Origin: a virus
Lineage: Duplodnaviria > Caudoviricetes
Virus record (IMG/VR): IMGVR_UViG_3300028840_003294
Location: 1 to 52,289 of that record
Reading direction: 5' to 3' (one strand)
DNA: 52,289 nt
Of this stretch, positions 1-52,289 are shown one piece after another. Below the pieces are notes generated by a model. That model did not search any database, was not told where the DNA came from, and saw only the letters and a program-made list of their open reading frames with translations. Numbering within the stretch: the stretch's first letter is position 1; each line of letters opens with the position of its first letter. The translations under genes and the position numbers were made by a program.

Positions 1-144
1 GCACCCGTGCTTATTGCCAGGACTGCTATACGCACACAGTCTGCCGAGCTCTGGACATCGAAGCGAACAACATTCCCGGGTTCGTTAGCCCGAAACCAGA
101 GTGAAACCGAGAGAGGGTCCGCCCGCGGGGCCCTGTTTCGGTCG
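1..144. repeat. Terminal direct repeat, left copy (circular assembly overlap)
   Basis: Bases 1-144 are identical to 52146-52289; ORF 51908..52249 reads through the repeat. Confidence 0.97.
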
Positions 145-170
145 CATTCAGACCGAGAAACGGAGCAGGC
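104..170 (+). promoter_or_regulatory. Intergenic hairpin plus CGGTC-Nx-GACCGAGAA-RBS element (copy 3 of 3)
   Basis: GC stem, then tcggtc-gcattca-gaccga, then GGAG before ATG 171; related elements at 50890-50965 and 51416-51483. Confidence 0.6.
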
Positions 171-506
171 ATGGAACAACTAAAAAAGGACTTGCAGGGC
201 GCCCGGGAAATGGCAGACGAGGCATCAGCTTATCTCGACTTTGCCCGGGGATTTTTGGTCGCATATTTGGACAGCGCAGAAGGGCAGAGCGGCACGCCGG
301 CCTTGGAAAGCGTCCTGCGGCACATCATCGCCGCGGGCATCAGCGCCGAGCTCGCCCGGGACCGCGCGGGGCTCGCACAGGAGGAACTCGGGAGCAATCC
401 GCCGCCGGCCGTTCTACGGTTTGCCGCGGACATTGCAACCCGGCCCGAAGAGGAGCCCGAAGAGGAGCCCCGCTGGTACGTCACGGCGCGGGAAGCGTGC
501 TGCTGA
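171..506 (+). CDS. Hypothetical early protein
   Basis: GGAG RBS, ATG start, helical acidic 111-aa ORF. Confidence 0.75.
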   Translation: MEQLKKDLQGAREMADEASAYLDFARGFLVAYLDSAEGQSGTPALESVLRHIIAAGISAELARDRAGLAQEELGSNPPPAVLRFAADIATRPEEEPEEEPRWYVTAREACC

Positions 507-518
507 AAGGGGGGAGTA

Positions 519-740
519 ATGGAAATCAATATGTGGATATGTGAAACGTCATGGGCCCGTAACGGGAAATGGAAACCAGAACTCGCAACGCTGCGGCGGA
601 CACGATCGAAGTCAATTCGGGCTTTTCTTTTAGGTTACTCAATTTTGATGGCGGATTGGCGCGTGGAAAGAGATCGGGGTTATGCTCGTTGCTCAAAATG
701 CGTGCTCAAGATCAAGACCGCGGAAAAAGGGGAGGAGTAA
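519..740 (+). CDS. Hypothetical protein
   Basis: GGGGAG RBS; TAATG coupling to next gene. Confidence 0.7.
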   Translation: MEINMWICETSWARNGKWKPELATLRRTRSKSIRAFLLGYSILMADWRVERDRGYARCSKCVLKIKTAEKGEE

Positions 741-1159
741 TGGAACCAGAAGACGCCTTCATTGAATACCAAGACAAGAAAACCCGCCAATGGGACGAGA
801 TTGTCGAAAACGTGGTTGTGGTCGCACACCAGGACCGCGTGAGAGAACACACCTACGACGACTTTGACCTCGGGCCCGGATGGGTCTTCGCCGGCGGAAC
901 GTACATCAAAGACGCCCTAGGTCAACGCCGCTGGTGGATGGTTTTCGTTCTCCCGCGGGCCGAATATCGGGAAGCTGTCGGGCCCTGGCTGTCAGAGGGG
1001 CTCGGTTCATTTGAGTTTATTCAATGGGCCGATGATTCATGGCACGCGATCGCCCGGAGTGAAATCAACATCGGTTCTCGAATGACGACCCTCGAGGGTG
1101 AACCGCCCGCGAAACTCCAACAGTTTTTCAAAAGGTCGGTAAATCATGGCACGGCGTAA
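740..1159 (+). CDS. Hypothetical protein
   Basis: GGAGGAG RBS, ATG overlapping the upstream TAA (start moved from 569). Confidence 0.75.
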   Translation: MEPEDAFIEYQDKKTRQWDEIVENVVVVAHQDRVREHTYDDFDLGPGWVFAGGTYIKDALGQRRWWMVFVLPRAEYREAVGPWLSEGLGSFEFIQWADDSWHAIARSEINIGSRMTTLEGEPPAKLQQFFKRSVNHGTA

Positions 1160-1451
1160 GAAAACCCGCGCCATCGTGATATTCGGCCGAGTTTGGGCGG
1201 GGAGAAACGGTTGCGAGTGTACCGCCACGGTTTATGTGAACGGGGAACACGTCGCCAGCCTCCCGATTGAGCGCGGCGCCAACAGCTATGCCGAACAGCG
1301 CGGGATTGAATGGCTTTACGAACACGGCTACCTACCGGGGATGATCCGCCACAGTTACGGCGGCCTCGAGCCCCTATATCAGTGGTGCGAACGAAACAAC
1401 TGCACGAAGATCATTGAAACCGCCAACGTGGAGAGGATGAAAGACCTATGA
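1146..1451 (+). CDS. Hypothetical protein
   Basis: Overlapping operon packing; ATGA coupling at its end. Confidence 0.75.
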   Translation: MARRKKTRAIVIFGRVWAGRNGCECTATVYVNGEHVASLPIERGANSYAEQRGIEWLYEHGYLPGMIRHSYGGLEPLYQWCERNNCTKIIETANVERMKDL

Positions 1452-1744
1452 GGAAATACACCGCCATTCCGATAGGCAGGATTTTAGACTGCCTCCCGAA
1501 AACCGGAACGTGGCACGGGCCCGCCTATCAGGGCATCGGCGGCCTGTTCGCCATCCGTGGGTGGGGCGCCGGAGACCGCCCGCCCATGTTCCAAGTGATG
1601 AGAGTCTACGGCCGGCGGCACGGCGACCCCGCCCATGACCGCCCGCCCGAAGAAATTTCCGGTCCTTGGCTGACAATGGAAGGCGCGGAACAATTCGCCC
1701 GCCGCATGGCCGAGGGTGGGAGCCCACGAGAAAGGTTTGCATGA
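1448..1744 (+). CDS. Hypothetical protein
   Basis: ATGA overlaps at both ends. Confidence 0.7.
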   Translation: MRKYTAIPIGRILDCLPKTGTWHGPAYQGIGGLFAIRGWGAGDRPPMFQVMRVYGRRHGDPAHDRPPEEISGPWLTMEGAEQFARRMAEGGSPRERFA

Positions 1745-1980
1745 TGTGGTACAGAGTGCAAAACGCTGAAACCGGAGAAGAGCTCCGAACGCGCTTCGAA
1801 ACGCTTTTAGGCGCCCTTTCCTATGCCGAAGACGTCGAGTTTTGCGACGTTGAAATATGCGACGACAATGACGGGCTCGTCTTGGCTGTTTTATCGGGAG
1901 GGGAGCTCGTCGGAGGGACGCCGGAAACCATCGCCCTTTGTGAAGAATGGGGCTACGCTATCGCAGACGAGAGGGGGTGA
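1741..1980 (+). CDS. Hypothetical acidic protein
   Basis: ATGA coupling; MMWYRVQNAETGEE... Confidence 0.7.
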   Translation: MMWYRVQNAETGEELRTRFETLLGALSYAEDVEFCDVEICDDNDGLVLAVLSGGELVGGTPETIALCEEWGYAIADERG

Positions 1981-2017
1981 TGGCATGAAGTAGCGCAAAG
2001 CTGACGGTCTCACGTCC

Positions 2018-2050
2018 AAGAGCCCCCCGCTACGGCGGGGGGTTTCTTTG
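2018..2050 (+). terminator. Intrinsic terminator
   Basis: agccccccgc-TACG-gcggggggtt (C-UACG-G tetraloop) followed by T-rich tail. Confidence 0.8.
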
Positions 2051-2105
2051 TGGTACGATTGCGCCCGAATCGGAGCTCGCCCGCCCCCCCGGCCAGCTCC
2101 ACCGC

Positions 2106-2143
2106 AGCCCCCCGCCGGCCACCACCACTGGCGGGGGGTTTTG
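2106..2143 (+). terminator. Second intrinsic terminator-like hairpin
   Basis: agccccccgccgg...ctggcggggggtt followed by ttg; stem nearly identical to the first. Confidence 0.65.
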
Positions 2144-2177
2144 ATTTGGCACGCCGGCCAGATTTGGCACGCCGGCC
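2143..2177. repeat. Tandem 17-bp direct repeat GATTTGGCACGCCGGCC x2
   Basis: Copies at 2143-2159 and 2161-2177 (18-bp period). Confidence 0.9.
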
Positions 2178-2198
2178 TCGAGTATCGGGCACAGGGGC

Positions 2199-2226
2199 TT
2201 GACAAATTTCCACATAGGTTTACCAT
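2199..2226 (+). promoter_or_regulatory. Sigma70-type promoter
   Basis: TTGACA-16 nt-TACCAT in an AT-rich intergenic segment upstream of the HTH gene. Confidence 0.7.
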
Positions 2227-2278
2227 TATTAGCGCAGACGAACGCCAATCCGGGCGAAATTGACAATTGGAGGAAGAA

Positions 2279-2515
2279 ATGCCAACGTGCCCTACATGCG
2301 GGACAAGATTCAAGTTGGACGGCCGCAAGAAGATGACGATACGGGAGGCTGCCGACGAGCTTGGGGTCGCTCGAGCCACCATCCGAAAGCTCATGGACGA
2401 TGGGGAGCTCTACTATATCTTTCGTGGGGGAAGGCGATGGTTAACCCGCGAAACGTGGGAAAACTTCATACGAGAAAGGACAACCACGGGGCCGCTCGTG
2501 GACGACGATGATTAA
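2279..2515 (+). CDS. Excisionase/MerR-like HTH DNA-binding protein with N-terminal CxxC
   Basis: MTIREAADELGVARATIRKLMDDGEL...GGRRWLTRE; GGAGG RBS. Confidence 0.8.
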   Translation: MPTCPTCGTRFKLDGRKKMTIREAADELGVARATIRKLMDDGELYYIFRGGRRWLTRETWENFIRERTTTGPLVDDDD

Positions 2516-2627
2516 AGCGGTCGTGCTCGTGCTTTTGGGGGCCGTCATCATCGCGGTTCCGGTGGCGTGGATGATTGAAGAATTTTTGTGGAATTACGAA
2601 CCAAAGGAGAGAGACGATGGCAGATGA
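2508..2627 (+). CDS. Small membrane protein (39 aa; not in ORF track)
   Basis: MIKAVVLVLLGAVIIAVPVAWMIEEFLWNYEPKERDDGR; bridges two genes with overlaps. Confidence 0.55.
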   Translation: MIKAVVLVLLGAVIIAVPVAWMIEEFLWNYEPKERDDGR

Positions 2628-3861
2628 ACTGATGAAAGTTGACCAGCAGACGGGGGAGATTGTTGCTTCGGCAGGGATCTCGATTGAAGAGACTCGAGCG
2701 CAGGCGGAAAGCCAAGCGGGTTTCGTCGTGGCGAAGCGATTCCCAAGGAATCAAGAGCTCGCCGTCTCGAACATCATGCGAGCGTGCGAGAGCGTGCGGC
2801 TGGCGGAAGAAGCAGAGTACAGCTACCCCAAGGGGAACACGACCGTTCAAGGGCCGACAATCAGACTTCTCGAGGTCATCGCACAGAATTGGGGAAACAT
2901 CATTTCCGGCGTCCGCGAGGTCGAGGTGCGCGAAGATGACACGCTGATGATGGCGTATGCCTACGATCTCGAGACCAACCGCAGGGCCGAGCGGGCGTTC
3001 ACTGTGCCGAACTTCATCATGCTCAAGGGCGGGGGCCGAAAGTATCTCGATGACCCCCGCGAGCTGTACGAGCTCCGGGCAAACATGGGCTCACGGCGCG
3101 AGCGTGCCTGTCTCGAGCGCGTCATTCCCCGCCACATCATCGACGAGGCCGTTGACGCTTGCCGCCTCACCGTGGCGACCAAGGGGACGCCGGCCACGCC
3201 CGAGAATATCCAGAAGATGATCGACGCCTTCGGCGCGATCGGCGTGGACGAGACCATGCTCGAGATGCGACAGGGGAAGAAGCTAAAGGCGCTCACCGGG
3301 CCCGAGCTCGCCGCCCTTCGCCGCATCTACAAGGGCATCGACGAGGGAATCACCACCGTTGATAAGGTCTTTGGCGACAAAACCCTGAAGCAGCCACAGG
3401 AAAAACAGGCCGAAAAAGAGGAAAAAGAGGAAAAGCCGAAGAAGAAAGCCACCAAGAAGAAGAAAAAGCCCGCTCCCAAGGCCGAGACGCCGGCCGAGGA
3501 GCCGGCGAAGGCCGAATCCCGGCCCGAGGACGGGGAGCAGGCCGACGCAGGCACAGGCGATTCTGAGGGCTCTAACGGCGATTTGCCGCTGCAAGGCGAG
3601 CTCGAGACGCAGGGCGACGATTTGCCCACCATTACCGACCGAATCGCAAAGGTTGAATTTTCCAAGGAGGGTCAAACCAAAACAGGCAGCCCGTACAGTT
3701 TGTATTACATTCACACCGATGGCGGCGAGAAAATGGCTTGCTTCAACAAAGAGCTTATCGAGCAGGCGGAAGAGGCAGCAGCAGAACGCTACTTGTGCGA
3801 GCTCGAGATCCACAAGAGCAAGTTCGGCATCAAGCTGATGAGCTTGGAGGTTCTTGGGTGA
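2617..3861 (+). CDS. Putative ssDNA-annealing/recombination protein (AKRFPR-type phage family) with Lys/Glu linker and C-terminal domain
   Basis: VVAKRFPRN...YSYPKG...GPTIRLLE..AQNWGNI; adjacent to a PD-(D/E)XK nuclease; AGGAG RBS. Confidence 0.6.
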   Translation: MADELMKVDQQTGEIVASAGISIEETRAQAESQAGFVVAKRFPRNQELAVSNIMRACESVRLAEEAEYSYPKGNTTVQGPTIRLLEVIAQNWGNIISGVREVEVREDDTLMMAYAYDLETNRRAERAFTVPNFIMLKGGGRKYLDDPRELYELRANMGSRRERACLERVIPRHIIDEAVDACRLTVATKGTPATPENIQKMIDAFGAIGVDETMLEMRQGKKLKALTGPELAALRRIYKGIDEGITTVDKVFGDKTLKQPQEKQAEKEEKEEKPKKKATKKKKKPAPKAETPAEEPAKAESRPEDGEQADAGTGDSEGSNGDLPLQGELETQGDDLPTITDRIAKVEFSKEGQTKTGSPYSLYYIHTDGGEKMACFNKELIEQAEEAAAERYLCELEIHKSKFGIKLMSLEVLG

Positions 3862-4424
3862 ACTCGCCGGTCATCGAATTCCATGAACCCACACACACCT
3901 ATTCGGTGAATGGGCGCCCGGTTCCAAGCGTAACCCAGGTTCTTAAAGAGGCGGGACTCATTGACACGACTTGGTACAACGAATGGGGGAAGCACCGCGG
4001 GAGCACGGTTCACAGGTGCATGCAGCTTCTTGCGGAGGATCGGCTCGACTTGGCAAGCGTGGACCCCAGGATTCAGGGCTATGTTGACGCCGGCGCCCGC
4101 TTCATGGATGAGATCAACTTCGAGGTCGAACGCACCGAAATGCACGTCTGCAACGAAAAGCTCAGATTCGCGGGGACGCTCGACCTCTTCGGCCGGCGGA
4201 AAAATAACCCGGCAATCATTGACTACAAGACGGGGCCGCTACAGCGCCCGACACAGATTCAGCTCACGGGATACTCTAATACCGACCAAATGCCGGGAGG
4301 GCCCATTGAGCTGTGGGGTGTTCAGTTGCGAATCGACGGCACGTACAAAATGGAAAGGTTTATCCCCAACTTCCCCGTGTGGCATGCCGCTCTTAGAGTG
4401 GTAGGATGGAAGCGGGAAAAATGA
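3858..4424 (+). CDS. PD-(D/E)XK exonuclease (Cas4/RecB/YqaJ-like)
   Basis: PSVTQVL, RGSTVH, E...FAGTLD, IIDYKTG, QLTGY motifs; GTGA coupling. Confidence 0.85.
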   Translation: MNSPVIEFHEPTHTYSVNGRPVPSVTQVLKEAGLIDTTWYNEWGKHRGSTVHRCMQLLAEDRLDLASVDPRIQGYVDAGARFMDEINFEVERTEMHVCNEKLRFAGTLDLFGRRKNNPAIIDYKTGPLQRPTQIQLTGYSNTDQMPGGPIELWGVQLRIDGTYKMERFIPNFPVWHAALRVVGWKREK

Positions 4425-4552
4425 TTTGGCCCAATTGCCCCGGCCACGCTTCGGCGTTGGCAATTCCGAGGCCGAACCCCCACCCACCAGGGCGTCAGCC
4501 CGACTTCTCTGACAAGGCACGCGATACCCCCGGGGCCGGCGGGGGGTCTTTC
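4425..4552 (+). other. Structured intergenic RNA-like segment
   Basis: Extended hairpin capped by C(UUCG)G, a gtcag/ctgac stem and an acccccg/cggggggt stem. Confidence 0.45.
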
Positions 4553-4571
4553 AGCAAAAAAGGAGCAGATT

Positions 4572-5864
4572 ATGAAAAAGTTGTTGATCGTTGTTTACCT
4601 CATGCTCGTTGCGCTGCCCGTAGCGGCGAACGTCCCACCACCAACCGAATACACCAGCGGCGCCGACTGCGTCCGTCGCCTGATTGCCGGCCAGAACATC
4701 GACGTTGGGCGCGTCGAGCTCGAGTGGCTCGAGAATGACCTACTCGTTTCCTACATCATCGAAGACCCCGACTGGCGAATCAAAGAGGTGCATTTTGGAT
4801 GGTGGCACGAGCAGGGGAATCTTCCCGCTCACGCCGTTCCCGGGGATCTTCAATATGGTCGGGAGGATCTCGACACTACATTGCACTCATTCACCATTTC
4901 AAAGGACAACCTTTGCACGTTCTCGAAGGACGCGCCGGCGAAGTGCGAGGACCGCTGCCCTTGTTGGTTTGCGGCTCACGCTGTTGTAGAGCGGCCGTGC
5001 CCTGAAGAAAAGACGATCTATAAGCCCGGGCGATATGCCACGTCCGCAAAGATCAAGGTCACGCGAGAGGGTCGAAGCTCATTCTTTAACGTTCAAATCC
5101 AAGGGAGCGGGATCAATGCAGCAGTCAACAACGGATGGTGCCTCGACAAAAGACTCACACTCCCCGAGGGAATCTGGCTCGACGCCGAAGTCATCTACGA
5201 CTGGCAGGAGCTCGATGGAATTGTTGATTTTCCACAAAATATGGCCCTCATCGAATGGATTGCAAGGCAAAATTACGTTGGTCGAAAGGTCTTCTGTGGG
5301 CAAATCGTCCAGCGCATACACGTACAAAATGCAATCTGGAATCTGGCTCACGGTAAGCAAATTGGCTGTGTGGCTTCTGCGATTGTCAGCGAGGCACGGC
5401 GCCACGCAAATTCAAAAAACATTCAGCGATCCTGTTGGGAAATGGCGGCAGACTTTGTCCTAACCCCAAGGCTTTGCTCGATGGTTTCTCCCCCGGATGG
5501 TTTCGCTTGTGCGATGTATCAACCGATCTACTCCTACAAATATGTGAGGGAAACATGCCCAACAGATACACCTACCCCGTCAGAAACCCCAACCAGGACG
5601 GCGACTCCCACGCGCACCATTACGCCTACGTTTTCGGCTACCTCCACGGCAACGAGTACGCCCACCGGCACCCCGCCGCCCACTTTGACGCCCTCTTTTA
5701 CACCTACTGCAACGCCTACCGAAACGGCGCCGCCGACTTCTACGCCGACCGCGACTTCAACGCCAAGCCCCTGCCCGCCGCAGCGCGAAACCGCATGGGC
5801 TTTTGGCTCAGTCGAATTCGGTATCGGTTGGGGTTGGTTTTTCGAGTGCTGCGAGGGTGAGTGA
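4572..5864 (+). CDS. Secreted Cys-rich protein with putative thioester (TED/TQXA-like) domain and Thr/Pro linker
   Basis: Sec signal MKKLLIVVYLMLVALPVAA; GWCLD and VQNAIW motifs; TPT repeats; AGGAG RBS. Confidence 0.65.
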   Translation: MKKLLIVVYLMLVALPVAANVPPPTEYTSGADCVRRLIAGQNIDVGRVELEWLENDLLVSYIIEDPDWRIKEVHFGWWHEQGNLPAHAVPGDLQYGREDLDTTLHSFTISKDNLCTFSKDAPAKCEDRCPCWFAAHAVVERPCPEEKTIYKPGRYATSAKIKVTREGRSSFFNVQIQGSGINAAVNNGWCLDKRLTLPEGIWLDAEVIYDWQELDGIVDFPQNMALIEWIARQNYVGRKVFCGQIVQRIHVQNAIWNLAHGKQIGCVASAIVSEARRHANSKNIQRSCWEMAADFVLTPRLCSMVSPPDGFACAMYQPIYSYKYVRETCPTDTPTPSETPTRTATPTRTITPTFSATSTATSTPTGTPPPTLTPSFTPTATPTETAPPTSTPTATSTPSPCPPQRETAWAFGSVEFGIGWGWFFECCEGE

Positions 5865-6130
5865 TGTACGTCAGCCAAGCCAAGCGGAAGACGTGCCCGC
5901 TTCTCGGAGTCAGAGCAGCGGAAGCGACCGAGCAACATGGCCGGGGCCACCAATGGGTTGCGACATTCTCCCCGTCATATTGCACCGCCGATTCCTGCAT
6001 GTGGTGGGTCGCCACAAGAGCACAGAAGGGGGACTCTGATAGCGACGGCGAAGGGTACTGCGTCATGCGTCTTCTCGAAGATGTCGTGGAGGCGTTAGCC
6101 GCGCTACCCAGGAAGGAATATGATGTTTGA
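5861..6130 (+). CDS. Cys-rich hypothetical protein
   Basis: TCPLL...CTADSCMWW...GYC pattern; coupled to neighbours. Confidence 0.7.
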   Translation: MMYVSQAKRKTCPLLGVRAAEATEQHGRGHQWVATFSPSYCTADSCMWWVATRAQKGDSDSDGEGYCVMRLLEDVVEALAALPRKEYDV

Positions 6131-6632
6131 GCATCTCAAAAGATGGCCCCGGGTTCTTGTCACCGGGCCCCAACGATCCGGCACGCGCATCGGCACAACG
6201 ATGATCGCTCACGACCTGAACTATTGGCCCGTGTATGAGGAACAGGTCGGCACGGATTCACTCAATCGCCTGTGGAAGCACCTTCAGACGACGAGGAACA
6301 CAGTCACTCAATGCCCCGCGCTCTCGAGCCACGTTCATCTGCTCGCCCTTGACGATCCAGAGCTCGCCGTCGTTCTCATGCGGAGATCAATCAAAGAGAT
6401 CCGTGCGTCTGAACAGCGGATACGTTGGGCGTGGGAAAAGCCCGAGCTCATCCGAGAGGGCATCCTCGTCAACAGCTCATCGGCTGAAGCGAAATACAAG
6501 CGATGGGACGAGCTCCAAGCCGACGTAATTGGGGAGCGGGGTTTCGTGGTCGAATACTCGAGCCTCCACACTCATCCCCTGTGGAAGCCGGCGCCGGCAA
6601 GAGTAAACTTCGAACCGAGGCAAACACGATGA
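6120..6632 (+). CDS. Sulfotransferase-like P-loop protein
   Basis: VLVTGPQRSGT (5'-PSB-like loop), VVLMRR...IRAS, FVVEYSSL. Confidence 0.65.
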   Translation: MMFEHLKRWPRVLVTGPQRSGTRIGTTMIAHDLNYWPVYEEQVGTDSLNRLWKHLQTTRNTVTQCPALSSHVHLLALDDPELAVVLMRRSIKEIRASEQRIRWAWEKPELIREGILVNSSSAEAKYKRWDELQADVIGERGFVVEYSSLHTHPLWKPAPARVNFEPRQTR

Positions 6633-7231
6633 GCGGGCGACTACCAGACGAGGGCACAACGCGGCGAATTATCTCCGACTTTTTCATCAAGCACCGCTCC
6701 CTCATCATGCCGCACGTTCTCGAGGTCGGATCGGCGCGGCCGGCCGACGCTTGGTGGGCGGATCTTCGGTCGCAACTCGGCGGCATCTCGAAAAAGGAAT
6801 GGACCGGCGTTGACATGAAGGCGTCCGACGGTACGGATGTCGTCCGCAACTTGGCTCGGCTCGACTTCACACTACACCCATTGCCGCAAGACAGCTTTGG
6901 GTCGTGCGTTTGCGCCGAAACCCTCGAGCATGTGGACTACCCGGCGATCTTCTTGATGAACGTCTTCAACCTGCTTCGCCCCGGTGCATGGATCGTCATT
7001 ACGACCCCATTTGCCTTTCCCGTTCACGAATCGACGGGGAAGGACTACTGGCGATTCACGCCGAGCGGCCTGCACCTCCTTCTTACTGATGCGGGATTCG
7101 AACAAGCACACACTTACGAGCTCGAGCCATCGACGTTCTACTGGCACGACCACGAGCATAAACTTTCTGATTACCACGGCCCCCGTGACCTACCATTTTG
7201 GATCGGGGCGATTGCGAGGAAGCCTGAATGA
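6629..7231 (+). CDS. Class I SAM-dependent methyltransferase (Methyltransf_11-like)
   Basis: VLEVGS, GVDM, ETLEHV, LRPGAWIVITTPF, DYWRFT; ATGA coupling. Confidence 0.85.
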   Translation: MSGRLPDEGTTRRIISDFFIKHRSLIMPHVLEVGSARPADAWWADLRSQLGGISKKEWTGVDMKASDGTDVVRNLARLDFTLHPLPQDSFGSCVCAETLEHVDYPAIFLMNVFNLLRPGAWIVITTPFAFPVHESTGKDYWRFTPSGLHLLLTDAGFEQAHTYELEPSTFYWHDHEHKLSDYHGPRDLPFWIGAIARKPE

Positions 7232-7326
7232 GTAAACGCAGCGAGGAAAATTGGGCGTCGTTCGGGAAGTTTTGCGCGGTTATGATTTACATGATTCTTC
7301 TTAATCATTTTTGCGGGGGCCGATAA
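7228..7326 (+). CDS. Small hydrophobic peptide (32 aa; not in ORF track)
   Basis: MSKRSEENWASFGKFCAVMIYMILLNHFCGGR; ATGA and TAATG coupling on both sides. Confidence 0.5.
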   Translation: MSKRSEENWASFGKFCAVMIYMILLNHFCGGR

Positions 7327-8990
7327 TGAAAACCTACGTCATCACTTGCACCGGCGACCGTCCCGAAGCACTCAAGCTCTGCAACCACTACATGCAGCGG
7401 CAGGGCCATCAAGACTTCACATGGATCGTGGCAGACGACAGCGCCAACTCGATCCCCGAGAAGCCAAAGCGGTGCGACACATTCCTGCTCCGGAAATTCG
7501 AGAAACCAGGGGGGCACTCGTTACTTGGGAATCTTCGATTTGCGCTGATGCACATTCTTCAGGCCCCGGGCCCGGACCCTGACGACCTTGTCCTCATCGT
7601 AGAAGACGATGACTGGTATCACGCGGGTTACATTGGAATGATGCAGCACTACGCTCGCGTCCTCCCGCCCGAGATTGTCCTCTTTGGCGAATCCCACACG
7701 CGCTATTACAACGTCCGGTGGCGCACTTACCGCCACAACGACAACGCAGAGTGGGCAAGTCTTTGCGCCACCTGTTTCAAGGCTTCATTCATTCCTGACA
7801 TGCTCAAAATTGCCCAAAACGCCGACCCTGACCGGCCGTTCATTGACGTAATCGCCTTCACCGAGAATGCCGAACGGGCGCACCTGTTCCTTACGGACTT
7901 CGTTTGTGGCATCAAGGGCATGCCGGGAAGGACCGGCATCGGCCACGGCCACACAGAGGCTTGCAAGCGCCTGAAGCGAGACCCGTGGCTCGAGACTCTC
8001 CGCGACTGGACGGGCCCGGACTGCGAACGCTACCGAGATTTTTACCATTCCGAGGAGCTCAAGGACATTCCGATTCCCCAAGACCAGCGCCATGAGCCTT
8101 GGGCAATTCAGGAAATGAAGCAGCGGGCCGAAGGCGAGTCCGGAATTTGTTGCATCTTCCGTCAACCCGGCGTTCTTCCTGATCTCACGGCTTTCGCGGC
8201 CGGCGCGTTCGCGCATGGATACCTCAACGAGTTCCGAGACATCGCGGACGCGAGACTCTCGCATTTCCCGCCGGCAAACCTCGCGGTCATCTCGGGGGGC
8301 TTTCTCAGGCATGGCGGCTTGAACGGCAAAGTGTTTGAACACTACCGAGCGATCGGCGTTCCTGTCGTCATTTGTGATCCCGGGCGCGTCGTCAAGAACG
8401 CTCAACGAATCTACGTGAACCGAGAACATTGGCTACCGCCTACCCTTCCACCGCGGAACCGCATTGAGCACCTTGGGCTCATGCCGAATTTTCAGGAGCG
8501 GGGGACAAAAATTCTGATCGCCGGCCAACGTCCGGATCTCGACAACCAGCTTCGGCCGGCGCTCGAGGCGATCAAAGCCTACAGTGATCGACAAATCGTT
8601 TTCCGGCCGCACCCGAACACCTACCACGGCCACGAAAGGCCGCTCTACGACCTTCCCTATGACCGCGTGAGCGTTGGGGGCGATGGGATCAATGAAGAGA
8701 GCAGGCAAACGCTCAACGAGGCCCTGTGCGATGCTTGGTGCGTCGTGACGCATTCCTCAATTGTCGGGGCCGAGGCGCTATTGAAGGGCATCCCTGTCAT
8801 CTGCTCCGACGACGCCGTCTTTTCCGACGCGGGCGTCCCCCTTGAGGCGGCGTGCGACGTTGAAAAATTGGGCCGGCCAAATTGGGAGGAGCTCTACAAT
8901 TTCCTCCGTCGATGGAGCTACACAATTTGGTATGAGAGCGAACTGAGGTCCGGACAGGCATTCTCGTATCTGAAGGAGTTTATAAAATAA
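7326..8990 (+). CDS. Two-domain glycosyltransferase: GT-A (GT2-like) plus GT-B (KpsC/KpsS capsule-like)
   Basis: ITCTGDR, WIVADD, IVEDDDWY; C-terminal IVFRPHP and VVTHSSIVGAEALLKGIPV. Confidence 0.8.
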   Translation: MKTYVITCTGDRPEALKLCNHYMQRQGHQDFTWIVADDSANSIPEKPKRCDTFLLRKFEKPGGHSLLGNLRFALMHILQAPGPDPDDLVLIVEDDDWYHAGYIGMMQHYARVLPPEIVLFGESHTRYYNVRWRTYRHNDNAEWASLCATCFKASFIPDMLKIAQNADPDRPFIDVIAFTENAERAHLFLTDFVCGIKGMPGRTGIGHGHTEACKRLKRDPWLETLRDWTGPDCERYRDFYHSEELKDIPIPQDQRHEPWAIQEMKQRAEGESGICCIFRQPGVLPDLTAFAAGAFAHGYLNEFRDIADARLSHFPPANLAVISGGFLRHGGLNGKVFEHYRAIGVPVVICDPGRVVKNAQRIYVNREHWLPPTLPPRNRIEHLGLMPNFQERGTKILIAGQRPDLDNQLRPALEAIKAYSDRQIVFRPHPNTYHGHERPLYDLPYDRVSVGGDGINEESRQTLNEALCDAWCVVTHSSIVGAEALLKGIPVICSDDAVFSDAGVPLEAACDVEKLGRPNWEELYNFLRRWSYTIWYESELRSGQAFSYLKEFIK

Positions 8991-9286
8991 TGCGATGTTC
9001 AAAATGCGGAGAAGAGACGCCCGCGAATCTTTTCACCCACAGCGGAACAATTTGCGACGACTGTTGGGCCGTGCATGACATGGACAGATTCAGGGAGGTT
9101 CGACCCAAGACGGACTCGGTGCCAGTGGCGAAGTGTGCGAAATTGACGACCGGCATCGGAGTCCTCTGCCCCCATTGTGACCACAAGGTAATGCGAAAAA
9201 ACGGATACTTCCACAAGCAAACGCAGATTGAGCGTTGCCCGAAGTGCATGAACCATTACAAAGTAAAAAAGGGGGAGGCGATATGA
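8990..9286 (+). CDS. Double zinc-finger protein
   Basis: CSKC/CDDC and CPHC/CPKC. Confidence 0.7.
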   Translation: MRCSKCGEETPANLFTHSGTICDDCWAVHDMDRFREVRPKTDSVPVAKCAKLTTGIGVLCPHCDHKVMRKNGYFHKQTQIERCPKCMNHYKVKKGEAI

Positions 9287-9957
9287 CAGAGCGCAAGGAG
9301 CAGGCAATCGCGCTGAGAAAAAACTTGTCCGAAGTGTCAAACCTCGTAGCTGATCTCGAAATTCAAAACGAGCACGACTTGAAAGAGGCGGCAAACATCG
9401 GCAAGGCAATCAAGGCGTATCAAAAGTCCGTCTCCGAATTTTGGGGGCCCTTGGTAGAAAATGCACACAGCACATGGAAGTCCTTGACGGCCAAGCGAAA
9501 CGAGTTTCTCAACCCCGCAAAAGACCTTGAGGCCAGTGTCAAGAAAAAGATTGCGGAGTTCGATCGGAAGATGAGGCTTCAGGCCGAGGAGGAGCGCCGC
9601 AAGGCTCTCGAACAGGAAACGAAAGCGGCCGAGGCCCGCCGGCTTGCGGATCTCGCAGAGCTCGAGGAATCCGGCCTTGTCGATGAGGCTGCGAGTCTTG
9701 CGGAACAGCCCCTCGATGTCGCGCCGATTCAAAAAATCGAAGCGCCGAAGGCCGAGGGCGTTCACACGAGAGAGAATTGGACCGCCGAGGTCATCGACTT
9801 TCAAAAGCTCATCGAATTTTGTGCCGAGAATCCGAGGTGGAATTACCTTCTTGCTCCCAAGGGCCCGGAGCTCAACAAGCTCGCCAAAGCACAGAAGAAG
9901 GCTTTCGATATTCCCGGCGTAGAAGCAAAGTGCGAGCTGACTACGGTAATCCGATGA
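9283..9957 (+). CDS. Coiled-coil phage protein (Gam/gp157-like architecture)
   Basis: Long coiled coil then TRENW...V.D...L...LNKLAK...IPGV; ATGA coupling. Confidence 0.55.
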   Translation: MTERKEQAIALRKNLSEVSNLVADLEIQNEHDLKEAANIGKAIKAYQKSVSEFWGPLVENAHSTWKSLTAKRNEFLNPAKDLEASVKKKIAEFDRKMRLQAEEERRKALEQETKAAEARRLADLAELEESGLVDEAASLAEQPLDVAPIQKIEAPKAEGVHTRENWTAEVIDFQKLIEFCAENPRWNYLLAPKGPELNKLAKAQKKAFDIPGVEAKCELTTVIR

Positions 9958-10445
9958 GGGAAAAGATTACTTTTTTCGTCCCCGGCCGGCCAAGGCCACA
10001 GGGCAGCATGAAGTTTATAAACAAAGGGAAGCGCTCAATCCCCATTCAAAACCAGAAGCTCGAACACTGGCGTTCTGCGATAACAATGTACGCTCAAGAG
10101 GCAATGGGGGGCCTAGCTATCGTGGGCGGCGTTGGCCTTTCTCTCTCGTTTGTTTTCAAGCGCCCGAAAAGCCACTACCGCACCGGGAAGTACGCTCACC
10201 TTTTGAAAGACAGCTCGCCTGATCGAATGCTCAAGGCCCCCGACGTTGACAAGCTCATCCGGGCCGTGCTGGACTCATTGACAGGCATCGTGTTCACCGA
10301 CGACTGCGAAGTGGATCGAGTCGGAGTCGTCAAAAAATGGGGGCCCCGAGAGGGGGTCGAAATAACAGTGAGAGGAGTCTGCTATGCCGTGCAAGGGCGG
10401 GAAGAAGAAGAAGGGCAAGAAGAAAAAGGGCGGGAAGAAGGGTAG
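9954..10445 (+). CDS. rusA: RusA-family Holliday junction resolvase
   Basis: FFVPGRPRPQGS; PDVDKLIRAVLDSLTGIVFTDD. Confidence 0.9.
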   Translation: MREKITFFVPGRPRPQGSMKFINKGKRSIPIQNQKLEHWRSAITMYAQEAMGGLAIVGGVGLSLSFVFKRPKSHYRTGKYAHLLKDSSPDRMLKAPDVDKLIRAVLDSLTGIVFTDDCEVDRVGVVKKWGPREGVEITVRGVCYAVQGREEEEGQEEKGREEG

Positions 10446-10449
10446 GTGA
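10384..10449 (+). CDS. Tiny Lys-rich peptide (21 aa) overlapping the rusA 3' end
   Basis: MPCKGGKKKKGKKKKGGKKGR with GAGGAG RBS. Confidence 0.5.
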   Translation: MPCKGGKKKKGKKKKGGKKGR

Positions 10450-10452
10450 CGC

Positions 10453-11046
10453 ATGTTCGGGCTCGAAACAACAACCCTCAAGCTGATTGGCGCCGGCCTT
10501 CTGATTCTGGCGTTGATCGGGGCAATCATGGGCCTTATCAACTACGGGCAGAAGCTCGGGAAGCTCGAGGCCGAAAACAAGGTGCTCGAGGAGCAAGTCG
10601 TCAAGGCTAACCAGTGGAGAGACGGCGTCATCGAAAAGCTCGAGCGGTTCACGGAATCAATGGACGCGAACACATCGGCCGTCAACGAGGCATGGGCGAG
10701 CTATGACGAGCTCGTGATGCGCCCACCTCAGATTGTCACGAGCTGGAGAGAGGTCGCAGCGGAGGCCCCCGAGACAATTGTGCTTGGGGACTGTGACAGC
10801 GCCGCTACAAATGCTTGGGACGTCCTCAAGGGCGCCGGCCTGATCGGAGAGAAGACATGGGAAGATACGTCGTATGGATCGCCATTGCCGCCGCATTTCT
10901 CACAGGAGCTTGCAAAAGTTCGACGCCTGAATTCACAGGACCAAACGTTGAATTTATACCTTTCGCCATACCCGAACCGCCCCCTCTACGACAGTGTCGG
11001 GACGTACCAGTTATCTCCGAATCCTCTGTACCACGCGAGAAGGTAG
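10453..11046 (+). CDS. i-spanin (Rz-like)
   Basis: N-terminal TM helix then coiled coil; overlapped by a lipoprotein ORF. Confidence 0.7.
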   Translation: MFGLETTTLKLIGAGLLILALIGAIMGLINYGQKLGKLEAENKVLEEQVVKANQWRDGVIEKLERFTESMDANTSAVNEAWASYDELVMRPPQIVTSWREVAAEAPETIVLGDCDSAATNAWDVLKGAGLIGEKTWEDTSYGSPLPPHFSQELAKVRRLNSQDQTLNLYLSPYPNRPLYDSVGTYQLSPNPLYHARR

Positions 11047-11225
11047 AGCAGGACGGCTCTGTTCTCATTCAGGCGCTTGCGGCTCACATCGCGCTCTTGT
11101 CAGCGATGCTCGAGGAAGACAACCACGAGTGCAAGGCATCGAATGAGGCCCGCGCCAAGATCGTAGCCGCGAAAGAGAAGGCCCTCGCGGAGCTCGAACG
11201 ATTGAAGGCAATCAACGACGAGTAA
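10857..11225 (+). CDS. o-spanin (Rz1-like) lipoprotein
   Basis: MGRYVVWIAIAAAFLTGA-C lipobox; Pro-rich; overlaps the i-spanin by 190 nt in another frame. Confidence 0.7.
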   Translation: MGRYVVWIAIAAAFLTGACKSSTPEFTGPNVEFIPFAIPEPPPLRQCRDVPVISESSVPREKVEQDGSVLIQALAAHIALLSAMLEEDNHECKASNEARAKIVAAKEKALAELERLKAINDE

Positions 11226-11232
11226 AAACCAA

Positions 11233-11270
11233 CCCGGGGCCTTGATGGTTGGGCGGAACCGGCCCCGGGC
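11233..11270. terminator. Hairpin between convergent arms
   Basis: cccggggcc...ggccccggg between stops at 11225 (+) and 11289 (-). Confidence 0.5.
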
Positions 11271-11288
11271 GGCTGACGCAGATTTAGT

Positions 11289-14200
11289 TTACTCTTTTTT
11301 TAGCCGCCGCTTCAAGGTTTGCAGCTCGATCGTCCGGTAACGACGGTTGAATTTCTTGAATTCATTCTGCATCCTCGAGTCCTTGACAGTCACCCCGGCT
11401 TTCCGAAGCTCGCGGACCCTCTTCTCTGTTGCCTTCACAATTTCCTCAATCGCCAAAACATTTTTGTGCCGCTTGTAGAAGTCAGCCGCGGCCTTCGGAT
11501 CGGTTTTCGTGAGCTCGTCGTAGGTCTCTTTCTTGATCCAGTAATCGCCCATGTTGGCGCGGTACATATTGGGAGCGAAAAACTGCGACTCTTCGGCAAA
11601 GAAAGATTTAAGGACAGGAACATCCCGGGCCGAAAGCGTTTCCCCCGCAGCGCCCTTTGAAAGCAGACTCAGCCCGCGAATCACAGTATCGCCAAGACCT
11701 CCAAGCGCGGCGCCGATCGCATAGTCGATGTCTTCCGGGGAAATGTCGATCCCAAGGTGTTTATACATGAACCGCGTCATCTCTTTCGAAGGCTTTGAGA
11801 CGCTTGAAAAATAACGGTTGTAGTTTGGAGTCGGCACGCCGTACTGTTCAGATCGTGCGAACTTTGAAGGCTCTGGTCGAATCGGTCCTCCCCAAAAATT
11901 GCGGTTCGCGGAGATGTCATAGACGGGGTCAAGCCACGCCGGCATTCCCATTTGGACGAGGCCAACGAGCGTCGTCGGGTCATTGTCGCCAATCGGGTTG
12001 AAGGCTGAGAGGCCGGCTGAGAGGATATGCGCTGTGCCCTCCCAGGCTGCGTCTTTTGTTTCGCTTGGCCGATCCAGTGCGCGATTGACGGCGTCGGCGG
12101 CAAACACTCCAGCTGCGGGGAACAGATTAAATCCCCAAGGCAGCGGAATCTTAAACCGTTTCCCCTCTCCCCCGGGGACCATGAAAATGAGGTTCCGCTT
12201 TTTCTCCCATGCGGGGATTTTGTCCCAATAGGGGATTTTGTCTTTCTCGTCCTCGCCGCCAACCCAACGCATCATCGAAGCGTGCATGAATCCGTAGCCC
12301 ATCGCTCCGAGCATCATCTTTTGAACCTGTCGGTTCTTGGCTACCGAGTCAATGACCATTTTTGAGCCCTGCAAGGAGGCATTGGCGAACACATACCACG
12401 GGCTTAGATATTGCGCGACTGTGCCCTGTTGCGTGAAATCGACAGTGATGTCTCGCGCCAGCTTGCCGGCCCTGTCTTTAGAAAGGCCAATTTCGAGCCC
12501 GCGCTCAAAAACGGAGAAGCGCAACATTCCTTCGACTGCGGCGTTGTAATCTTCAATCCAATTGATTACAGATTTGACGGTGCTGAAAACCTTATTCTGC
12601 TCACCCTTGGTTTGCTCGATTTGAGCCTGAATCTTCCGCATCTGATCCGCTAAATCGGGAATCATCCAGAACGCGGTTTCCCCGCCGGCGAGCTTGAACT
12701 GCTCGATTCTCTGGCGCTTCGTGGCGTCCATTTGGTCGAGCGTCCCTTTCGACTGGCGACGAGCGTATTCTCCGAGAAGCGCCGCTGCCTCTGGAACGCG
12801 CTTCATTGTCTTCAAGCCAAAGCCCTCAAACTTCTTTTCGCCGCCGAGCTTGATCCCGGCGGTGAGAGCATCGCGGACAGCGTTCGGAATCACAAATGCG
12901 GGGTTTCTCGAGGTTGCCATCTTCGAGATGTAGCGGTTGATATTTACGCCAGCCTTCAAGATCGGGTTCAAGTCTTTTGACGAGCCAACGTTATTCAACG
13001 CAGAGACGAATTCAGCCATCCCGGGGCTGACGTGGCGAATGTAGTGCAGCTCGCCGTCGATCCAAACGTTGTAAACGTTGTCCTTGACCACCGAGAGCCC
13101 GTCGATTTTGGTTTTTACGGTCTGCGTCTTTTCATCCCACACGAGCCGCGAATCCGGGCGGTCAATCTCAAAGAGCTTCTCGCCGTTTACGTCCTTGACG
13201 TTCTTCATCTTCTGGACGAAATTCCAGACCGTCTTTGCAACGCGATTCTTTTCGGCCCGCACGGCCGTCTCCATCGCGTCCGTCATCAGCTCTACAGTGG
13301 CCGAGTGTGTTGGGAAAGACCGCCGGCCGAGGGCACGATGAGCGGCAGGGCGCCGACCCGGGTTATACCCGCGGCCGGTGTTCGGGAGATGGATCTTGTC
13401 GGCTATGCCAAGGCCACGAGCAGCTCGAGCCAGGGCCCGGTGCCACATCTTACCGCCGTACATCTCAATCTCGGGGATCGGGGGGCGCCTGCCGTTGGCG
13501 ATGATGTCCAAGATGTCCGGGTCTTTGCCCCGCATCGGAGCGTAATGCTTGTAGTCCCGCCATTTTTTGAGCTCGTCTTTCGAGAGCAAGCCGGCACGGA
13601 ATAGCGTTTCTTCTTTCCAGCGGACGATGTCCGAAAACCGGCGCGAAAGCCGACCGAGCTTGCCTCTATAGACCGTATCTGGTCCGAGCTCCCCATCCCA
13701 TTCCACAAGCCCAAGCTCGCGCATCTCCTCGAGAGCGGCCTTTGCGTGCTCGTCTGTGATTCCAGAGTGAGGCGCCTCTCCAGCCTCGTCCATTCGCCTG
13801 ATTTCAGCGATTTTCTCTTTTTCGCGAGCCACGGATTCGCGCTCGAGGGTTCTCATTTCGACGCGCTTCGGCTTGGCTGAGAACCCGCGCTCGTTGAAGA
13901 ACCGAACCTCTGCAATTCCCGACTCGCGGTTGACCGCTACCACCTCGCCCTTGGCGTTGTTCTCGAGCGACCGGACCTTAGTGCCAATGGACAGGTGCTT
14001 CGTTTCCAGCTTCGCAATTTTGGCCTCTGCCTGTTTAATTGGAAGCGTCACATTCGCCATGCGAATTTTCGGGTTTCGCTCAAGCGCATGAGCGGCCATG
14101 CGGAACAAATCGAAGTCCTCGAGATGAATCCCCGACTTTGCTATGTCGGTAATCAACGGTTTGAAGAGCTTCTCTTCGACCCAATCAACAAGGGCGCCCG

Positions 14201-17200
14201 CACGCGCCTGGAAATTCTGCGCCTTGAGGTAGGCGTCGAAAATTTCGTCGAGCTCTTGACCAACCTCCGTGAGTTTTTCCTGAATTGTGCGAATCGGAGC
14301 TATGCGATCGAAGAGTGTTTTCTCCGCACGGTTTCGGTAATACTCCGTGAGCGTGTGGTCTTCAATCTGCACCCCGGGGTGCTGATCCCCTGAAAGCTCG
14401 TGAGCTCCAGACAACGAGTAAACAGTCTGCGCGTCACCGCGGTCGATGAGCTTTTCTGTGCCGGCGCCCTCGATCGCATTCCGCCACGCTTCGGGGAACT
14501 CTTCAGGAGCGAGCTTCCGATAATCGAACGCTTCTTCTGCGGCCCGCCTCGCACTAAGAATATCGTTCCGAATCGTCCTTAAAATCTTTTGCCCCGTTGG
14601 GTCGGTGATAATCGCCGCCTCTCCCTTTTGAGTCTCAAAAATCTCGCCGCTTGCGATTTGCTCCATGATGCCGGCGGCGCCTTCGATGTCGGCAATTTTT
14701 AGACCCGCAACGTTTTCGAGAAGAGACTGCGCGAACCGCTGGAGGAATTTGAAAATTTGGGTCGCTCTCGGCTCGGCCTCTGCTCGCGTCTCGGCCCACG
14801 CCTGATACGCTTGGGCCGCGCCCTCTTCGGTCTCGTACACCTTCAGCAAGGTCATGCGTTGATCGTTCGTGAGAACGTTATGAAACGCGAAGTGAAAGGA
14901 TTCGTGAAACACCTCTTGGGAAATGCGCTTTGGATTGTAGAGAGAAATCAAATGAGCCCCGCTCATGTCTCCCTGCTGCCCAATTCGATACCGCCCCTGC
15001 ACCTTGACGGTGCCGGCGTCCAGTGCGGCCACCAAATCTTCGGGTTTTATGTTTCGATTCTCCGCTGCCGTTTTGATGAACTCGTCGTCGATCGTCGGGC
15101 CGGGACCGCCAACGGCAACATGCAGAACTGGTTGGCCCTCCCTCGTCAAGCGGAACAGGCCCCCCTGTGTGTGCCGCACATTCCAGCCGCGGAACGCCTT
15201 TTGAATTTTTGGAACGAGCTTCGCCGCTCGAGCTCGAACGCCCTTGTCTTCTTTGTCCTGCTCTGCTTTTCTTTTTCGTGCCTCGCCCTCTTTTTTCGTG
15301 GCGATTTGAATGCGCCGAAGCCTGAGAATCTCTTCGCTGATTTTTTTCTTTTCTGCCGGGTTGGCGTTGTTGAGCTGCGCCGTTAGGTCTTTGATCCGGC
15401 TTTGAATCGTAACCCCGCTCTCGACGTCCTCGGCCCGTGCCGGGGCCTCTGTCGTAGCGGCCGGCTCGAATTCGGTTCGCCTTGCAATCTCGTCCTCGAG
15501 AACGATTGCGAGATCGTGGATCTCGGGATCGAGGCTTTGCACGAGCTCCTCGTCTTTTCTTGTGAGTATTTCGATCGCTGATTCGCCGGCCTCGATGCGC
15601 TTGATGAATTCCGCGACCGCTTTCGGGCTGTTGTCCTGCTCGCGGGCAACGCGGTACATCTGGTCAACGACGTCGTCCGCAGTTCGACGCCTGCCGAACA
15701 TTCTGCGCTCAACGTCTTCGATGGTTTCCTCTGGCGCTTCTTCCCTTGTAAAGCGTTCGAGGATGTTACGCTCCGAGACCGCAGCCTCGAGCTCGAGCGC
15801 CAGGTCTCGCGCCTCGCCGCCGAGCTGTTCTTCAATTTGAACGTCCGACTCGTAAATCTGGTTGACCGTTTGGCCTTCCTCGAGGCCCCTCACGAGTTTC
15901 TGCACGATAGCGGGTTCAATGTTGTTCTTGCGCTGGAACTCGAAAATGTCGTTTTTGACTTTGTCGATTTCGCGCCGGCGCCCTGGCTCTTCCCGCCGCT
16001 CATCTGGCATCTCGATAAATTGGTCCGCGGCTTCTTGTTGCGCGAGGTATTCTTCCGGCGAGATGTCCGGTTTTTGCAAGGCGGCAATCAGGTCGCCCAC
16101 CGTAGCACTCGGCGGCAAATATCCTTCTTCCTTAACAACCTCAAGCATTTGATCCGGCTTCATTCCGTCTTTTCTGCGATAACGAACCGGAACGCCTTCG
16201 CGGCCTTTGTCTCCGTAAATTTCCTCTGAGAGATAGCCTCCTGTGTGTTTGCCGATGCCACCATTTTCGAGAACAATTTGATGAATGGTTCGACCGAGCC
16301 GACGCTGCCCCTTCAGCCTGCGAAGGTGTGGATGTAAGGCTATGACTTCCTCATCAAGCACGACGCCCTTGCGGATCGCTTTTTTGAGCACCGCCTCGTG
16401 GTCTTCTTCGGCCCCGGTTTGCTCGTATTCTTGCGTTGTCATCTCCCACGGATTCTTCGGCTTCTCGATCGGCGGGAGCGGCGTAACTGGTTCCGGGGTA
16501 GCACCCTCTTCGACTTGCTTCCCCTCGTCCAGCCTCATAGCACCGCTCTCAACGCCGTGAGGCTGCGTCGGAGCGGCGGGGCCACCCACTACGGGCCCAC
16601 CTACCGCCGGAGCCGCAGGGCCACGGCCAACGCCCTCAGAGAGATTGCGCTGTCCTCTTTGGCTTGGCGGCGGCGGGAGCTCTGCAAAGGTTTCGGTTTC
16701 TGCTTGCATGCGCTGGCCCGCGACAAGCTCATCGGCTTTGTTGATCGTCGTGGCGAGCTGGCGCATCGCCTCCTGTGGGGAGAGGCCCTGCTCGCCGGCA
16801 AGATCAACAATCGCGGCTTGAGTGTCTTGGTCAAGGTCGCCAGTAACGAACGCCTGGAACAGCTCCGGTCTCACCTTCAGCCAGTCTGGAGCATAGCCGG
16901 CGCGAGCGGCCTCAACACCTTCTGGCGGCGCTAATCTGGCGGACCCGCCCGGGCCATAAAGCGGCGCCACGTCAACGCCGCTCGGAGCAGGCGACCCGGG
17001 CGGGACCACAAACTCTTCCGGCCTTACGTCCGGTTGTGTTTCGGGGATCGGCTCTGTTTGAACAAACTCAGGGACCGCGGGCCCCATGTCAGCCCGAACC
17101 GCATCGGTTCGCGCTGCAACCTCTTCTCCGGTTGGACCCGGCCCTACCTCGGTCTGCGCTTGAATGTTCCCGGCGCCCCCTCCAAAGGGGCCCATCATCG

Positions 17201-18440
17201 TTCCCATTAACCCCGCTTCTTCGATCGACCGTATTACATTGCCCCACGTTTCGGATCGACCTTCCGGCGTCGTGAATGCTTCTATGTTTTCGAGCTCGCC
17301 ACGGTTCATGCGAACAAAATCGGCCGCGGCAGACTCAACGAGCGTTTGTGGAACCTCCGTCAAAACCTCTTCGGCGCCCTGCCGAAGCGCCTCGAGACCC
17401 TTCCGCGCAAGCCATGTTTTGAAAGATTTCGCAGTAATCGGATTTCTCGCAAGCAGCCGGCCGACTGGAGCGAACTCAAGAGCCCCGGTCAAAACACCAA
17501 GCGTTGAGGCGGCGAGCTGTGCGTCTTCTCCTGTGACGCCCTCGGCCTCGAGGTCGGTGAGAATTGAGCCGGTCTGCATCGCCGCGGCGTCCGCAGCCGC
17601 AAGCGCGGGGTTTACCATCGCAGTAGCAACCATCGGCCCCATAACCGGCGCCTGTTCACCGAAAAGGCCGGCGGCATATTTGGCGGGCCCCAATAGTGGT
17701 TCCTCTTCCGACGCTTCTGCGAGCGTTTCAAACCGGCGCTTCGGCGCGATCATTTCATTGCCAACGGCGGCATCGACCGCCACCTCTCTCGCCATTTCGG
17801 CCACCGGGCCAGTCGCTTCGTGCATTTTCTTCGCAACGTCGGTTTGATAAAGCGGGTTGGTGTAGAGTTGCGAGGTCGTGCCAAGGGGGATAACCGGCGC
17901 CTGCTCAAGCGCCATCGTAAACGAGTCGGCAAGGTTTGCAGCCCCGGAAAGTCTACTCGTCAATGCTGTGCTACCGCGCTGGACGCCGCGGACAAGATCC
18001 CCTGCTATTTCCGCGAGCTGCTTTGTGATCGGGTTGTAGCCCTTGGTCGAGTAGATATATTTTTCAACGACATCGCCGTAATCGCTTTCAATGTCTTCGG
18101 TTCCGCTGATCGGCGCTCGCGCCACGCTATACGTTTCTTCCTCGTTGGCCCCGTCTGTGTCAACCACGATTCCGCGAAGGGCCCGACGCTCATCCGGAGT
18201 GAGCATCTGCCAATAGGGGCCCGCCTGAGCGAGCTTATTGAAAGCGGCGTGTCGTTCAATGCGCGGGAGGGAGAGAAAGTCTTGACTTGAGGGCAATTCG
18301 TAGAGCTGCCGACGCTGCCAAACGGCGCCAAGGTTATAACCTAGCTCCTCCCACTCATCACGCAGCCTGAAGATTTCTTCTTCTGGCGTGTCGTCGGGGA
18401 AATGCGCGTATTCTTCTCCAAACCTTACGCGGACGACCAC
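11289..18440 (-). CDS. Giant internal virion/ejection polyvalent protein with HExxH and C-terminal LPD38-like domain
   Basis: 2383 aa; VFHESFH; YWDKIPAWEKKRNLIF...IPLPWGFN...NRNFWGGPI...SPEDIDY; last gene of the structural arm. Confidence 0.75.
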   Translation of the reverse strand: MVVRVRFGEEYAHFPDDTPEEEIFRLRDEWEELGYNLGAVWQRRQLYELPSSQDFLSLPRIERHAAFNKLAQAGPYWQMLTPDERRALRGIVVDTDGANEEETYSVARAPISGTEDIESDYGDVVEKYIYSTKGYNPITKQLAEIAGDLVRGVQRGSTALTSRLSGAANLADSFTMALEQAPVIPLGTTSQLYTNPLYQTDVAKKMHEATGPVAEMAREVAVDAAVGNEMIAPKRRFETLAEASEEEPLLGPAKYAAGLFGEQAPVMGPMVATAMVNPALAAADAAAMQTGSILTDLEAEGVTGEDAQLAASTLGVLTGALEFAPVGRLLARNPITAKSFKTWLARKGLEALRQGAEEVLTEVPQTLVESAAADFVRMNRGELENIEAFTTPEGRSETWGNVIRSIEEAGLMGTMMGPFGGGAGNIQAQTEVGPGPTGEEVAARTDAVRADMGPAVPEFVQTEPIPETQPDVRPEEFVVPPGSPAPSGVDVAPLYGPGGSARLAPPEGVEAARAGYAPDWLKVRPELFQAFVTGDLDQDTQAAIVDLAGEQGLSPQEAMRQLATTINKADELVAGQRMQAETETFAELPPPPSQRGQRNLSEGVGRGPAAPAVGGPVVGGPAAPTQPHGVESGAMRLDEGKQVEEGATPEPVTPLPPIEKPKNPWEMTTQEYEQTGAEEDHEAVLKKAIRKGVVLDEEVIALHPHLRRLKGQRRLGRTIHQIVLENGGIGKHTGGYLSEEIYGDKGREGVPVRYRRKDGMKPDQMLEVVKEEGYLPPSATVGDLIAALQKPDISPEEYLAQQEAADQFIEMPDERREEPGRRREIDKVKNDIFEFQRKNNIEPAIVQKLVRGLEEGQTVNQIYESDVQIEEQLGGEARDLALELEAAVSERNILERFTREEAPEETIEDVERRMFGRRRTADDVVDQMYRVAREQDNSPKAVAEFIKRIEAGESAIEILTRKDEELVQSLDPEIHDLAIVLEDEIARRTEFEPAATTEAPARAEDVESGVTIQSRIKDLTAQLNNANPAEKKKISEEILRLRRIQIATKKEGEARKRKAEQDKEDKGVRARAAKLVPKIQKAFRGWNVRHTQGGLFRLTREGQPVLHVAVGGPGPTIDDEFIKTAAENRNIKPEDLVAALDAGTVKVQGRYRIGQQGDMSGAHLISLYNPKRISQEVFHESFHFAFHNVLTNDQRMTLLKVYETEEGAAQAYQAWAETRAEAEPRATQIFKFLQRFAQSLLENVAGLKIADIEGAAGIMEQIASGEIFETQKGEAAIITDPTGQKILRTIRNDILSARRAAEEAFDYRKLAPEEFPEAWRNAIEGAGTEKLIDRGDAQTVYSLSGAHELSGDQHPGVQIEDHTLTEYYRNRAEKTLFDRIAPIRTIQEKLTEVGQELDEIFDAYLKAQNFQARAGALVDWVEEKLFKPLITDIAKSGIHLEDFDLFRMAAHALERNPKIRMANVTLPIKQAEAKIAKLETKHLSIGTKVRSLENNAKGEVVAVNRESGIAEVRFFNERGFSAKPKRVEMRTLERESVAREKEKIAEIRRMDEAGEAPHSGITDEHAKAALEEMRELGLVEWDGELGPDTVYRGKLGRLSRRFSDIVRWKEETLFRAGLLSKDELKKWRDYKHYAPMRGKDPDILDIIANGRRPPIPEIEMYGGKMWHRALARAARGLGIADKIHLPNTGRGYNPGRRPAAHRALGRRSFPTHSATVELMTDAMETAVRAEKNRVAKTVWNFVQKMKNVKDVNGEKLFEIDRPDSRLVWDEKTQTVKTKIDGLSVVKDNVYNVWIDGELHYIRHVSPGMAEFVSALNNVGSSKDLNPILKAGVNINRYISKMATSRNPAFVIPNAVRDALTAGIKLGGEKKFEGFGLKTMKRVPEAAALLGEYARRQSKGTLDQMDATKRQRIEQFKLAGGETAFWMIPDLADQMRKIQAQIEQTKGEQNKVFSTVKSVINWIEDYNAAVEGMLRFSVFERGLEIGLSKDRAGKLARDITVDFTQQGTVAQYLSPWYVFANASLQGSKMVIDSVAKNRQVQKMMLGAMGYGFMHASMMRWVGGEDEKDKIPYWDKIPAWEKKRNLIFMVPGGEGKRFKIPLPWGFNLFPAAGVFAADAVNRALDRPSETKDAAWEGTAHILSAGLSAFNPIGDNDPTTLVGLVQMGMPAWLDPVYDISANRNFWGGPIRPEPSKFARSEQYGVPTPNYNRYFSSVSKPSKEMTRFMYKHLGIDISPEDIDYAIGAALGGLGDTVIRGLSLLSKGAAGETLSARDVPVLKSFFAEESQFFAPNMYRANMGDYWIKKETYDELTKTDPKAAADFYKRHKNVLAIEEIVKATEKRVRELRKAGVTVKDSRMQNEFKKFNRRYRTIELQTLKRRLKKE

Positions 18441-18443
18441 TTA

Positions 18444-19316
18444 TCACCTCTTATCGAAGCCGTAATCTTCTGTGATGTCCTGAACCTGCCCATAAGAGCC
18501 GTAACGCTCCGCGTTGTTTTGTGCGGCCATATAGTTTTCGACCGCCTGAAGCAGAAGGTCAGGAACAGACGCCGGATTTTCCTTGTACATCTCGATTACT
18601 TTTTTCAAGCCGCCGGCGGGCTCAATCTCGTTTTGACGCATCGCAAATTTGAGGGCCGCTGCCGCCTCGTCGAGCTCCTTCTGTGCCTGAAGCTGTTGGT
18701 TTGCCGTTGGCGGCGTAGGTGCCTTGGGTCCGGTCATGCCAGATCGCGGATAGCCCTTGCCTTGGCTTTCGGCCTGAGTGATCGGGTCTGGAGAATACCC
18801 ACCGCCGTAGAGAATCATGCGCTCCTCTTCGGTCAATGGTTTTCTTTCGCCGCCACCGCCGCCGCCGACCGGAAGGGATGCCGAAGGGACAGCCCATCTC
18901 GTACCGCCCGGGCCGGCAAAGCCGCCGCTCTCCATTGGCGATCCTGAAAAGCTGATCGTCCCACCACCGCCGCTGCGTTCCCGCCGGCGATCGGACATCA
19001 GTTGATCCGCCGCTCTACGGCGCTCCTCTTGAGCCTTTCGCTCGCCCTCCGCGAAGTCCATCTGCCGCCCTGCCTCAATTTGATTGAGCACGACTTCTGC
19101 CATCGCCGCATCTTCCGGACTGATGCTGGCGTAACGCGAAGGACCGTAATGCGTAATCGCTCCGTGCTGGGACATTTCGCGCTGGTGTCGAGGCGTAGTG
19201 AGGTAGTCGTAGAAGTCCTCGAGAGATCCCCCGCTGAATTCGGTTGAGGGGTCTGGAGAGAAGTTCCCGCTGATGCGGTAAGCATCTGCGAACGAGAGAT
19301 CATAGGGATACGGCAT
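18444..19316 (-). CDS. Putative internal virion (ejection) protein
   Basis: Position upstream of the giant protein; Gly/Gln/Ala-rich. Confidence 0.55.
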   Translation of the reverse strand: MPYPYDLSFADAYRISGNFSPDPSTEFSGGSLEDFYDYLTTPRHQREMSQHGAITHYGPSRYASISPEDAAMAEVVLNQIEAGRQMDFAEGERKAQEERRRAADQLMSDRRRERSGGGGTISFSGSPMESGGFAGPGGTRWAVPSASLPVGGGGGGERKPLTEEERMILYGGGYSPDPITQAESQGKGYPRSGMTGPKAPTPPTANQQLQAQKELDEAAAALKFAMRQNEIEPAGGLKKVIEMYKENPASVPDLLLQAVENYMAAQNNAERYGSYGQVQDITEDYGFDKR

Positions 19317-19325
19317 CTTCGCCTC

Positions 19326-20129
19326 CTACATTCCGTACAACATGAGAAGCTGTTGATACTTCTTTTGTGAATCTTCCTGCTCCTTCAGCGCGTTCTCGTA
19401 CTCGGCGCCGTACTTTGTCCAGTCGTAATCTTGTTTCGACCCCCACGCGCCGTATCGCTGTTGCTCTTGCCGCTGGAAGTCCTCGAATTCCCGCATAAGA
19501 TCGGCCTGCCTCGCCTGCTCGCGCATGTTGGCCTCGAACATTTGGGCATCGACGTCGTAGCGGTTCGTCACTTCGGCAAGGTCGCGCCCGAAGCCGCGGG
19601 CTGACTCCCCAAGCGTGCCAGAGTAGCCAGCCCCAAGGCCACCGCCAGAGGCAAGAATCCCGAGCTTCCCGAAGTGCTTGCCGGCGCCGGCAAATTCGCC
19701 CTCCATCTTTTCACGGAGCAGCGCCTCGTTTGCCGCAATCGCGCCGCGGACATCGACGTCAACATCTTGGTAGGTCGATGAGGGGCTGTACGATTGGCCC
19801 TCCCATTCGCTCCACCCGGGAATGTCCGGGCCGTTGAACTCGGCCTGTTCGGTTTTCCTCCGCAATGCCTGAAGCCACCCTGGAGCAGATTGCCGCTGCG
19901 GGCCCTGCGTATAGCTCCGATGTCTTGGCGTCGGATCGTGTTTCCCGCGCCAATTCGGGTCGGCACGCCATTCCGGCAATCCGGAACCGTAGGAAACGTT
20001 CGACGGATCGGTCCCGCCATACGTGTTTGTGTTGACGCTGCCGTAGTTCGGGTTCGACAGGCCCTCGCCAAAGCGACCGCCGGTGCCCCCGACCCTTCTC
20101 GTTGAAGCAGGCTTTCTCAGATATGCCAT
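19326..20129 (-). CDS. Putative internal virion/pilot protein
   Basis: Gly-rich N-terminus, Q/E coiled-coil C-terminus. Confidence 0.55.
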   Translation of the reverse strand: MAYLRKPASTRRVGGTGGRFGEGLSNPNYGSVNTNTYGGTDPSNVSYGSGLPEWRADPNWRGKHDPTPRHRSYTQGPQRQSAPGWLQALRRKTEQAEFNGPDIPGWSEWEGQSYSPSSTYQDVDVDVRGAIAANEALLREKMEGEFAGAGKHFGKLGILASGGGLGAGYSGTLGESARGFGRDLAEVTNRYDVDAQMFEANMREQARQADLMREFEDFQRQEQQRYGAWGSKQDYDWTKYGAEYENALKEQEDSQKKYQQLLMLYGM

Positions 20130-20130
20130 G

Positions 20131-20736
20131 TCAGCCTCTCAAAAATCTGCGGAACGCGGCTCTTTTCTCACGCGCCCCCATTCCTCGCGTCCCACGGTTA
20201 AACCCGCGGGCTTCTCTTGCCCCTATGCGACGATCCATGCCGGCAAGTTCACGCTGTTTGCGGCCCCATTCTTGACGCTCTGCGGCCCTTTCTGGCCTGA
20301 AGTCGGGCATCATACCAGCAGGCATTTGCCCTGACTCTGCTACGGAAATTGCAAACTCGAGGCCGGGATAACGAGCAAGCGCGAATGTTCCTTCAACGTC
20401 GTCGGCTTCGGTGCGCTTTCGACTGTAACCGAGCAGCTCGCGCAGCATGGCATCGTTTGCCATAGAATTCGCCATGTGTTGACCGCGTTCGAAATTCCCC
20501 GGCATGTCGTACTCGCCACGCCACGGGGCCCGCGTCGGTTCCGGGTTGCCAATGAAGCCGGTGAAGCCCTGGTTCGCGCTTGACCCGTAATCTCCACCCC
20601 GCTCGTATTTCCCCTCCAAGGCGCTCATTTGGGATTCGGTCGTGCCGGCCGGAACCTTCCCCCTTGCCTCGAGCTCTCGGAGATTCTCGAGCATCTCGTA
20701 GACCTGTTGAACCTCGTATGGGGAAACAACCGGCAT
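20131..20736 (-). CDS. Hypothetical (putative virion) protein
   Basis: GGAGG RBS, tight packing. Confidence 0.6.
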   Translation of the reverse strand: MPVVSPYEVQQVYEMLENLRELEARGKVPAGTTESQMSALEGKYERGGDYGSSANQGFTGFIGNPEPTRAPWRGEYDMPGNFERGQHMANSMANDAMLRELLGYSRKRTEADDVEGTFALARYPGLEFAISVAESGQMPAGMMPDFRPERAAERQEWGRKQRELAGMDRRIGAREARGFNRGTRGMGAREKRAAFRRFLRG

Positions 20737-20737
20737 G

Positions 20738-21190
20738 TTAGCCTCCAGCGGTCAGGAACTCGAGCATCGCCGGGTCATAACCCCCGAAGCCGCCGCTCGA
20801 TCCCGAGCGCACCCGCCCCGCGGGGCGCCGGCGTCCCTGGAAACCGCCGGTGAGATTTGGCGCCCCCTCGTCGAACCCTCTGGCCTTCTCCTGTTGGAGC
20901 CGCCAGTAGTTTTGCACTTCCGCCATCCACGGATCGTAGACGTTTTTCCGCCACATCGGATCTTCGAACTGTCGCTGCGGAACCCACGATCCCTTAACCA
21001 TGTATTCCCAATCCGACGAGCCCGGGCGCTGTCTCGACTGAGGCGTTGTTGCACGACGGAACGCTTCGGACCAGTCTGCGTCAGTCCAGTCTGCGCGACT
21101 CCCCGCTCGTCGCTGACGATAATCGTCCATCGCCTCATTTTGTGCCGCCACGTTTGCCCGCAATTGATCTTGCCATCCCGGTACTGGCAT
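20738..21190 (-). CDS. Hypothetical (putative virion) protein
   Basis: GGAGG RBS, tight packing. Confidence 0.6.
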   Translation of the reverse strand: MPVPGWQDQLRANVAAQNEAMDDYRQRRAGSRADWTDADWSEAFRRATTPQSRQRPGSSDWEYMVKGSWVPQRQFEDPMWRKNVYDPWMAEVQNYWRLQQEKARGFDEGAPNLTGGFQGRRRPAGRVRSGSSGGFGGYDPAMLEFLTAGG

Positions 21191-21191
21191 C

Positions 21192-23873
21192 TTATCCTCC
21201 CGCGTCCGTTTTCAACTCTTTCCCTGTTGGCGTATAGCCAAGCTCGATTTTTGTGATTTTTGCTCCGGTTGCATCGCAGTCATCATGTGGCAAGATTACC
21301 ACCCTAAGCTGCATTTGATCGAATCCACGCCCAAGGCCGACGATCACTTTGCCATCTCCCTCGTCGCCGCCCTCGGGGATTTCTTGTGCAGGAACGTAGG
21401 TTCCAGAACACTCTGCCGGCGGATACCAGTCGAGCTCAACCTCGTAAGCTGTGTTGACGGCAGAGATCCTGTGCCAACCATACTCAGTAAGAATATAGTC
21501 CCCGACGCGCCCGAGCACAAACGGGCGTTTCGCGCCCGGGTTGACATAGAGACTTTCGAAAGTCCCGAGCTCCGAAGAGAGAACGATCTCGTAATCGCTC
21601 GCCTTCGTGTAGGTGGCAAGTGTGCGCGTGCCGTCAATTGCCTCACGGTAAATTCGGCATTGATCCACCAGCCACGGGAGCTTGTAATAGCCGCCTCTCG
21701 TCACTTGAACATCGACCGCCTCAAGTTGAATTTCCGGAATCGTGAGGCCGATCGGCTTGTCGTGGGTGATCCCCACCGCAATCGGCTCGAGCTCGATCTC
21801 TGGAACAGAAACCTTCATCGCCTCTTGGTAGCGTTGAACGATCACGTCTTGGGCCTCGAGCTCGATCTCTGGCACGGTGACGTTAATCTTGTGGTGAACG
21901 GTAACGTCGATCGCTTCGAGCTCGATCTCTGGAGTGGTAACGTTGAGGACTCGAGAAGACTCCCCGACATCGAGGTACCGGCTGAATGCTGTCCCCACAC
22001 CCTCGACGCGGTCTGTGAACACCGTAATGTCGCCGTGGGGCTGATCGTTCGTCATCCAGTCATCCGTTGTTTCTTCCCGAATCAGAACGGCAATGTCGGG
22101 GCGCGTCGTGGAATCCGGATCGGCCCATGTCCGAATGAGAACTTCGTCGGCATCGCCGCGGATTCCTATGCTTGTCACCCTGAATGAGCCTGTCTTGAGA
22201 TCCCCGACAAACCGTTCAACGCTGCTTCCCGCAATGTTGTCCTCTCCGGTTATCGGGCCATCAAGATCGAGCTTCACGTTGACAATTTCGTCTGTGCTTC
22301 CGGACGTTGGAACGTAGGACGCATATATGCCGCCGTGCAGCCCATTGACGATGAAAGCCGAACGCGGCTCGTATTCGACGTTGCTGATCGTAATTTCAGG
22401 CAGCTCAATTTCTGAAACGCCGCCGGTCTGATCGTTGACCAGCCAAACCGTCCACGGTGATTTCTGCCGAAAAACGAAAAGCACTTGATAAACCGGGTCG
22501 AAGCCGAGCCACGCAGATTCCGAACCGGGCTCCCAATCCTCAAAGCGGGTGAGATCGAAAAAGCCCTCAAGCCGAGCCACACCGTTTGTTGTCGCCGTAT
22601 AGATCAACCCATCGTCTGCGATCATGTACGCGACACCGTTGAACGATGTCAGGTTAGAAATTGGCCTCAACCCCTCGCCGTAATTTTTCGTGTGAGCCCA
22701 CGGGTAGGTTATCGACCCGCCATCGGTCAACAAAGAAAGCTGCCGTGTATGTGCAAGGACAACGCCACCTCGAATCGGCGCCATGTCGATAAGCGGGCCC
22801 GTCCCGGGAAGGTCCGCGAAGAACCACCCAACCGATGTGAAATCATCTACCGTTGCCGGCGCAGCATTCATAATGCGCTCGGGGTAGTAATTCCACTTGC
22901 CCTCTTCAAATGCGAGAATTCCGCCATAGAGCATATAGCCGAACTGTTCGCAGAAACATTGTGCTCGATAGATGTCAGAGATGGGCGTGAAGTTGTCAAA
23001 CGCGGGCCGGCCGGCGCCGGTCACTGAGTAAGCGACAAGAGCATCCTTTCCAACGGTGACAAAGCGATTATCTCCGTAATCTATGCCGTAAAAGTCCGCT
23101 TCGGGGATTCCTGAATTTTGCGCCTGCCACGCATCGCCATCAGTTGACGTGGCCGTTGCCCCATCCTCCCCAACCGCAACCAGAAGCCCCTCTGTCCCTG
23201 CCGCCGTGATTCCCCAAAACGTAGTGACAACCGGCGAGGTTTGCACCTCCTCCGTTCCGTCGCCGCTGAATTTTATAATCGTGCTGTTTTCGCCAACGAT
23301 ATAAAAATCTGAGCCCCAATAAACGACATCGTAAAGCAACGCCGACGTTGAAGGAATGTAAACGGTCCAAGTAAGCCCAAGGTCTGACGAAATCAAAATT
23401 TCGTTTTCCCCAACGGCCGTGACGTAATCCCCGCCGATCGTGACACCGCGAAGCTGTGATCCAGCAAGACTCGAAATCGAAGTCCACGTTAAGCCCTTGT
23501 CGGTTGAGCGAAGAATTGTTGCTTGATCTCCAACAGCAACGAAAATTGAGCCCGTAACGTGGGTCACTCCGTACAGATTTTGCTCAACGCCGCTTGTGCG
23601 AAGCGTCCATCCTTGCGCGTCTTCTGAAGTGATGATCGTACCGCCGGCGCCCACGGCAATGAACGTGTCGGACCCAAAACAGACATCATTCAATCGGCTC
23701 AAGGTGACCGCTGTAGCCTTTTCCAGCGTGTAAACTTGGAAGCCATCGCTGTACTCTCTGCCAGTGGAATAAAGAACGAGCCCAAACTCCCCCACAACAG
23801 CAGCAACCGGCGTCGAATCGTCATTCCATGCAGTCGCCAGGAGGTCGGGCGTGCCGAAGCCAATGAAGCTCAT
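21192..23873 (-). CDS. Tail protein with BNR/Asp-box beta-propeller (nozzle-like)
   Basis: Repeated FVAVG..GTI..S.DG..WT; four PEI(E/Q)LE repeats. Confidence 0.7.
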   Translation of the reverse strand: MSFIGFGTPDLLATAWNDDSTPVAAVVGEFGLVLYSTGREYSDGFQVYTLEKATAVTLSRLNDVCFGSDTFIAVGAGGTIITSEDAQGWTLRTSGVEQNLYGVTHVTGSIFVAVGDQATILRSTDKGLTWTSISSLAGSQLRGVTIGGDYVTAVGENEILISSDLGLTWTVYIPSTSALLYDVVYWGSDFYIVGENSTIIKFSGDGTEEVQTSPVVTTFWGITAAGTEGLLVAVGEDGATATSTDGDAWQAQNSGIPEADFYGIDYGDNRFVTVGKDALVAYSVTGAGRPAFDNFTPISDIYRAQCFCEQFGYMLYGGILAFEEGKWNYYPERIMNAAPATVDDFTSVGWFFADLPGTGPLIDMAPIRGGVVLAHTRQLSLLTDGGSITYPWAHTKNYGEGLRPISNLTSFNGVAYMIADDGLIYTATTNGVARLEGFFDLTRFEDWEPGSESAWLGFDPVYQVLFVFRQKSPWTVWLVNDQTGGVSEIELPEITISNVEYEPRSAFIVNGLHGGIYASYVPTSGSTDEIVNVKLDLDGPITGEDNIAGSSVERFVGDLKTGSFRVTSIGIRGDADEVLIRTWADPDSTTRPDIAVLIREETTDDWMTNDQPHGDITVFTDRVEGVGTAFSRYLDVGESSRVLNVTTPEIELEAIDVTVHHKINVTVPEIELEAQDVIVQRYQEAMKVSVPEIELEPIAVGITHDKPIGLTIPEIQLEAVDVQVTRGGYYKLPWLVDQCRIYREAIDGTRTLATYTKASDYEIVLSSELGTFESLYVNPGAKRPFVLGRVGDYILTEYGWHRISAVNTAYEVELDWYPPAECSGTYVPAQEIPEGGDEGDGKVIVGLGRGFDQMQLRVVILPHDDCDATGAKITKIELGYTPTGKELKTDAGG

Positions 23874-26788
23874 TCTATTTCCTCCACCACAGTGTCAAGC
23901 TCAAGAGACCCCATGACCACAGAACGCGGAGGGAGTGCTATCACGTTGCTCGATTGAACGATGAAAACGTCAGTTCCGTCTGTGCAAATCGGAGCGAATT
24001 CTTTATCGTTGATGCGAAGTGATCTATAAAAGGTATAGGAGAGGGTTTGCGGTAGCGCGTAAATCGTCACATCGTTGAGCTCGTAATTTGTCGTCATGTC
24101 CGTAGACCACGTAATCCCATCGGTCGAGGTGAGAATCCCGTCTTTTTGATTGACGATAATCCCCCCCTGACCGTCACCGATTTGCGGGGAATAAAGCCGA
24201 GAAACGACAGTTGGGCCCCATGCGCTCGGGTTGGCAACACAGAGAGAATTTAAGGTTGGCCGCGGATATTGCAGGAAATAGGTGCTTACAACGGAGTTGT
24301 AATATTCCTGTAGCCCGAGGAGCTGTGAATAGCCTGCTTGATCTTGAAAATCGTCCAACGAGTGAAGAATGGAAAGTTTGGCATAATTTTGGTAGATCAC
24401 TCTTGAGGGGCTTTGATGAATCAGGCCAACGAGCGACGTTATCGAGGAGGGGTCATCGGTGGCTAGCCTGCGGTTGCCGAAATTTGTGTCATCAGGCGCC
24501 GGCGGCGAAGTGCGGTCGAAATAGACTTTCGAAAGTGAAACCTCTTCCCACCCGTCATAACCTCCTGTTATCGGCCGGCGGTTTACAAAAATTCTCGAAC
24601 GTGTAGCAGCGTACAGATTTTTCTGCGTGGACGTTGGGTTTGTCCGATCGGTGGCAAGGGCATAGAAATTGTCCGTGGTCCCGACCGTCATCGTGGCCCA
24701 TCCGGTCCCCGCGGTAGAGCGTATGATCGTTCCGCCGTTCCCCGCCGCAATAAAATCAATGCCCGTCGTGTCGATGCTGTGATAGATGACTTGGTTGAGG
24801 TCTTCGGTAACTCCCGTTGAAACCGATGTCCACGTCACCGCGTCATCCGTGCTTCGGTAGCAAAGTCCATCATTCCCAACCGCAACCCAAATGCTTCCGC
24901 CAATCGTGTCTTTTGCGACGGAGAAGAAAAATTCTGTAACGTTTGGAGTACATCGCAGCGTCCACGTAATTGCGTCGGGCGATGTCCAAATCTTAGAGCC
25001 GACGGCCACAAATTGCGAGCCGTCATGCTGTACATCTGTGACGTAATCGCTGGCATCGCCAAACGTGCCGAGCAGAGTTTCCGGGGCGCTGAATCTTATT
25101 CGCCGGCGAACCCGGTAAACGTCCCCACCGCCAGAAACAACGTAGAAGGCGCCGTCCACATCGTTGAACGTCACGTCAACAAGGTCGTCTGTCCCGAGGC
25201 CGGTTACTTGAGTCCAGGTGATTCCGTCCATCGAAACAAAACATTGAGCAGCCCCGTACTCAGCACGCCCCACGGCACAGAAACACCTCCCCTGAGCGTC
25301 CGCGGCAACAGCCGTGAGGTCTTCTGTCGTCCCAACGCTTCTCGACGTCCACGTAGCGCCCTGATCGTCTGAGGTTTGACATTCTCCATTCGTCCCGACC
25401 GCACACACCCGGTCAAGATACGGGCTATAGCAAACCGATGTGAAAGACTCTGAAGTTGAGGTCGTAGCCCGACTGATGCTTGCAGGATTTGTAAAGTAAA
25501 GAATGACGCCGTCGGTTGAATCGGCATCGCCAACGACTACGAAATACTCCGTGGTTCCGAAACCGATGAAAAACGAAATGCCGCTTTTGAGGTCTGTGGT
25601 TACTCCCGTCGTGTATGTCGTTCCATCGACTAGCCCAACAAGGCCCTTGCCCCCAACGTAGTAATCTTGACCGCACTTCCCGAAAAGTTTTCTTGCACCA
25701 AACGGCTGCAACTTTTCGACGGCGTCATCTCCAGTGAATCCGTATTGCGTAAATCCGCCCCCAAGGATCTCCGATGCTGGAGTGAGCGAAACGATCTCCC
25801 CATCAAGCGTCAGAATTTCACGGTCTTTACAATATGAAATCGTGCCGGCAACGCCAGAGCTAACCGATCGCGTTGCAAGCGAGCTCGCAATTACGAATGG
25901 GTAGTTTGGAGCGATTCTAAGATCGTCTCCAATCCAGTTCCGACTGAACAGAGCACCAAGACTGCCCGCAACGATTACCGGATCGAATTCACCCATCCTG
26001 TTTTTAAGATTTGTGCCGCCGGCGAGCGGCTCATCAAAGCCAACAGAAATTGACGTGATCTCGAGGAGCTCGTCGTCGAATTCCGGCTCTGTCCCAAACC
26101 AAACGCCAAGACTCGGGCGCCCAATGTTCGAGTAGAAGGGGCCGGAAATATATTCTTCGCTGATTGGCTGTGAAATATCGACGGTCCCGTAGACAAGGTA
26201 GCCGCCAAGAGAGGCCAGTCGAATCGGCCAGTCTGCGCGGATTGCGGGATGCACTCGGAGAATCTCGTAAGATGCCCCCGCGGCCGAAGGCATGACTTCT
26301 TCCGTTACGAGCCTTGTGTTAGTCGTGACGTCGATGATTTTGTAAAGGTTGTTGCTTTCGCCCTTGCGGCGAATCATGCACCCGGGCCAAATCTGCTGAA
26401 GCCAAGACGTCCCCTGCCCAATCACTTCGGCCTTTACGCCGTCGGTTGTGATCGTGCCATCCTCGTAGATCGTGTAGAGCGGCCCGAACGTTTCTTCCCA
26501 TGTGAACGGGAGGTGTCGAGAAATCCAAATCGTGTGGCCGGCGCGATCCACGTAATACGCCGTGTTGAGGTAGTCCTCTGCATCGCTGCCTTGAATCAAG
26601 CTGGAATATGAAAACATCCCGGCTTGGGCGGGCTCGAAATCGGAACGCAAGCTGATAGCGTTATCGCTTCTCGAAATGAAAAGATCCTTCAGCTCGAGGA
26701 GGCCGGGAGGGTCAATCTGCGTCGAATGTGCCCGAAGAATTTTCGAGGCCCCCGTTAGGGGGATGGCCCTATGCTTTTTTTTCGCCAT
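23870..26788 (-). CDS. Tail protein with BNR/Asp-box beta-propeller
   Basis: GT.W motif near the N-terminus; repeated S.DG.TWT / VAVG. Confidence 0.7.
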   Translation of the reverse strand: MAKKKHRAIPLTGASKILRAHSTQIDPPGLLELKDLFISRSDNAISLRSDFEPAQAGMFSYSSLIQGSDAEDYLNTAYYVDRAGHTIWISRHLPFTWEETFGPLYTIYEDGTITTDGVKAEVIGQGTSWLQQIWPGCMIRRKGESNNLYKIIDVTTNTRLVTEEVMPSAAGASYEILRVHPAIRADWPIRLASLGGYLVYGTVDISQPISEEYISGPFYSNIGRPSLGVWFGTEPEFDDELLEITSISVGFDEPLAGGTNLKNRMGEFDPVIVAGSLGALFSRNWIGDDLRIAPNYPFVIASSLATRSVSSGVAGTISYCKDREILTLDGEIVSLTPASEILGGGFTQYGFTGDDAVEKLQPFGARKLFGKCGQDYYVGGKGLVGLVDGTTYTTGVTTDLKSGISFFIGFGTTEYFVVVGDADSTDGVILYFTNPASISRATTSTSESFTSVCYSPYLDRVCAVGTNGECQTSDDQGATWTSRSVGTTEDLTAVAADAQGRCFCAVGRAEYGAAQCFVSMDGITWTQVTGLGTDDLVDVTFNDVDGAFYVVSGGGDVYRVRRRIRFSAPETLLGTFGDASDYVTDVQHDGSQFVAVGSKIWTSPDAITWTLRCTPNVTEFFFSVAKDTIGGSIWVAVGNDGLCYRSTDDAVTWTSVSTGVTEDLNQVIYHSIDTTGIDFIAAGNGGTIIRSTAGTGWATMTVGTTDNFYALATDRTNPTSTQKNLYAATRSRIFVNRRPITGGYDGWEEVSLSKVYFDRTSPPAPDDTNFGNRRLATDDPSSITSLVGLIHQSPSRVIYQNYAKLSILHSLDDFQDQAGYSQLLGLQEYYNSVVSTYFLQYPRPTLNSLCVANPSAWGPTVVSRLYSPQIGDGQGGIIVNQKDGILTSTDGITWSTDMTTNYELNDVTIYALPQTLSYTFYRSLRINDKEFAPICTDGTDVFIVQSSNVIALPPRSVVMGSLELDTVVEEIE

Positions 26789-26996
26789 CGTCCCTTTCCT
26801 CTATCAACGTTTGGAGGAGAATCACTTGGCCCTCAAGCCCGTTGAGTCTTGCTTGCGCCCTTTTCACTTCGAGCTCGGCCTGTTTCGCCGCCTGCCGCGT
26901 CACCGCAAGACGCTGGTCGAGGGTCATCTTTTCCTTGGGCGGCTTCTTTGCCGGCGGCTTCTTCGGTGCTGGCTTGCGGACCTTTTTCGTTGACAT
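26769..26996 (-). CDS. Small basic coiled-coil protein (possible tail chaperone)
   Basis: KKPPAKKP then heptads; GGAGGAG RBS. Confidence 0.6.
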   Translation of the reverse strand: MSTKKVRKPAPKKPPAKKPPKEKMTLDQRLAVTRQAAKQAELEVKRAQARLNGLEGQVILLQTLIEERDDGEKKA

Positions 26997-27006
26997 CCTG
27001 CTCCTC

Positions 27007-27459
27007 CTATTTTTGATTCCCGTTTCGACTTCTCAGCAACAGCTCATCGAGCATCCTTTGAAAGTGCCCATTCTGAGTCAACAGCGTTTCGATGTTGGTG
27101 GCGTTTTGGGTTTGAATCGTCGTCATCTTGTCGAGGCGCGCATCCAGCGGAATCTCTGTTTCTCGCGTATGCACGGTGATCGCCCTTGTGACGTATTCAG
27201 CCATCGCTCGGTCGCGTTCCGGTAGCACGCTCAGATAGAAGGCCCTTGCAGAAGCGTCAAACGTCTCCTGCGCCGTGTGCGCGATCGAGACCTTCGCCCA
27301 GGTCACGGCGCCAACAAAGCCGCCGACAATTACGCTGGCGCTTGCGAGAATTGAAAACACGAGCTGAAGTTTCGTCAGGTTGATTGAGAAGCAGGGGATA
27401 ATTGTTCCATTGTCCTGCATCTCGGTTTTTTGAAATGTCGCTCGACGCTCTTTACACAT
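27007..27459 (-). CDS. Membrane protein (one TM plus coiled coil; holin/antiholin-like)
   Basis: LVFSILASASVIVGGFVGAVTW. Confidence 0.55.
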   Translation of the reverse strand: MCKERRATFQKTEMQDNGTIIPCFSINLTKLQLVFSILASASVIVGGFVGAVTWAKVSIAHTAQETFDASARAFYLSVLPERDRAMAEYVTRAITVHTRETEIPLDARLDKMTTIQTQNATNIETLLTQNGHFQRMLDELLLRSRNGNQK

Positions 27460-27467
27460 GGGCTCTC

Positions 27468-27749
27468 CTACGGATTGAAGTTATCGAGGGAGTCCTGATC
27501 GGCGGCATCCCGCGCCGCTTCGACTTCAGCGTCTCGATGCGCTTGGTTCTCAAGCTGCCAGAGGTGAACCTGACATACAAGCTCTGCCTTCTGCTTGTCG
27601 GTGAGGGATGAAACGTCCGAAACCCCGTACCAGGGCAAGAGCTTCTGTTGAACAACCGGGTTCATCTCCACGTTGATCGCCCGCTGAACGACCGCCGGCT
27701 GCAACCTCGCTATGAAGCTGTCTGGAATGTGGACTGTGAAATCTGCCAT
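27468..27749 (-). CDS. Hypothetical protein
   Basis: MADFTVHIPD...; ATG directly after the upstream stop. Confidence 0.65.
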   Translation of the reverse strand: MADFTVHIPDSFIARLQPAVVQRAINVEMNPVVQQKLLPWYGVSDVSSLTDKQKAELVCQVHLWQLENQAHRDAEVEAARDAADQDSLDNFNP

Positions 27750-27750
27750 T

Positions 27751-28497
27751 TTAGGCCCCCATGATGTTTCCGATATTCGCACTTAACACGGTTGCTACTT
27801 TACCAACATTCGCCGGCGTTACGCTCAGTGGCTTTTCTGAATACCCGGCCGCGGTAGCTGCGATCAACGCCTGAACGATCGACGCTCCAGTCAAAGACGC
27901 CGTCAACGTGTAGCTGTCAGACCCCGGCTTGCCGGCGGTCGGCTGGACGTAGCTGTAGTTCTTGAAGTGGATCGCGTAGCTGCCCTGAGCTACGGACTGG
28001 TCATCGAATTCTGAGTAGTTCAAAGCGTCGTCGTTTGCCGTGATCGCGCCCGTTCCGAATTTGGACGACATGAAAACGTTAACGCAAAGATGATTCGGCC
28101 CGCTCGTGTTTGCTCCAAGATCGGGAATCGTCACCGTTGATCCAGAGGAGCCTGTTGCCGCGTAGCCTTCGACAATAGACCCGCTGACATCGACGCCAGA
28201 ATAGCGGTAGATGCAGGCCCCCAAATAGGCGCTCCCGCCGCTGTTGGTTACTGCGGAGAAAGAACCACCACCTTCAGTCCCGGCTGCGGCCTTAATGTAC
28301 GTTCTTCGAAAGTTGCTCCCACCGATGAGCGTCCACCCGCTCGGCGTTGTCCAGGTGTGTGAAGTGCTGGAGCAATACAGTCCGAGAATCAGCGCGTCAT
28401 CGGCATTGACGGTCGCGCCGTAGTTGACGGTGATGCCCGTCGTCCCGGCGTTGTATGCCGTATCAACCGTTGTGGCATCTTCTTCAACTATCGCCAT
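27751..28497 (-). CDS. Putative tail/fibre-associated beta-rich protein
   Basis: Ser/Thr/Gly-rich, TTPSGWT motif; coupled to the fibre gene. Confidence 0.6.
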   Translation of the reverse strand: MAIVEEDATTVDTAYNAGTTGITVNYGATVNADDALILGLYCSSTSHTWTTPSGWTLIGGSNFRRTYIKAAAGTEGGGSFSAVTNSGGSAYLGACIYRYSGVDVSGSIVEGYAATGSSGSTVTIPDLGANTSGPNHLCVNVFMSSKFGTGAITANDDALNYSEFDDQSVAQGSYAIHFKNYSYVQPTAGKPGSDSYTLTASLTGASIVQALIAATAAGYSEKPLSVTPANVGKVATVLSANIGNIMGA

Positions 28498-31400
28498 CAG
28501 GTGATCTCCACCCAGGTAGCGCCGGGGTCAAAAAGAATTGACGTAGTGAGCCGCGAATAGCCTACGACGCGGACAATGTCGCCGCTTCCGCTTGGCGCGG
28601 TTTCGGTTGTGTCGCCGGCAGTCGTGCTCAGGAATTGAACGGTGTTTGCCGTGAAGCCCGACAGCCCCGTCACGAGGCCCCACTTTGTTGCGTATCCATC
28701 GGCCCCGTTCGAGATCGTGCTGTCAGTAATCATTACAAGCTCGCCGGTTGCCGTTGCTGCGGCGTCCGCGTCAGCAAGCGTAACCTCTGGCGTCCCGCTG
28801 TCATCCCCCGAGATATAACAAACGTCTCCCTTGTTCAGTGTTGATCCAGTATTGTTGGCAACCTCAATCCTGCCGGGGGTTACGTAGGCGGTTGAATAAA
28901 CTCCAACGACCCCGTAATAGACTGTGGTGTGGCCTTCGTCTCCAGATACGGCATTGTAAAGCCCGACAAGATCGCTAACCTGACACCGCTTCTTTGCCCA
29001 AGAGGCCGAGAAGTCCTCGATCATTATTTCGTCGCCGCTGTCGAGGGTTGCCTTGTCGGTCAGCGCATGAATTTCACCAGCCGTATCGTCATGGATCGCG
29101 CTCGTGTCGATGCCGTCCTGTGAGTGAGTGTGAAGGTCGGTGTCGCTCCCGTCGCTCAATTCTTCGAGCTGCGCCGCCGTCACATCGGTTGCAGCGTCGT
29201 TGCCCGACACGTAGGAGTAATCAATCGTCGGCCAGTTGGTCAGGCCGGTTACGTCGTGGTCGTGCAGCGTCGTCGTTGATCCGTCCGACAGTTCCTCGAG
29301 TTCGGCAGCAGAAACATCCGTGCCCGCGTCGTTGCCGCTGATCGTCGCATACACGATCGCGTTGATCGCGTTCGTAAGGTCCGTGTCCCCGACAACGTCC
29401 CCGGTTGAGCCGTGAGCCGTCGTTAGGGCCGCGTGGGTCGCCAAGTCAGCCGACGTGCCGCTCAGTCCGCTTAGGTCGATCTCGTCGCTGCCCCCATTCT
29501 CGTGCGAGGCCGCGTGAGCTCCAGGCGTCAAGCCAGAGTGAGTGTGAAGTGACGTGCTACTTCCATCGCTCAATTCTTCCAGCTCTGCCGCGGAGATGTC
29601 GGTTCCCGCGTCGTTGCCACTGACATAGGCGTAGTCAATGGTGGGCCAATTCGTCAGGCCAGTGACGTCATGGTCGTGCTTGGTGGTTGTGCTTCCGTCC
29701 GTAAGCTCCTCAAGCTCTGCGGCGGTCACGTCGGTAGCGGCATCGTTCCCCGAGACATAGCTGTAGTCTATCGTCGGCCAATTCGTAAGCCCGGTAACAT
29801 CGTGGCCGTGAAGGGTCGTGTCGCCGGTGTCGGTGAGGTCGGTCCAATTCGTCGCAAACGTCGCCCGGTCAGTCGCGTCTGAGGCGAGCAAGTACAACGG
29901 GTGATCGTCGTCGGCCAACCCGCTCAAGGCTCCATGATCGTTAACGCTCGTCGAAGAACCCGAGATTGTGGTGAAGCGCCAATCAACCGCATCGTCGCCG
30001 CCTTCGGTTGATTGAATCGCCGCCTCAACCCCGTTTGTCATCGCGGCTCCGTGGTGATAGATCACGGTCCAGAGCGGAATGATTTCTTCTGTAGGCCATT
30101 CACCAAAGTCGATTCCCTGAATCTCGGTGGAGGCCGCGTCTTGAGCTTCCGCTTTGGTATTGTACTCAGCGGTCCCGGGCGTGACGACGGGGTAGTAATC
30201 GCCGCCGGCATCGTCCTTAATATTCGTAGCGAAGACGTGGTAGAGGCAATACTTGTTCGACGTGACAGCAGTCAACGTCCCGGCGTTGTTGTAGGCGATG
30301 ACCCCGCCGATGGCGTATACCGGGAAGGTTGCTTCGCAGTCCACCCACCGGACGTATCCGCTCCCGTCAACGTAGTAGCACTCCCAGGTATCCGTCGATG
30401 CGTGAGCAAGAGTCTCGTGTTCCAAATCCTCGTCGTAAAACTCGCCAGAGGTGATCGAAAACTGAGCATGAGAATCGCTGTTTCCGTTTTGATCCGTTGT
30501 AATATCACCAATCGTCATGCCGTCGAGATACTGCGACCCGAAAAGCTCGTGGAGGTAATGATGCGTTCCGCGCCCCATGATGGAGCCGTGGCGCTCATCC
30601 ATGAGCCGGCCGTCGTTGTTGGCTGCGTCCCAATAGACGTAAGCGACAATACATTGATTGAGGATCGCGTCCTCAACCTGTTCATAGCTCGGGTTATGAA
30701 TGGTGCTCAGGGACGCCGCGCCACCGCTGCCGATGTAGAAAACCCACAGGCCCTCGGTGTCGGTGATTGTCGCGGAAAGGTTCCCGGTTTCCGTGTATTT
30801 GTAGCCCGCATAGTGGTAATCGAAGCTCGTGACCGCCGGCGAAAGGGTGAGCGTAAGGCTCCCATCGTCCCATGCGAGCGCGGTGTCTGAGGCGTCATCA
30901 AATCCGTTTTCGAGCCACTCATCGCGGAGCAGGTAGTCGCCAGTATTGTCAAGCTGAAAACGGCTGTTGCCGGTATCCCAGGAATAGAACTCGCCATCAG
31001 ATGACGGGGTGCCGAATGTGTCGGCCAGGAGAGTCATCGGCGGCACGGTCACAATCTGGCAGAGGATCTCGCCCTCAGTGGCATGGGATCTCACAACTAC
31101 GCCAACGTGAGTCACAACCTCTGGCGAAGTCGGATAAACGTTCGTCAATTCTCCCGGCGTGGCATTATCGAGATAGAGGGCATCGCCCTCGCTCCATGCG
31201 CTCGTGTCAATTCCGCGAACGAGGCCGTTCGTGGTTACATAGCCGTTCGAGTTGTTGCCAACGTCCTCAGTGGCGAGGCCCACAGCAGAATAACCAGACC
31301 AGGGATTCGCTGCATCGGCAAGCTCAATTTTCGGTTTGTTGCCAGTGGCCCCCGTGATCTTCACGAGCTTGCCGTCGTCAATCTGTGAGCCGGTTATATT

Positions 31401-32180
31401 CCGGCACTGAATCAGAAGCTCCAGTCCAGTCTGAAGTTCTACATTCCCGCCCTTCATGCCGATATTGATGCAGCCGTCGTCATCGTCCCAGTGCATCCGG
31501 CCCTCTTGATGAGCCCCGGCATAACTATCGTAGAAGTCAAGGAATGGGATTTCGGTAATCCCATAGGTGTTGCCAAGGCCCCAATCTCCCGTCAATTCCC
31601 TGGTGCCGTCCGCCAGGAGGTAAATGTCGTGATCGTCGTCGGACAGCCCCGAAATGGAGCCGTGGTCAATGCTCCCCTCAGTGAAGTGAATCGTTGAATC
31701 GGCAATGTGCGTGTCAATTTGAGCATGGGTGTTTGTGCCGATGTTTTGAATTGCGGTGTGGTCGATCGACGCTTCGGTGAAATGAATGGTCGCATCTGCA
31801 ATGTGGGTGTCAATCTGCGCGTGAGTGTTGGTGCCAACGTTCGTCAGGTCGGTAGTGTGATCGTGAGTGTGTGCCGGAACCGAGCCGGAACTGCTACCGC
31901 CCAAAATGTAGAACTCGTCCTGCCAATGGAGCACGACGTAAACAGCATCGGCGGCCTCGTCGATATAAAGGCCGTAGCCCTCCTGCGGGAATGAGGTGAC
32001 GGTTGGAGCGCCAGAGCCGTAACGAACTTCGAAGTGTTCTAGCCCACGCAAGATGGGCTCTGCGGAGAAAACAACAGAGTCTAAAAGCTGATGAACTCGA
32101 GTTTGATTTTGAACGGGCACGGCTTGATTGACGAGCCCACGAAAGGCGCTACGCGCTTCAGTAATTCCAACTCTACCCAC
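28497..32180 (-). CDS. Long tail fibre with internal repeats
   Basis: 1227 aa; HAQIDTHIAD x2, DHG..SGL.DDDH x2, ~43-aa HDVTGLTNWP repeats, two N.TG..I..G..V...LADA modules. Confidence 0.75.
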   Translation of the reverse strand: MGRVGITEARSAFRGLVNQAVPVQNQTRVHQLLDSVVFSAEPILRGLEHFEVRYGSGAPTVTSFPQEGYGLYIDEAADAVYVVLHWQDEFYILGGSSSGSVPAHTHDHTTDLTNVGTNTHAQIDTHIADATIHFTEASIDHTAIQNIGTNTHAQIDTHIADSTIHFTEGSIDHGSISGLSDDDHDIYLLADGTRELTGDWGLGNTYGITEIPFLDFYDSYAGAHQEGRMHWDDDDGCINIGMKGGNVELQTGLELLIQCRNITGSQIDDGKLVKITGATGNKPKIELADAANPWSGYSAVGLATEDVGNNSNGYVTTNGLVRGIDTSAWSEGDALYLDNATPGELTNVYPTSPEVVTHVGVVVRSHATEGEILCQIVTVPPMTLLADTFGTPSSDGEFYSWDTGNSRFQLDNTGDYLLRDEWLENGFDDASDTALAWDDGSLTLTLSPAVTSFDYHYAGYKYTETGNLSATITDTEGLWVFYIGSGGAASLSTIHNPSYEQVEDAILNQCIVAYVYWDAANNDGRLMDERHGSIMGRGTHHYLHELFGSQYLDGMTIGDITTDQNGNSDSHAQFSITSGEFYDEDLEHETLAHASTDTWECYYVDGSGYVRWVDCEATFPVYAIGGVIAYNNAGTLTAVTSNKYCLYHVFATNIKDDAGGDYYPVVTPGTAEYNTKAEAQDAASTEIQGIDFGEWPTEEIIPLWTVIYHHGAAMTNGVEAAIQSTEGGDDAVDWRFTTISGSSTSVNDHGALSGLADDDHPLYLLASDATDRATFATNWTDLTDTGDTTLHGHDVTGLTNWPTIDYSYVSGNDAATDVTAAELEELTDGSTTTKHDHDVTGLTNWPTIDYAYVSGNDAGTDISAAELEELSDGSSTSLHTHSGLTPGAHAASHENGGSDEIDLSGLSGTSADLATHAALTTAHGSTGDVVGDTDLTNAINAIVYATISGNDAGTDVSAAELEELSDGSTTTLHDHDVTGLTNWPTIDYSYVSGNDAATDVTAAQLEELSDGSDTDLHTHSQDGIDTSAIHDDTAGEIHALTDKATLDSGDEIMIEDFSASWAKKRCQVSDLVGLYNAVSGDEGHTTVYYGVVGVYSTAYVTPGRIEVANNTGSTLNKGDVCYISGDDSGTPEVTLADADAAATATGELVMITDSTISNGADGYATKWGLVTGLSGFTANTVQFLSTTAGDTTETAPSGSGDIVRVVGYSRLTTSILFDPGATWVEIT

Positions 32181-32862
32181 GTCGCCGCCGGCCGAGATTC
32201 ATGCGCTTTTGGAAGGTAACAAGGCGGTTTTTATAGAACGCCGCCGGCGGCAGAGCATGACGCGCTGACCATGTAGTTTTCGCGCTGAGATTTTGCTGCT
32301 TGGCAGCTTCGTCCCGCTCGTTCTCGAGCTGGAGGCCAATTTCGGCCGCACGAGTGAGAAGCTGTGCGCTGTGCGAGGCAGGAATCTCGAGCCGTGTCGC
32401 CTCGTCAGTGTCGGGCATCGTTGGGATTTTTACGAAAGGAACCCTGACCGTGTAAACGCCATTCGGAACCGGCCGGATGCGAATTTGTTTCCGGTCATTC
32501 GCGCCAACCTCGTGCTCGAACCAATAGTACGGCGTGCTTTGCCCTGTAATGAGAGAGCCGATCCTCAAATCCCAATAGTAGTCCATCATTTTCATTGGGA
32601 AATTCGACGTGACGTTCACGGCGGGGTAGAGAAATTTGAGCACGTCGGAGGACGCTCCCATTTCGTAGTCAACCGTCCCCGCTACCGTGCTGATGTCCTC
32701 GTAGCCCCGGAGCTCTGCAAAGTCATACATCTCCGCAAGGTCACATTCGGCCATCCAGATATATTGTGCGAGCGATGAGTTTGAAATGTCGCCCGTCGCC
32801 GGGTTGCCCATCGCCTTGCGAAGCTGCGGGATGAGGTCGAGCGAGGAAAGAAATTCGGCCAT
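32173..32862 (-). CDS. Head-tail adaptor / tail tubular protein A-like
   Basis: ISTVAGTVDYEM, STPYYWF, IRPVPNGVYTV; size and position. Confidence 0.65.
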   Translation of the reverse strand: MAEFLSSLDLIPQLRKAMGNPATGDISNSSLAQYIWMAECDLAEMYDFAELRGYEDISTVAGTVDYEMGASSDVLKFLYPAVNVTSNFPMKMMDYYWDLRIGSLITGQSTPYYWFEHEVGANDRKQIRIRPVPNGVYTVRVPFVKIPTMPDTDEATRLEIPASHSAQLLTRAAEIGLQLENERDEAAKQQNLSAKTTWSARHALPPAAFYKNRLVTFQKRMNLGRRRRG

Positions 32863-32863
32863 G

Positions 32864-33964
32864 TTAGAACTCCTGATCTTCCGTATCGACTACCTCGATC
32901 GCGTCCGCTTCCGGCACGTATTCGTCTACCTGTTTCGGTAGGTGGTCGCGGTGCTTTTCGCAGACGACCATAGCGCCAAAAGTTTTCATCTCAAACGAGT
33001 CATCGACTGGCGCTCCCCTTGAAACGGCGGTTGTCAAATCGGGGCCGGTCACATCTTTCTGAAGTCGCATGTCTTCGACCCACCAGATTTGTTGATCGTC
33101 GTAGGTCGTCACAGCGAAGTACGGTGAAAGCGCGGAAAGGTGGGCGCCGGCGATGGCGGAAAGATCATCCAAGAAAAGCACGGTTGTCCCATCCATGCCT
33201 GTTTTTATTCCAAATGAATATTTTGTTTCGCCGGCGCCCCCGTAATCGTAATAAACTCCAGCGTCGATTGTCAGCCCCGGCTTTTTGGTCATCTGGTGTG
33301 TGCCGAACCGACCGCGGAGAACTGCATTCGTAAACGATGAAAGGTCTACGGTGTTTTGAGCTACGAGCTCCCCGTCGCCCCAAAATGAATGAGCACCATC
33401 GGCCGCGTTCGCGTTTTTGTACGGGTGAACATCCCACCGAAAGCGCGATCGGCCCATCGACACCTCTCCGAGCGCGTTGGCGCCCGTCAGGGTCCAGTAG
33501 TCAGAATCATAGCGGCTTGAGTAGAGGAAATTTTGACGAGGATTCCGCCGTCGAATTTGAAGCTGGCGCACCAGTTGACTCACAGGAAACCAGCCCCCAC
33601 AAACGTCGCATTGTTCTCTATTTTCCCCGCCAAGCCCAAACAGGGATGCTGTGCCAACGGGAATGGTTTTCGGGCCCCAAGCCTGCCCCGCCGGATTCGC
33701 GGGGTTGACGATCGTGATTGTCGCCGCTTCGTTATTGTCCGTGAACCCGGCCGTAGGAACGAGCGCGATAACTTCTCCGGGCTTTGTCTCACTTGTGTTC
33801 CAGCGGACAGGGCCATCGTTGTAGGCCGTGGAGTAAACCGTTGTGGAGCCGACTGTGACCGTAACGCTCGTGACGTCCGACAAGTCCGGGGCGTCGATAA
33901 GGTTTTCCTTCAGCGCAAACCTATCCAGCCCTCCAATGCGAACATGAACAAACGAGCGTGACAT
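32864..33964 (-). CDS. Virion-associated protein with split Zn-finger and inserted beta domain
   Basis: CDVCGGWFP...LVRQ [insert] MVVCEKHRD. Confidence 0.55.
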   Translation of the reverse strand: MSRSFVHVRIGGLDRFALKENLIDAPDLSDVTSVTVTVGSTTVYSTAYNDGPVRWNTSETKPGEVIALVPTAGFTDNNEAATITIVNPANPAGQAWGPKTIPVGTASLFGLGGENREQCDVCGGWFPVSQLVRQLQIRRRNPRQNFLYSSRYDSDYWTLTGANALGEVSMGRSRFRWDVHPYKNANAADGAHSFWGDGELVAQNTVDLSSFTNAVLRGRFGTHQMTKKPGLTIDAGVYYDYGGAGETKYSFGIKTGMDGTTVLFLDDLSAIAGAHLSALSPYFAVTTYDDQQIWWVEDMRLQKDVTGPDLTTAVSRGAPVDDSFEMKTFGAMVVCEKHRDHLPKQVDEYVPEADAIEVVDTEDQEF

Positions 33965-33973
33965 GCCACCTCC

Positions 33974-34231
33974 CTAATTCGGCGTGCCCTTTTCCTCGAG
34001 CCCGCCCCATTGCCAAAGCTCGTTGTAGACCTGTTCCAGCGTTTCGGGGTGCTTCTCCGCGCCCCACGCCAGCTGATGAACCGACCGGACTGCGTCGAGC
34101 CCCCGCTGAATGGTTTTCCGGGCGGCTTTCGTTGCCTTCTCGAGCTCTTTCATGCGTTCGCCGCGGTAATACCAAGCGACACCGGCGCCGGCGGCGAAGA
34201 AGATCACGGCCGTTAGGAAATACCACATCAT
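33974..34231 (-). CDS. Small membrane protein
   Basis: N-terminal TM MMWYFLTAVIFFAAGAGVAWYY. Confidence 0.65.
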   Translation of the reverse strand: MMWYFLTAVIFFAAGAGVAWYYRGERMKELEKATKAARKTIQRGLDAVRSVHQLAWGAEKHPETLEQVYNELWQWGGLEEKGTPN

Positions 34232-34437
34232 TCCCCTCCATCATCCTTCACGTTGTAGTGACTGTAAAGCCCGAGAACAAGAGCCGCGGCCGTGCCCCAC
34301 GGGCTCATAACGATGGCGACGTCGCCGGCAGTCTCACAAAGCACGAGGCCCCAAGCCATCGCAACCGTAGCAATAGCGAGCGTAGCCACAGCAAGGCGGA
34401 ACTTACGCGAGCGGTAACGATCGTCGCCATTGCCCAT
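34228..34437 (-). CDS. Putative holin (two TM)
   Basis: SRKF followed by two hydrophobic helices; near the amidase. Confidence 0.6.
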   Translation of the reverse strand: MGNGDDRYRSRKFRLAVATLAIATVAMAWGLVLCETAGDVAIVMSPWGTAAALVLGLYSHYNVKDDGGE

Positions 34438-34913
34438 TAGGCATTCTCGGGAATCGACATCTTGAAAATTCTCCGCGTGCCAGAACCAAAGCTCAAGACG
34501 ATAGCCGCGTCTTGCAGGCTCAGCGGGGTCGTTCCGGCATCCAGAGTGAGCTCGATGAAAGCAACGCAAGGATACGGATTGTCGTCAACGTAGAGGATCG
34601 CTTGATAGCAGTCCGTTGGCCCCGAAGCCGCATCTTTGTCGAACGTCACGGCGTCCGCGACTGCGTAGTAGTAATCATCGTTGTCGTCGATGTCTTGGTT
34701 GGCGATCGCCTGCGCCGCGTAGGTGCCCCCCGAGCACTCGGTATAGTCCCCGAGCTCCGGGTCAACATCGTCCTTGGTTGCACGCACGGCATTCGTGATA
34801 AGCGCAACCTTGTAGTCCTCGCCGCCGCTTTCAAAGCCGTGGTCAACAACGGCGTCACTCAAAAGCTGCTTCTGAAAGTCATCGAAAAGCGTCATCGTTC
34901 CTTGAGCTGCCAT
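34437..34913 (-). CDS. Putative virion structural protein
   Basis: YKVALIT...TECSGGTY...ADAVTF...ILY...VAFIEL pattern. Confidence 0.6.
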   Translation of the reverse strand: MAAQGTMTLFDDFQKQLLSDAVVDHGFESGGEDYKVALITNAVRATKDDVDPELGDYTECSGGTYAAQAIANQDIDDNDDYYYAVADAVTFDKDAASGPTDCYQAILYVDDNPYPCVAFIELTLDAGTTPLSLQDAAIVLSFGSGTRRIFKMSIPENA

Positions 34914-34914
34914 T

Positions 34915-35460
34915 TTACCTCCGAAGCCCGGAGACTATCGCCCCGGCCATTCTCATTTTCCATCCAACATCGTTGAGCCAACGTTCTTCGATGACGTTCG
35001 AAATGAACGCCGTCTCGATCAAAACCGCCGGCATGATCGTGCCGACGAGAACCGCGAATCCGGATTCTTTGTCGTGGTCCCCGTCGCTCATGTCCACCCG
35101 TGGCGTGAGCTTCGGGAAAGCAGCCGTCACGGTCTCGTACAGGCGCTCTGCGACCGCGTCGGCATCGGTTGTGCCCCGAGATGTCCAGAACTCGACTCCG
35201 TGCGCCGCGGGGTCAGAGAAAGCGTTACAGTGAATCGAGATGAACAGGTCTGCGCCTTCGTTGTTCGCCATCTCACATCGCTTTTCGAGGGACACAAAAT
35301 TGTCCCCGTCGCGGGTTGTATAGATCGTCTCGCCCTGGTCGATCAACCCGCGTCGGACGTACTTCGTGATTTGGAGCGCGGCGTTTGATTCTTTGAGGCC
35401 GCTTGGCCCTACCGCCCCGGAGTCTTCGCCACCGTGGCCGGGATCAAGGTAGATTCTCAT
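34915..35460 (-). CDS. N-acetylmuramoyl-L-alanine amidase (Amidase_3) endolysin
   Basis: IYLDPGHGG, E, FISIHCN, AVLIETAFISN. Confidence 0.92.
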   Translation of the reverse strand: MRIYLDPGHGGEDSGAVGPSGLKESNAALQITKYVRRGLIDQGETIYTTRDGDNFVSLEKRCEMANNEGADLFISIHCNAFSDPAAHGVEFWTSRGTTDADAVAERLYETVTAAFPKLTPRVDMSDGDHDKESGFAVLVGTIMPAVLIETAFISNVIEERWLNDVGWKMRMAGAIVSGLRR

Positions 35461-35632
35461 ACCGTCTCCGATCGTGCCGGCGAAACTCGATCGCTTCGAT
35501 GATTCCAGCGGCCATTCGCTCTCGCCAAGTACGATGATTTGCCTTCCCCTCGTGAGGCTTTGGCTTCTCCTCCATGATGGCGAGGTGACATCGGGCAATG
35601 ATCTCTCCAATGGTGGGCGCCCGCTCTATCAT
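35444..35632 (-). CDS. Hypothetical protein
   Basis: ATGA coupling with the upstream gene; MIERAPTIGE... Confidence 0.5.
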   Translation of the reverse strand: MIERAPTIGEIIARCHLAIMEEKPKPHEGKANHRTWRERMAAGIIEAIEFRRHDRRRYENLP

Positions 35633-37407
35633 GGCTCGAAATTCCTCGTGCCCGCGTACCCGAGTGGCAGGGCGTTGTCGTCGTTGCTGCACCACAATTG
35701 GGCGCAGCCAACCGCGTCCCCGCCGTTATAAAACTGTTTTTGAATCGAAACGGTGAGCTTGTTTAGCTCAGTGTCCGCGTCGAACGTCGGTGACGAAAGG
35801 GTTCCAGAGGCGGTGTTGTTTTCAGTGTACCCGGCCTCGCACCCGACTCCGCGAATGATGTAGGCGTTTGTGCTGAAATTGTATTCAAACCCGAACGCTG
35901 CCCATTGGCCGTATCCAAAAGGTTGCGACGACCAAAAGCCGATTTCCTCGACCTTTTGCGTCCAAGAGCCGCCAGTCGCGGTGTAGATTAGCGCCTTTTT
36001 ATTGGCGATGGTGCTTTCGAGGTAAATGCCATCCTGACCATCGGCGCTCTGAAGATAAAGCCGGACCCTGGACGCCGTGCCTTCCATCGAAACTAGGCAT
36101 TCGCACCTGACGGTCTCGCCGTCACTCGGGGTAAACCCGTTTCCGGTTGGAAAATACATAGCCCACCCGCCAGATTCCCAGGCGGTAGGCGAGGAATACC
36201 ACACGCGAGAATACGATCTACCGTTTCCGATTGCATCGAGATCGGCATGGTCATCGACCTTGACGGCCCGCGTTCCGCTAGTCGGGGAATATGCGCTTGT
36301 GTAGGAGGAAAGGTCGGTTGTGTCAAGCGCGATGCCTTCCATGTTGACGACTTGCGGCCAAGAGAAAGCAGACCCAACCATGTTGTCAACCGCGACGTCT
36401 GCGCCGCTGACAGAAGGTGATCTCGACGTTGGCGTAAACGTGTAGGTGTCTTTGGTAGGCGTGACGGTATAGCTTCCATCGGAAAGGCCCGGGAAGTTGT
36501 AATCGCCGTTCGAGTCCGTCGTGTCGGTGTCTGAAGCGTCACCGCTCAGAGTCACAAGAACGCCCTCGATCCCGGCGGTGTCACCGTCCACAATCGAGCC
36601 GGAAATTTCCCAAACTTGAGCCATCGTGTCGGCCGCAGCATCGGACCCCGAGATCGCAACCGCGTCACTCGTTGGGCTGAAGGTGCTTCCGGACTTCGTT
36701 GGAGTCACCGTGTACGAGCCATCAGAGAGCCCCGAGAACGAATAGGTGCCGTCGCCGGCGGTTGTGGTGCTGTCCGACGCATCGCCGGTGAGAGTCACCG
36801 TAACGCCGCTCAGGCCGGCCCCTGCGCTATCGTTGATCGTCCCCGTGATCTCCCAAACCTGAGCCATTGTCGTAGCGACTTTGTCGGCCCCGTTGACCGT
36901 CACGTTGTCGCTTGCCGGCGAGAAGGTGCTGCCGGCCTTGGTGGGTGTCACCGTGTAGCTTCCGTTCGCCAGATTCCCGAACGAATAGGCCCCTGAGCCG
37001 TCCGTGGTGTCGGTTGCGGACGCATCCCCGGAGAGCGTCACAGTCACGCCTGAGAGGCCCGCGCCGGCGCTGTCATTGATCGTTCCGGTGATAGCCCAAA
37101 CAGACGCCATCGTGGTTGCAGTTTTGTCGGCCGTGGTGATGGTCACGGCGGCACTGGTCGGGTTGAAGGTCAGACCAGCCTTTGTGGGTGTCACGGTGTA
37201 GGAGCCGGCGGAAAGCCCCGTGAACTCGTAAGCGCCCCCGCCCGACGTTGTCGTCGAATCAGAGGCGTCCCCCGTAAGCGTGACGGTAACGCCGTCGAGG
37301 CCGTTCCCATCAGCGTCGTTGATCGTGCCGGTAATCGAGTAGGTCGGGGGGCCCGAGTCCTCCCCGCCCCACTTGGCCCAACTCGGCCAACCGCTCCAGC
37401 GGCCCAT
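35629..37407 (-). CDS. Protein with four tandem CarboxypepD_reg/SdrD-B-like Ig repeats and a C-terminal lectin-like domain
   Basis: ITGTIND..G.GL.GVTVTL.GDA...TT..G.Y.F..L..GSYTVTPTK x4. Confidence 0.8.
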   Translation of the reverse strand: MGRWSGWPSWAKWGGEDSGPPTYSITGTINDADGNGLDGVTVTLTGDASDSTTTSGGGAYEFTGLSAGSYTVTPTKAGLTFNPTSAAVTITTADKTATTMASVWAITGTINDSAGAGLSGVTVTLSGDASATDTTDGSGAYSFGNLANGSYTVTPTKAGSTFSPASDNVTVNGADKVATTMAQVWEITGTINDSAGAGLSGVTVTLTGDASDSTTTAGDGTYSFSGLSDGSYTVTPTKSGSTFSPTSDAVAISGSDAAADTMAQVWEISGSIVDGDTAGIEGVLVTLSGDASDTDTTDSNGDYNFPGLSDGSYTVTPTKDTYTFTPTSRSPSVSGADVAVDNMVGSAFSWPQVVNMEGIALDTTDLSSYTSAYSPTSGTRAVKVDDHADLDAIGNGRSYSRVWYSSPTAWESGGWAMYFPTGNGFTPSDGETVRCECLVSMEGTASRVRLYLQSADGQDGIYLESTIANKKALIYTATGGSWTQKVEEIGFWSSQPFGYGQWAAFGFEYNFSTNAYIIRGVGCEAGYTENNTASGTLSSPTFDADTELNKLTVSIQKQFYNGGDAVGCAQLWCSNDDNALPLGYAGTRNFEP

Positions 37408-37408
37408 T

Positions 37409-37807
37409 TTAGCCCCCGCCTAGAACATTGCGGACCACGCAGAAGTAAACAGCCGTGATACTTCCGGCCGACACGAGCCGGTAACGGTAGCTCTTGAACG
37501 GAAAATCTTGCGGCCCGCCGGCGGTTGGAGCGCAGAATCCCGCTGCGCTGTTATCCGCGGTCGTGAGAACCGTCAACGTCTCCATTGCGGTCGCTGGCGC
37601 AACCCCGCCGTATGCCCCGCCGTCAACGCCGCGGGCGTCGGCGGGGCTCAGGTCGAGGTAAAGGGTCGTGTTGACGGCGCCGGTGTATTTCAGAAACGAC
37701 TGGAAACCATTCAACGCCTCTGCGTTGTACCAGTCCGTCGTGATCGTTTCCGCTCCGACCGCTTCGTTCTTCTTGAACCAAAGCGTATTTCCTTGTAGCA
37801 GGCTCAT
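37409..37807 (-). CDS. Hypothetical virion protein
   Basis: GAGGAGG RBS; follows the capsid gene. Confidence 0.65.
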   Translation of the reverse strand: MSLLQGNTLWFKKNEAVGAETITTDWYNAEALNGFQSFLKYTGAVNTTLYLDLSPADARGVDGGAYGGVAPATAMETLTVLTTADNSAAGFCAPTAGGPQDFPFKSYRYRLVSAGSITAVYFCVVRNVLGGG

Positions 37808-37818
37808 GGCCCCTCCTC

Positions 37819-37862
37819 AAAAAGCGGCGGGGTCGGGGGAAGGAGGAGCCCGACCCCGCCGG
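37819..37862 (-). terminator. Terminator after major capsid gene
   Basis: ggcggggtcggg/cccgaccccgcc stem followed by gctttt on the - strand. Confidence 0.75.
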
Positions 37863-37874
37863 GTTGATAAGAGG

Positions 37875-38849
37875 TTAGCTTCCCGGCCGGCCTACGAAAT
37901 CGTCGTAGTCGGTCACACCAACCATGAGCCGCATGTGAGCGAAGTTCGAGCGAGTCCGGTTGCGACGTCCGTACTCCCAATGGGTCTCGAGGTTCTTCCG
38001 CATCCGGAATCGGAAATTCCGCATGGCCCTCTCGCCCATCATGAAATTCGCATCTTGGTCCGCGAGCTCCATGCACGGAACGCGCATGATGCCCTTGTCC
38101 TTCAGGTTGTTGACGTTCTTCGAGCTGACATAGTCCGTGGTGCCGCCGGTGGCGATCGTCCCATCGAACTCGTACTGTTGCGTGAAGATCCGCGACACGT
38201 CGCGCTCGTTGACGTCGTGGTAGATGAACGCCTTCGGGGTTGAAGGCTTGCGGAGCCCCTCGTGGGTGTACTGCGACAGCTTGTGCCAGTCGATCATGTC
38301 CCAAATCAGGGAGAACGACGGCGAGCCGGCCGACAGTTTGTTGTCAACTGTGGTGATGCTCGCGTCGAGGCTGTGATAGATGGGGTGATCGTCGGCACAG
38401 AGCGCCTTCGAGTCGTACATCGTCTGGATCGTGGTCGAGAATGCACGGTTGAAGGGCGCGGCCGCGTAGAGGCATTTCGCCTGCGAGAACGAAATGCCGA
38501 TTCCAGAAGCCGCGGTGTTGAGGAACTCTTTCTCGGTGATGTGCCGCATATCTTCCAGCAGCTTGTCATCGACTTCGAAGCCGAGTGCGAGCTCGACGTC
38601 TGTGAGGCTCCACTCACCGATCTCGTGCATCGACTCGGTTTGGATGTCCTCGCCGTAGTCGCGCTCGTATGGGAAGCCGAACGCGCTCCAGATGTACCCC
38701 CTGATCTCTTGATCGCCGGGGCCGTTCTTCGTCATGTCGCCGTAGACTTTTTCGTAGTTCCAAGTCTTCTTGGCGGCTTTTTCGTGGACGACTACCTCGT
38801 ACTCGACAAGGCCAGTCGTGCGAGACCACTGTGCAGGTGTCATTGGCAT
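37875..38849 (-). CDS. Major capsid protein (HK97 fold)
   Basis: LALGFEV...LLED, FNRAF...YDSKALCADDHP, C-terminal G.PGS; position after scaffold and cement genes. Confidence 0.8.
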   Translation of the reverse strand: MPMTPAQWSRTTGLVEYEVVVHEKAAKKTWNYEKVYGDMTKNGPGDQEIRGYIWSAFGFPYERDYGEDIQTESMHEIGEWSLTDVELALGFEVDDKLLEDMRHITEKEFLNTAASGIGISFSQAKCLYAAAPFNRAFSTTIQTMYDSKALCADDHPIYHSLDASITTVDNKLSAGSPSFSLIWDMIDWHKLSQYTHEGLRKPSTPKAFIYHDVNERDVSRIFTQQYEFDGTIATGGTTDYVSSKNVNNLKDKGIMRVPCMELADQDANFMMGERAMRNFRFRMRKNLETHWEYGRRNRTRSNFAHMRLMVGVTDYDDFVGRPGS

Positions 38850-38861
38850 GACAAACCTCCC

Positions 38862-39365
38862 TTACTGGCCGACGTGCTGCAAGAGCACGGAGTCAAGGAG
38901 CCGGAACAAGGCGCGATAGCGCGTGCTTCCGTCCAGTTTGTCGCGGAGCGAACCTTGCACCTCACCCTCGCAGATGAGGCAGGCTGTTCCGGACCCGTGG
39001 GTGCCGTCGAAGTTGGCGTACCAGCGGAGCGAATCCCCGCTGCCAACGCTGATGAGCTCGTAGAGTTTGCCGGGAATGAACGCCGAGGCGTCCTTCGCGG
39101 TTGACAGAATCGTCCCGTAGGTGTCGAGGGCGATCTTGTCGCTTGGATGGATGACCGTTACGGGGGCGTCCGATGAGGTTACGCCGGTGGCGTCCTTTTG
39201 GGCGAGCCCGAGGATTTTCGTGTCTGAGTCGTAAACGAAAAGACGAGTCTCTCCGCTCGTGGCATCGAGGGTGACAAAGTCACCGTCGTTCCAGGTCTGC
39301 GCTGCATCCTCGAGCCCATGATAGGTTTCCCGTGTCGGTTGCGAGACAAGCACGGGGATGGGCAT
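38862..39365 (-). CDS. Head decoration/cement protein
   Basis: GDFVTL...ILGLAQKD...VTVIHP; upstream of the capsid gene. Confidence 0.6.
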   Translation of the reverse strand: MPIPVLVSQPTRETYHGLEDAAQTWNDGDFVTLDATSGETRLFVYDSDTKILGLAQKDATGVTSSDAPVTVIHPSDKIALDTYGTILSTAKDASAFIPGKLYELISVGSGDSLRWYANFDGTHGSGTACLICEGEVQGSLRDKLDGSTRYRALFRLLDSVLLQHVGQ

Positions 39366-39374
39366 GGAAGTCTC

Positions 39375-40049
39375 CTAGTCTGTTACTGCGTCACCTGTTT
39401 CTTTTTGTCCGCCCGCGGGATACAACGGCAGCTTCTTGGTTTCTTCTTTGACTTCCAAACGGCCTACATTCCTGCCAGCAACCTCTACGGGCTGCTTGAG
39501 ACTCCGCGCTGCGCTTTCTTCAATCGCTTTCAATTGCCGTTCCTGAAGCTGCTTCGTTTTTACGCATATGATGTGCTTTTCAACTGTCCCTCTTCCATTC
39601 CAACATAGCGCCCCATTTTCCAGTGTCAAGCCCATTCGTTTTTGGAGGCTCGACGACCACTCCTCACCGATCATCCGGGGGGTGAGTGCTTGGTGTCCCT
39701 TCGATCCGTCAGAACGCGGGTCAGTTGGGAGGAAGAATGCAACCTCCCACTGGAACTTCCCGCCACGCGAATAGTTTTTGTTGAGATGCTCTTTGATGAC
39801 CGTGGCGATTCGCTGTGTCTCGGTTTTGTGGGCCCGGACTTCTGTTTGGAACTTTTCAAACTCCTCCGGGTCGAGCACGCCCTTTTCCGGCGTGGCAAAA
39901 TCGCCGGTGTCAATTTCCCCGGCCTTGAGCTTTTCCGTTACCGATGTGAGCTTTCGGTCTTCGGCGCTCGCAAGCGCATCCTTTTGAACCGTTGTGAGGC
40001 CGGCCGGCTTCCTCTTCTTCTTGGCTGGAGCCTTCTTTTGTTCTGCCAT
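39375..40049 (-). CDS. Hypothetical head-region protein
   Basis: AGGAG RBS; between scaffold and cement genes. Confidence 0.65.
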   Translation of the reverse strand: MAEQKKAPAKKKRKPAGLTTVQKDALASAEDRKLTSVTEKLKAGEIDTGDFATPEKGVLDPEEFEKFQTEVRAHKTETQRIATVIKEHLNKNYSRGGKFQWEVAFFLPTDPRSDGSKGHQALTPRMIGEEWSSSLQKRMGLTLENGALCWNGRGTVEKHIICVKTKQLQERQLKAIEESAARSLKQPVEVAGRNVGRLEVKEETKKLPLYPAGGQKETGDAVTD

Positions 40050-40060
40050 GATCCTGCTCC

Positions 40061-41029
40061 TTATACAACCGGCTCGGAAAGCTTTTTCCGGGCCTCTGCA
40101 ATTTGTTTTTCGGAGTAACCGCGACCGTCCTTTTTTGCCGCTGCCAGCGCCGCCGCGTCTTCTGCGCTCACGCGCCGTTTTTGAGGCGCCGCGGGCGGCT
40201 GTGGGCCGGCCGGCGTGGCCTGTGGGATGAGGCCCCGAGACGGCAGGCTTGCCTCGCCCTTGGCCGCGTGCAAAACGCGGTGGGCGAAAACCTCGTCACA
40301 GATGTTGTCAAGGCGCTCTGTCCTTCCGGTGCGGTCTGCCTCGTCCATCGCCCGTCGCACGGCAATCGAAACGAGATTTTTCACATGCTTTTGGACTTCC
40401 GGATTGTTTCTGAATTCGGCGTCCTGATTGAAAAACCCTTTCTCGCCCCACAGGTTCGCCACCACCTCTTCGGTTCTGTTGACGGAACGCTCAACTTTGT
40501 CGCGTGTGGCCTCGAACGTGCCACGCTCTAGGCCGGTAAGGTTTTGGGTGATTTCTTCCAGCTTTTGCGTCAAAGGCTGTGTGCTCCGCTGGATTGCCCA
40601 ATCCATGTACCTGTCGAGCTTGGCCTGCGCCTCTTCGGGATCGTTGAGCCAGTCGTTCCCGGTTGGTTTTGGCGGGGCTTGTGGAGCCGGCTCCTCTTGG
40701 CGGCGCGGCTCCTCTCTGCGATACGGCACGCCCCCGACCGTTTCCGGCGATGGGGGCTCTGGCCCCGCCCGGAAAATCCCTGAGATGTCGTCGGGAATTC
40801 CAATCGGCTCCGGCTCTGGCGTTGGTTTTGGTTCTGGTTCTGGTTCTGGTTCCGGCTCGGGTGCCGGGTCATCGGGCATGTCCCGCGTCAGCATTCCGCT
40901 GTCGTCGGACGTGATAGGCTCTGTTGACCCGGTCTCGCCGTCGCCCGCCGGCTCGGGCGGATCTTCGGCCCCGCCACCGGAAGGCTCTTTGTCGAACTGT
41001 TGCGCCTGCTCCAACCACTTCCATTTCAT
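40061..41029 (-). CDS. Putative capsid scaffolding protein
   Basis: Acidic PEPE-rich N-terminus, helical core; between portal and capsid. Confidence 0.7.
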   Translation of the reverse strand: MKWKWLEQAQQFDKEPSGGGAEDPPEPAGDGETGSTEPITSDDSGMLTRDMPDDPAPEPEPEPEPEPKPTPEPEPIGIPDDISGIFRAGPEPPSPETVGGVPYRREEPRRQEEPAPQAPPKPTGNDWLNDPEEAQAKLDRYMDWAIQRSTQPLTQKLEEITQNLTGLERGTFEATRDKVERSVNRTEEVVANLWGEKGFFNQDAEFRNNPEVQKHVKNLVSIAVRRAMDEADRTGRTERLDNICDEVFAHRVLHAAKGEASLPSRGLIPQATPAGPQPPAAPQKRRVSAEDAAALAAAKKDGRGYSEKQIAEARKKLSEPVV

Positions 41030-41403
41030 TTCTCGTTCTCCTCGTCCTTGGGTGCCTCAAGCGCCCATGTCAAATAATAGTCGATCGCGGAGCCCTGAAT
41101 TGCAAGGCCCTTCAAACGATCGCCGTCAATTTCTCCAGCAAGCATTTTTTCCTGAATGCGCGTTCGATCACGAAAAAACATCTGCACAACTTCGCCCCAT
41201 TCAGGCTGTCGCTTCAGGTGATCCAGCTGGTTCCTGTCCGGGGCCCGCGGGATTTGATTCGCCTGTCTCTCCTCCAAGGTCCACGACCTTCGCCTCGAGG
41301 TCGATTGCCCTCTGGTTGAGCTGTTGGATGATGGTTTCGTAGCGGCTGACGGCTTCCGCAATAGCTTGTCCAGCCACGACGGAGCCTTGAACGTCCAAGA
41401 CAT
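41026..41403 (-). CDS. Small protein overlapping the portal 3' end (start uncertain)
   Basis: LKRQPEWGEV...LAIQG C-terminus fills the gap before scaffold; ATGA coupling. Confidence 0.5.
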   Translation of the reverse strand: MSWTFKAPSWLDKLLRKPSAATKPSSNSSTRGQSTSRRRSWTLEERQANQIPRAPDRNQLDHLKRQPEWGEVVQMFFRDRTRIQEKMLAGEIDGDRLKGLAIQGSAIDYYLTWALEAPKDEENEK

Positions 41404-43174
41404 CGCGCACCTCCGGAAGCTCGAATTCTGTGAGCCATTCTTGCAGAAGAAGAACGAGAACATCAAGTGCATTGCCCGCAATTGGCGAAATCGGTGTTCC
41501 GCTTGAAGCGGCTTCGCCAAGAGAAAGAATTGACTCTGAAATCTGCGGCCATTTGTCAACCAGGGCCAAAGCCTCTTGCTTCTTGACCGCCTTCGACATG
41601 GTTTGAGAGTTGACCTTCGTTTCGAGGATCACTTGATCGCGCCAGTATCCAGGCGGGAATTCTACGAGCATCGCTTGAAGCATTTGAGATTCCTGCGGCG
41701 ATTGTGCGTCAACAAAAATTCGCAAGGACTCCGGATAGAACTGTCGATATTGGCTGTACTGAATTTCGATGATCCGAATAAGGAACCTTCGGAATCGTGT
41801 CATCAGCGCGTAAAGCGGCTGCATCGCTTTTTCCATGACCGAGGTTGTCCCGGTTGCAGTCGGCCTTTCCGCGAGCTCGTGCCCGGAAAACGCGAGCGGG
41901 ATATTCGAGGCATCGTGCATGTGACGCTCGATCCTTTCGAGCATCGTGAGCAGGAACGTCACCTCGCCGCTTGTGAGTTGTATTTCGTGGATCGCATCTC
42001 CGAGTTTGTCGATGACGAGCTTATCGACCTCAAGCAGCCCGGGGCCTATTCGCCCATCTTGGAGCATTTGCGAGAGGCCAAGGTCTTTCAGCGCGACCAT
42101 GAGCGGCTCAATCGACCGGACCCCCGCATCGAGCAGAATGTTCACGATGGCTACATAAGCGCGATGCAATTGATCGAGAACGAACACCATTGAAACGCCA
42201 TCGAGCGAGCCCGCGACCTGATGCCAGCAAAATGTTGCGTAGGACCGGGGGAATTCTTGATAGAAGGGATCGTGTGCCGCGAGCCACGTTTTCCGCTCGA
42301 GATCAACAATGATTACGCACTCGTTCCCCTCGTAGGTTGTATAGACCTCGAGTGGATGAAGCACGGTGCTTTCGGAACGGTCCTTTTGTTGATTGTCGAT
42401 CTTGTGGGCGATGTAGAGCTCGATCTTGTCCTCGTCTTCTTCGGGCCGCATTGCGGAATCGCCAACAGCAAGCGGGTTAAGGTCTGCTCGGTAATATCCC
42501 TCTTCGACCTTTTTGCGAATGTCCGCAACTCTCATGTCGAGCTTTTCGGCCCACCAAGGAGCCTCGTCGATGTCGGCACAGGGGATCGGATGATAAAGCC
42601 TTCTCGGATCGAGAACGTACGGCTTGTTCCCCTCGAACACCACTTCTTCCCGGCTGTTTTCGAACCGCTTGCCATCCGGCCCCACATCCCAAAACCTTAT
42701 TTTTCGCACCTTGCGAACATAGGGGATCTTTGCGGTGCATTTTGGGTAAATCTGTGCGTGACGGATTGCGTCGTCGATGAAGGCGTCATAGTCCGAGCGG
42801 TCTGCGATCCAGTCAAGAAGGATGTCGTGGGTTGCGGCAATTGACGGGAAGCCGGGGCGGGCCTTGGCGACGAACACCGTATCTTGCGCGGCTATGGGGT
42901 TCGAGAGGTTTGCGCTCGCCTGCTTGCATTTCTCGAAGGTGATTGTGAAGTCGAGCTGCGATTCCGTCCGAGATGTTGCGTCCGGTTCGCCCGTCGCCCA
43001 ATAGTTCGCTTCGCAGTCTTCCCAAATGGGCTCGATTTCTTCTTTGCGGAATTCAACGACTTTGTCGATCTCGTCACAGAGCTTTCGGACGAATTTGTCG
43101 AAGTCTTCATTTTCGCCAAGCCTCGTGGCAATTGGCTGGATTGGATAGACGGACTCGGGCCCCTCGTTCATCAT
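41201..43174 (-). CDS. Portal protein
   Basis: 657 aa directly after TerL; W...EANY, DPRRLY, RPTATGTT. Confidence 0.85.
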   Translation of the reverse strand: MMNEGPESVYPIQPIATRLGENEDFDKFVRKLCDEIDKVVEFRKEEIEPIWEDCEANYWATGEPDATSRTESQLDFTITFEKCKQASANLSNPIAAQDTVFVAKARPGFPSIAATHDILLDWIADRSDYDAFIDDAIRHAQIYPKCTAKIPYVRKVRKIRFWDVGPDGKRFENSREEVVFEGNKPYVLDPRRLYHPIPCADIDEAPWWAEKLDMRVADIRKKVEEGYYRADLNPLAVGDSAMRPEEDEDKIELYIAHKIDNQQKDRSESTVLHPLEVYTTYEGNECVIIVDLERKTWLAAHDPFYQEFPRSYATFCWHQVAGSLDGVSMVFVLDQLHRAYVAIVNILLDAGVRSIEPLMVALKDLGLSQMLQDGRIGPGLLEVDKLVIDKLGDAIHEIQLTSGEVTFLLTMLERIERHMHDASNIPLAFSGHELAERPTATGTTSVMEKAMQPLYALMTRFRRFLIRIIEIQYSQYRQFYPESLRIFVDAQSPQESQMLQAMLVEFPPGYWRDQVILETKVNSQTMSKAVKKQEALALVDKWPQISESILSLGEAASSGTPISPIAGNALDVLVLLLQEWLTEFELPEVRDVLDVQGSVVAGQAIAEAVSRYETIIQQLNQRAIDLEAKVVDLGGETGESNPAGPGQEPAGSPEATA

Positions 43175-44844
43175 CGTACAAGCCTCAATTTTCTGGACGG
43201 CGCCAGTCCATAACGCGGCCGGGAGATTGGCCGAACGTCCACCCTGTCAGAATCTCCGGTTTGATCCCATACAGCGTGTGGGTTGAGTGTCCTGTCTTCG
43301 TCGGTTGCGTACCAGTATTCGACGTGCATTGGGAAGGTGTCGGCCAGCGCCGGCGATTCTCCAATGACCTTCCCATCGGGTCCGATATTGAGGTTACATA
43401 GGTGGGAAACCACCGGCTCATGCTCCGGTTGTAGCACATAAAACTGATGGGCTGCAACATACGGCTGGAAACGATCGAGGATTCTGAATCCTTTTCGCTG
43501 CCCCCGGGACTGGAAAGGTTTCACATGAAACATTTCTCCGCGGCGCCGCATTTCTTGGATGAGCCACTGTTCGACCCACACTTGCATCGCGTCTTTCTCG
43601 ACAATCAGAAAATCGACGTTCCACTTTGCGCCCATTTCGAGAAACAGTTCGATTTGTCTGTGTGGCTCCGCAACCCCGTGCCACCAGTCGCAAAGGCACC
43701 CGAGCTTCATTGGCGGGAGCCACCAACAGACCGTCATGCCGGCCTTGTCGGTGTCTTTGCTCATGCCGCCGGTTGGGTCCAGCGCGGCCGTCACAACGCC
43801 GCGGGACCAGGGATAGGAGACGCCGTCAATGATGACGCGAGCCGGCTTTGCAGAGCGCCCATATTCGAGGCTGTATTCGCCAAAGTCTTCGCGGCGAAAC
43901 TTCCGCGTCCCTTCGGGGATGAGAATGTTGAGCATTTGGTGAGAGTAGACGTACTCGCCCATCGTCTCTTTGTCTCGGGCAAGGCCCTCGACTGTGCGGC
44001 GCTCAGGAAAGATCGGCTGGCCGTCCTCCCACCGGAGCTCTCGATTTGGCTCGAGCACGCGCTCGTCAATGTACTCCTGCGGTAAAAGTCCAGGGTCCAA
44101 GCCGACGAGCTCAAGGAAGGCGTTGAATCGCTCATCGACATCGCAGCCGAGCACGAGCCTGTGAAAACGCTCGTTTCTCAGAAGGGTTTCATACCAGCCG
44201 TTCTCGCCACCGGGCCAAAGCGTACCAAGGATAATGAGCAGCGAATTTTCGTCCTCGAAAAGCGGGTTGATCGTTTGCAGGAAATTCACCGCGGTCGCCA
44301 TGACGACTTCTGATTGTGCCGCCTTGAACTCGATGGCGTCGTCCACGATGATGATGTCGAAGTGGCCCCCGGTCACGCCGGTTGCGATGCCCGCCAGCTT
44401 GACGGACGGCTCTGCATAAATGCCCGAGCGGTTGACTGTGAATTCTGTCATCGTCCCGAGCTCGCCCGCCGGGATCAAGTCCCCGAAATACGTTCGCATC
44501 GGTTCCGACTTGAGCACCTCTCGGAGCTTTCGCCCCTTCTCTCGGGCCATGTCCGAGTTGTGCATGATGACGAGGATTCTGACATTGGGGTTGTTAATCA
44601 GCGCGTGGACAATGAGGGCGATGTGGAGAAAAGAGGTTTTGAAGTGGCCGCGGGGGACGAGACAAAGAAACCATTTGTGGCCGGCCCGAAGGCCCTTGTT
44701 GAACCAAATCTCGAGACCGAGGTGAAGAATTTGTGAGAGCTCTGTGAATCCGCAGAGATACCAAGCGCACCAGTAGAGCGATCGCCTGCACCGCGCTCTG
44801 ACTTTTTCAATCTTTTCCGCGTCGGGTAATTTGCGCGATTTCAT
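43171..44844 (-). CDS. terL: Terminase large subunit
   Basis: VPRGHFKTS, TGGHFDIIIVDD, ILGTLW, LDP nuclease motif. Confidence 0.92.
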   Translation of the reverse strand: MKSRKLPDAEKIEKVRARCRRSLYWCAWYLCGFTELSQILHLGLEIWFNKGLRAGHKWFLCLVPRGHFKTSFLHIALIVHALINNPNVRILVIMHNSDMAREKGRKLREVLKSEPMRTYFGDLIPAGELGTMTEFTVNRSGIYAEPSVKLAGIATGVTGGHFDIIIVDDAIEFKAAQSEVVMATAVNFLQTINPLFEDENSLLIILGTLWPGGENGWYETLLRNERFHRLVLGCDVDERFNAFLELVGLDPGLLPQEYIDERVLEPNRELRWEDGQPIFPERRTVEGLARDKETMGEYVYSHQMLNILIPEGTRKFRREDFGEYSLEYGRSAKPARVIIDGVSYPWSRGVVTAALDPTGGMSKDTDKAGMTVCWWLPPMKLGCLCDWWHGVAEPHRQIELFLEMGAKWNVDFLIVEKDAMQVWVEQWLIQEMRRRGEMFHVKPFQSRGQRKGFRILDRFQPYVAAHQFYVLQPEHEPVVSHLCNLNIGPDGKVIGESPALADTFPMHVEYWYATDEDRTLNPHAVWDQTGDSDRVDVRPISRPRYGLAPSRKLRLVR

Positions 44845-45404
44845 GCCGCATCTTCGCCGGTGTACTCGGGGCCGAGCGTGCTGCCGATCATGGCCTCGAG
44901 ATATGAGCTTTCTTTTTCGGCCTCGTCGAACGCATCGCGGAGGTGGGGAGGAATCATCTCACGTATTTTGCCACTATCACGCGAAGAGAGGAAAACCTTC
45001 GTCCACTCAAGCAGAGCCTTCGCCGCCTTTTCTTTGTCCCCCTGGCCGGCGTCGGGGTCGTTCAGCATGTCAACCCACATCTGGATAGCCTTCGGCGTGC
45101 CTTGGGAAACGAGCTCGAGGACCGTCATTTGATTGCGGAGATACGAGGCGAAGGCGTCGGCCGCGAATTTCTTCGTCCAGCTTTCCCACTCCTCTTGATT
45201 CCGCTCGTAGGTTTTTCTTGACTCTCCCGGCTCGAGGCCAAGAATCTTATCAATCAAGCTGAAGGGTTTTTTTCTGAAGGTATGGAGAACACAAACCACT
45301 TCAATTCTCAGGGCGGCGCGGTCGATTTGCTCTGATGTGCCCATGTCCGAAGAATAACATAGGGCACAAAAATCCCCGGCGCAATCAGATGGGTGTCGAG
45401 CCAC
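44841..45404 (-). CDS. Putative terminase small subunit (start may be 45344)
   Basis: Immediately upstream of and coupled to terL; HTH-like plus helical region. Confidence 0.55.
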   Translation of the reverse strand: MARHPSDCAGDFCALCYSSDMGTSEQIDRAALRIEVVCVLHTFRKKPFSLIDKILGLEPGESRKTYERNQEEWESWTKKFAADAFASYLRNQMTVLELVSQGTPKAIQMWVDMLNDPDAGQGDKEKAAKALLEWTKVFLSSRDSGKIREMIPPHLRDAFDEAEKESSYLEAMIGSTLGPEYTGEDAA

Positions 45405-45455
45405 AAGCCGTTGCCCCTGAGTGAAATTTAGGGGCTGCGCCGGGGAAAGTTATTT

Positions 45456-45707
45456 TTACGTTCCTGGTTTTCCGAAAATCCCATCAAACGCGACGAGGGT
45501 CTTGCTCAACTTCAAAGACTCCCCGGCCTCTTCCGCGCTCGCAAGAATGTCCTTGATCTTTTCGGCGTGGTCGGGGTGATAGACGAGCATGGACCCGACT
45601 TGCTTGTGTTCGTAGATCGGTTCTGACTTTGGTTTCGGCAGGAACGGCGCCACCGCCGCGCCTGCCAGCGTTGCGAGAAATCCTCGTCGGTTCAGTTTAC
45701 TTGCCAT
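45456..45707 (-). CDS. Small protein with twin-arginine (Tat)-like N-terminus
   Basis: LNRRGFLATLAGAAVAP. Confidence 0.65.
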   Translation of the reverse strand: MASKLNRRGFLATLAGAAVAPFLPKPKSEPIYEHKQVGSMLVYHPDHAEKIKDILASAEEAGESLKLSKTLVAFDGIFGKPGT

Positions 45708-45907
45708 TGGATGTTCTCCTGTCCAACGAGCTCCTCCGCGGCAGACTCAAAATCCCACCGCTCTAGCATGGCGTCGAGCTCTGCGATTAGCGCCGTCGCG
45801 GCCTGAAGAACTTCGAGCCAGTCTTCCGCCGACCCGGGGCGCCGGCCGTGTTCGGCCCGAAAATCCTTCGCGCATCTTCGCAACAGCTTATTTGTCGGCT
45901 TGCTCAT
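45692..45907 (-). CDS. Hypothetical protein
   Basis: MSKPTNKLLRRC...; overlap packing. Confidence 0.6.
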   Translation of the reverse strand: MSKPTNKLLRRCAKDFRAEHGRRPGSAEDWLEVLQAATALIAELDAMLERWDFESAAEELVGQENIQWQVN

Positions 45908-46178
45908 CGCTGAAAAGCCCACGGTTGCCGAGCCGATAATCGTCGATGTCATCGAGGATCGTCTTGCGTTGTTTGCGGAGCGCCTTGAGCCGGTCTGCAA
46001 AATCTCTTGCTGTGTCTTTTTTGTCAGCCTCGACCGCGATGAGCTGCCGGTCGATCCGCTCGAGCTCTTGGAAGAACTCCCGCAAGCCAGCGTCCTCGCC
46101 TTCGCCCTCTTCTTCTGCGAGCGCGGCCTCTTCGGCCTCGAGCTCGGCAGCTTCTTCCGGGGTCAACTCTACAATCAT
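45888..46178 (-). CDS. Acidic coiled-coil protein
   Basis: AAGGAG RBS; EADKKDTARDFADRLK. Confidence 0.7.
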   Translation of the reverse strand: MIVELTPEEAAELEAEEAALAEEEGEGEDAGLREFFQELERIDRQLIAVEADKKDTARDFADRLKALRKQRKTILDDIDDYRLGNRGLFSDEQADK

Positions 46179-46191
46179 TTGCCTGCTCCTT

Positions 46192-46371
46192 TTAGATTTT
46201 CCGGAAGACGTCCGAAACCTTCCGGTTTTTGATTGACGGCTTCGGTGCCGGGTTGAACTTCATGTCACTCCCGCACTTCGGGCACGCGAGAGGGTGACTT
46301 CTCATCGCCACCGATCGCGCCCGGGTTACGGCGTTGTCACACTTTTCGCAGCGGTACTCATATAGCGGCAA
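46192..46371 (-). CDS. FmdB-family zinc-ribbon protein (59 aa; not in ORF track)
   Basis: TTG start, GAGGTG RBS; MPLYEYRCEKC...ACPKCGS. Confidence 0.8.
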   Translation of the reverse strand: MPLYEYRCEKCDNAVTRARSVAMRSHPLACPKCGSDMKFNPAPKPSIKNRKVSDVFRKI

Positions 46372-46657
46372 TTTTCACCTCCTCTGCCGTGATTTTAGCG
46401 GCTTTCAAATAGGCATCGCAAGCCTCGGGGCAGATGTCGAAAATCTTGTGGAGGATTTTTCGCAGTTCCTCGTAAGCGGCGTTCGCAACCTTGCCGTCCG
46501 CTGCAATTCGAATCAGCTCTCGATAGTGTTCGGAATCGACGATCGAGAATTTTGCCTCGGCCGCATTGACTCGACGAAACATGAGCATGTTCTTGTCGTC
46601 CGGGTCAACGAGGTCGTGGCCTATTTCTTCGACGTGGGTGATCGCGTCCAATTTCAT
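46358..46657 (-). CDS. Hypothetical protein
   Basis: GGAGG RBS, ATGA coupling. Confidence 0.65.
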   Translation of the reverse strand: MKLDAITHVEEIGHDLVDPDDKNMLMFRRVNAAEAKFSIVDSEHYRELIRIAADGKVANAAYEELRKILHKIFDICPEACDAYLKAAKITAEEVKIAAI

Positions 46658-46914
46658 TTCCTCCCCTTCCTGTGTGCCGCTGCATTCGGACACGTTGCAA
46701 AGTGAGATCGAAAAACCTCAATCAATGGAACTGCCCCCTGTTCGTTCGGGGGCGGTGACTTCATTACGAACCCGGGCCGGCCGTGAATCTTGACCACAAC
46801 GTTCTCCCCGGGCATTGGCGTCCAATACGCCCCCGGGACATCGACCGGGTTGAGCTTGCCGGATTCCATTTTGATGAATTCAATCGGGGCGCCGCAAGAT
46901 TTACAATTTGTCAT
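46654..46914 (-). CDS. Zn-binding phage protein
   Basis: CKSCGAPI...GKLNPVD...SHFATC. Confidence 0.75.
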   Translation of the reverse strand: MTNCKSCGAPIEFIKMESGKLNPVDVPGAYWTPMPGENVVVKIHGRPGFVMKSPPPNEQGAVPLIEVFRSHFATCPNAAAHRKGRK

Positions 46915-47357
46915 CGTCGCCTCCACCCGTGCCCGTTGCAGGAGGGGCATTCGCTGACACCAGCCTGTGGAGTGTGCGTGCCAGCGATGTACATCCCGCC
47001 CTCACATTCATCGCGCTCACACCGCACGATGCCGAGTGCTTTCTTTAGAACCTCCAGCATAACCCGCTTGAGATAGTCCGGGGCACTGTTAACCATCGAC
47101 CAAAGCAAGTCGATCTGTTCGGTGGTGATGGTGATAGACTCGTTCCAGATTTTCAGCCGCTCGTCGTTCTGCTTCTCCAGCTCCTCGATGCGGTTCCTTT
47201 GTTCTTCGTCAATCATCCTTGCCGCCATCAGGTCCGTCCGCAACCGCTTAATCTCGTCATGCTGCTCGGCTATGATCTCTCCAAGTTTGGCGTTGTCGTC
47301 GTTCAGCCGCTTTTCTTCCCGGCTCGGATAGTCCGCTTGAAACACGCCGTCACTCAT
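46911..47357 (-). CDS. Coiled-coil protein with DnaJ-like CxxCxG motifs
   Basis: CERDECEGG...CPSCNGHG. Confidence 0.7.
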   Translation of the reverse strand: MSDGVFQADYPSREEKRLNDDNAKLGEIIAEQHDEIKRLRTDLMAARMIDEEQRNRIEELEKQNDERLKIWNESITITTEQIDLLWSMVNSAPDYLKRVMLEVLKKALGIVRCERDECEGGMYIAGTHTPQAGVSECPSCNGHGWRRR

Positions 47358-47614
47358 CGTCGCCTCCACCTTCCAAGAATTTCTGCCACCATTTCAGACG
47401 GACTCGGCTCAGTTGAAACGGGCTGTCCAGCGGCGTTGGGTGTCTGTTCGCTTGGACTGTAGGGCATGACCTCGTTAACAACGGATTCCAGTTCTTCCCG
47501 CAGCCGCTCGATCTCGTCGGCTGCCCTCCACTGGTGCGTTTCCTCGTGTGGCATCTCCTCAATTCTGGATCTCTCACGAGCCACGCGGCGCAAGATTTTA
47601 ACAATGTCACTCAT
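47354..47614 (-). CDS. Hypothetical protein
   Basis: AADEIERLR motif; ATGA coupling. Confidence 0.7.
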   Translation of the reverse strand: MSDIVKILRRVARERSRIEEMPHEETHQWRAADEIERLREELESVVNEVMPYSPSEQTPNAAGQPVSTEPSPSEMVAEILGRWRRR

Positions 47615-47859
47615 CGGCCCCCCACAGGGGGGGCTAAGGGTGTGGATCTCAGGTTGGAGTATCGCTTGGATTCAATCGCAGTTCGGCATGACTGAAGCTC
47701 GTCCAATAGCTGTAGAGTCGCTTCCCAATCGAGCCTGATAGCCGCAACCTTTTTTTCATCTTCTGCCACACAGGCTTGTAGACCGTCTTCCAAAAACCTG
47801 AAAGTCAGAAGCGCCCTGTTTTTCTCGTCAACCGCGATAACCGACAAATCAATCATCAT
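47611..47859 (-). CDS. Hypothetical protein
   Basis: GGAGG RBS, ATGA coupling. Confidence 0.6.
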   Translation of the reverse strand: MMIDLSVIAVDEKNRALLTFRFLEDGLQACVAEDEKKVAAIRLDWEATLQLLDELQSCRTAIESKRYSNLRSTPLAPPVGGR

Positions 47860-48236
47860 CCCTCCTCGGCGCTCGATAAAAATTTGTAGTGGCTCTGGCT
47901 TTCTTTGACGTCGAGATGCGGGCACACCCTCCAAGTGACGACTTCATACGTGTCGTAGGTGACGGGAAAAGTCTCAAGCACCCAAGCCGGGAAAAACGTT
48001 TTTTTGAAGTGCTGCCACCACGTTCGCGGGCAACGAATTTTCGTTACGCGCTCTTTTCTTCCCGCAACATCCACCATCATCGACACAAGGATCTCGTCTC
48101 GCATGAAATCGCGGCTCTCGTGAACTTTGACTTTTCGAAGCATCGTTGGGTCGATCGTGACGTCCACCTGTCGTCTGACCTTCTCGAACGCCTCTTGAAG
48201 AATCGTCCCGGTCGCGTATGGGCTCATCGCCATCAT
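47856..48236 (-). CDS. Hypothetical protein
   Basis: PRTWWQHFKKTFFP motif; coupled. Confidence 0.7.
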   Translation of the reverse strand: MMAMSPYATGTILQEAFEKVRRQVDVTIDPTMLRKVKVHESRDFMRDEILVSMMVDVAGRKERVTKIRCPRTWWQHFKKTFFPAWVLETFPVTYDTYEVVTWRVCPHLDVKESQSHYKFLSSAEEG

Positions 48237-49084
48237 CCCGCCCCCTTCAACCACTCCTCGAACGGGGGAGCCTTCCGCGGCGGAAAATCACCCGCAGCGT
48301 CGGAATACTCCTCCCATCGACTGTGATTCCCGAATTTGTTCCGATCGCTCTCTCGCACCGTGTCGTACAACCAGCCCCCTTCGGCCGTGGGCCGGGAAAC
48401 CCCCACCCGCTGCTTCGCCCCGTCTTCGTTCCGTCGCGTGATCCACGTCCCCACCGCCGCCTTCCACGACTTCATCTTGTTCTTCCCCACCATCCAACCC
48501 TTCGACTCGTAAAAGTCCACGAACGCCTGCGGGTCGATCCGCGTCTCCCCCCTCTCCTCCAAATACCCCCGAACCTCATCCACCGACGGCGGCTTGAATA
48601 CACTCCGTTTCTTCTTCTTCTTAGGAGTATTGTCATCTACATCTACATATACACTTACAGGTACAGGGTCCACTTCCTGTCCGACTTTGTCCACCCCATG
48701 TCCACCACTGTCCACCAATGTCCCCCTCTGTCTCCTCTTGTCCTCTGCCCACTTCATTCTCTGCGACTCTCGAGCCTGCTTCTTCCGGTAATACTCGTAA
48801 TTCACCACCCGCCACCTGTTCGGACCCTCCGGAACCAAACGCCTCCCCCCGTGATCCGGACTCGTGCTGTGCTCATCAGGGCCCGTCAAGACCTCCAACG
48901 CCGAACGGGTCTCCTCGAGCTCCATATTCGCTAACCGCGCCATGCTCTCGACCGTCCCCCGAAAACACCCCTCGCTGTCACACCGCAACAGACACACCGT
49001 AAACAGCTTCCATACTGCCGGCGGGTGCTCGTTGATCGTTGAAAAAAGCATGTCATCCCACAGCATTACGAAATGTGGAGTCAC
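48233..49084 (-). CDS. Replication initiator / replisome organiser
   Basis: N-terminal wHTH-like region ending WRVVNYEYYR; C-terminal FKPPSVDEV...FVDFYESKGWMVGKNKMKSWKAAV; GTGA coupling. Confidence 0.8.
   Translation of the reverse strand: MTPHFVMLWDDMLFSTINEHPPAVWKLFTVCLLRCDSEGCFRGTVESMARLANMELEETRSALEVLTGPDEHSTSPDHGGRRLVPEGPNRWRVVNYEYYRKKQARESQRMKWAEDKRRQRGTLVDSGGHGVDKVGQEVDPVPVSVYVDVDDNTPKKKKKRSVFKPPSVDEVRGYLEERGETRIDPQAFVDFYESKGWMVGKNKMKSWKAAVGTWITRRNEDGAKQRVGVSRPTAEGGWLYDTVRESDRNKFGNHSRWEEYSDAAGDFPPRKAPPFEEWLKGAG
48605..48745. repeat. Putative replication origin: phased TGTCC iterons plus AT-rich tract
   Basis: TGTCC-like units at 48667, 48678, 48688, 48699, 48709, 48719, 48729, 48739. 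Confidence 0.7.
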
Positions 49085-49281
49085 GACGGCTCCTCCATTT
49101 CTGATTCCTGCTCGAGAACCATGAACCGCTCCGCTGTGGCTGAATACGGGCGCGTCGATCGACTCTCCCACAACGCAATCGTCACAGGCGTAGTCTCCAA
49201 CATCTCCGCCAATTGCACTTGCGTCACCAACAATTTCAAACGTAGCGCCTTGACCCGCTGGCCCCACGTCATCTCGTCCAT
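49081..49281 (-). CDS. XRE-family HTH regulator (Cro-like)
   Basis: VKALRLKLLVTQVQLAEMLETTPVTIALWES...P. Confidence 0.85.
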   Translation of the reverse strand: MDEMTWGQRVKALRLKLLVTQVQLAEMLETTPVTIALWESRSTRPYSATAERFMVLEQESEMEEPS

Positions 49282-49547
49282 CAAAAACCCCTGAGATTCT
49301 GGCATTGAGAATAGCCTCCAACAACTTAAAAAGTCGGGCAAACTCTTTATAACCTCGTAAGCCCTAAAAGTCAATGGTTCCGGAAAATTATTTCCCACAA
49401 CTAAACTGCCACCCGATCGCCCAAATTTTTGCGTAAATTTCTGGAGGGGGAATAGTTCCCCCCCCGTGGGGCGCTCGTGGGGGTGGACGGGGCCCGGGTG
49501 TTGGTGCTTCGTCGTGGTGCCCGGGCTCCCGGTCGCGTCGATATCGA

Positions 49548-49575
49548 GGTTGACATAATAGCAGTTATCGGACGC
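49548..49575 (-). other. dif-like XerC/XerD recombination site
   Basis: - strand GCGTCCGATAA-CTGCTA-TTATGTCAACC (11-6-11), compared with E. coli dif GGTGCGCATAA-TGTATA-TTATGTTAAAT. Confidence 0.8.
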
Positions 49576-49832
49576 TAGCCCGCTAACCCGTGAAGACTCA
49601 ACGGCTTAACCCCTTGGGCCCGGGCTCCCAGTCTCAACTAAGGCAGGGTGGCGCCGAAACCGACCGCACCCGGGGCTCGACTCCCGCCCGGATGGTTGCT
49701 CCCGGGGGACTGGGGACCGCTGATCCTGAGATCCGGACCAGCCGAGCTCGCCGCGCTTGCGGTTCGGGAATCCTCTCCCCCTCACAAAGCCCGGGTTCGA
49801 GCGATGGCAGGGCGGGGAACGGATGAGAGATC

Positions 49833-49883
49833 CAATGACGTAGGGCGTCAGCATTTCACGTCACTCAATGACGCCCACCGTCA
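49833..49883. promoter_or_regulatory. Two palindromic operator/UAS boxes CAATGACG-N5-CGTCA
   Basis: TGACG-taggg-CGTCA (49836-49850) and TGACG-cccac-CGTCA (49869-49883), 33 bp apart. Confidence 0.75.
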
Positions 49884-49924
49884 CATTATTTGTAAACCTA
49901 CACCGTAAACAAAGGACTTAGCTG

Positions 49925-49941
49925 TTGGCATGGATTCTGCA
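49925..49941 (+). promoter_or_regulatory. Sigma54 (RpoN) -24/-12 promoter
   Basis: TTGGCATGGATTCTGCA with exact GG-N10-GC spacing; IHF-like AACAAAGGACTTA just upstream. Confidence 0.7.
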
Positions 49942-49992
49942 TATTCAATCAATGCGTTGTCAGAGACGCAAAAAACCAAAGGGGGTTCAATC

Positions 49993-50889
49993 ATGGGTTC
50001 GAAATTCTACAGTGAGAAAGCGGAACAGGCAGCGAACAAGATACTGGAGGCATTTGAGGAGCCCGGGAGGCTTCCCGCGGCATTGAAGGACATCGCCTTG
50101 CCAGCCACGGAGCGCCACGCGGGGAGTTACAGCATCAGGAATCAAATGTTGGTTTGGATAAACGGATACACGGACGCCGCGGGGTTCAAGCAATGGAAGA
50201 AGTACGGACGCGCCGTCCGCAAAGGCGAGCGCGGGTTCCCCATTCTCGCACCCGTGACCGCGACGTTTACCGCGAAGGATACCGACCCAGAGACGGGCAG
50301 AGAGATCGAGCACCCCGTGACCTACATCCGCGGATGGCGCCACGTTACCGTCTTCGGGATCGAGCAGACCGACATCGTGAATGAGGAGCTCTGGCAGAAA
50401 TACAGCGAAGCAGCGGCGAAGAATGCCGAGTTTCTCGAGAATCTCCCATGGGTCGAGGTGGCGCGGTCATGGAATCTCGCCTGCGGCGCCGACGGTCGCT
50501 TGCTCGAATACGGCGCCCGGGGTTGCTACACACACGGAAAAGCGATCGAAATCGGAGTAGAGAATCTCTCGACGTGGGCACACGAGCTCGTTCACGCGGC
50601 AGACGACCGCCTTGGAACGTTGACAAAGAAGTCCGGACAGCAGCCCGACAATGAGTTAGTTGCGGAGCTCGGAGGGGCTGTGCTGTGCCTCTGTGCCGGA
50701 CACGAGACCGAGGCGGACATCGGCGGAGCATGGGAGTACATCAAAGGCTATTCGAAAGACCCCGTCAAGGACGCCGGAAACCTCTTGTCTCGCATCGTAA
50801 CGGCCGTTGCTCTCATCATGGAACAAGCGAAGAACCCCGACGAGACCATTCCGGCCGTTAACCCCGAGCTCAAGACCAAAGCAGCGTAG
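49993..50889 (+). CDS. ardC: ArdC-like anti-restriction protein (ssDNA-binding N-domain plus zincin HExxH)
   Basis: YSIRNQMLV, GFKQWKKYGRAVRKGERG..ILAP, VFGIEQT, WAHELVH, ELVAELGG. Confidence 0.85.
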   Translation: MGSKFYSEKAEQAANKILEAFEEPGRLPAALKDIALPATERHAGSYSIRNQMLVWINGYTDAAGFKQWKKYGRAVRKGERGFPILAPVTATFTAKDTDPETGREIEHPVTYIRGWRHVTVFGIEQTDIVNEELWQKYSEAAAKNAEFLENLPWVEVARSWNLACGADGRLLEYGARGCYTHGKAIEIGVENLSTWAHELVHAADDRLGTLTKKSGQQPDNELVAELGGAVLCLCAGHETEADIGGAWEYIKGYSKDPVKDAGNLLSRIVTAVALIMEQAKNPDETIPAVNPELKTKAA

Positions 50890-50965
50890 CGGGCCCGTAG
50901 CAGCGCCCGCGGGGGCGTTGCCGCGGTCTCACTAACACCAGGGACCGAGAAGAGGAGCAGAGAAA
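50890..50965 (+). promoter_or_regulatory. Intergenic hairpin plus CGGTC-Nx-GACCGAGAA-RBS element (copy 1)
   Basis: gcagcgccc/gggcgttgc stem; cggtc at 50924; gaccgagaa at 50943. Confidence 0.6.
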
Positions 50966-51415
50966 ATGAAGCGAACAGGCACACCAGCCCGAACCGGAGC
51001 GCTTGACGGACTGAGACACCTACACAGGGACTTGACGAGATACGCGGGCGCCTGCAAACGGGTTGCCGACGAATACGAACAAATGGCGAGGAACAGCGAT
51101 GGATGGGACGACGCAGCAATGCGGCGCGCTCTTTTAGACGCGGGGCTTCAAAGAATCGAACAGCGGCGCGTGCTGTCATGGGCGACCGACCTACAAACGC
51201 TCATCGACGAGCAGACCCACGCGCCACGAGGCCAGGACGAGCTCGAAGCAGGGCATCTCGGGCGCCTAACCTCCGTGTTGACCGAGCTCCAGACAATTCA
51301 ATTTGAGACATCAGACGACGAGCTCGCCGCGGCGTTGAGCGCGCCGATTCGCGCCACCAGGGAGGCATGCGACCACATCAAACGAGCCCGGGAGCGCTCG
51401 ACGTGTGACCGATAG
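50966..51415 (+). CDS. Hypothetical helical early protein
   Basis: GAGGAG RBS. Confidence 0.7.
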   Translation: MKRTGTPARTGALDGLRHLHRDLTRYAGACKRVADEYEQMARNSDGWDDAAMRRALLDAGLQRIEQRRVLSWATDLQTLIDEQTHAPRGQDELEAGHLGRLTSVLTELQTIQFETSDDELAAALSAPIRATREACDHIKRARERSTCDR

Positions 51416-51483
51416 CGTGACGGTAACGCGGGGACGAGCGCCCCGCGTCGCGGTCACACTACGACCGAGAACAGGAGTGAAGA
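51416..51483 (+). promoter_or_regulatory. Intergenic hairpin plus CGGTC-Nx-GACCGAGAA-RBS element (copy 2)
   Basis: acgcgggg/ccccgcgt stem; cggtc at 51451; gaccgagaa at 51463. Confidence 0.6.
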
Positions 51484-51687
51484 ATGCGAGGAATAGAGAA
51501 ATACGGCGAGCAGGGATTGTACGACGTCAGCAATCAAGCGACCGACGAGTGTGACAGCTGTCACCGCATGGCGCCCGGGCGTTGGACAACGGACGACGAG
51601 GAAGGCGGTTCCGAATGGTTCCTTTGCGACCGCTGCGCCCGCACCATCCGACAGCTGCGGCACGACGTACCGGAGCCCACCCAATGA
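51484..51687 (+). CDS. Small zinc-finger protein
   Basis: CDSC...LCDRC; AGGAG RBS. Confidence 0.7.
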   Translation: MRGIEKYGEQGLYDVSNQATDECDSCHRMAPGRWTTDDEEGGSEWFLCDRCARTIRQLRHDVPEPTQ

Positions 51688-51911
51688 AACCCGGGGACAT
51701 TCGCGCCATTTACGTACTGTCAAGCATTCGGCCGAATCAAGCACCGAACCGATACGCAGTTAACGAGAGCCCGAACGAGCGCCGCGGGCACGTTATCAAA
51801 ATTGATTTTGAAAGGGGCTCGGACCTTGACGCATACCGCGTCCATTTCGACGACGGATTAAGTGTACAGGTCCGATCGGAGCGCGTGCCGCGGGTGGAGT
51901 ATTTCGAATGA
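51684..51911 (+). CDS. Hypothetical protein
   Basis: ATGA coupling at both ends. Confidence 0.65.
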   Translation: MKPGDIRAIYVLSSIRPNQAPNRYAVNESPNERRGHVIKIDFERGSDLDAYRVHFDDGLSVQVRSERVPRVEYFE

Positions 51912-52249
51912 ACGACGAATTCAAACTCACGAGCGAACACGCTAACCCCGGGCAAGGCTCAATGTTCGACGACCAAGAGCCCGCGCCCGAGGGAAAACAC
52001 AGGGCCGAGCTCCTCGTTTATCTTGCCACGCGAGGCGGGTTCGCGATGGTTTCGGACTTCCTCGAAAGCCTGAATTTTGAGGTTATCACAACGGGCGCCT
52101 GTATCAAATGCTGGGCACCGCGGCGAATGGTTGACCACGGGCCCGGCACCCGTGCTTATTGCCAGGACTGCTATACGCACACAGTCTGCCGAGCTCTGGA
52201 CATCGAAGCGAACAACATTCCCGGGTTCGTTAGCCCGAAACCAGAGTGA
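51908..52249 (+). CDS. Zinc-finger hypothetical protein
   Basis: CIKC...YCQDC. Confidence 0.7.
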   Translation: MNDEFKLTSEHANPGQGSMFDDQEPAPEGKHRAELLVYLATRGGFAMVSDFLESLNFEVITTGACIKCWAPRRMVDHGPGTRAYCQDCYTHTVCRALDIEANNIPGFVSPKPE

Positions 52250-52289
52250 AACCGAGAGAGGGTCCGCCCGCGGGGCCCTGTTTCGGTCG
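52146..52289. repeat. Terminal direct repeat, right copy
   Basis: Identical to 1-144. Confidence 0.97.

Follow-up and report, generated by a model that had tools for sequence, protein, structure and literature searches.

How would a tailed phage with no recognisable recombinase make use of a site built like the bacterial chromosomal site dif? In the literature sampled here, integration by host Xer recombinases is described as established for filamentous phages (inoviruses), gokushoviruses and some tailless DJR phages. Host-enzyme borrowing through dif has so far been described for small tailless phages only, and the phage considered here is a tailed one of 52 kb. The open literature that we searched yielded no dif-type attP in a tailed phage; subscription papers and supplements lie outside that scope, and a prior description is possible. 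The question is raised by a 28-bp element in a Caudoviricetes record of IMG/VR, whose whole stretch of 52,289 nt is referred to as the window.

A dif-type site in the control region of the window

An initial annotation had placed an 11-6-11 site on the minus strand of a non-coding control region, and we find its sequence and coordinates exactly as described (Table 1). The site has an inner ATAA/TTAT dyad and a XerD arm of the form TTATGTNAANN. No start-codon ORF of at least 60 aa spans positions 49548-49575. The surrounding divergent gap measures approximately 530 nt, from the last possible start of the leftward operon (49398) to the rightward ArdC-like gene (49930).

Table 1. Features of the dif-type site and its surroundings in the window
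Feature	Position	Strand	Sequence, basis or remark
28-bp dif-type site	49548..49575	-	GCGTCCGATAA-CTGCTA-TTATGTCAACC; 11-6-11
XerC-type arm	49575-49565	-	GCGTCCGATAA
Spacer, 6 bp	49564-49559	-	CTGCTA
XerD-type arm	49558-49548	-	TTATGTCAACC
GC-rich 16-nt repeat	49519..49534	+	GCCCGGGCTCCCGGTC; direct repeat family D2; 13 nt from XerD-arm side
Second 16-nt repeat copy	49618..49633	+	GCCCGGGCTCCCAGTC; family D2; 42 nt from XerC-arm side
GC-rich non-coding DNA, ~250 nt, on XerC-arm side	49576..49830	.	Conserved blocks in comparison with L467
XRE-family HTH regulator gene, first of leftward operon	49081..49398	-	PF01381 HTH_3, 23.0 bits, cut-off 23
Predicted replisome-organizer / DnaD-like replication protein, 284 aa	48233..49087	-	Domains of homologs
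Two TGACG-N5-CGTCA palindromes	49836..49883	.	Inverted repeat I2, just upstream of ArdC operon
ArdC-like anti-restriction gene, first of rightward operon	49930..50889	+	PF08401 ArdcN 1.8e-10; phrog_7245

The pattern ATAA-N6-TTATGTNAA, allowing at most one mismatch, matches the window once, against an expectation of 0.02 from shuffling (a match in 2 of 100 shuffles). We also scanned 21 bacterial genomes (~105 Mb) that had been selected because their dif belongs to this type. Nineteen of them contain the pattern exactly once; the matches number 24 in total and 2 for the backwards control, and the background amounts to roughly 0.001 per 52 kb. It behaves as a dif-specific, once-per-chromosome signature. 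The exact 28-mer has no match in other IMG/VR contigs.

Other explanations for the site, namely a promoter, a terminator, a structured RNA, a tRNA or an Rfam family, were all negative. The hexamer TTGACA inside the site equals the -35 consensus; the promoter scan returned no sigma-70 promoter that uses it, and a -10 partner is absent. The GC-rich stretch of ~400 nt around the site gives no fold signal (z of +0.99 and -0.10), and a search of Rfam at E<=1 gave no match for the region.

Completeness and gene content of the phage genome

The record carries direct terminal repeats and a CheckV completeness of 100, in agreement with the earlier description of the genome as complete. An exact repeat of 144 nt is shared by positions 1-144 and 52146-52289. 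Since open reading frames continue past both ends of the record, this repeat is probably an overlap of the circular assembly, which would leave a genome of about 52,145 bp. In two of the metagenome runs that hold the phage (X1 and X2), the Logan contigs are each 52,171 nt long.

We also searched for a recombinase in six frames with the profiles PF00589 and PF00239. Zero matches were obtained at E<=1 and control genomes matched, which upholds the earlier statement that the phage has no recombinase. A Pfam sweep of the 66 ORFs yielded 24 families, among which there is no integrase, resolvase, transposase, ParA/ParB or DUF3653 (XafT-like) protein; most ORFs received no family assignment, and the absence of a recombinase applies to recognisable families only. 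The same 24 families contain no CI-type (S24) repressor or other hallmark of lysogeny, and the phage could be lytic. There are no tRNA genes in the window. The SU10_adaptor domain found in the genome is consistent with its earlier designation as podovirus-like, and the recombination module consists of a PD-(D/E)XK exonuclease and RusA.

A protein of 2383 aa (11289-18440, minus strand) matches phrog_14770 and phrog_616, both of unknown function, over its C-terminal ~700 aa (E = 1.6e-96). Meanwhile, the proteome-wide Pfam sweep, which did not specify the ORF, returned an LPD38 'large polyvalent protein' domain together with many CarboxypepD_reg/SdrD_B/transthyretin-like repeats.

Organization of the divergent control region

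Two operons leave the control region in opposite directions. The leftward one begins with the XRE and replication genes and continues with genes for the terminase, the portal/adaptor, an Amidase_3 endolysin and the 2383-aa virion protein. In the rightward one, the ArdC-like gene is followed by genes for a methyltransferase, PD-(D/E)XK-type exonucleases and RusA. A listed ORF of 363 aa (48233-49398, minus strand) at the head of the leftward operon is in fact two genes with an overlapping stop and start (GTGA), one encoding an XRE HTH protein of ~74 aa and the other the 284-aa replication protein. The XRE gene likely starts at the ATG at 49305, which would give a protein of 74 aa.

The homologs of the 284-aa protein carry PF09681, PF07120, PF14297 or PF13730, and some of them are named 'phage replisome organizer'; the protein itself has no Pfam or PDB match. 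Judged by these homologs, the neighbor of the site is predicted to be a replisome organizer and not a recombinase.

Both 16-nt repeats are partly conserved in the alignment with L467, a related contig described below. The copy at 49519..49534 is a possible accessory or regulator site. On the other side, the non-coding DNA at 49576..49830 includes a conserved block that directly abuts the XerC arm, and this stretch is a candidate accessory sequence or ori. The two TGACG-N5-CGTCA palindromes probably act as operators, and the XRE protein may be what binds them.

In the same samples we notice a contig of 31,963 nt, present in X1 and X2, which is similar to the ArdC-like gene in two short segments (window 50388-50634), at <90 % identity and with a joint skipping 245 positions. 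It is probably another element with a related ArdC gene.

Conservation of the site in a related phage

The phage of the window is nearly an orphan. Its terminase finds best matches of only ~23 % identity in the phage collection, and no relatives were recovered through the terminase alone. Several other routes were abandoned. The 363-aa ORF was swamped as a handle by its widespread C-terminal domain, and a metagenome scan with the replisome-organizer alignment was swamped as well, with a best match of 36 %. Two contigs, L002 (from the record G001) and L003 (from G002), have the ArdC-like gene in common with the window and nothing else, and they were rejected as relatives; the dif-type site of G001 is an independent case.

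One relative, the 12.4-kb IMG/VR contig L467, was found through P0007, a replisome-organizer homolog with 49 % identity. It is syntenic with the window, and the identities are 50 % for the XRE protein, 53 % for the organizer, 64 % for the methyltransferase, 58 % for TerL, 62 % for the portal and 66-77 % in the capsid region. L467 carries the site AGGTCTGATAA-GTATGA-TTATGTAAACT, which precedes the replication gene by ~470-490 nt, has the orientation seen in the window and lies 230 nt from the contig end. It is the single dif-type match in 11.6 kb, even with up to 2 core mismatches allowed. The earlier reading had named a lack of conservation in related phages as evidence against a Xer site; in this one relative we find the opposite, a perfect core kept at the corresponding position and with the orientation unchanged.

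In the alignment the two sites are in register, and they agree at all 12 core positions and at 7 of the 16 others. The differences lie in the spacer and at outer positions of the arms, the latter variable among bacterial dif sites too. Against a non-coding background identity of 49 %, the 12/12 core identity has P = 2e-4. In overall identity, 56 of the 468 sliding 28-column windows of the control region equal or exceed the site, which indicates that the control region is conserved as a whole. Given these other conserved blocks, the conservation argument rests on which positions are kept, and it is based on one relative, L467; a second one, L471, ends short of the control region.

Comparison with chromosomal dif sites of bacteria

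The dif sites published for E. coli, B. subtilis and F. alni (PMC3025954) show the same build as the phage site, and the same layout appears in the dif sites given for B. mallei (PMC2731167) and Sorangium (PMC2650636). We scanned one genome per species for 185,579 species. The phage core with its own spacer is absent from all of these genomes. With the relaxed pattern CSNATAA-N5-ATTATGTCAAC, at least 120 stretches were matched, and 80 loci were analysed. The pattern leaves the terminal position free, and 75 of the 80 listed sites end in T, which indicates that the listed loci are real dif sites.

The initial annotation had proposed comparing the 28-mer with bacterial dif sites. The closest chromosomal sites among the matches listed (L116, L096, L122) are identical to the phage at 21 of 22 arm positions. 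The xxGTCCGATAA arm of the phage is common to 12 of the 80 listed sites, which belong to Myxococcales, delta-proteobacterial and Acidobacteria-type MAGs. The spacers differ: the phage has CTGCTA and the best-matching hosts have NNNNTA, with only the last TA in common, and some related bacterial sites among the listed matches share 4 of 6 spacer positions with the phage. The idea that the site could identify the host holds weakly. Arms matching at 21/22 positions come from at least three bacterial groups, so the site does not pin down the host.

We record two kinds of genes beside dif in the bacterial MAGs. In several of them dif directly adjoins a ParB-like gene (L127:5884-6720, L140:1-999, L162:231-1415), and ParB_N and HTH_ParB domains are shown for the dif-adjacent gene of L127. 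An IS1595 transposase gene occupies this place in other MAGs (L159:2157-3119, L104:2-289). The phage record G033 also encodes an IS1595 transposase, ~1 kb from its own dif-type site and 36 % identical to a dif-adjacent bacterial one.

dif-type sites in other viral genomes

The pattern used in the bacterial scan matches at least 120 IMG/VR contigs, compared with 16 for the backwards pattern, an enrichment of at least 7.5-fold. Some of these contigs may be small IMEXs, or provirus calls that include the dif of the host. The statistics below come from the 80 loci listed, which hold 84 sites. Of these, 64 end in T, as in bacterial dif. Intergenic positions account for 46 of the 84 sites, where ~13 are expected (P = 4e-17), with 0 of 16 in the control and 45 of 80 for bacterial dif; the intergenic calls were made by a crude gene caller at 85 % coding coverage. 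A purine at spacer position 5 is found in 24 of the 84 viral and 5 of the 80 bacterial sites listed (P = 2e-4), and the viral dif spacers are more variable than the bacterial ones.

Many of the large records that bear such sites lack a tyrosine recombinase domain. We picked 33 of them and searched 32; PF00589 is absent in 22, and the 19 records with a completeness of at least 90 % include 12 without it. Dif-type sites occur in five complete DTR genomes (G031, G033, G039, G044, G049) of 48-59 kb and GC 41-67 %, which are mutually unrelated; 0-3 ORFs are shared in comparisons among the five or with the window. None of the five has a PF00239 Resolvase domain, and their 57 largest ORFs include SU10-type portals (3 ORFs), one P22-type portal and a terminase. 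The genes adjoining the site vary, with HTH_17 in G031, HNH and the small terminase in G049 and a methylase in G044. In G001, a terminase and a portal lie beside an internal, non-coding dif-type site.

The position of the sites within contigs was also considered. Among the 27 whole-contig loci, 6 lie within 200 nt of a contig end, with 1.5 expected (P = 0.005; control 0/9), and in 7 of 23 large linear records the site is at most 3 kb from an end, with ~2.9 expected. This enrichment fits assemblies that break at a recombining site, and we take it as only a hint.

Several large dif-bearing viral records hold more than one site (G042, G044, G032, G038, G055). G042 has an inverted pair with identical cores 763 nt apart (C1:26629-27410), and the complete genome G044 has an inverted pair 12.4 kb apart (C1:4877-17312). 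Arrays in direct orientation, each of 3-4 sites whose spacers differ, also occur among the multi-site records, of which further loci are G032:C1:15298-16254, G038:C1:9367-14111 and G055:C1:30918-44258. The arrangement is reminiscent of pdif modules or of arrays of IMEXs, and Xer recombination could cause inversions or exchange modules in these phages.

In G001 (L002:1380-1560), the intergenic DNA around the site is AT-rich and contains AAGTGTCTC four times, twice to either side of the site, which adjoins the gene of a 206-aa protein with a sigma-70 region-4-like HTH. The AAGTGTCTC copies may be operators or accessory sites that flank a Xer core.

Taken together with the window, these genomes lead us to a tentative proposal. 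Integrase-less Caudoviricetes of ~40-60 kb with dif mimics might form a widespread, polyphyletic class of 'tailed IMEX' that lysogenise or persist through host XerCD. Some members would carry site arrays or inverted pairs as Xer reshuffling modules, and the window and L467 would represent one lineage.

Search for integrated copies and for the host

The three runs that hold the phage are sediment and seawater metagenomes, which were examined as Logan contigs; two of them, X1 and X2, may represent the source sample, or else a single data set that was filed twice. A single contig of 52,171 nt bridges the site in X1 and in X2. No joint or loose end at the site was seen in the contigs of the three runs, where the uncovered bins of X3 are uninformative. 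The genome assembles only as a free circle.

Neither were relatives of the terminase found in the 21 best-matching bacterial genomes, in phylum samples (351 and 351 genomes, and another 351 from the same phylum as the first) or in order samples (39, 45 and 25 genomes). This search covered about 800 sampled genomes in all, a coverage at which absence weighs little. A distant terminase match in G195 (E = 1.4e-14) was set aside as not a relative. Beside the bacterial dif sites we saw no prophage, only the IS1595 transposases, the ParB-like genes and a few weak matches to proteins of dif-bearing viruses.

One viral record, G053, was considered as a dif-flanked prophage and rejected, since both sites belong to a 770-nt repeat, the contig resembles a tandem or a concatemer, and it has no host junction. 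Its two identical sites (L474, L476; C1:1-770 and 42055-42823) are 42,054 nt apart within a direct repeat of 99.5 % identity. The DNA diverges after the repeat, and a second stretch of 390 nt matches at 79 %. A lone extra XerD arm is located ~40 nt upstream of each site. A tandem array, a concatemer or a mix of strains could explain this arrangement.

Joints between phage and chromosome, or related prophages flanked by dif, had been suggested as the place to look for integration, and none was found in the contigs of the three runs or in the ~800 genomes sampled. The original proposal was that the phage integrates at host dif or resolves multimers there. What stands is a genuine dif-type element in a phage without a recognisable recombinase; both functions are still proposals.

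A probable substrate for host XerC and XerD

From the sequence comparisons above, we consider the 28-mer to be a dif mimic that selection has kept as a substrate of host XerC and XerD, with a probability of roughly 80 %. How the phage would use such a substrate is less certain. By analogy, its most likely use is as an attP of the IMEX type for insertion at host dif, to which we give somewhat less than an even chance. This reading draws on the precedent of the gokushoviruses (PMC7062461) and on the VGJ-type and 'full-length' IMEX sites (PMC5357621, PMC12715192).

Under insertion at host dif, the genome would circularise after infection. Host XerC would bind the GCGTCCGATAA arm and XerD the TTATGTCAACC arm. 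The Xer complex would then synapse with the host dif, and strand exchange would insert the 52-kb genome at dif. The phage spacer, unlike those of the hosts, may limit FtsK-driven excision, and the XRE regulator might act as the repressor. Xer binding, integration itself and the direction and order of strand exchange are inferred.

The same enzymes could instead act on the phage's own DNA, either by resolving multimers of a circular episome or pseudolysogen, or by cyclising terminally redundant DNA after injection. We regard this as the main alternative, though a less likely one than insertion at dif, and several features would suit it. The predicted replisome organizer adjoins the site, and the ArdC-like gene is of a kind typical of plasmids. 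The PD-(D/E)XK exonuclease and RusA module would generate multimers, ~250 nt of conserved non-coding DNA lie on the XerC-arm side, and assembly yields solely the free circle. In G049, the site between the HNH and small terminase genes is near the packaging start. However, no ParA/ParB, partition or plasmid-maintenance domain is found among the 24 families of the 66 ORFs. A lytic phage that packages from concatemers needs no multimer resolution. In addition, the accessory sequences are only candidates, and the hosts are not enterobacteria.

Alternatively, the 28-mer may resemble dif and yet be bound by a protein other than Xer, as an operator, an origin element or another binding site, for example for the XRE regulator or the replisome organizer. 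Several other conserved blocks in the control region would fit such a site, with 56 of 468 windows equally conserved overall, and so would the GC-rich repeats that flank it, the TTGACA within it and the HTH genes beside the sites in the window, L467, G001 and G031. An operator, however, would be expected to co-vary with its regulator, not to keep the 12 dif-defining positions while the rest drifts, and it would not be expected to match chromosomal dif at 21 of 22 arm positions. TTGACA comes without a -10 partner, and the motif recurs in mutually unrelated phages with different adjoining genes. We therefore regard a non-Xer site as improbable.

A chance resemblance without function deserves very little credence. 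The whole genome was scanned for many kinds of motifs, so some post-hoc match is expected, and 2 of the 100 shuffles did produce one at <=1 mismatch. Nevertheless, L467 has a perfect core at the homologous position and orientation, as the sole match in 11.6 kb; the likeness of the arms to real dif exceeds what the search pattern asked for; and the enrichment of at least 7.5-fold and the intergenic bias extend across viral contigs.

If tailed phages do make use of dif mimics as well, a missing integrase would no longer be a safe marker of a strictly lytic lifestyle, which bears on lifestyle predictors and on the choice of phages for applications. Should the 'tailed IMEX' class hold, the standard lifestyle predictors would wrongly call such phages virulent. 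The dif region would be a place to seek large prophages, and the 28-bp motif would provide a cheap marker for such phages in metagenomes.

Relation to known Xer systems

The sites cer and psi are Xer core sites for the resolution of plasmid multimers, with accessory sequences on the XerC-arm side. They depend on PepA with ArgR or ArcA, which act on the accessory sequences. Like them, the window has a Xer core on an autonomous replicon and non-coding DNA on the XerC side. The lox-Cre system of P1, in which the recombinase is encoded by P1 itself, would be a functional analogue if the site served the phage's own DNA; the enzyme is phage-encoded in P1, whereas it would be supplied by the host here. 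The pdif modules described for Acinetobacter plasmids (PMC7399989, bioRxiv 2024.04.09.588662) have a counterpart in the multi-site phages above, where several dif-type sites occur, some of them in inverted pairs; the window has a single site.

The tailed Vibrio prophages described in PMC11630473 rely on their own integrases. Large non-phage IMEXs are reported to enter dif and persist there through XerCD, such as the gonococcal genetic island of 57 kb and EludIMEX-1 of 29 kb (PMC5357621), and judging from the size given there for the gonococcal island, 52 kb is no obstacle for an element of this kind. Both are genomic islands, and the XerD arm of the imported site is divergent as described; in the window, by contrast, the XerD arm is the better conserved one.

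The IMEX phages, like the window, are without an integrase, and their dif-like attP has a putative counterpart in the window, whose two-arm site is closest to the VGJ type or to the 'full-length (28-bp)' mimic as described in PMC12715192. They are non-tailed. The window has no DUF3653 XafT-like protein and would need no attP in the form of an ssDNA hairpin.

For the gokushoviruses (Microviridae), experiments showed that host XerC/XerD integrate the double-stranded circle, and that both arms of the dif-motif and host xerC/xerD are needed for this integration, which is reversible (Kirchberger & Ochman 2020, PMC7062461). The spacers of these motifs are reported to be more variable than that of the host (PMC7062461). 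As described there, gokushoviruses are 4-5-kb ssDNA phages of enterobacteria with prophages flanked by dif, whereas the window is a 52-kb tailed dsDNA phage of marine sediment and seawater metagenomes, for which the contigs and genomes searched here hold no integrated form. Nevertheless, the two share a full 28-bp, two-arm copy of dif in non-coding DNA, without an integrase and with a variable spacer.

Follow-up and report, generated by a model that had tools for sequence, protein, structure and literature searches.

Positions 49,836-49,941 of a complete IMG/VR virus record (IMGVR_UViG_3300028840_003294) read as an enhancer-dependent sigma-54 promoter in front of an anti-restriction gene, with an activator that the host would supply. 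We estimate the probability of this reading, which comes from sequence analysis, at roughly three in four. It draws on the motifs themselves, their recurrence as a unit in unrelated phages, their phased spacing, and the lack of an activator gene in the phage. Throughout, "the window" means the whole stretch of DNA analysed, 52,289 bp in length and bounded by a 144-bp direct end repeat.

Sigma-54 promoters of the enhancer-dependent class are textbook knowledge. Those of the NtrC/PspF type have dyads, a bending-protein site before the box, and a requirement for an AAA+ activator. The usual view of phage genes is that their transcription relies on sigma-70 promoters or on polymerases of the phage itself. 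A sigma-54 promoter stays off unless a specific signalling protein of the host expends ATP on it.

Layout of the region before ardC

The genome is divided into two arms, and the promoter region lies within the ~600-bp gap that separates them. The minus-strand arm runs from 49,398 down to 11,289 and encodes an XRE-type regulator, terminase, portal and tail proteins, and a 2,383-residue polyvalent protein. The plus-strand arm runs from ardC at 49,993, across the end repeat, to ~11,200. The first gene of this unit, ardC (49,993-50,889, plus strand), encodes an anti-restriction protein with an ArdC N-terminal domain and an HExxH motif (Pfam ArdcN, 1.6e-10; PHROG 7245 anti-restriction, 3.7e-15). 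Its product has 831 homologues, the nearest 60-73% identical. We place the start at 49,993 rather than at the in-frame ATG at 49,930 because the N-termini of all 19 aligned homologues fall no more than a few residues from MGSKFY. A ribosome-binding site, AGGGGG (49,980-49,985, plus strand), can be read in the sequence 7 nt 5' of this ATG.

Two enhancer dyads open the promoter region. The distal one, TGACGTAGGGCGTCA (49,836-49,850), is centred ~109 bp before the predicted transcription start and belongs to the dyad type of other viral cassettes. The proximal one, TGACGCCCACCGTCA (49,869-49,883), is centred ~76 bp before that start and lies 42 nt from the TGGCA of the box, which places it in the 38-43 nt cassette class. 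Both are exact copies of TGACG-N5-CGTCA, sit 33 bp apart start to start, and are each preceded by CAA (CAATGACG), just as the initial annotation of this DNA had described. They are the only exact dyads in the 52,289 bp, and four were found against 2.5 expected when up to one mismatch was allowed. Midway between these 15-bp dyads is a third element that the initial annotation lacked, a short dyad-like sequence, TTCACGTCAC (49,855-49,864), with a counterpart (GTGACGTCAC or GTGACGTG) in the viral contigs L116, L092, L109, and L090.

Further downstream, the annotated IHF-like element, AACAAAGGACTTA (49,908-49,920, plus strand), is present with two mismatches to WATCAA-N4-TTR. It starts 18 nt before TGGCA, as in other cassettes, and it is this offset, not its own score, that supports it. 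The sigma-54 type -24/-12 box, TGGCATGGATTCTGCA (49,926-49,941, plus strand), follows with GG at 49,927-49,928, GC at 49,939-49,940, and ten bases between them. Compared with the consensus TGGCAC-N5-TTGCW, it deviates at just two positions, with T instead of C at -21 and C instead of T at -15, and both variants are common in the cassette family. The GC is 53 nt from the ardC ATG, close to the ~50 nt first proposed. Sigma-54 promoters start transcription 11-13 nt past the GC, and by this geometry the predicted start would fall at 49,951-49,953 (plus strand), counting from the C.

Matrix scoring was among the checks proposed in the initial annotation. With a position matrix built from a non-curated sigma-54 consensus, the window box was the best in the genome at 14.8 bits, but 65 of 200 shuffled genomes attained that score. 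The IHF consensus was likewise not curated, and ~16% of random 45-mers from the comparison loci equal the two-mismatch element, which alone is not significant. The pattern TGGCA-N7-TGCW occurs twice in the genome against 0.63 expected, with at least two in 15 of 100 shuffles, while bare GG-N10-GC is uninformative (660 occurrences against 658 expected). Because the box alone is not significant genome-wide, its position, its orientation, and the comparative data carry the case.

The dyads could instead be operators for a phage repressor, XRE or other, with an ardC promoter that does not depend on sigma-54 and a coincidental -24/-12 match. An XRE-type helix-turn-helix gene (49,081-49,398, minus strand; Pfam HTH_3 8.3e-5, at the cut-off; PHROG repressor families) diverges from the same long intergenic region as the first gene of the minus-strand arm. 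Tandem dyads on one helix face also fit cooperative repressors such as those of lambdoid operators, and a box that is not significant by itself leaves room for coincidence. The region thus resembles the CI/Cro (XRE-family) operator arrays of temperate phages in its tandem dyads, its divergent control region, and its adjacent XRE-type gene. Unlike in those arrays, however, the window dyads are far from the XRE gene, ~440 bp from its start and away from its promoter. Moreover, we found no sigma-70-like promoter on the plus strand before ardC.

The dyads could also act in RNA, as a hairpin, terminator, or processing site for a transcript from a conserved element near 49,550, a role that need not exclude the sigma-54 promoter. 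RNA from 49,826-49,900 folds to -21.4 kcal/mol (z-score -3.98 against shuffles), a T-rich sequence, CATTATTTGT, follows the hairpin, and a simple scan scores the second dyad as terminator-like. The upstream element, TT[GT]ACATAAT-N5-TTATC, is conserved in the window and in the related contigs L162 and L166. However, any dyad pair folds by construction. Elsewhere in the cassette family, the five-base centres of the two dyads do not pair with one another and the T run is absent, so a hairpin plus T run is not a conserved feature. We consider an RNA role very unlikely.

The sequence between the XRE gene and the enhancer (49,460-49,830) is a G+C-rich, gene-free stretch of ~370 bp, with GCCCGGGCTCC repeats 99 bp apart. 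The conserved element just mentioned lies within it at 49,548-49,572 and is followed by CCCGG..CCAGTCTCAAC, which L162 and L166 also keep. This stretch may encode a small RNA or serve as an origin or packaging site, and 49,300-50,100 had no match in Rfam. In a search for close relatives, 49,300-50,900 had no match at the DNA level among isolated phages, and the single protein ArdC had none among viral contigs.

Recurrence of the cassette in other viral contigs

The arrangement seen in the window recurs elsewhere. A tandem-dyad scan over 2.9 million viral contigs found the tandem dyad in 37, with a spacing of 32-33 bp in 13. A box scoring at least 13 lay within 250 nt in 7 of these 13, compared with 0 of the 24 others. 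The whole window architecture, including a central GTGACGTCAC-like element, is present in L090, L116, L092, and L109. A strict pattern, GTGACG-N5-CGTCAC followed 25-55 nt on by TGGCA-N7-TGC, matched 34 viral contigs, and its complemented control matched 1. Relaxing the scan to GTGACR-N5-YGTCAC plus TGGCAY raised the count to 112 viral contigs, with GTGACA-N5-TGTCAC the commonest dyad among the matches listed. Judged from their context, ~4 of the 30 non-redundant strict-scan instances resemble chance matches inside genes.

The distance from dyad to box follows the turn of the helix. In the 30 strict-scan instances, it was 29-32 nt (4 instances), 38-43 nt (14), or 47-55 nt (12), with none at 33-37 or 44-46 nt, a periodicity of 10.5-11.5 bp (p < 1e-4 against a uniform spread). 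Among the 80 of the 112 relaxed-scan contigs that were listed, 49 new non-redundant instances fell into the same three classes ~11 bp apart, with one exception at 34 nt, and the statistic repeated. By the same scan measure, the window distance is 41 nt, within the middle class, which was the most populated in the first set. The tandem upstream sites, IHF site, and -24/-12 box that the initial annotation had recognised as the layout of a sigma-54 enhancer promoter therefore stand as a recurring, helically phased cassette.

Box positions left free by the search tell the same story. In the first set, C or T occupied -21 in 97%, G occupied -20 in 70%, and A or T occupied -11 in 87%. The second set had G at -20 in 37 of 49. 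This agreement with the sigma-54 consensus is an independent sign that the cassettes are sigma-54 promoters. Boxes across the family are of the same type as that of the window and are followed by TAT.

IHF-type sites also recur. Of 24 cassettes, 5 contain a perfect IHF consensus in the 45 nt that precede the box (vs. 0.4% of random 45-mers) and a further 4 contain a one-mismatch site (vs. 1.9%), so that 9 of 24 have a site with at most one mismatch against 2.3% expected. In L090, L116, L147, and L159, the perfect site starts 17, 17, 18, and 19 nt upstream of the box, respectively, offsets that bracket that of the window element. Most other cassettes also have a Shine-Dalgarno sequence and start codon 33-54 nt past the GC.

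The carriers are phages of different kinds, some marked by a DNA polymerase, some by a T7-like terminase with an integrase, and some by CobT; the terminase of the window phage itself has only remote T7-like matches. For L149 and L143, the two carriers checked, the nearest isolated relatives have hosts among the Alpha-, Beta-, and Gammaproteobacteria. Comparison of the window with the cassette loci by tblastx gave no matches. Within 3 kb of the cassette, no protein family was shared by more than 4 of 28 loci, and none was common with the window. Searching cassette DNA by blastn against isolated phages and E. coli genomes returned nothing meaningful; the sole match, 21 nt in Variovorax phage VAC_51, proved to be an IHF-like site lacking a box. 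The cassette has clearly moved between phages.

These comparisons bear directly on the operator reading, which the initial annotation had offered as its alternative in the form of an XRE operator. With no family common to more than 4 of 28 loci, the data argue against any phage-encoded binding protein, the XRE protein included. In contrast to CI/Cro arrays, the dyads are shared by unrelated phages. What accompanies them, at phased distances, is a sigma-54 box and not any repressor family, and this holds in phages that have no protein in common with the window. A repressor operator with a coincidental box is therefore very unlikely, and the sigma-54 promoter remains our preferred reading.

Several carriers have features of their own. 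At 3,400-3,560 of L147, shared dyads lie between two outward-facing sigma-54 boxes, TGGCACGGTAGCTGCA and TGGCACGCTTATTGCA, an arrangement that looks like a bidirectional enhancer. The related cassette phages L092 (~9,230-9,970, minus strand), L116 (12,160-12,780, minus strand), and L109 (6,885-7,025, plus strand) have ~600 nt without a plausible gene after the promoter. These stretches could represent long leaders or non-coding RNAs, and Rfam found only an unrelated tRNA in them. Among the tandem-dyad contigs, the RusA-domain protein of the window (9,777-10,445, plus strand) cross-matches only L104 and L107 (44% over 91 residues), whose dyads have no good sigma-54 box after them.

Candidate activators and a possible link to type IV pilin genes

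As the initial annotation had noted, the phage appears to bring no activator of its own. Neither Pfam Sigma54_activat (PF00158) nor HTH_8 had a match in the complete 52-kb record. PF00158 was also absent from all 21 virus records searched (the window and 20 others), 18 of which carry the cassette, the window included, and 6 of these carriers are at least 90% complete. Without a phage gene for it, the activator would have to come from the host.

Well-known host systems offer a first comparison. In the enteric glnAp2/NtrC and glnHp2 promoters and in pspA/PspF, the -24/-12 box is likewise preceded by two dyads separated by about three helical turns. The 17-bp cassette dyad has the 6-N5-6 geometry of the NtrC site, but its half-site is GTGAC(G/A), which differs from that of NtrC. 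The cassette differs further from glnAp2/NtrC and pspA/PspF in that its enhancer is unusually near the box (30-55 nt) and in that it resides in a phage genome without an activator gene. RtcR and PspF were considered as activators and set aside, as the upstream regions of E. coli rtcB and pspA (E. coli being the only species compared) have no such dyad.

A further lead came from L159, whose copy of the cassette lies before a type IV pilin gene (Pfam Pilin and N_methyl). A scan of the viral contigs for a sigma-54 box followed by a prepilin N-terminus yielded 14 contigs with 12 distinct promoters. Pilin identity rests on Pfam for L159, and the other pilins were judged by their N-terminal sequence. 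TGAC[AG]-N5-[CT]GTCA was present in 5 of the 12 promoters, compared with 34 of 3,600 random 150-mers from the same loci, and the full dyad was absent from the other 7. In the five, the nearest dyad lies 40, 43, 53, 56, or 63 nt before the box, distances that are also seen in phage cassettes. The window cassette thus resembles the PilR/RpoN pilA promoters of Proteobacteria, with the difference that it drives an anti-restriction gene instead of a pilin.

In Pseudomonas and relatives, pilin genes (pilA) are known to need RpoN and the response regulator PilR (PMC6058289; PMC7170775). The P. aeruginosa PilR consensus is quoted as TGT-N11-ACA (PMC8035640). Set against that quoted motif, the cassette 17-mer, GTG-N11-CAC, agrees in length and dyad symmetry and differs in its letters. 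A PilR-like activator is the best candidate because type IV pilin genes driven by sigma-54 are preceded by the same dyad with the same spacing. We put the odds that the activator is a PilR-like host response regulator at roughly even.

The pilin loci also deserve mention in their own right. L159 (7,855-8,310, minus strand) and L183-L195 contain complete type IV major pilin genes behind sigma-54 promoters, and the neighbours of the L159 pilin look phage-like (Rad52-like, DHH). The pilins in these viral contigs are either phage-borne or part of the host flanks of prophages.

Relatives, host genomes and the proposed course of expression

The initial annotation had also looked to relatives and hosts for confirmation, and neither the relatives nor the sampled genomes provided it. 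GG-N10-GC is not conserved in the only two informative relatives, L001/L016 and L166, an outcome that the initial annotation had named as one that would refute its reading. The first, whose ArdC is 55% identical, lacks both dyad and box, and TTGACG-N17-TACCTT precedes its ardC. The second, syntenic and with a terminase 52% identical, has a single TGACGTACAACGTCA at the equivalent place, no box, and TTGACA-N17-TACCTT further on. The L162 contig stops just short of the promoter region. The two informative relatives are distant, and promoter replacement at that divergence is plausible. Copies of the phage DNA in sediment and seawater metagenomes are identical to the window and hence offer no variation in the boxes. 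A look for expression turned up no run recorded as RNA that contains this DNA.

On the host side, ArdC relatives come mostly from Planctomycetota assemblies and point to that phylum as a possible host group. Each of five Planctomycetota genomes with ArdC relatives encodes Sigma54_DBD and 11-25 activator genes. The strict cassette, by contrast, was found in 0 of 401 sampled Planctomycetota genomes, so the proposed dyad upstream of host sigma-54 promoters did not emerge from this sample. The tandem dyad occurred in 1 of the 401, where it was an unrelated perfect inverted repeat. Similarly, the cassette had no match in the 31 genomes of the class of G416. Across the five genomes, no box accompanied any of the 16 single dyads examined, and the pilin-like genes were not visibly sigma-54-driven, with one weak box-plus-prepilin match. 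Synteny with bacterial contigs was not found outside ardC. In one of the five, G005, the reversed control of GTGACG-N5-CGTCAC matched 32 times per strand compared with 0-1 in the other four, which points to a repeat family containing CACTGC-N5-GCAGTG.

These results could indicate that the cassette is of a genuine type but inert in this phage, a recent or decaying copy in a phage whose host does not have the activator. In that case, ardC would depend on read-through or on a promoter that escaped recognition. The relatives use a sigma-70-type TTGACA-N17-TACCTT at the equivalent place, and the sampled Planctomycetota genomes hold no counterpart. The window copy is also of the more degenerate kind, with ATGACG rather than GTGACG flanks and two mismatches in each of the central and IHF elements. 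Still, every part is at its modal spacing (33 bp from dyad to dyad, 42 nt to the box, 53 nt from GC to ATG), 14 of the specified consensus positions are intact in the box, and an alternative promoter was not found. Loss of function in this copy is therefore unlikely in our judgement, and we return to an active sigma-54 promoter in what follows.

Which proteins bind, whether transcription depends on sigma-54, where and when it starts, and which activator is used are inferred from the sequence; the course that we propose is as follows. Host RNA polymerase with sigma-54 would sit closed on the box at 49,926-49,941. Dimers of a host AAA+ activator would bind the dyads, whose centres lie near -109 and -76, possibly together with the central element, and would form an ATPase ring. 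A bend at the IHF-type site (49,908-49,920) would carry this ring to the polymerase, and the activator bound at the dyads would then open the closed complex. Transcription from ~49,952 would proceed through ardC and about eight small genes and across the 144-bp end repeat. It would probably end at a strong hairpin with a T run (2,020-2,045, plus strand; 11 pairs, 8 of them G-C). A sigma-70-like promoter, TTGACA-16-TACCAT (2,199-2,226, plus strand; 10 of 12 matches), would take over for the next plus-strand block, which contains the nuclease-like, methyltransferase, and RusA genes. Gene content suggests that the ardC unit is "early," and through its promoter the phage would read host physiology.

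The form TTGAC(A/G)-N16/17-TACC(T/A)T, sigma-70-like with an unusual second hexamer, occurs at 2,895-2,935 in L001, at ~5,290-5,325 (minus strand) in L166, and at 2,199-2,226 in the window. It may be the usual promoter form of the host.

The polyvalent protein (11,289-18,440, minus strand; 2,383 residues) has an LPD38 domain, and related PHROG families have proteins of 2,800-3,400 residues. Together with ArdC and a methyltransferase (6,503-7,231), it suggests a strong investment in counter-defence. An N4-type virion polymerase with hairpin promoters was considered and rejected, since this large protein is the polyvalent protein (LPD38) and not a polymerase. Sigma70_r2 had no match in the window.

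Open-access papers and preprints (including PMC7693777) yielded no description of a cassette carried by phages that combines this dyad and spacing rule with an apparent pilin link. If more than 100 viral contigs share a portable enhancer-plus-promoter cassette, a defined set of genes in many phages, in the window an anti-restriction operon, would be tied to one host signal. The consensus dyad and spacing rule could serve the annotation of such promoters in viral metagenomes. The proposal reduces to a short, concrete DNA element and a named candidate regulator, PilR, both of which can be tested.

A broader idea, which we offer tentatively and at somewhat less than even odds, is that many unrelated phages copied the host type IV pilin control region, with its PilR enhancer, bending site, and sigma-54 promoter, and placed it before their first-expressed genes. 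In the window phage, PilS-PilR would then switch on the anti-restriction operon. PilS-PilR reports the state of the pilus, and the pilus is the receptor for many phages. If this idea is true, a host two-component pathway would be a general, portable trigger of phage gene expression.
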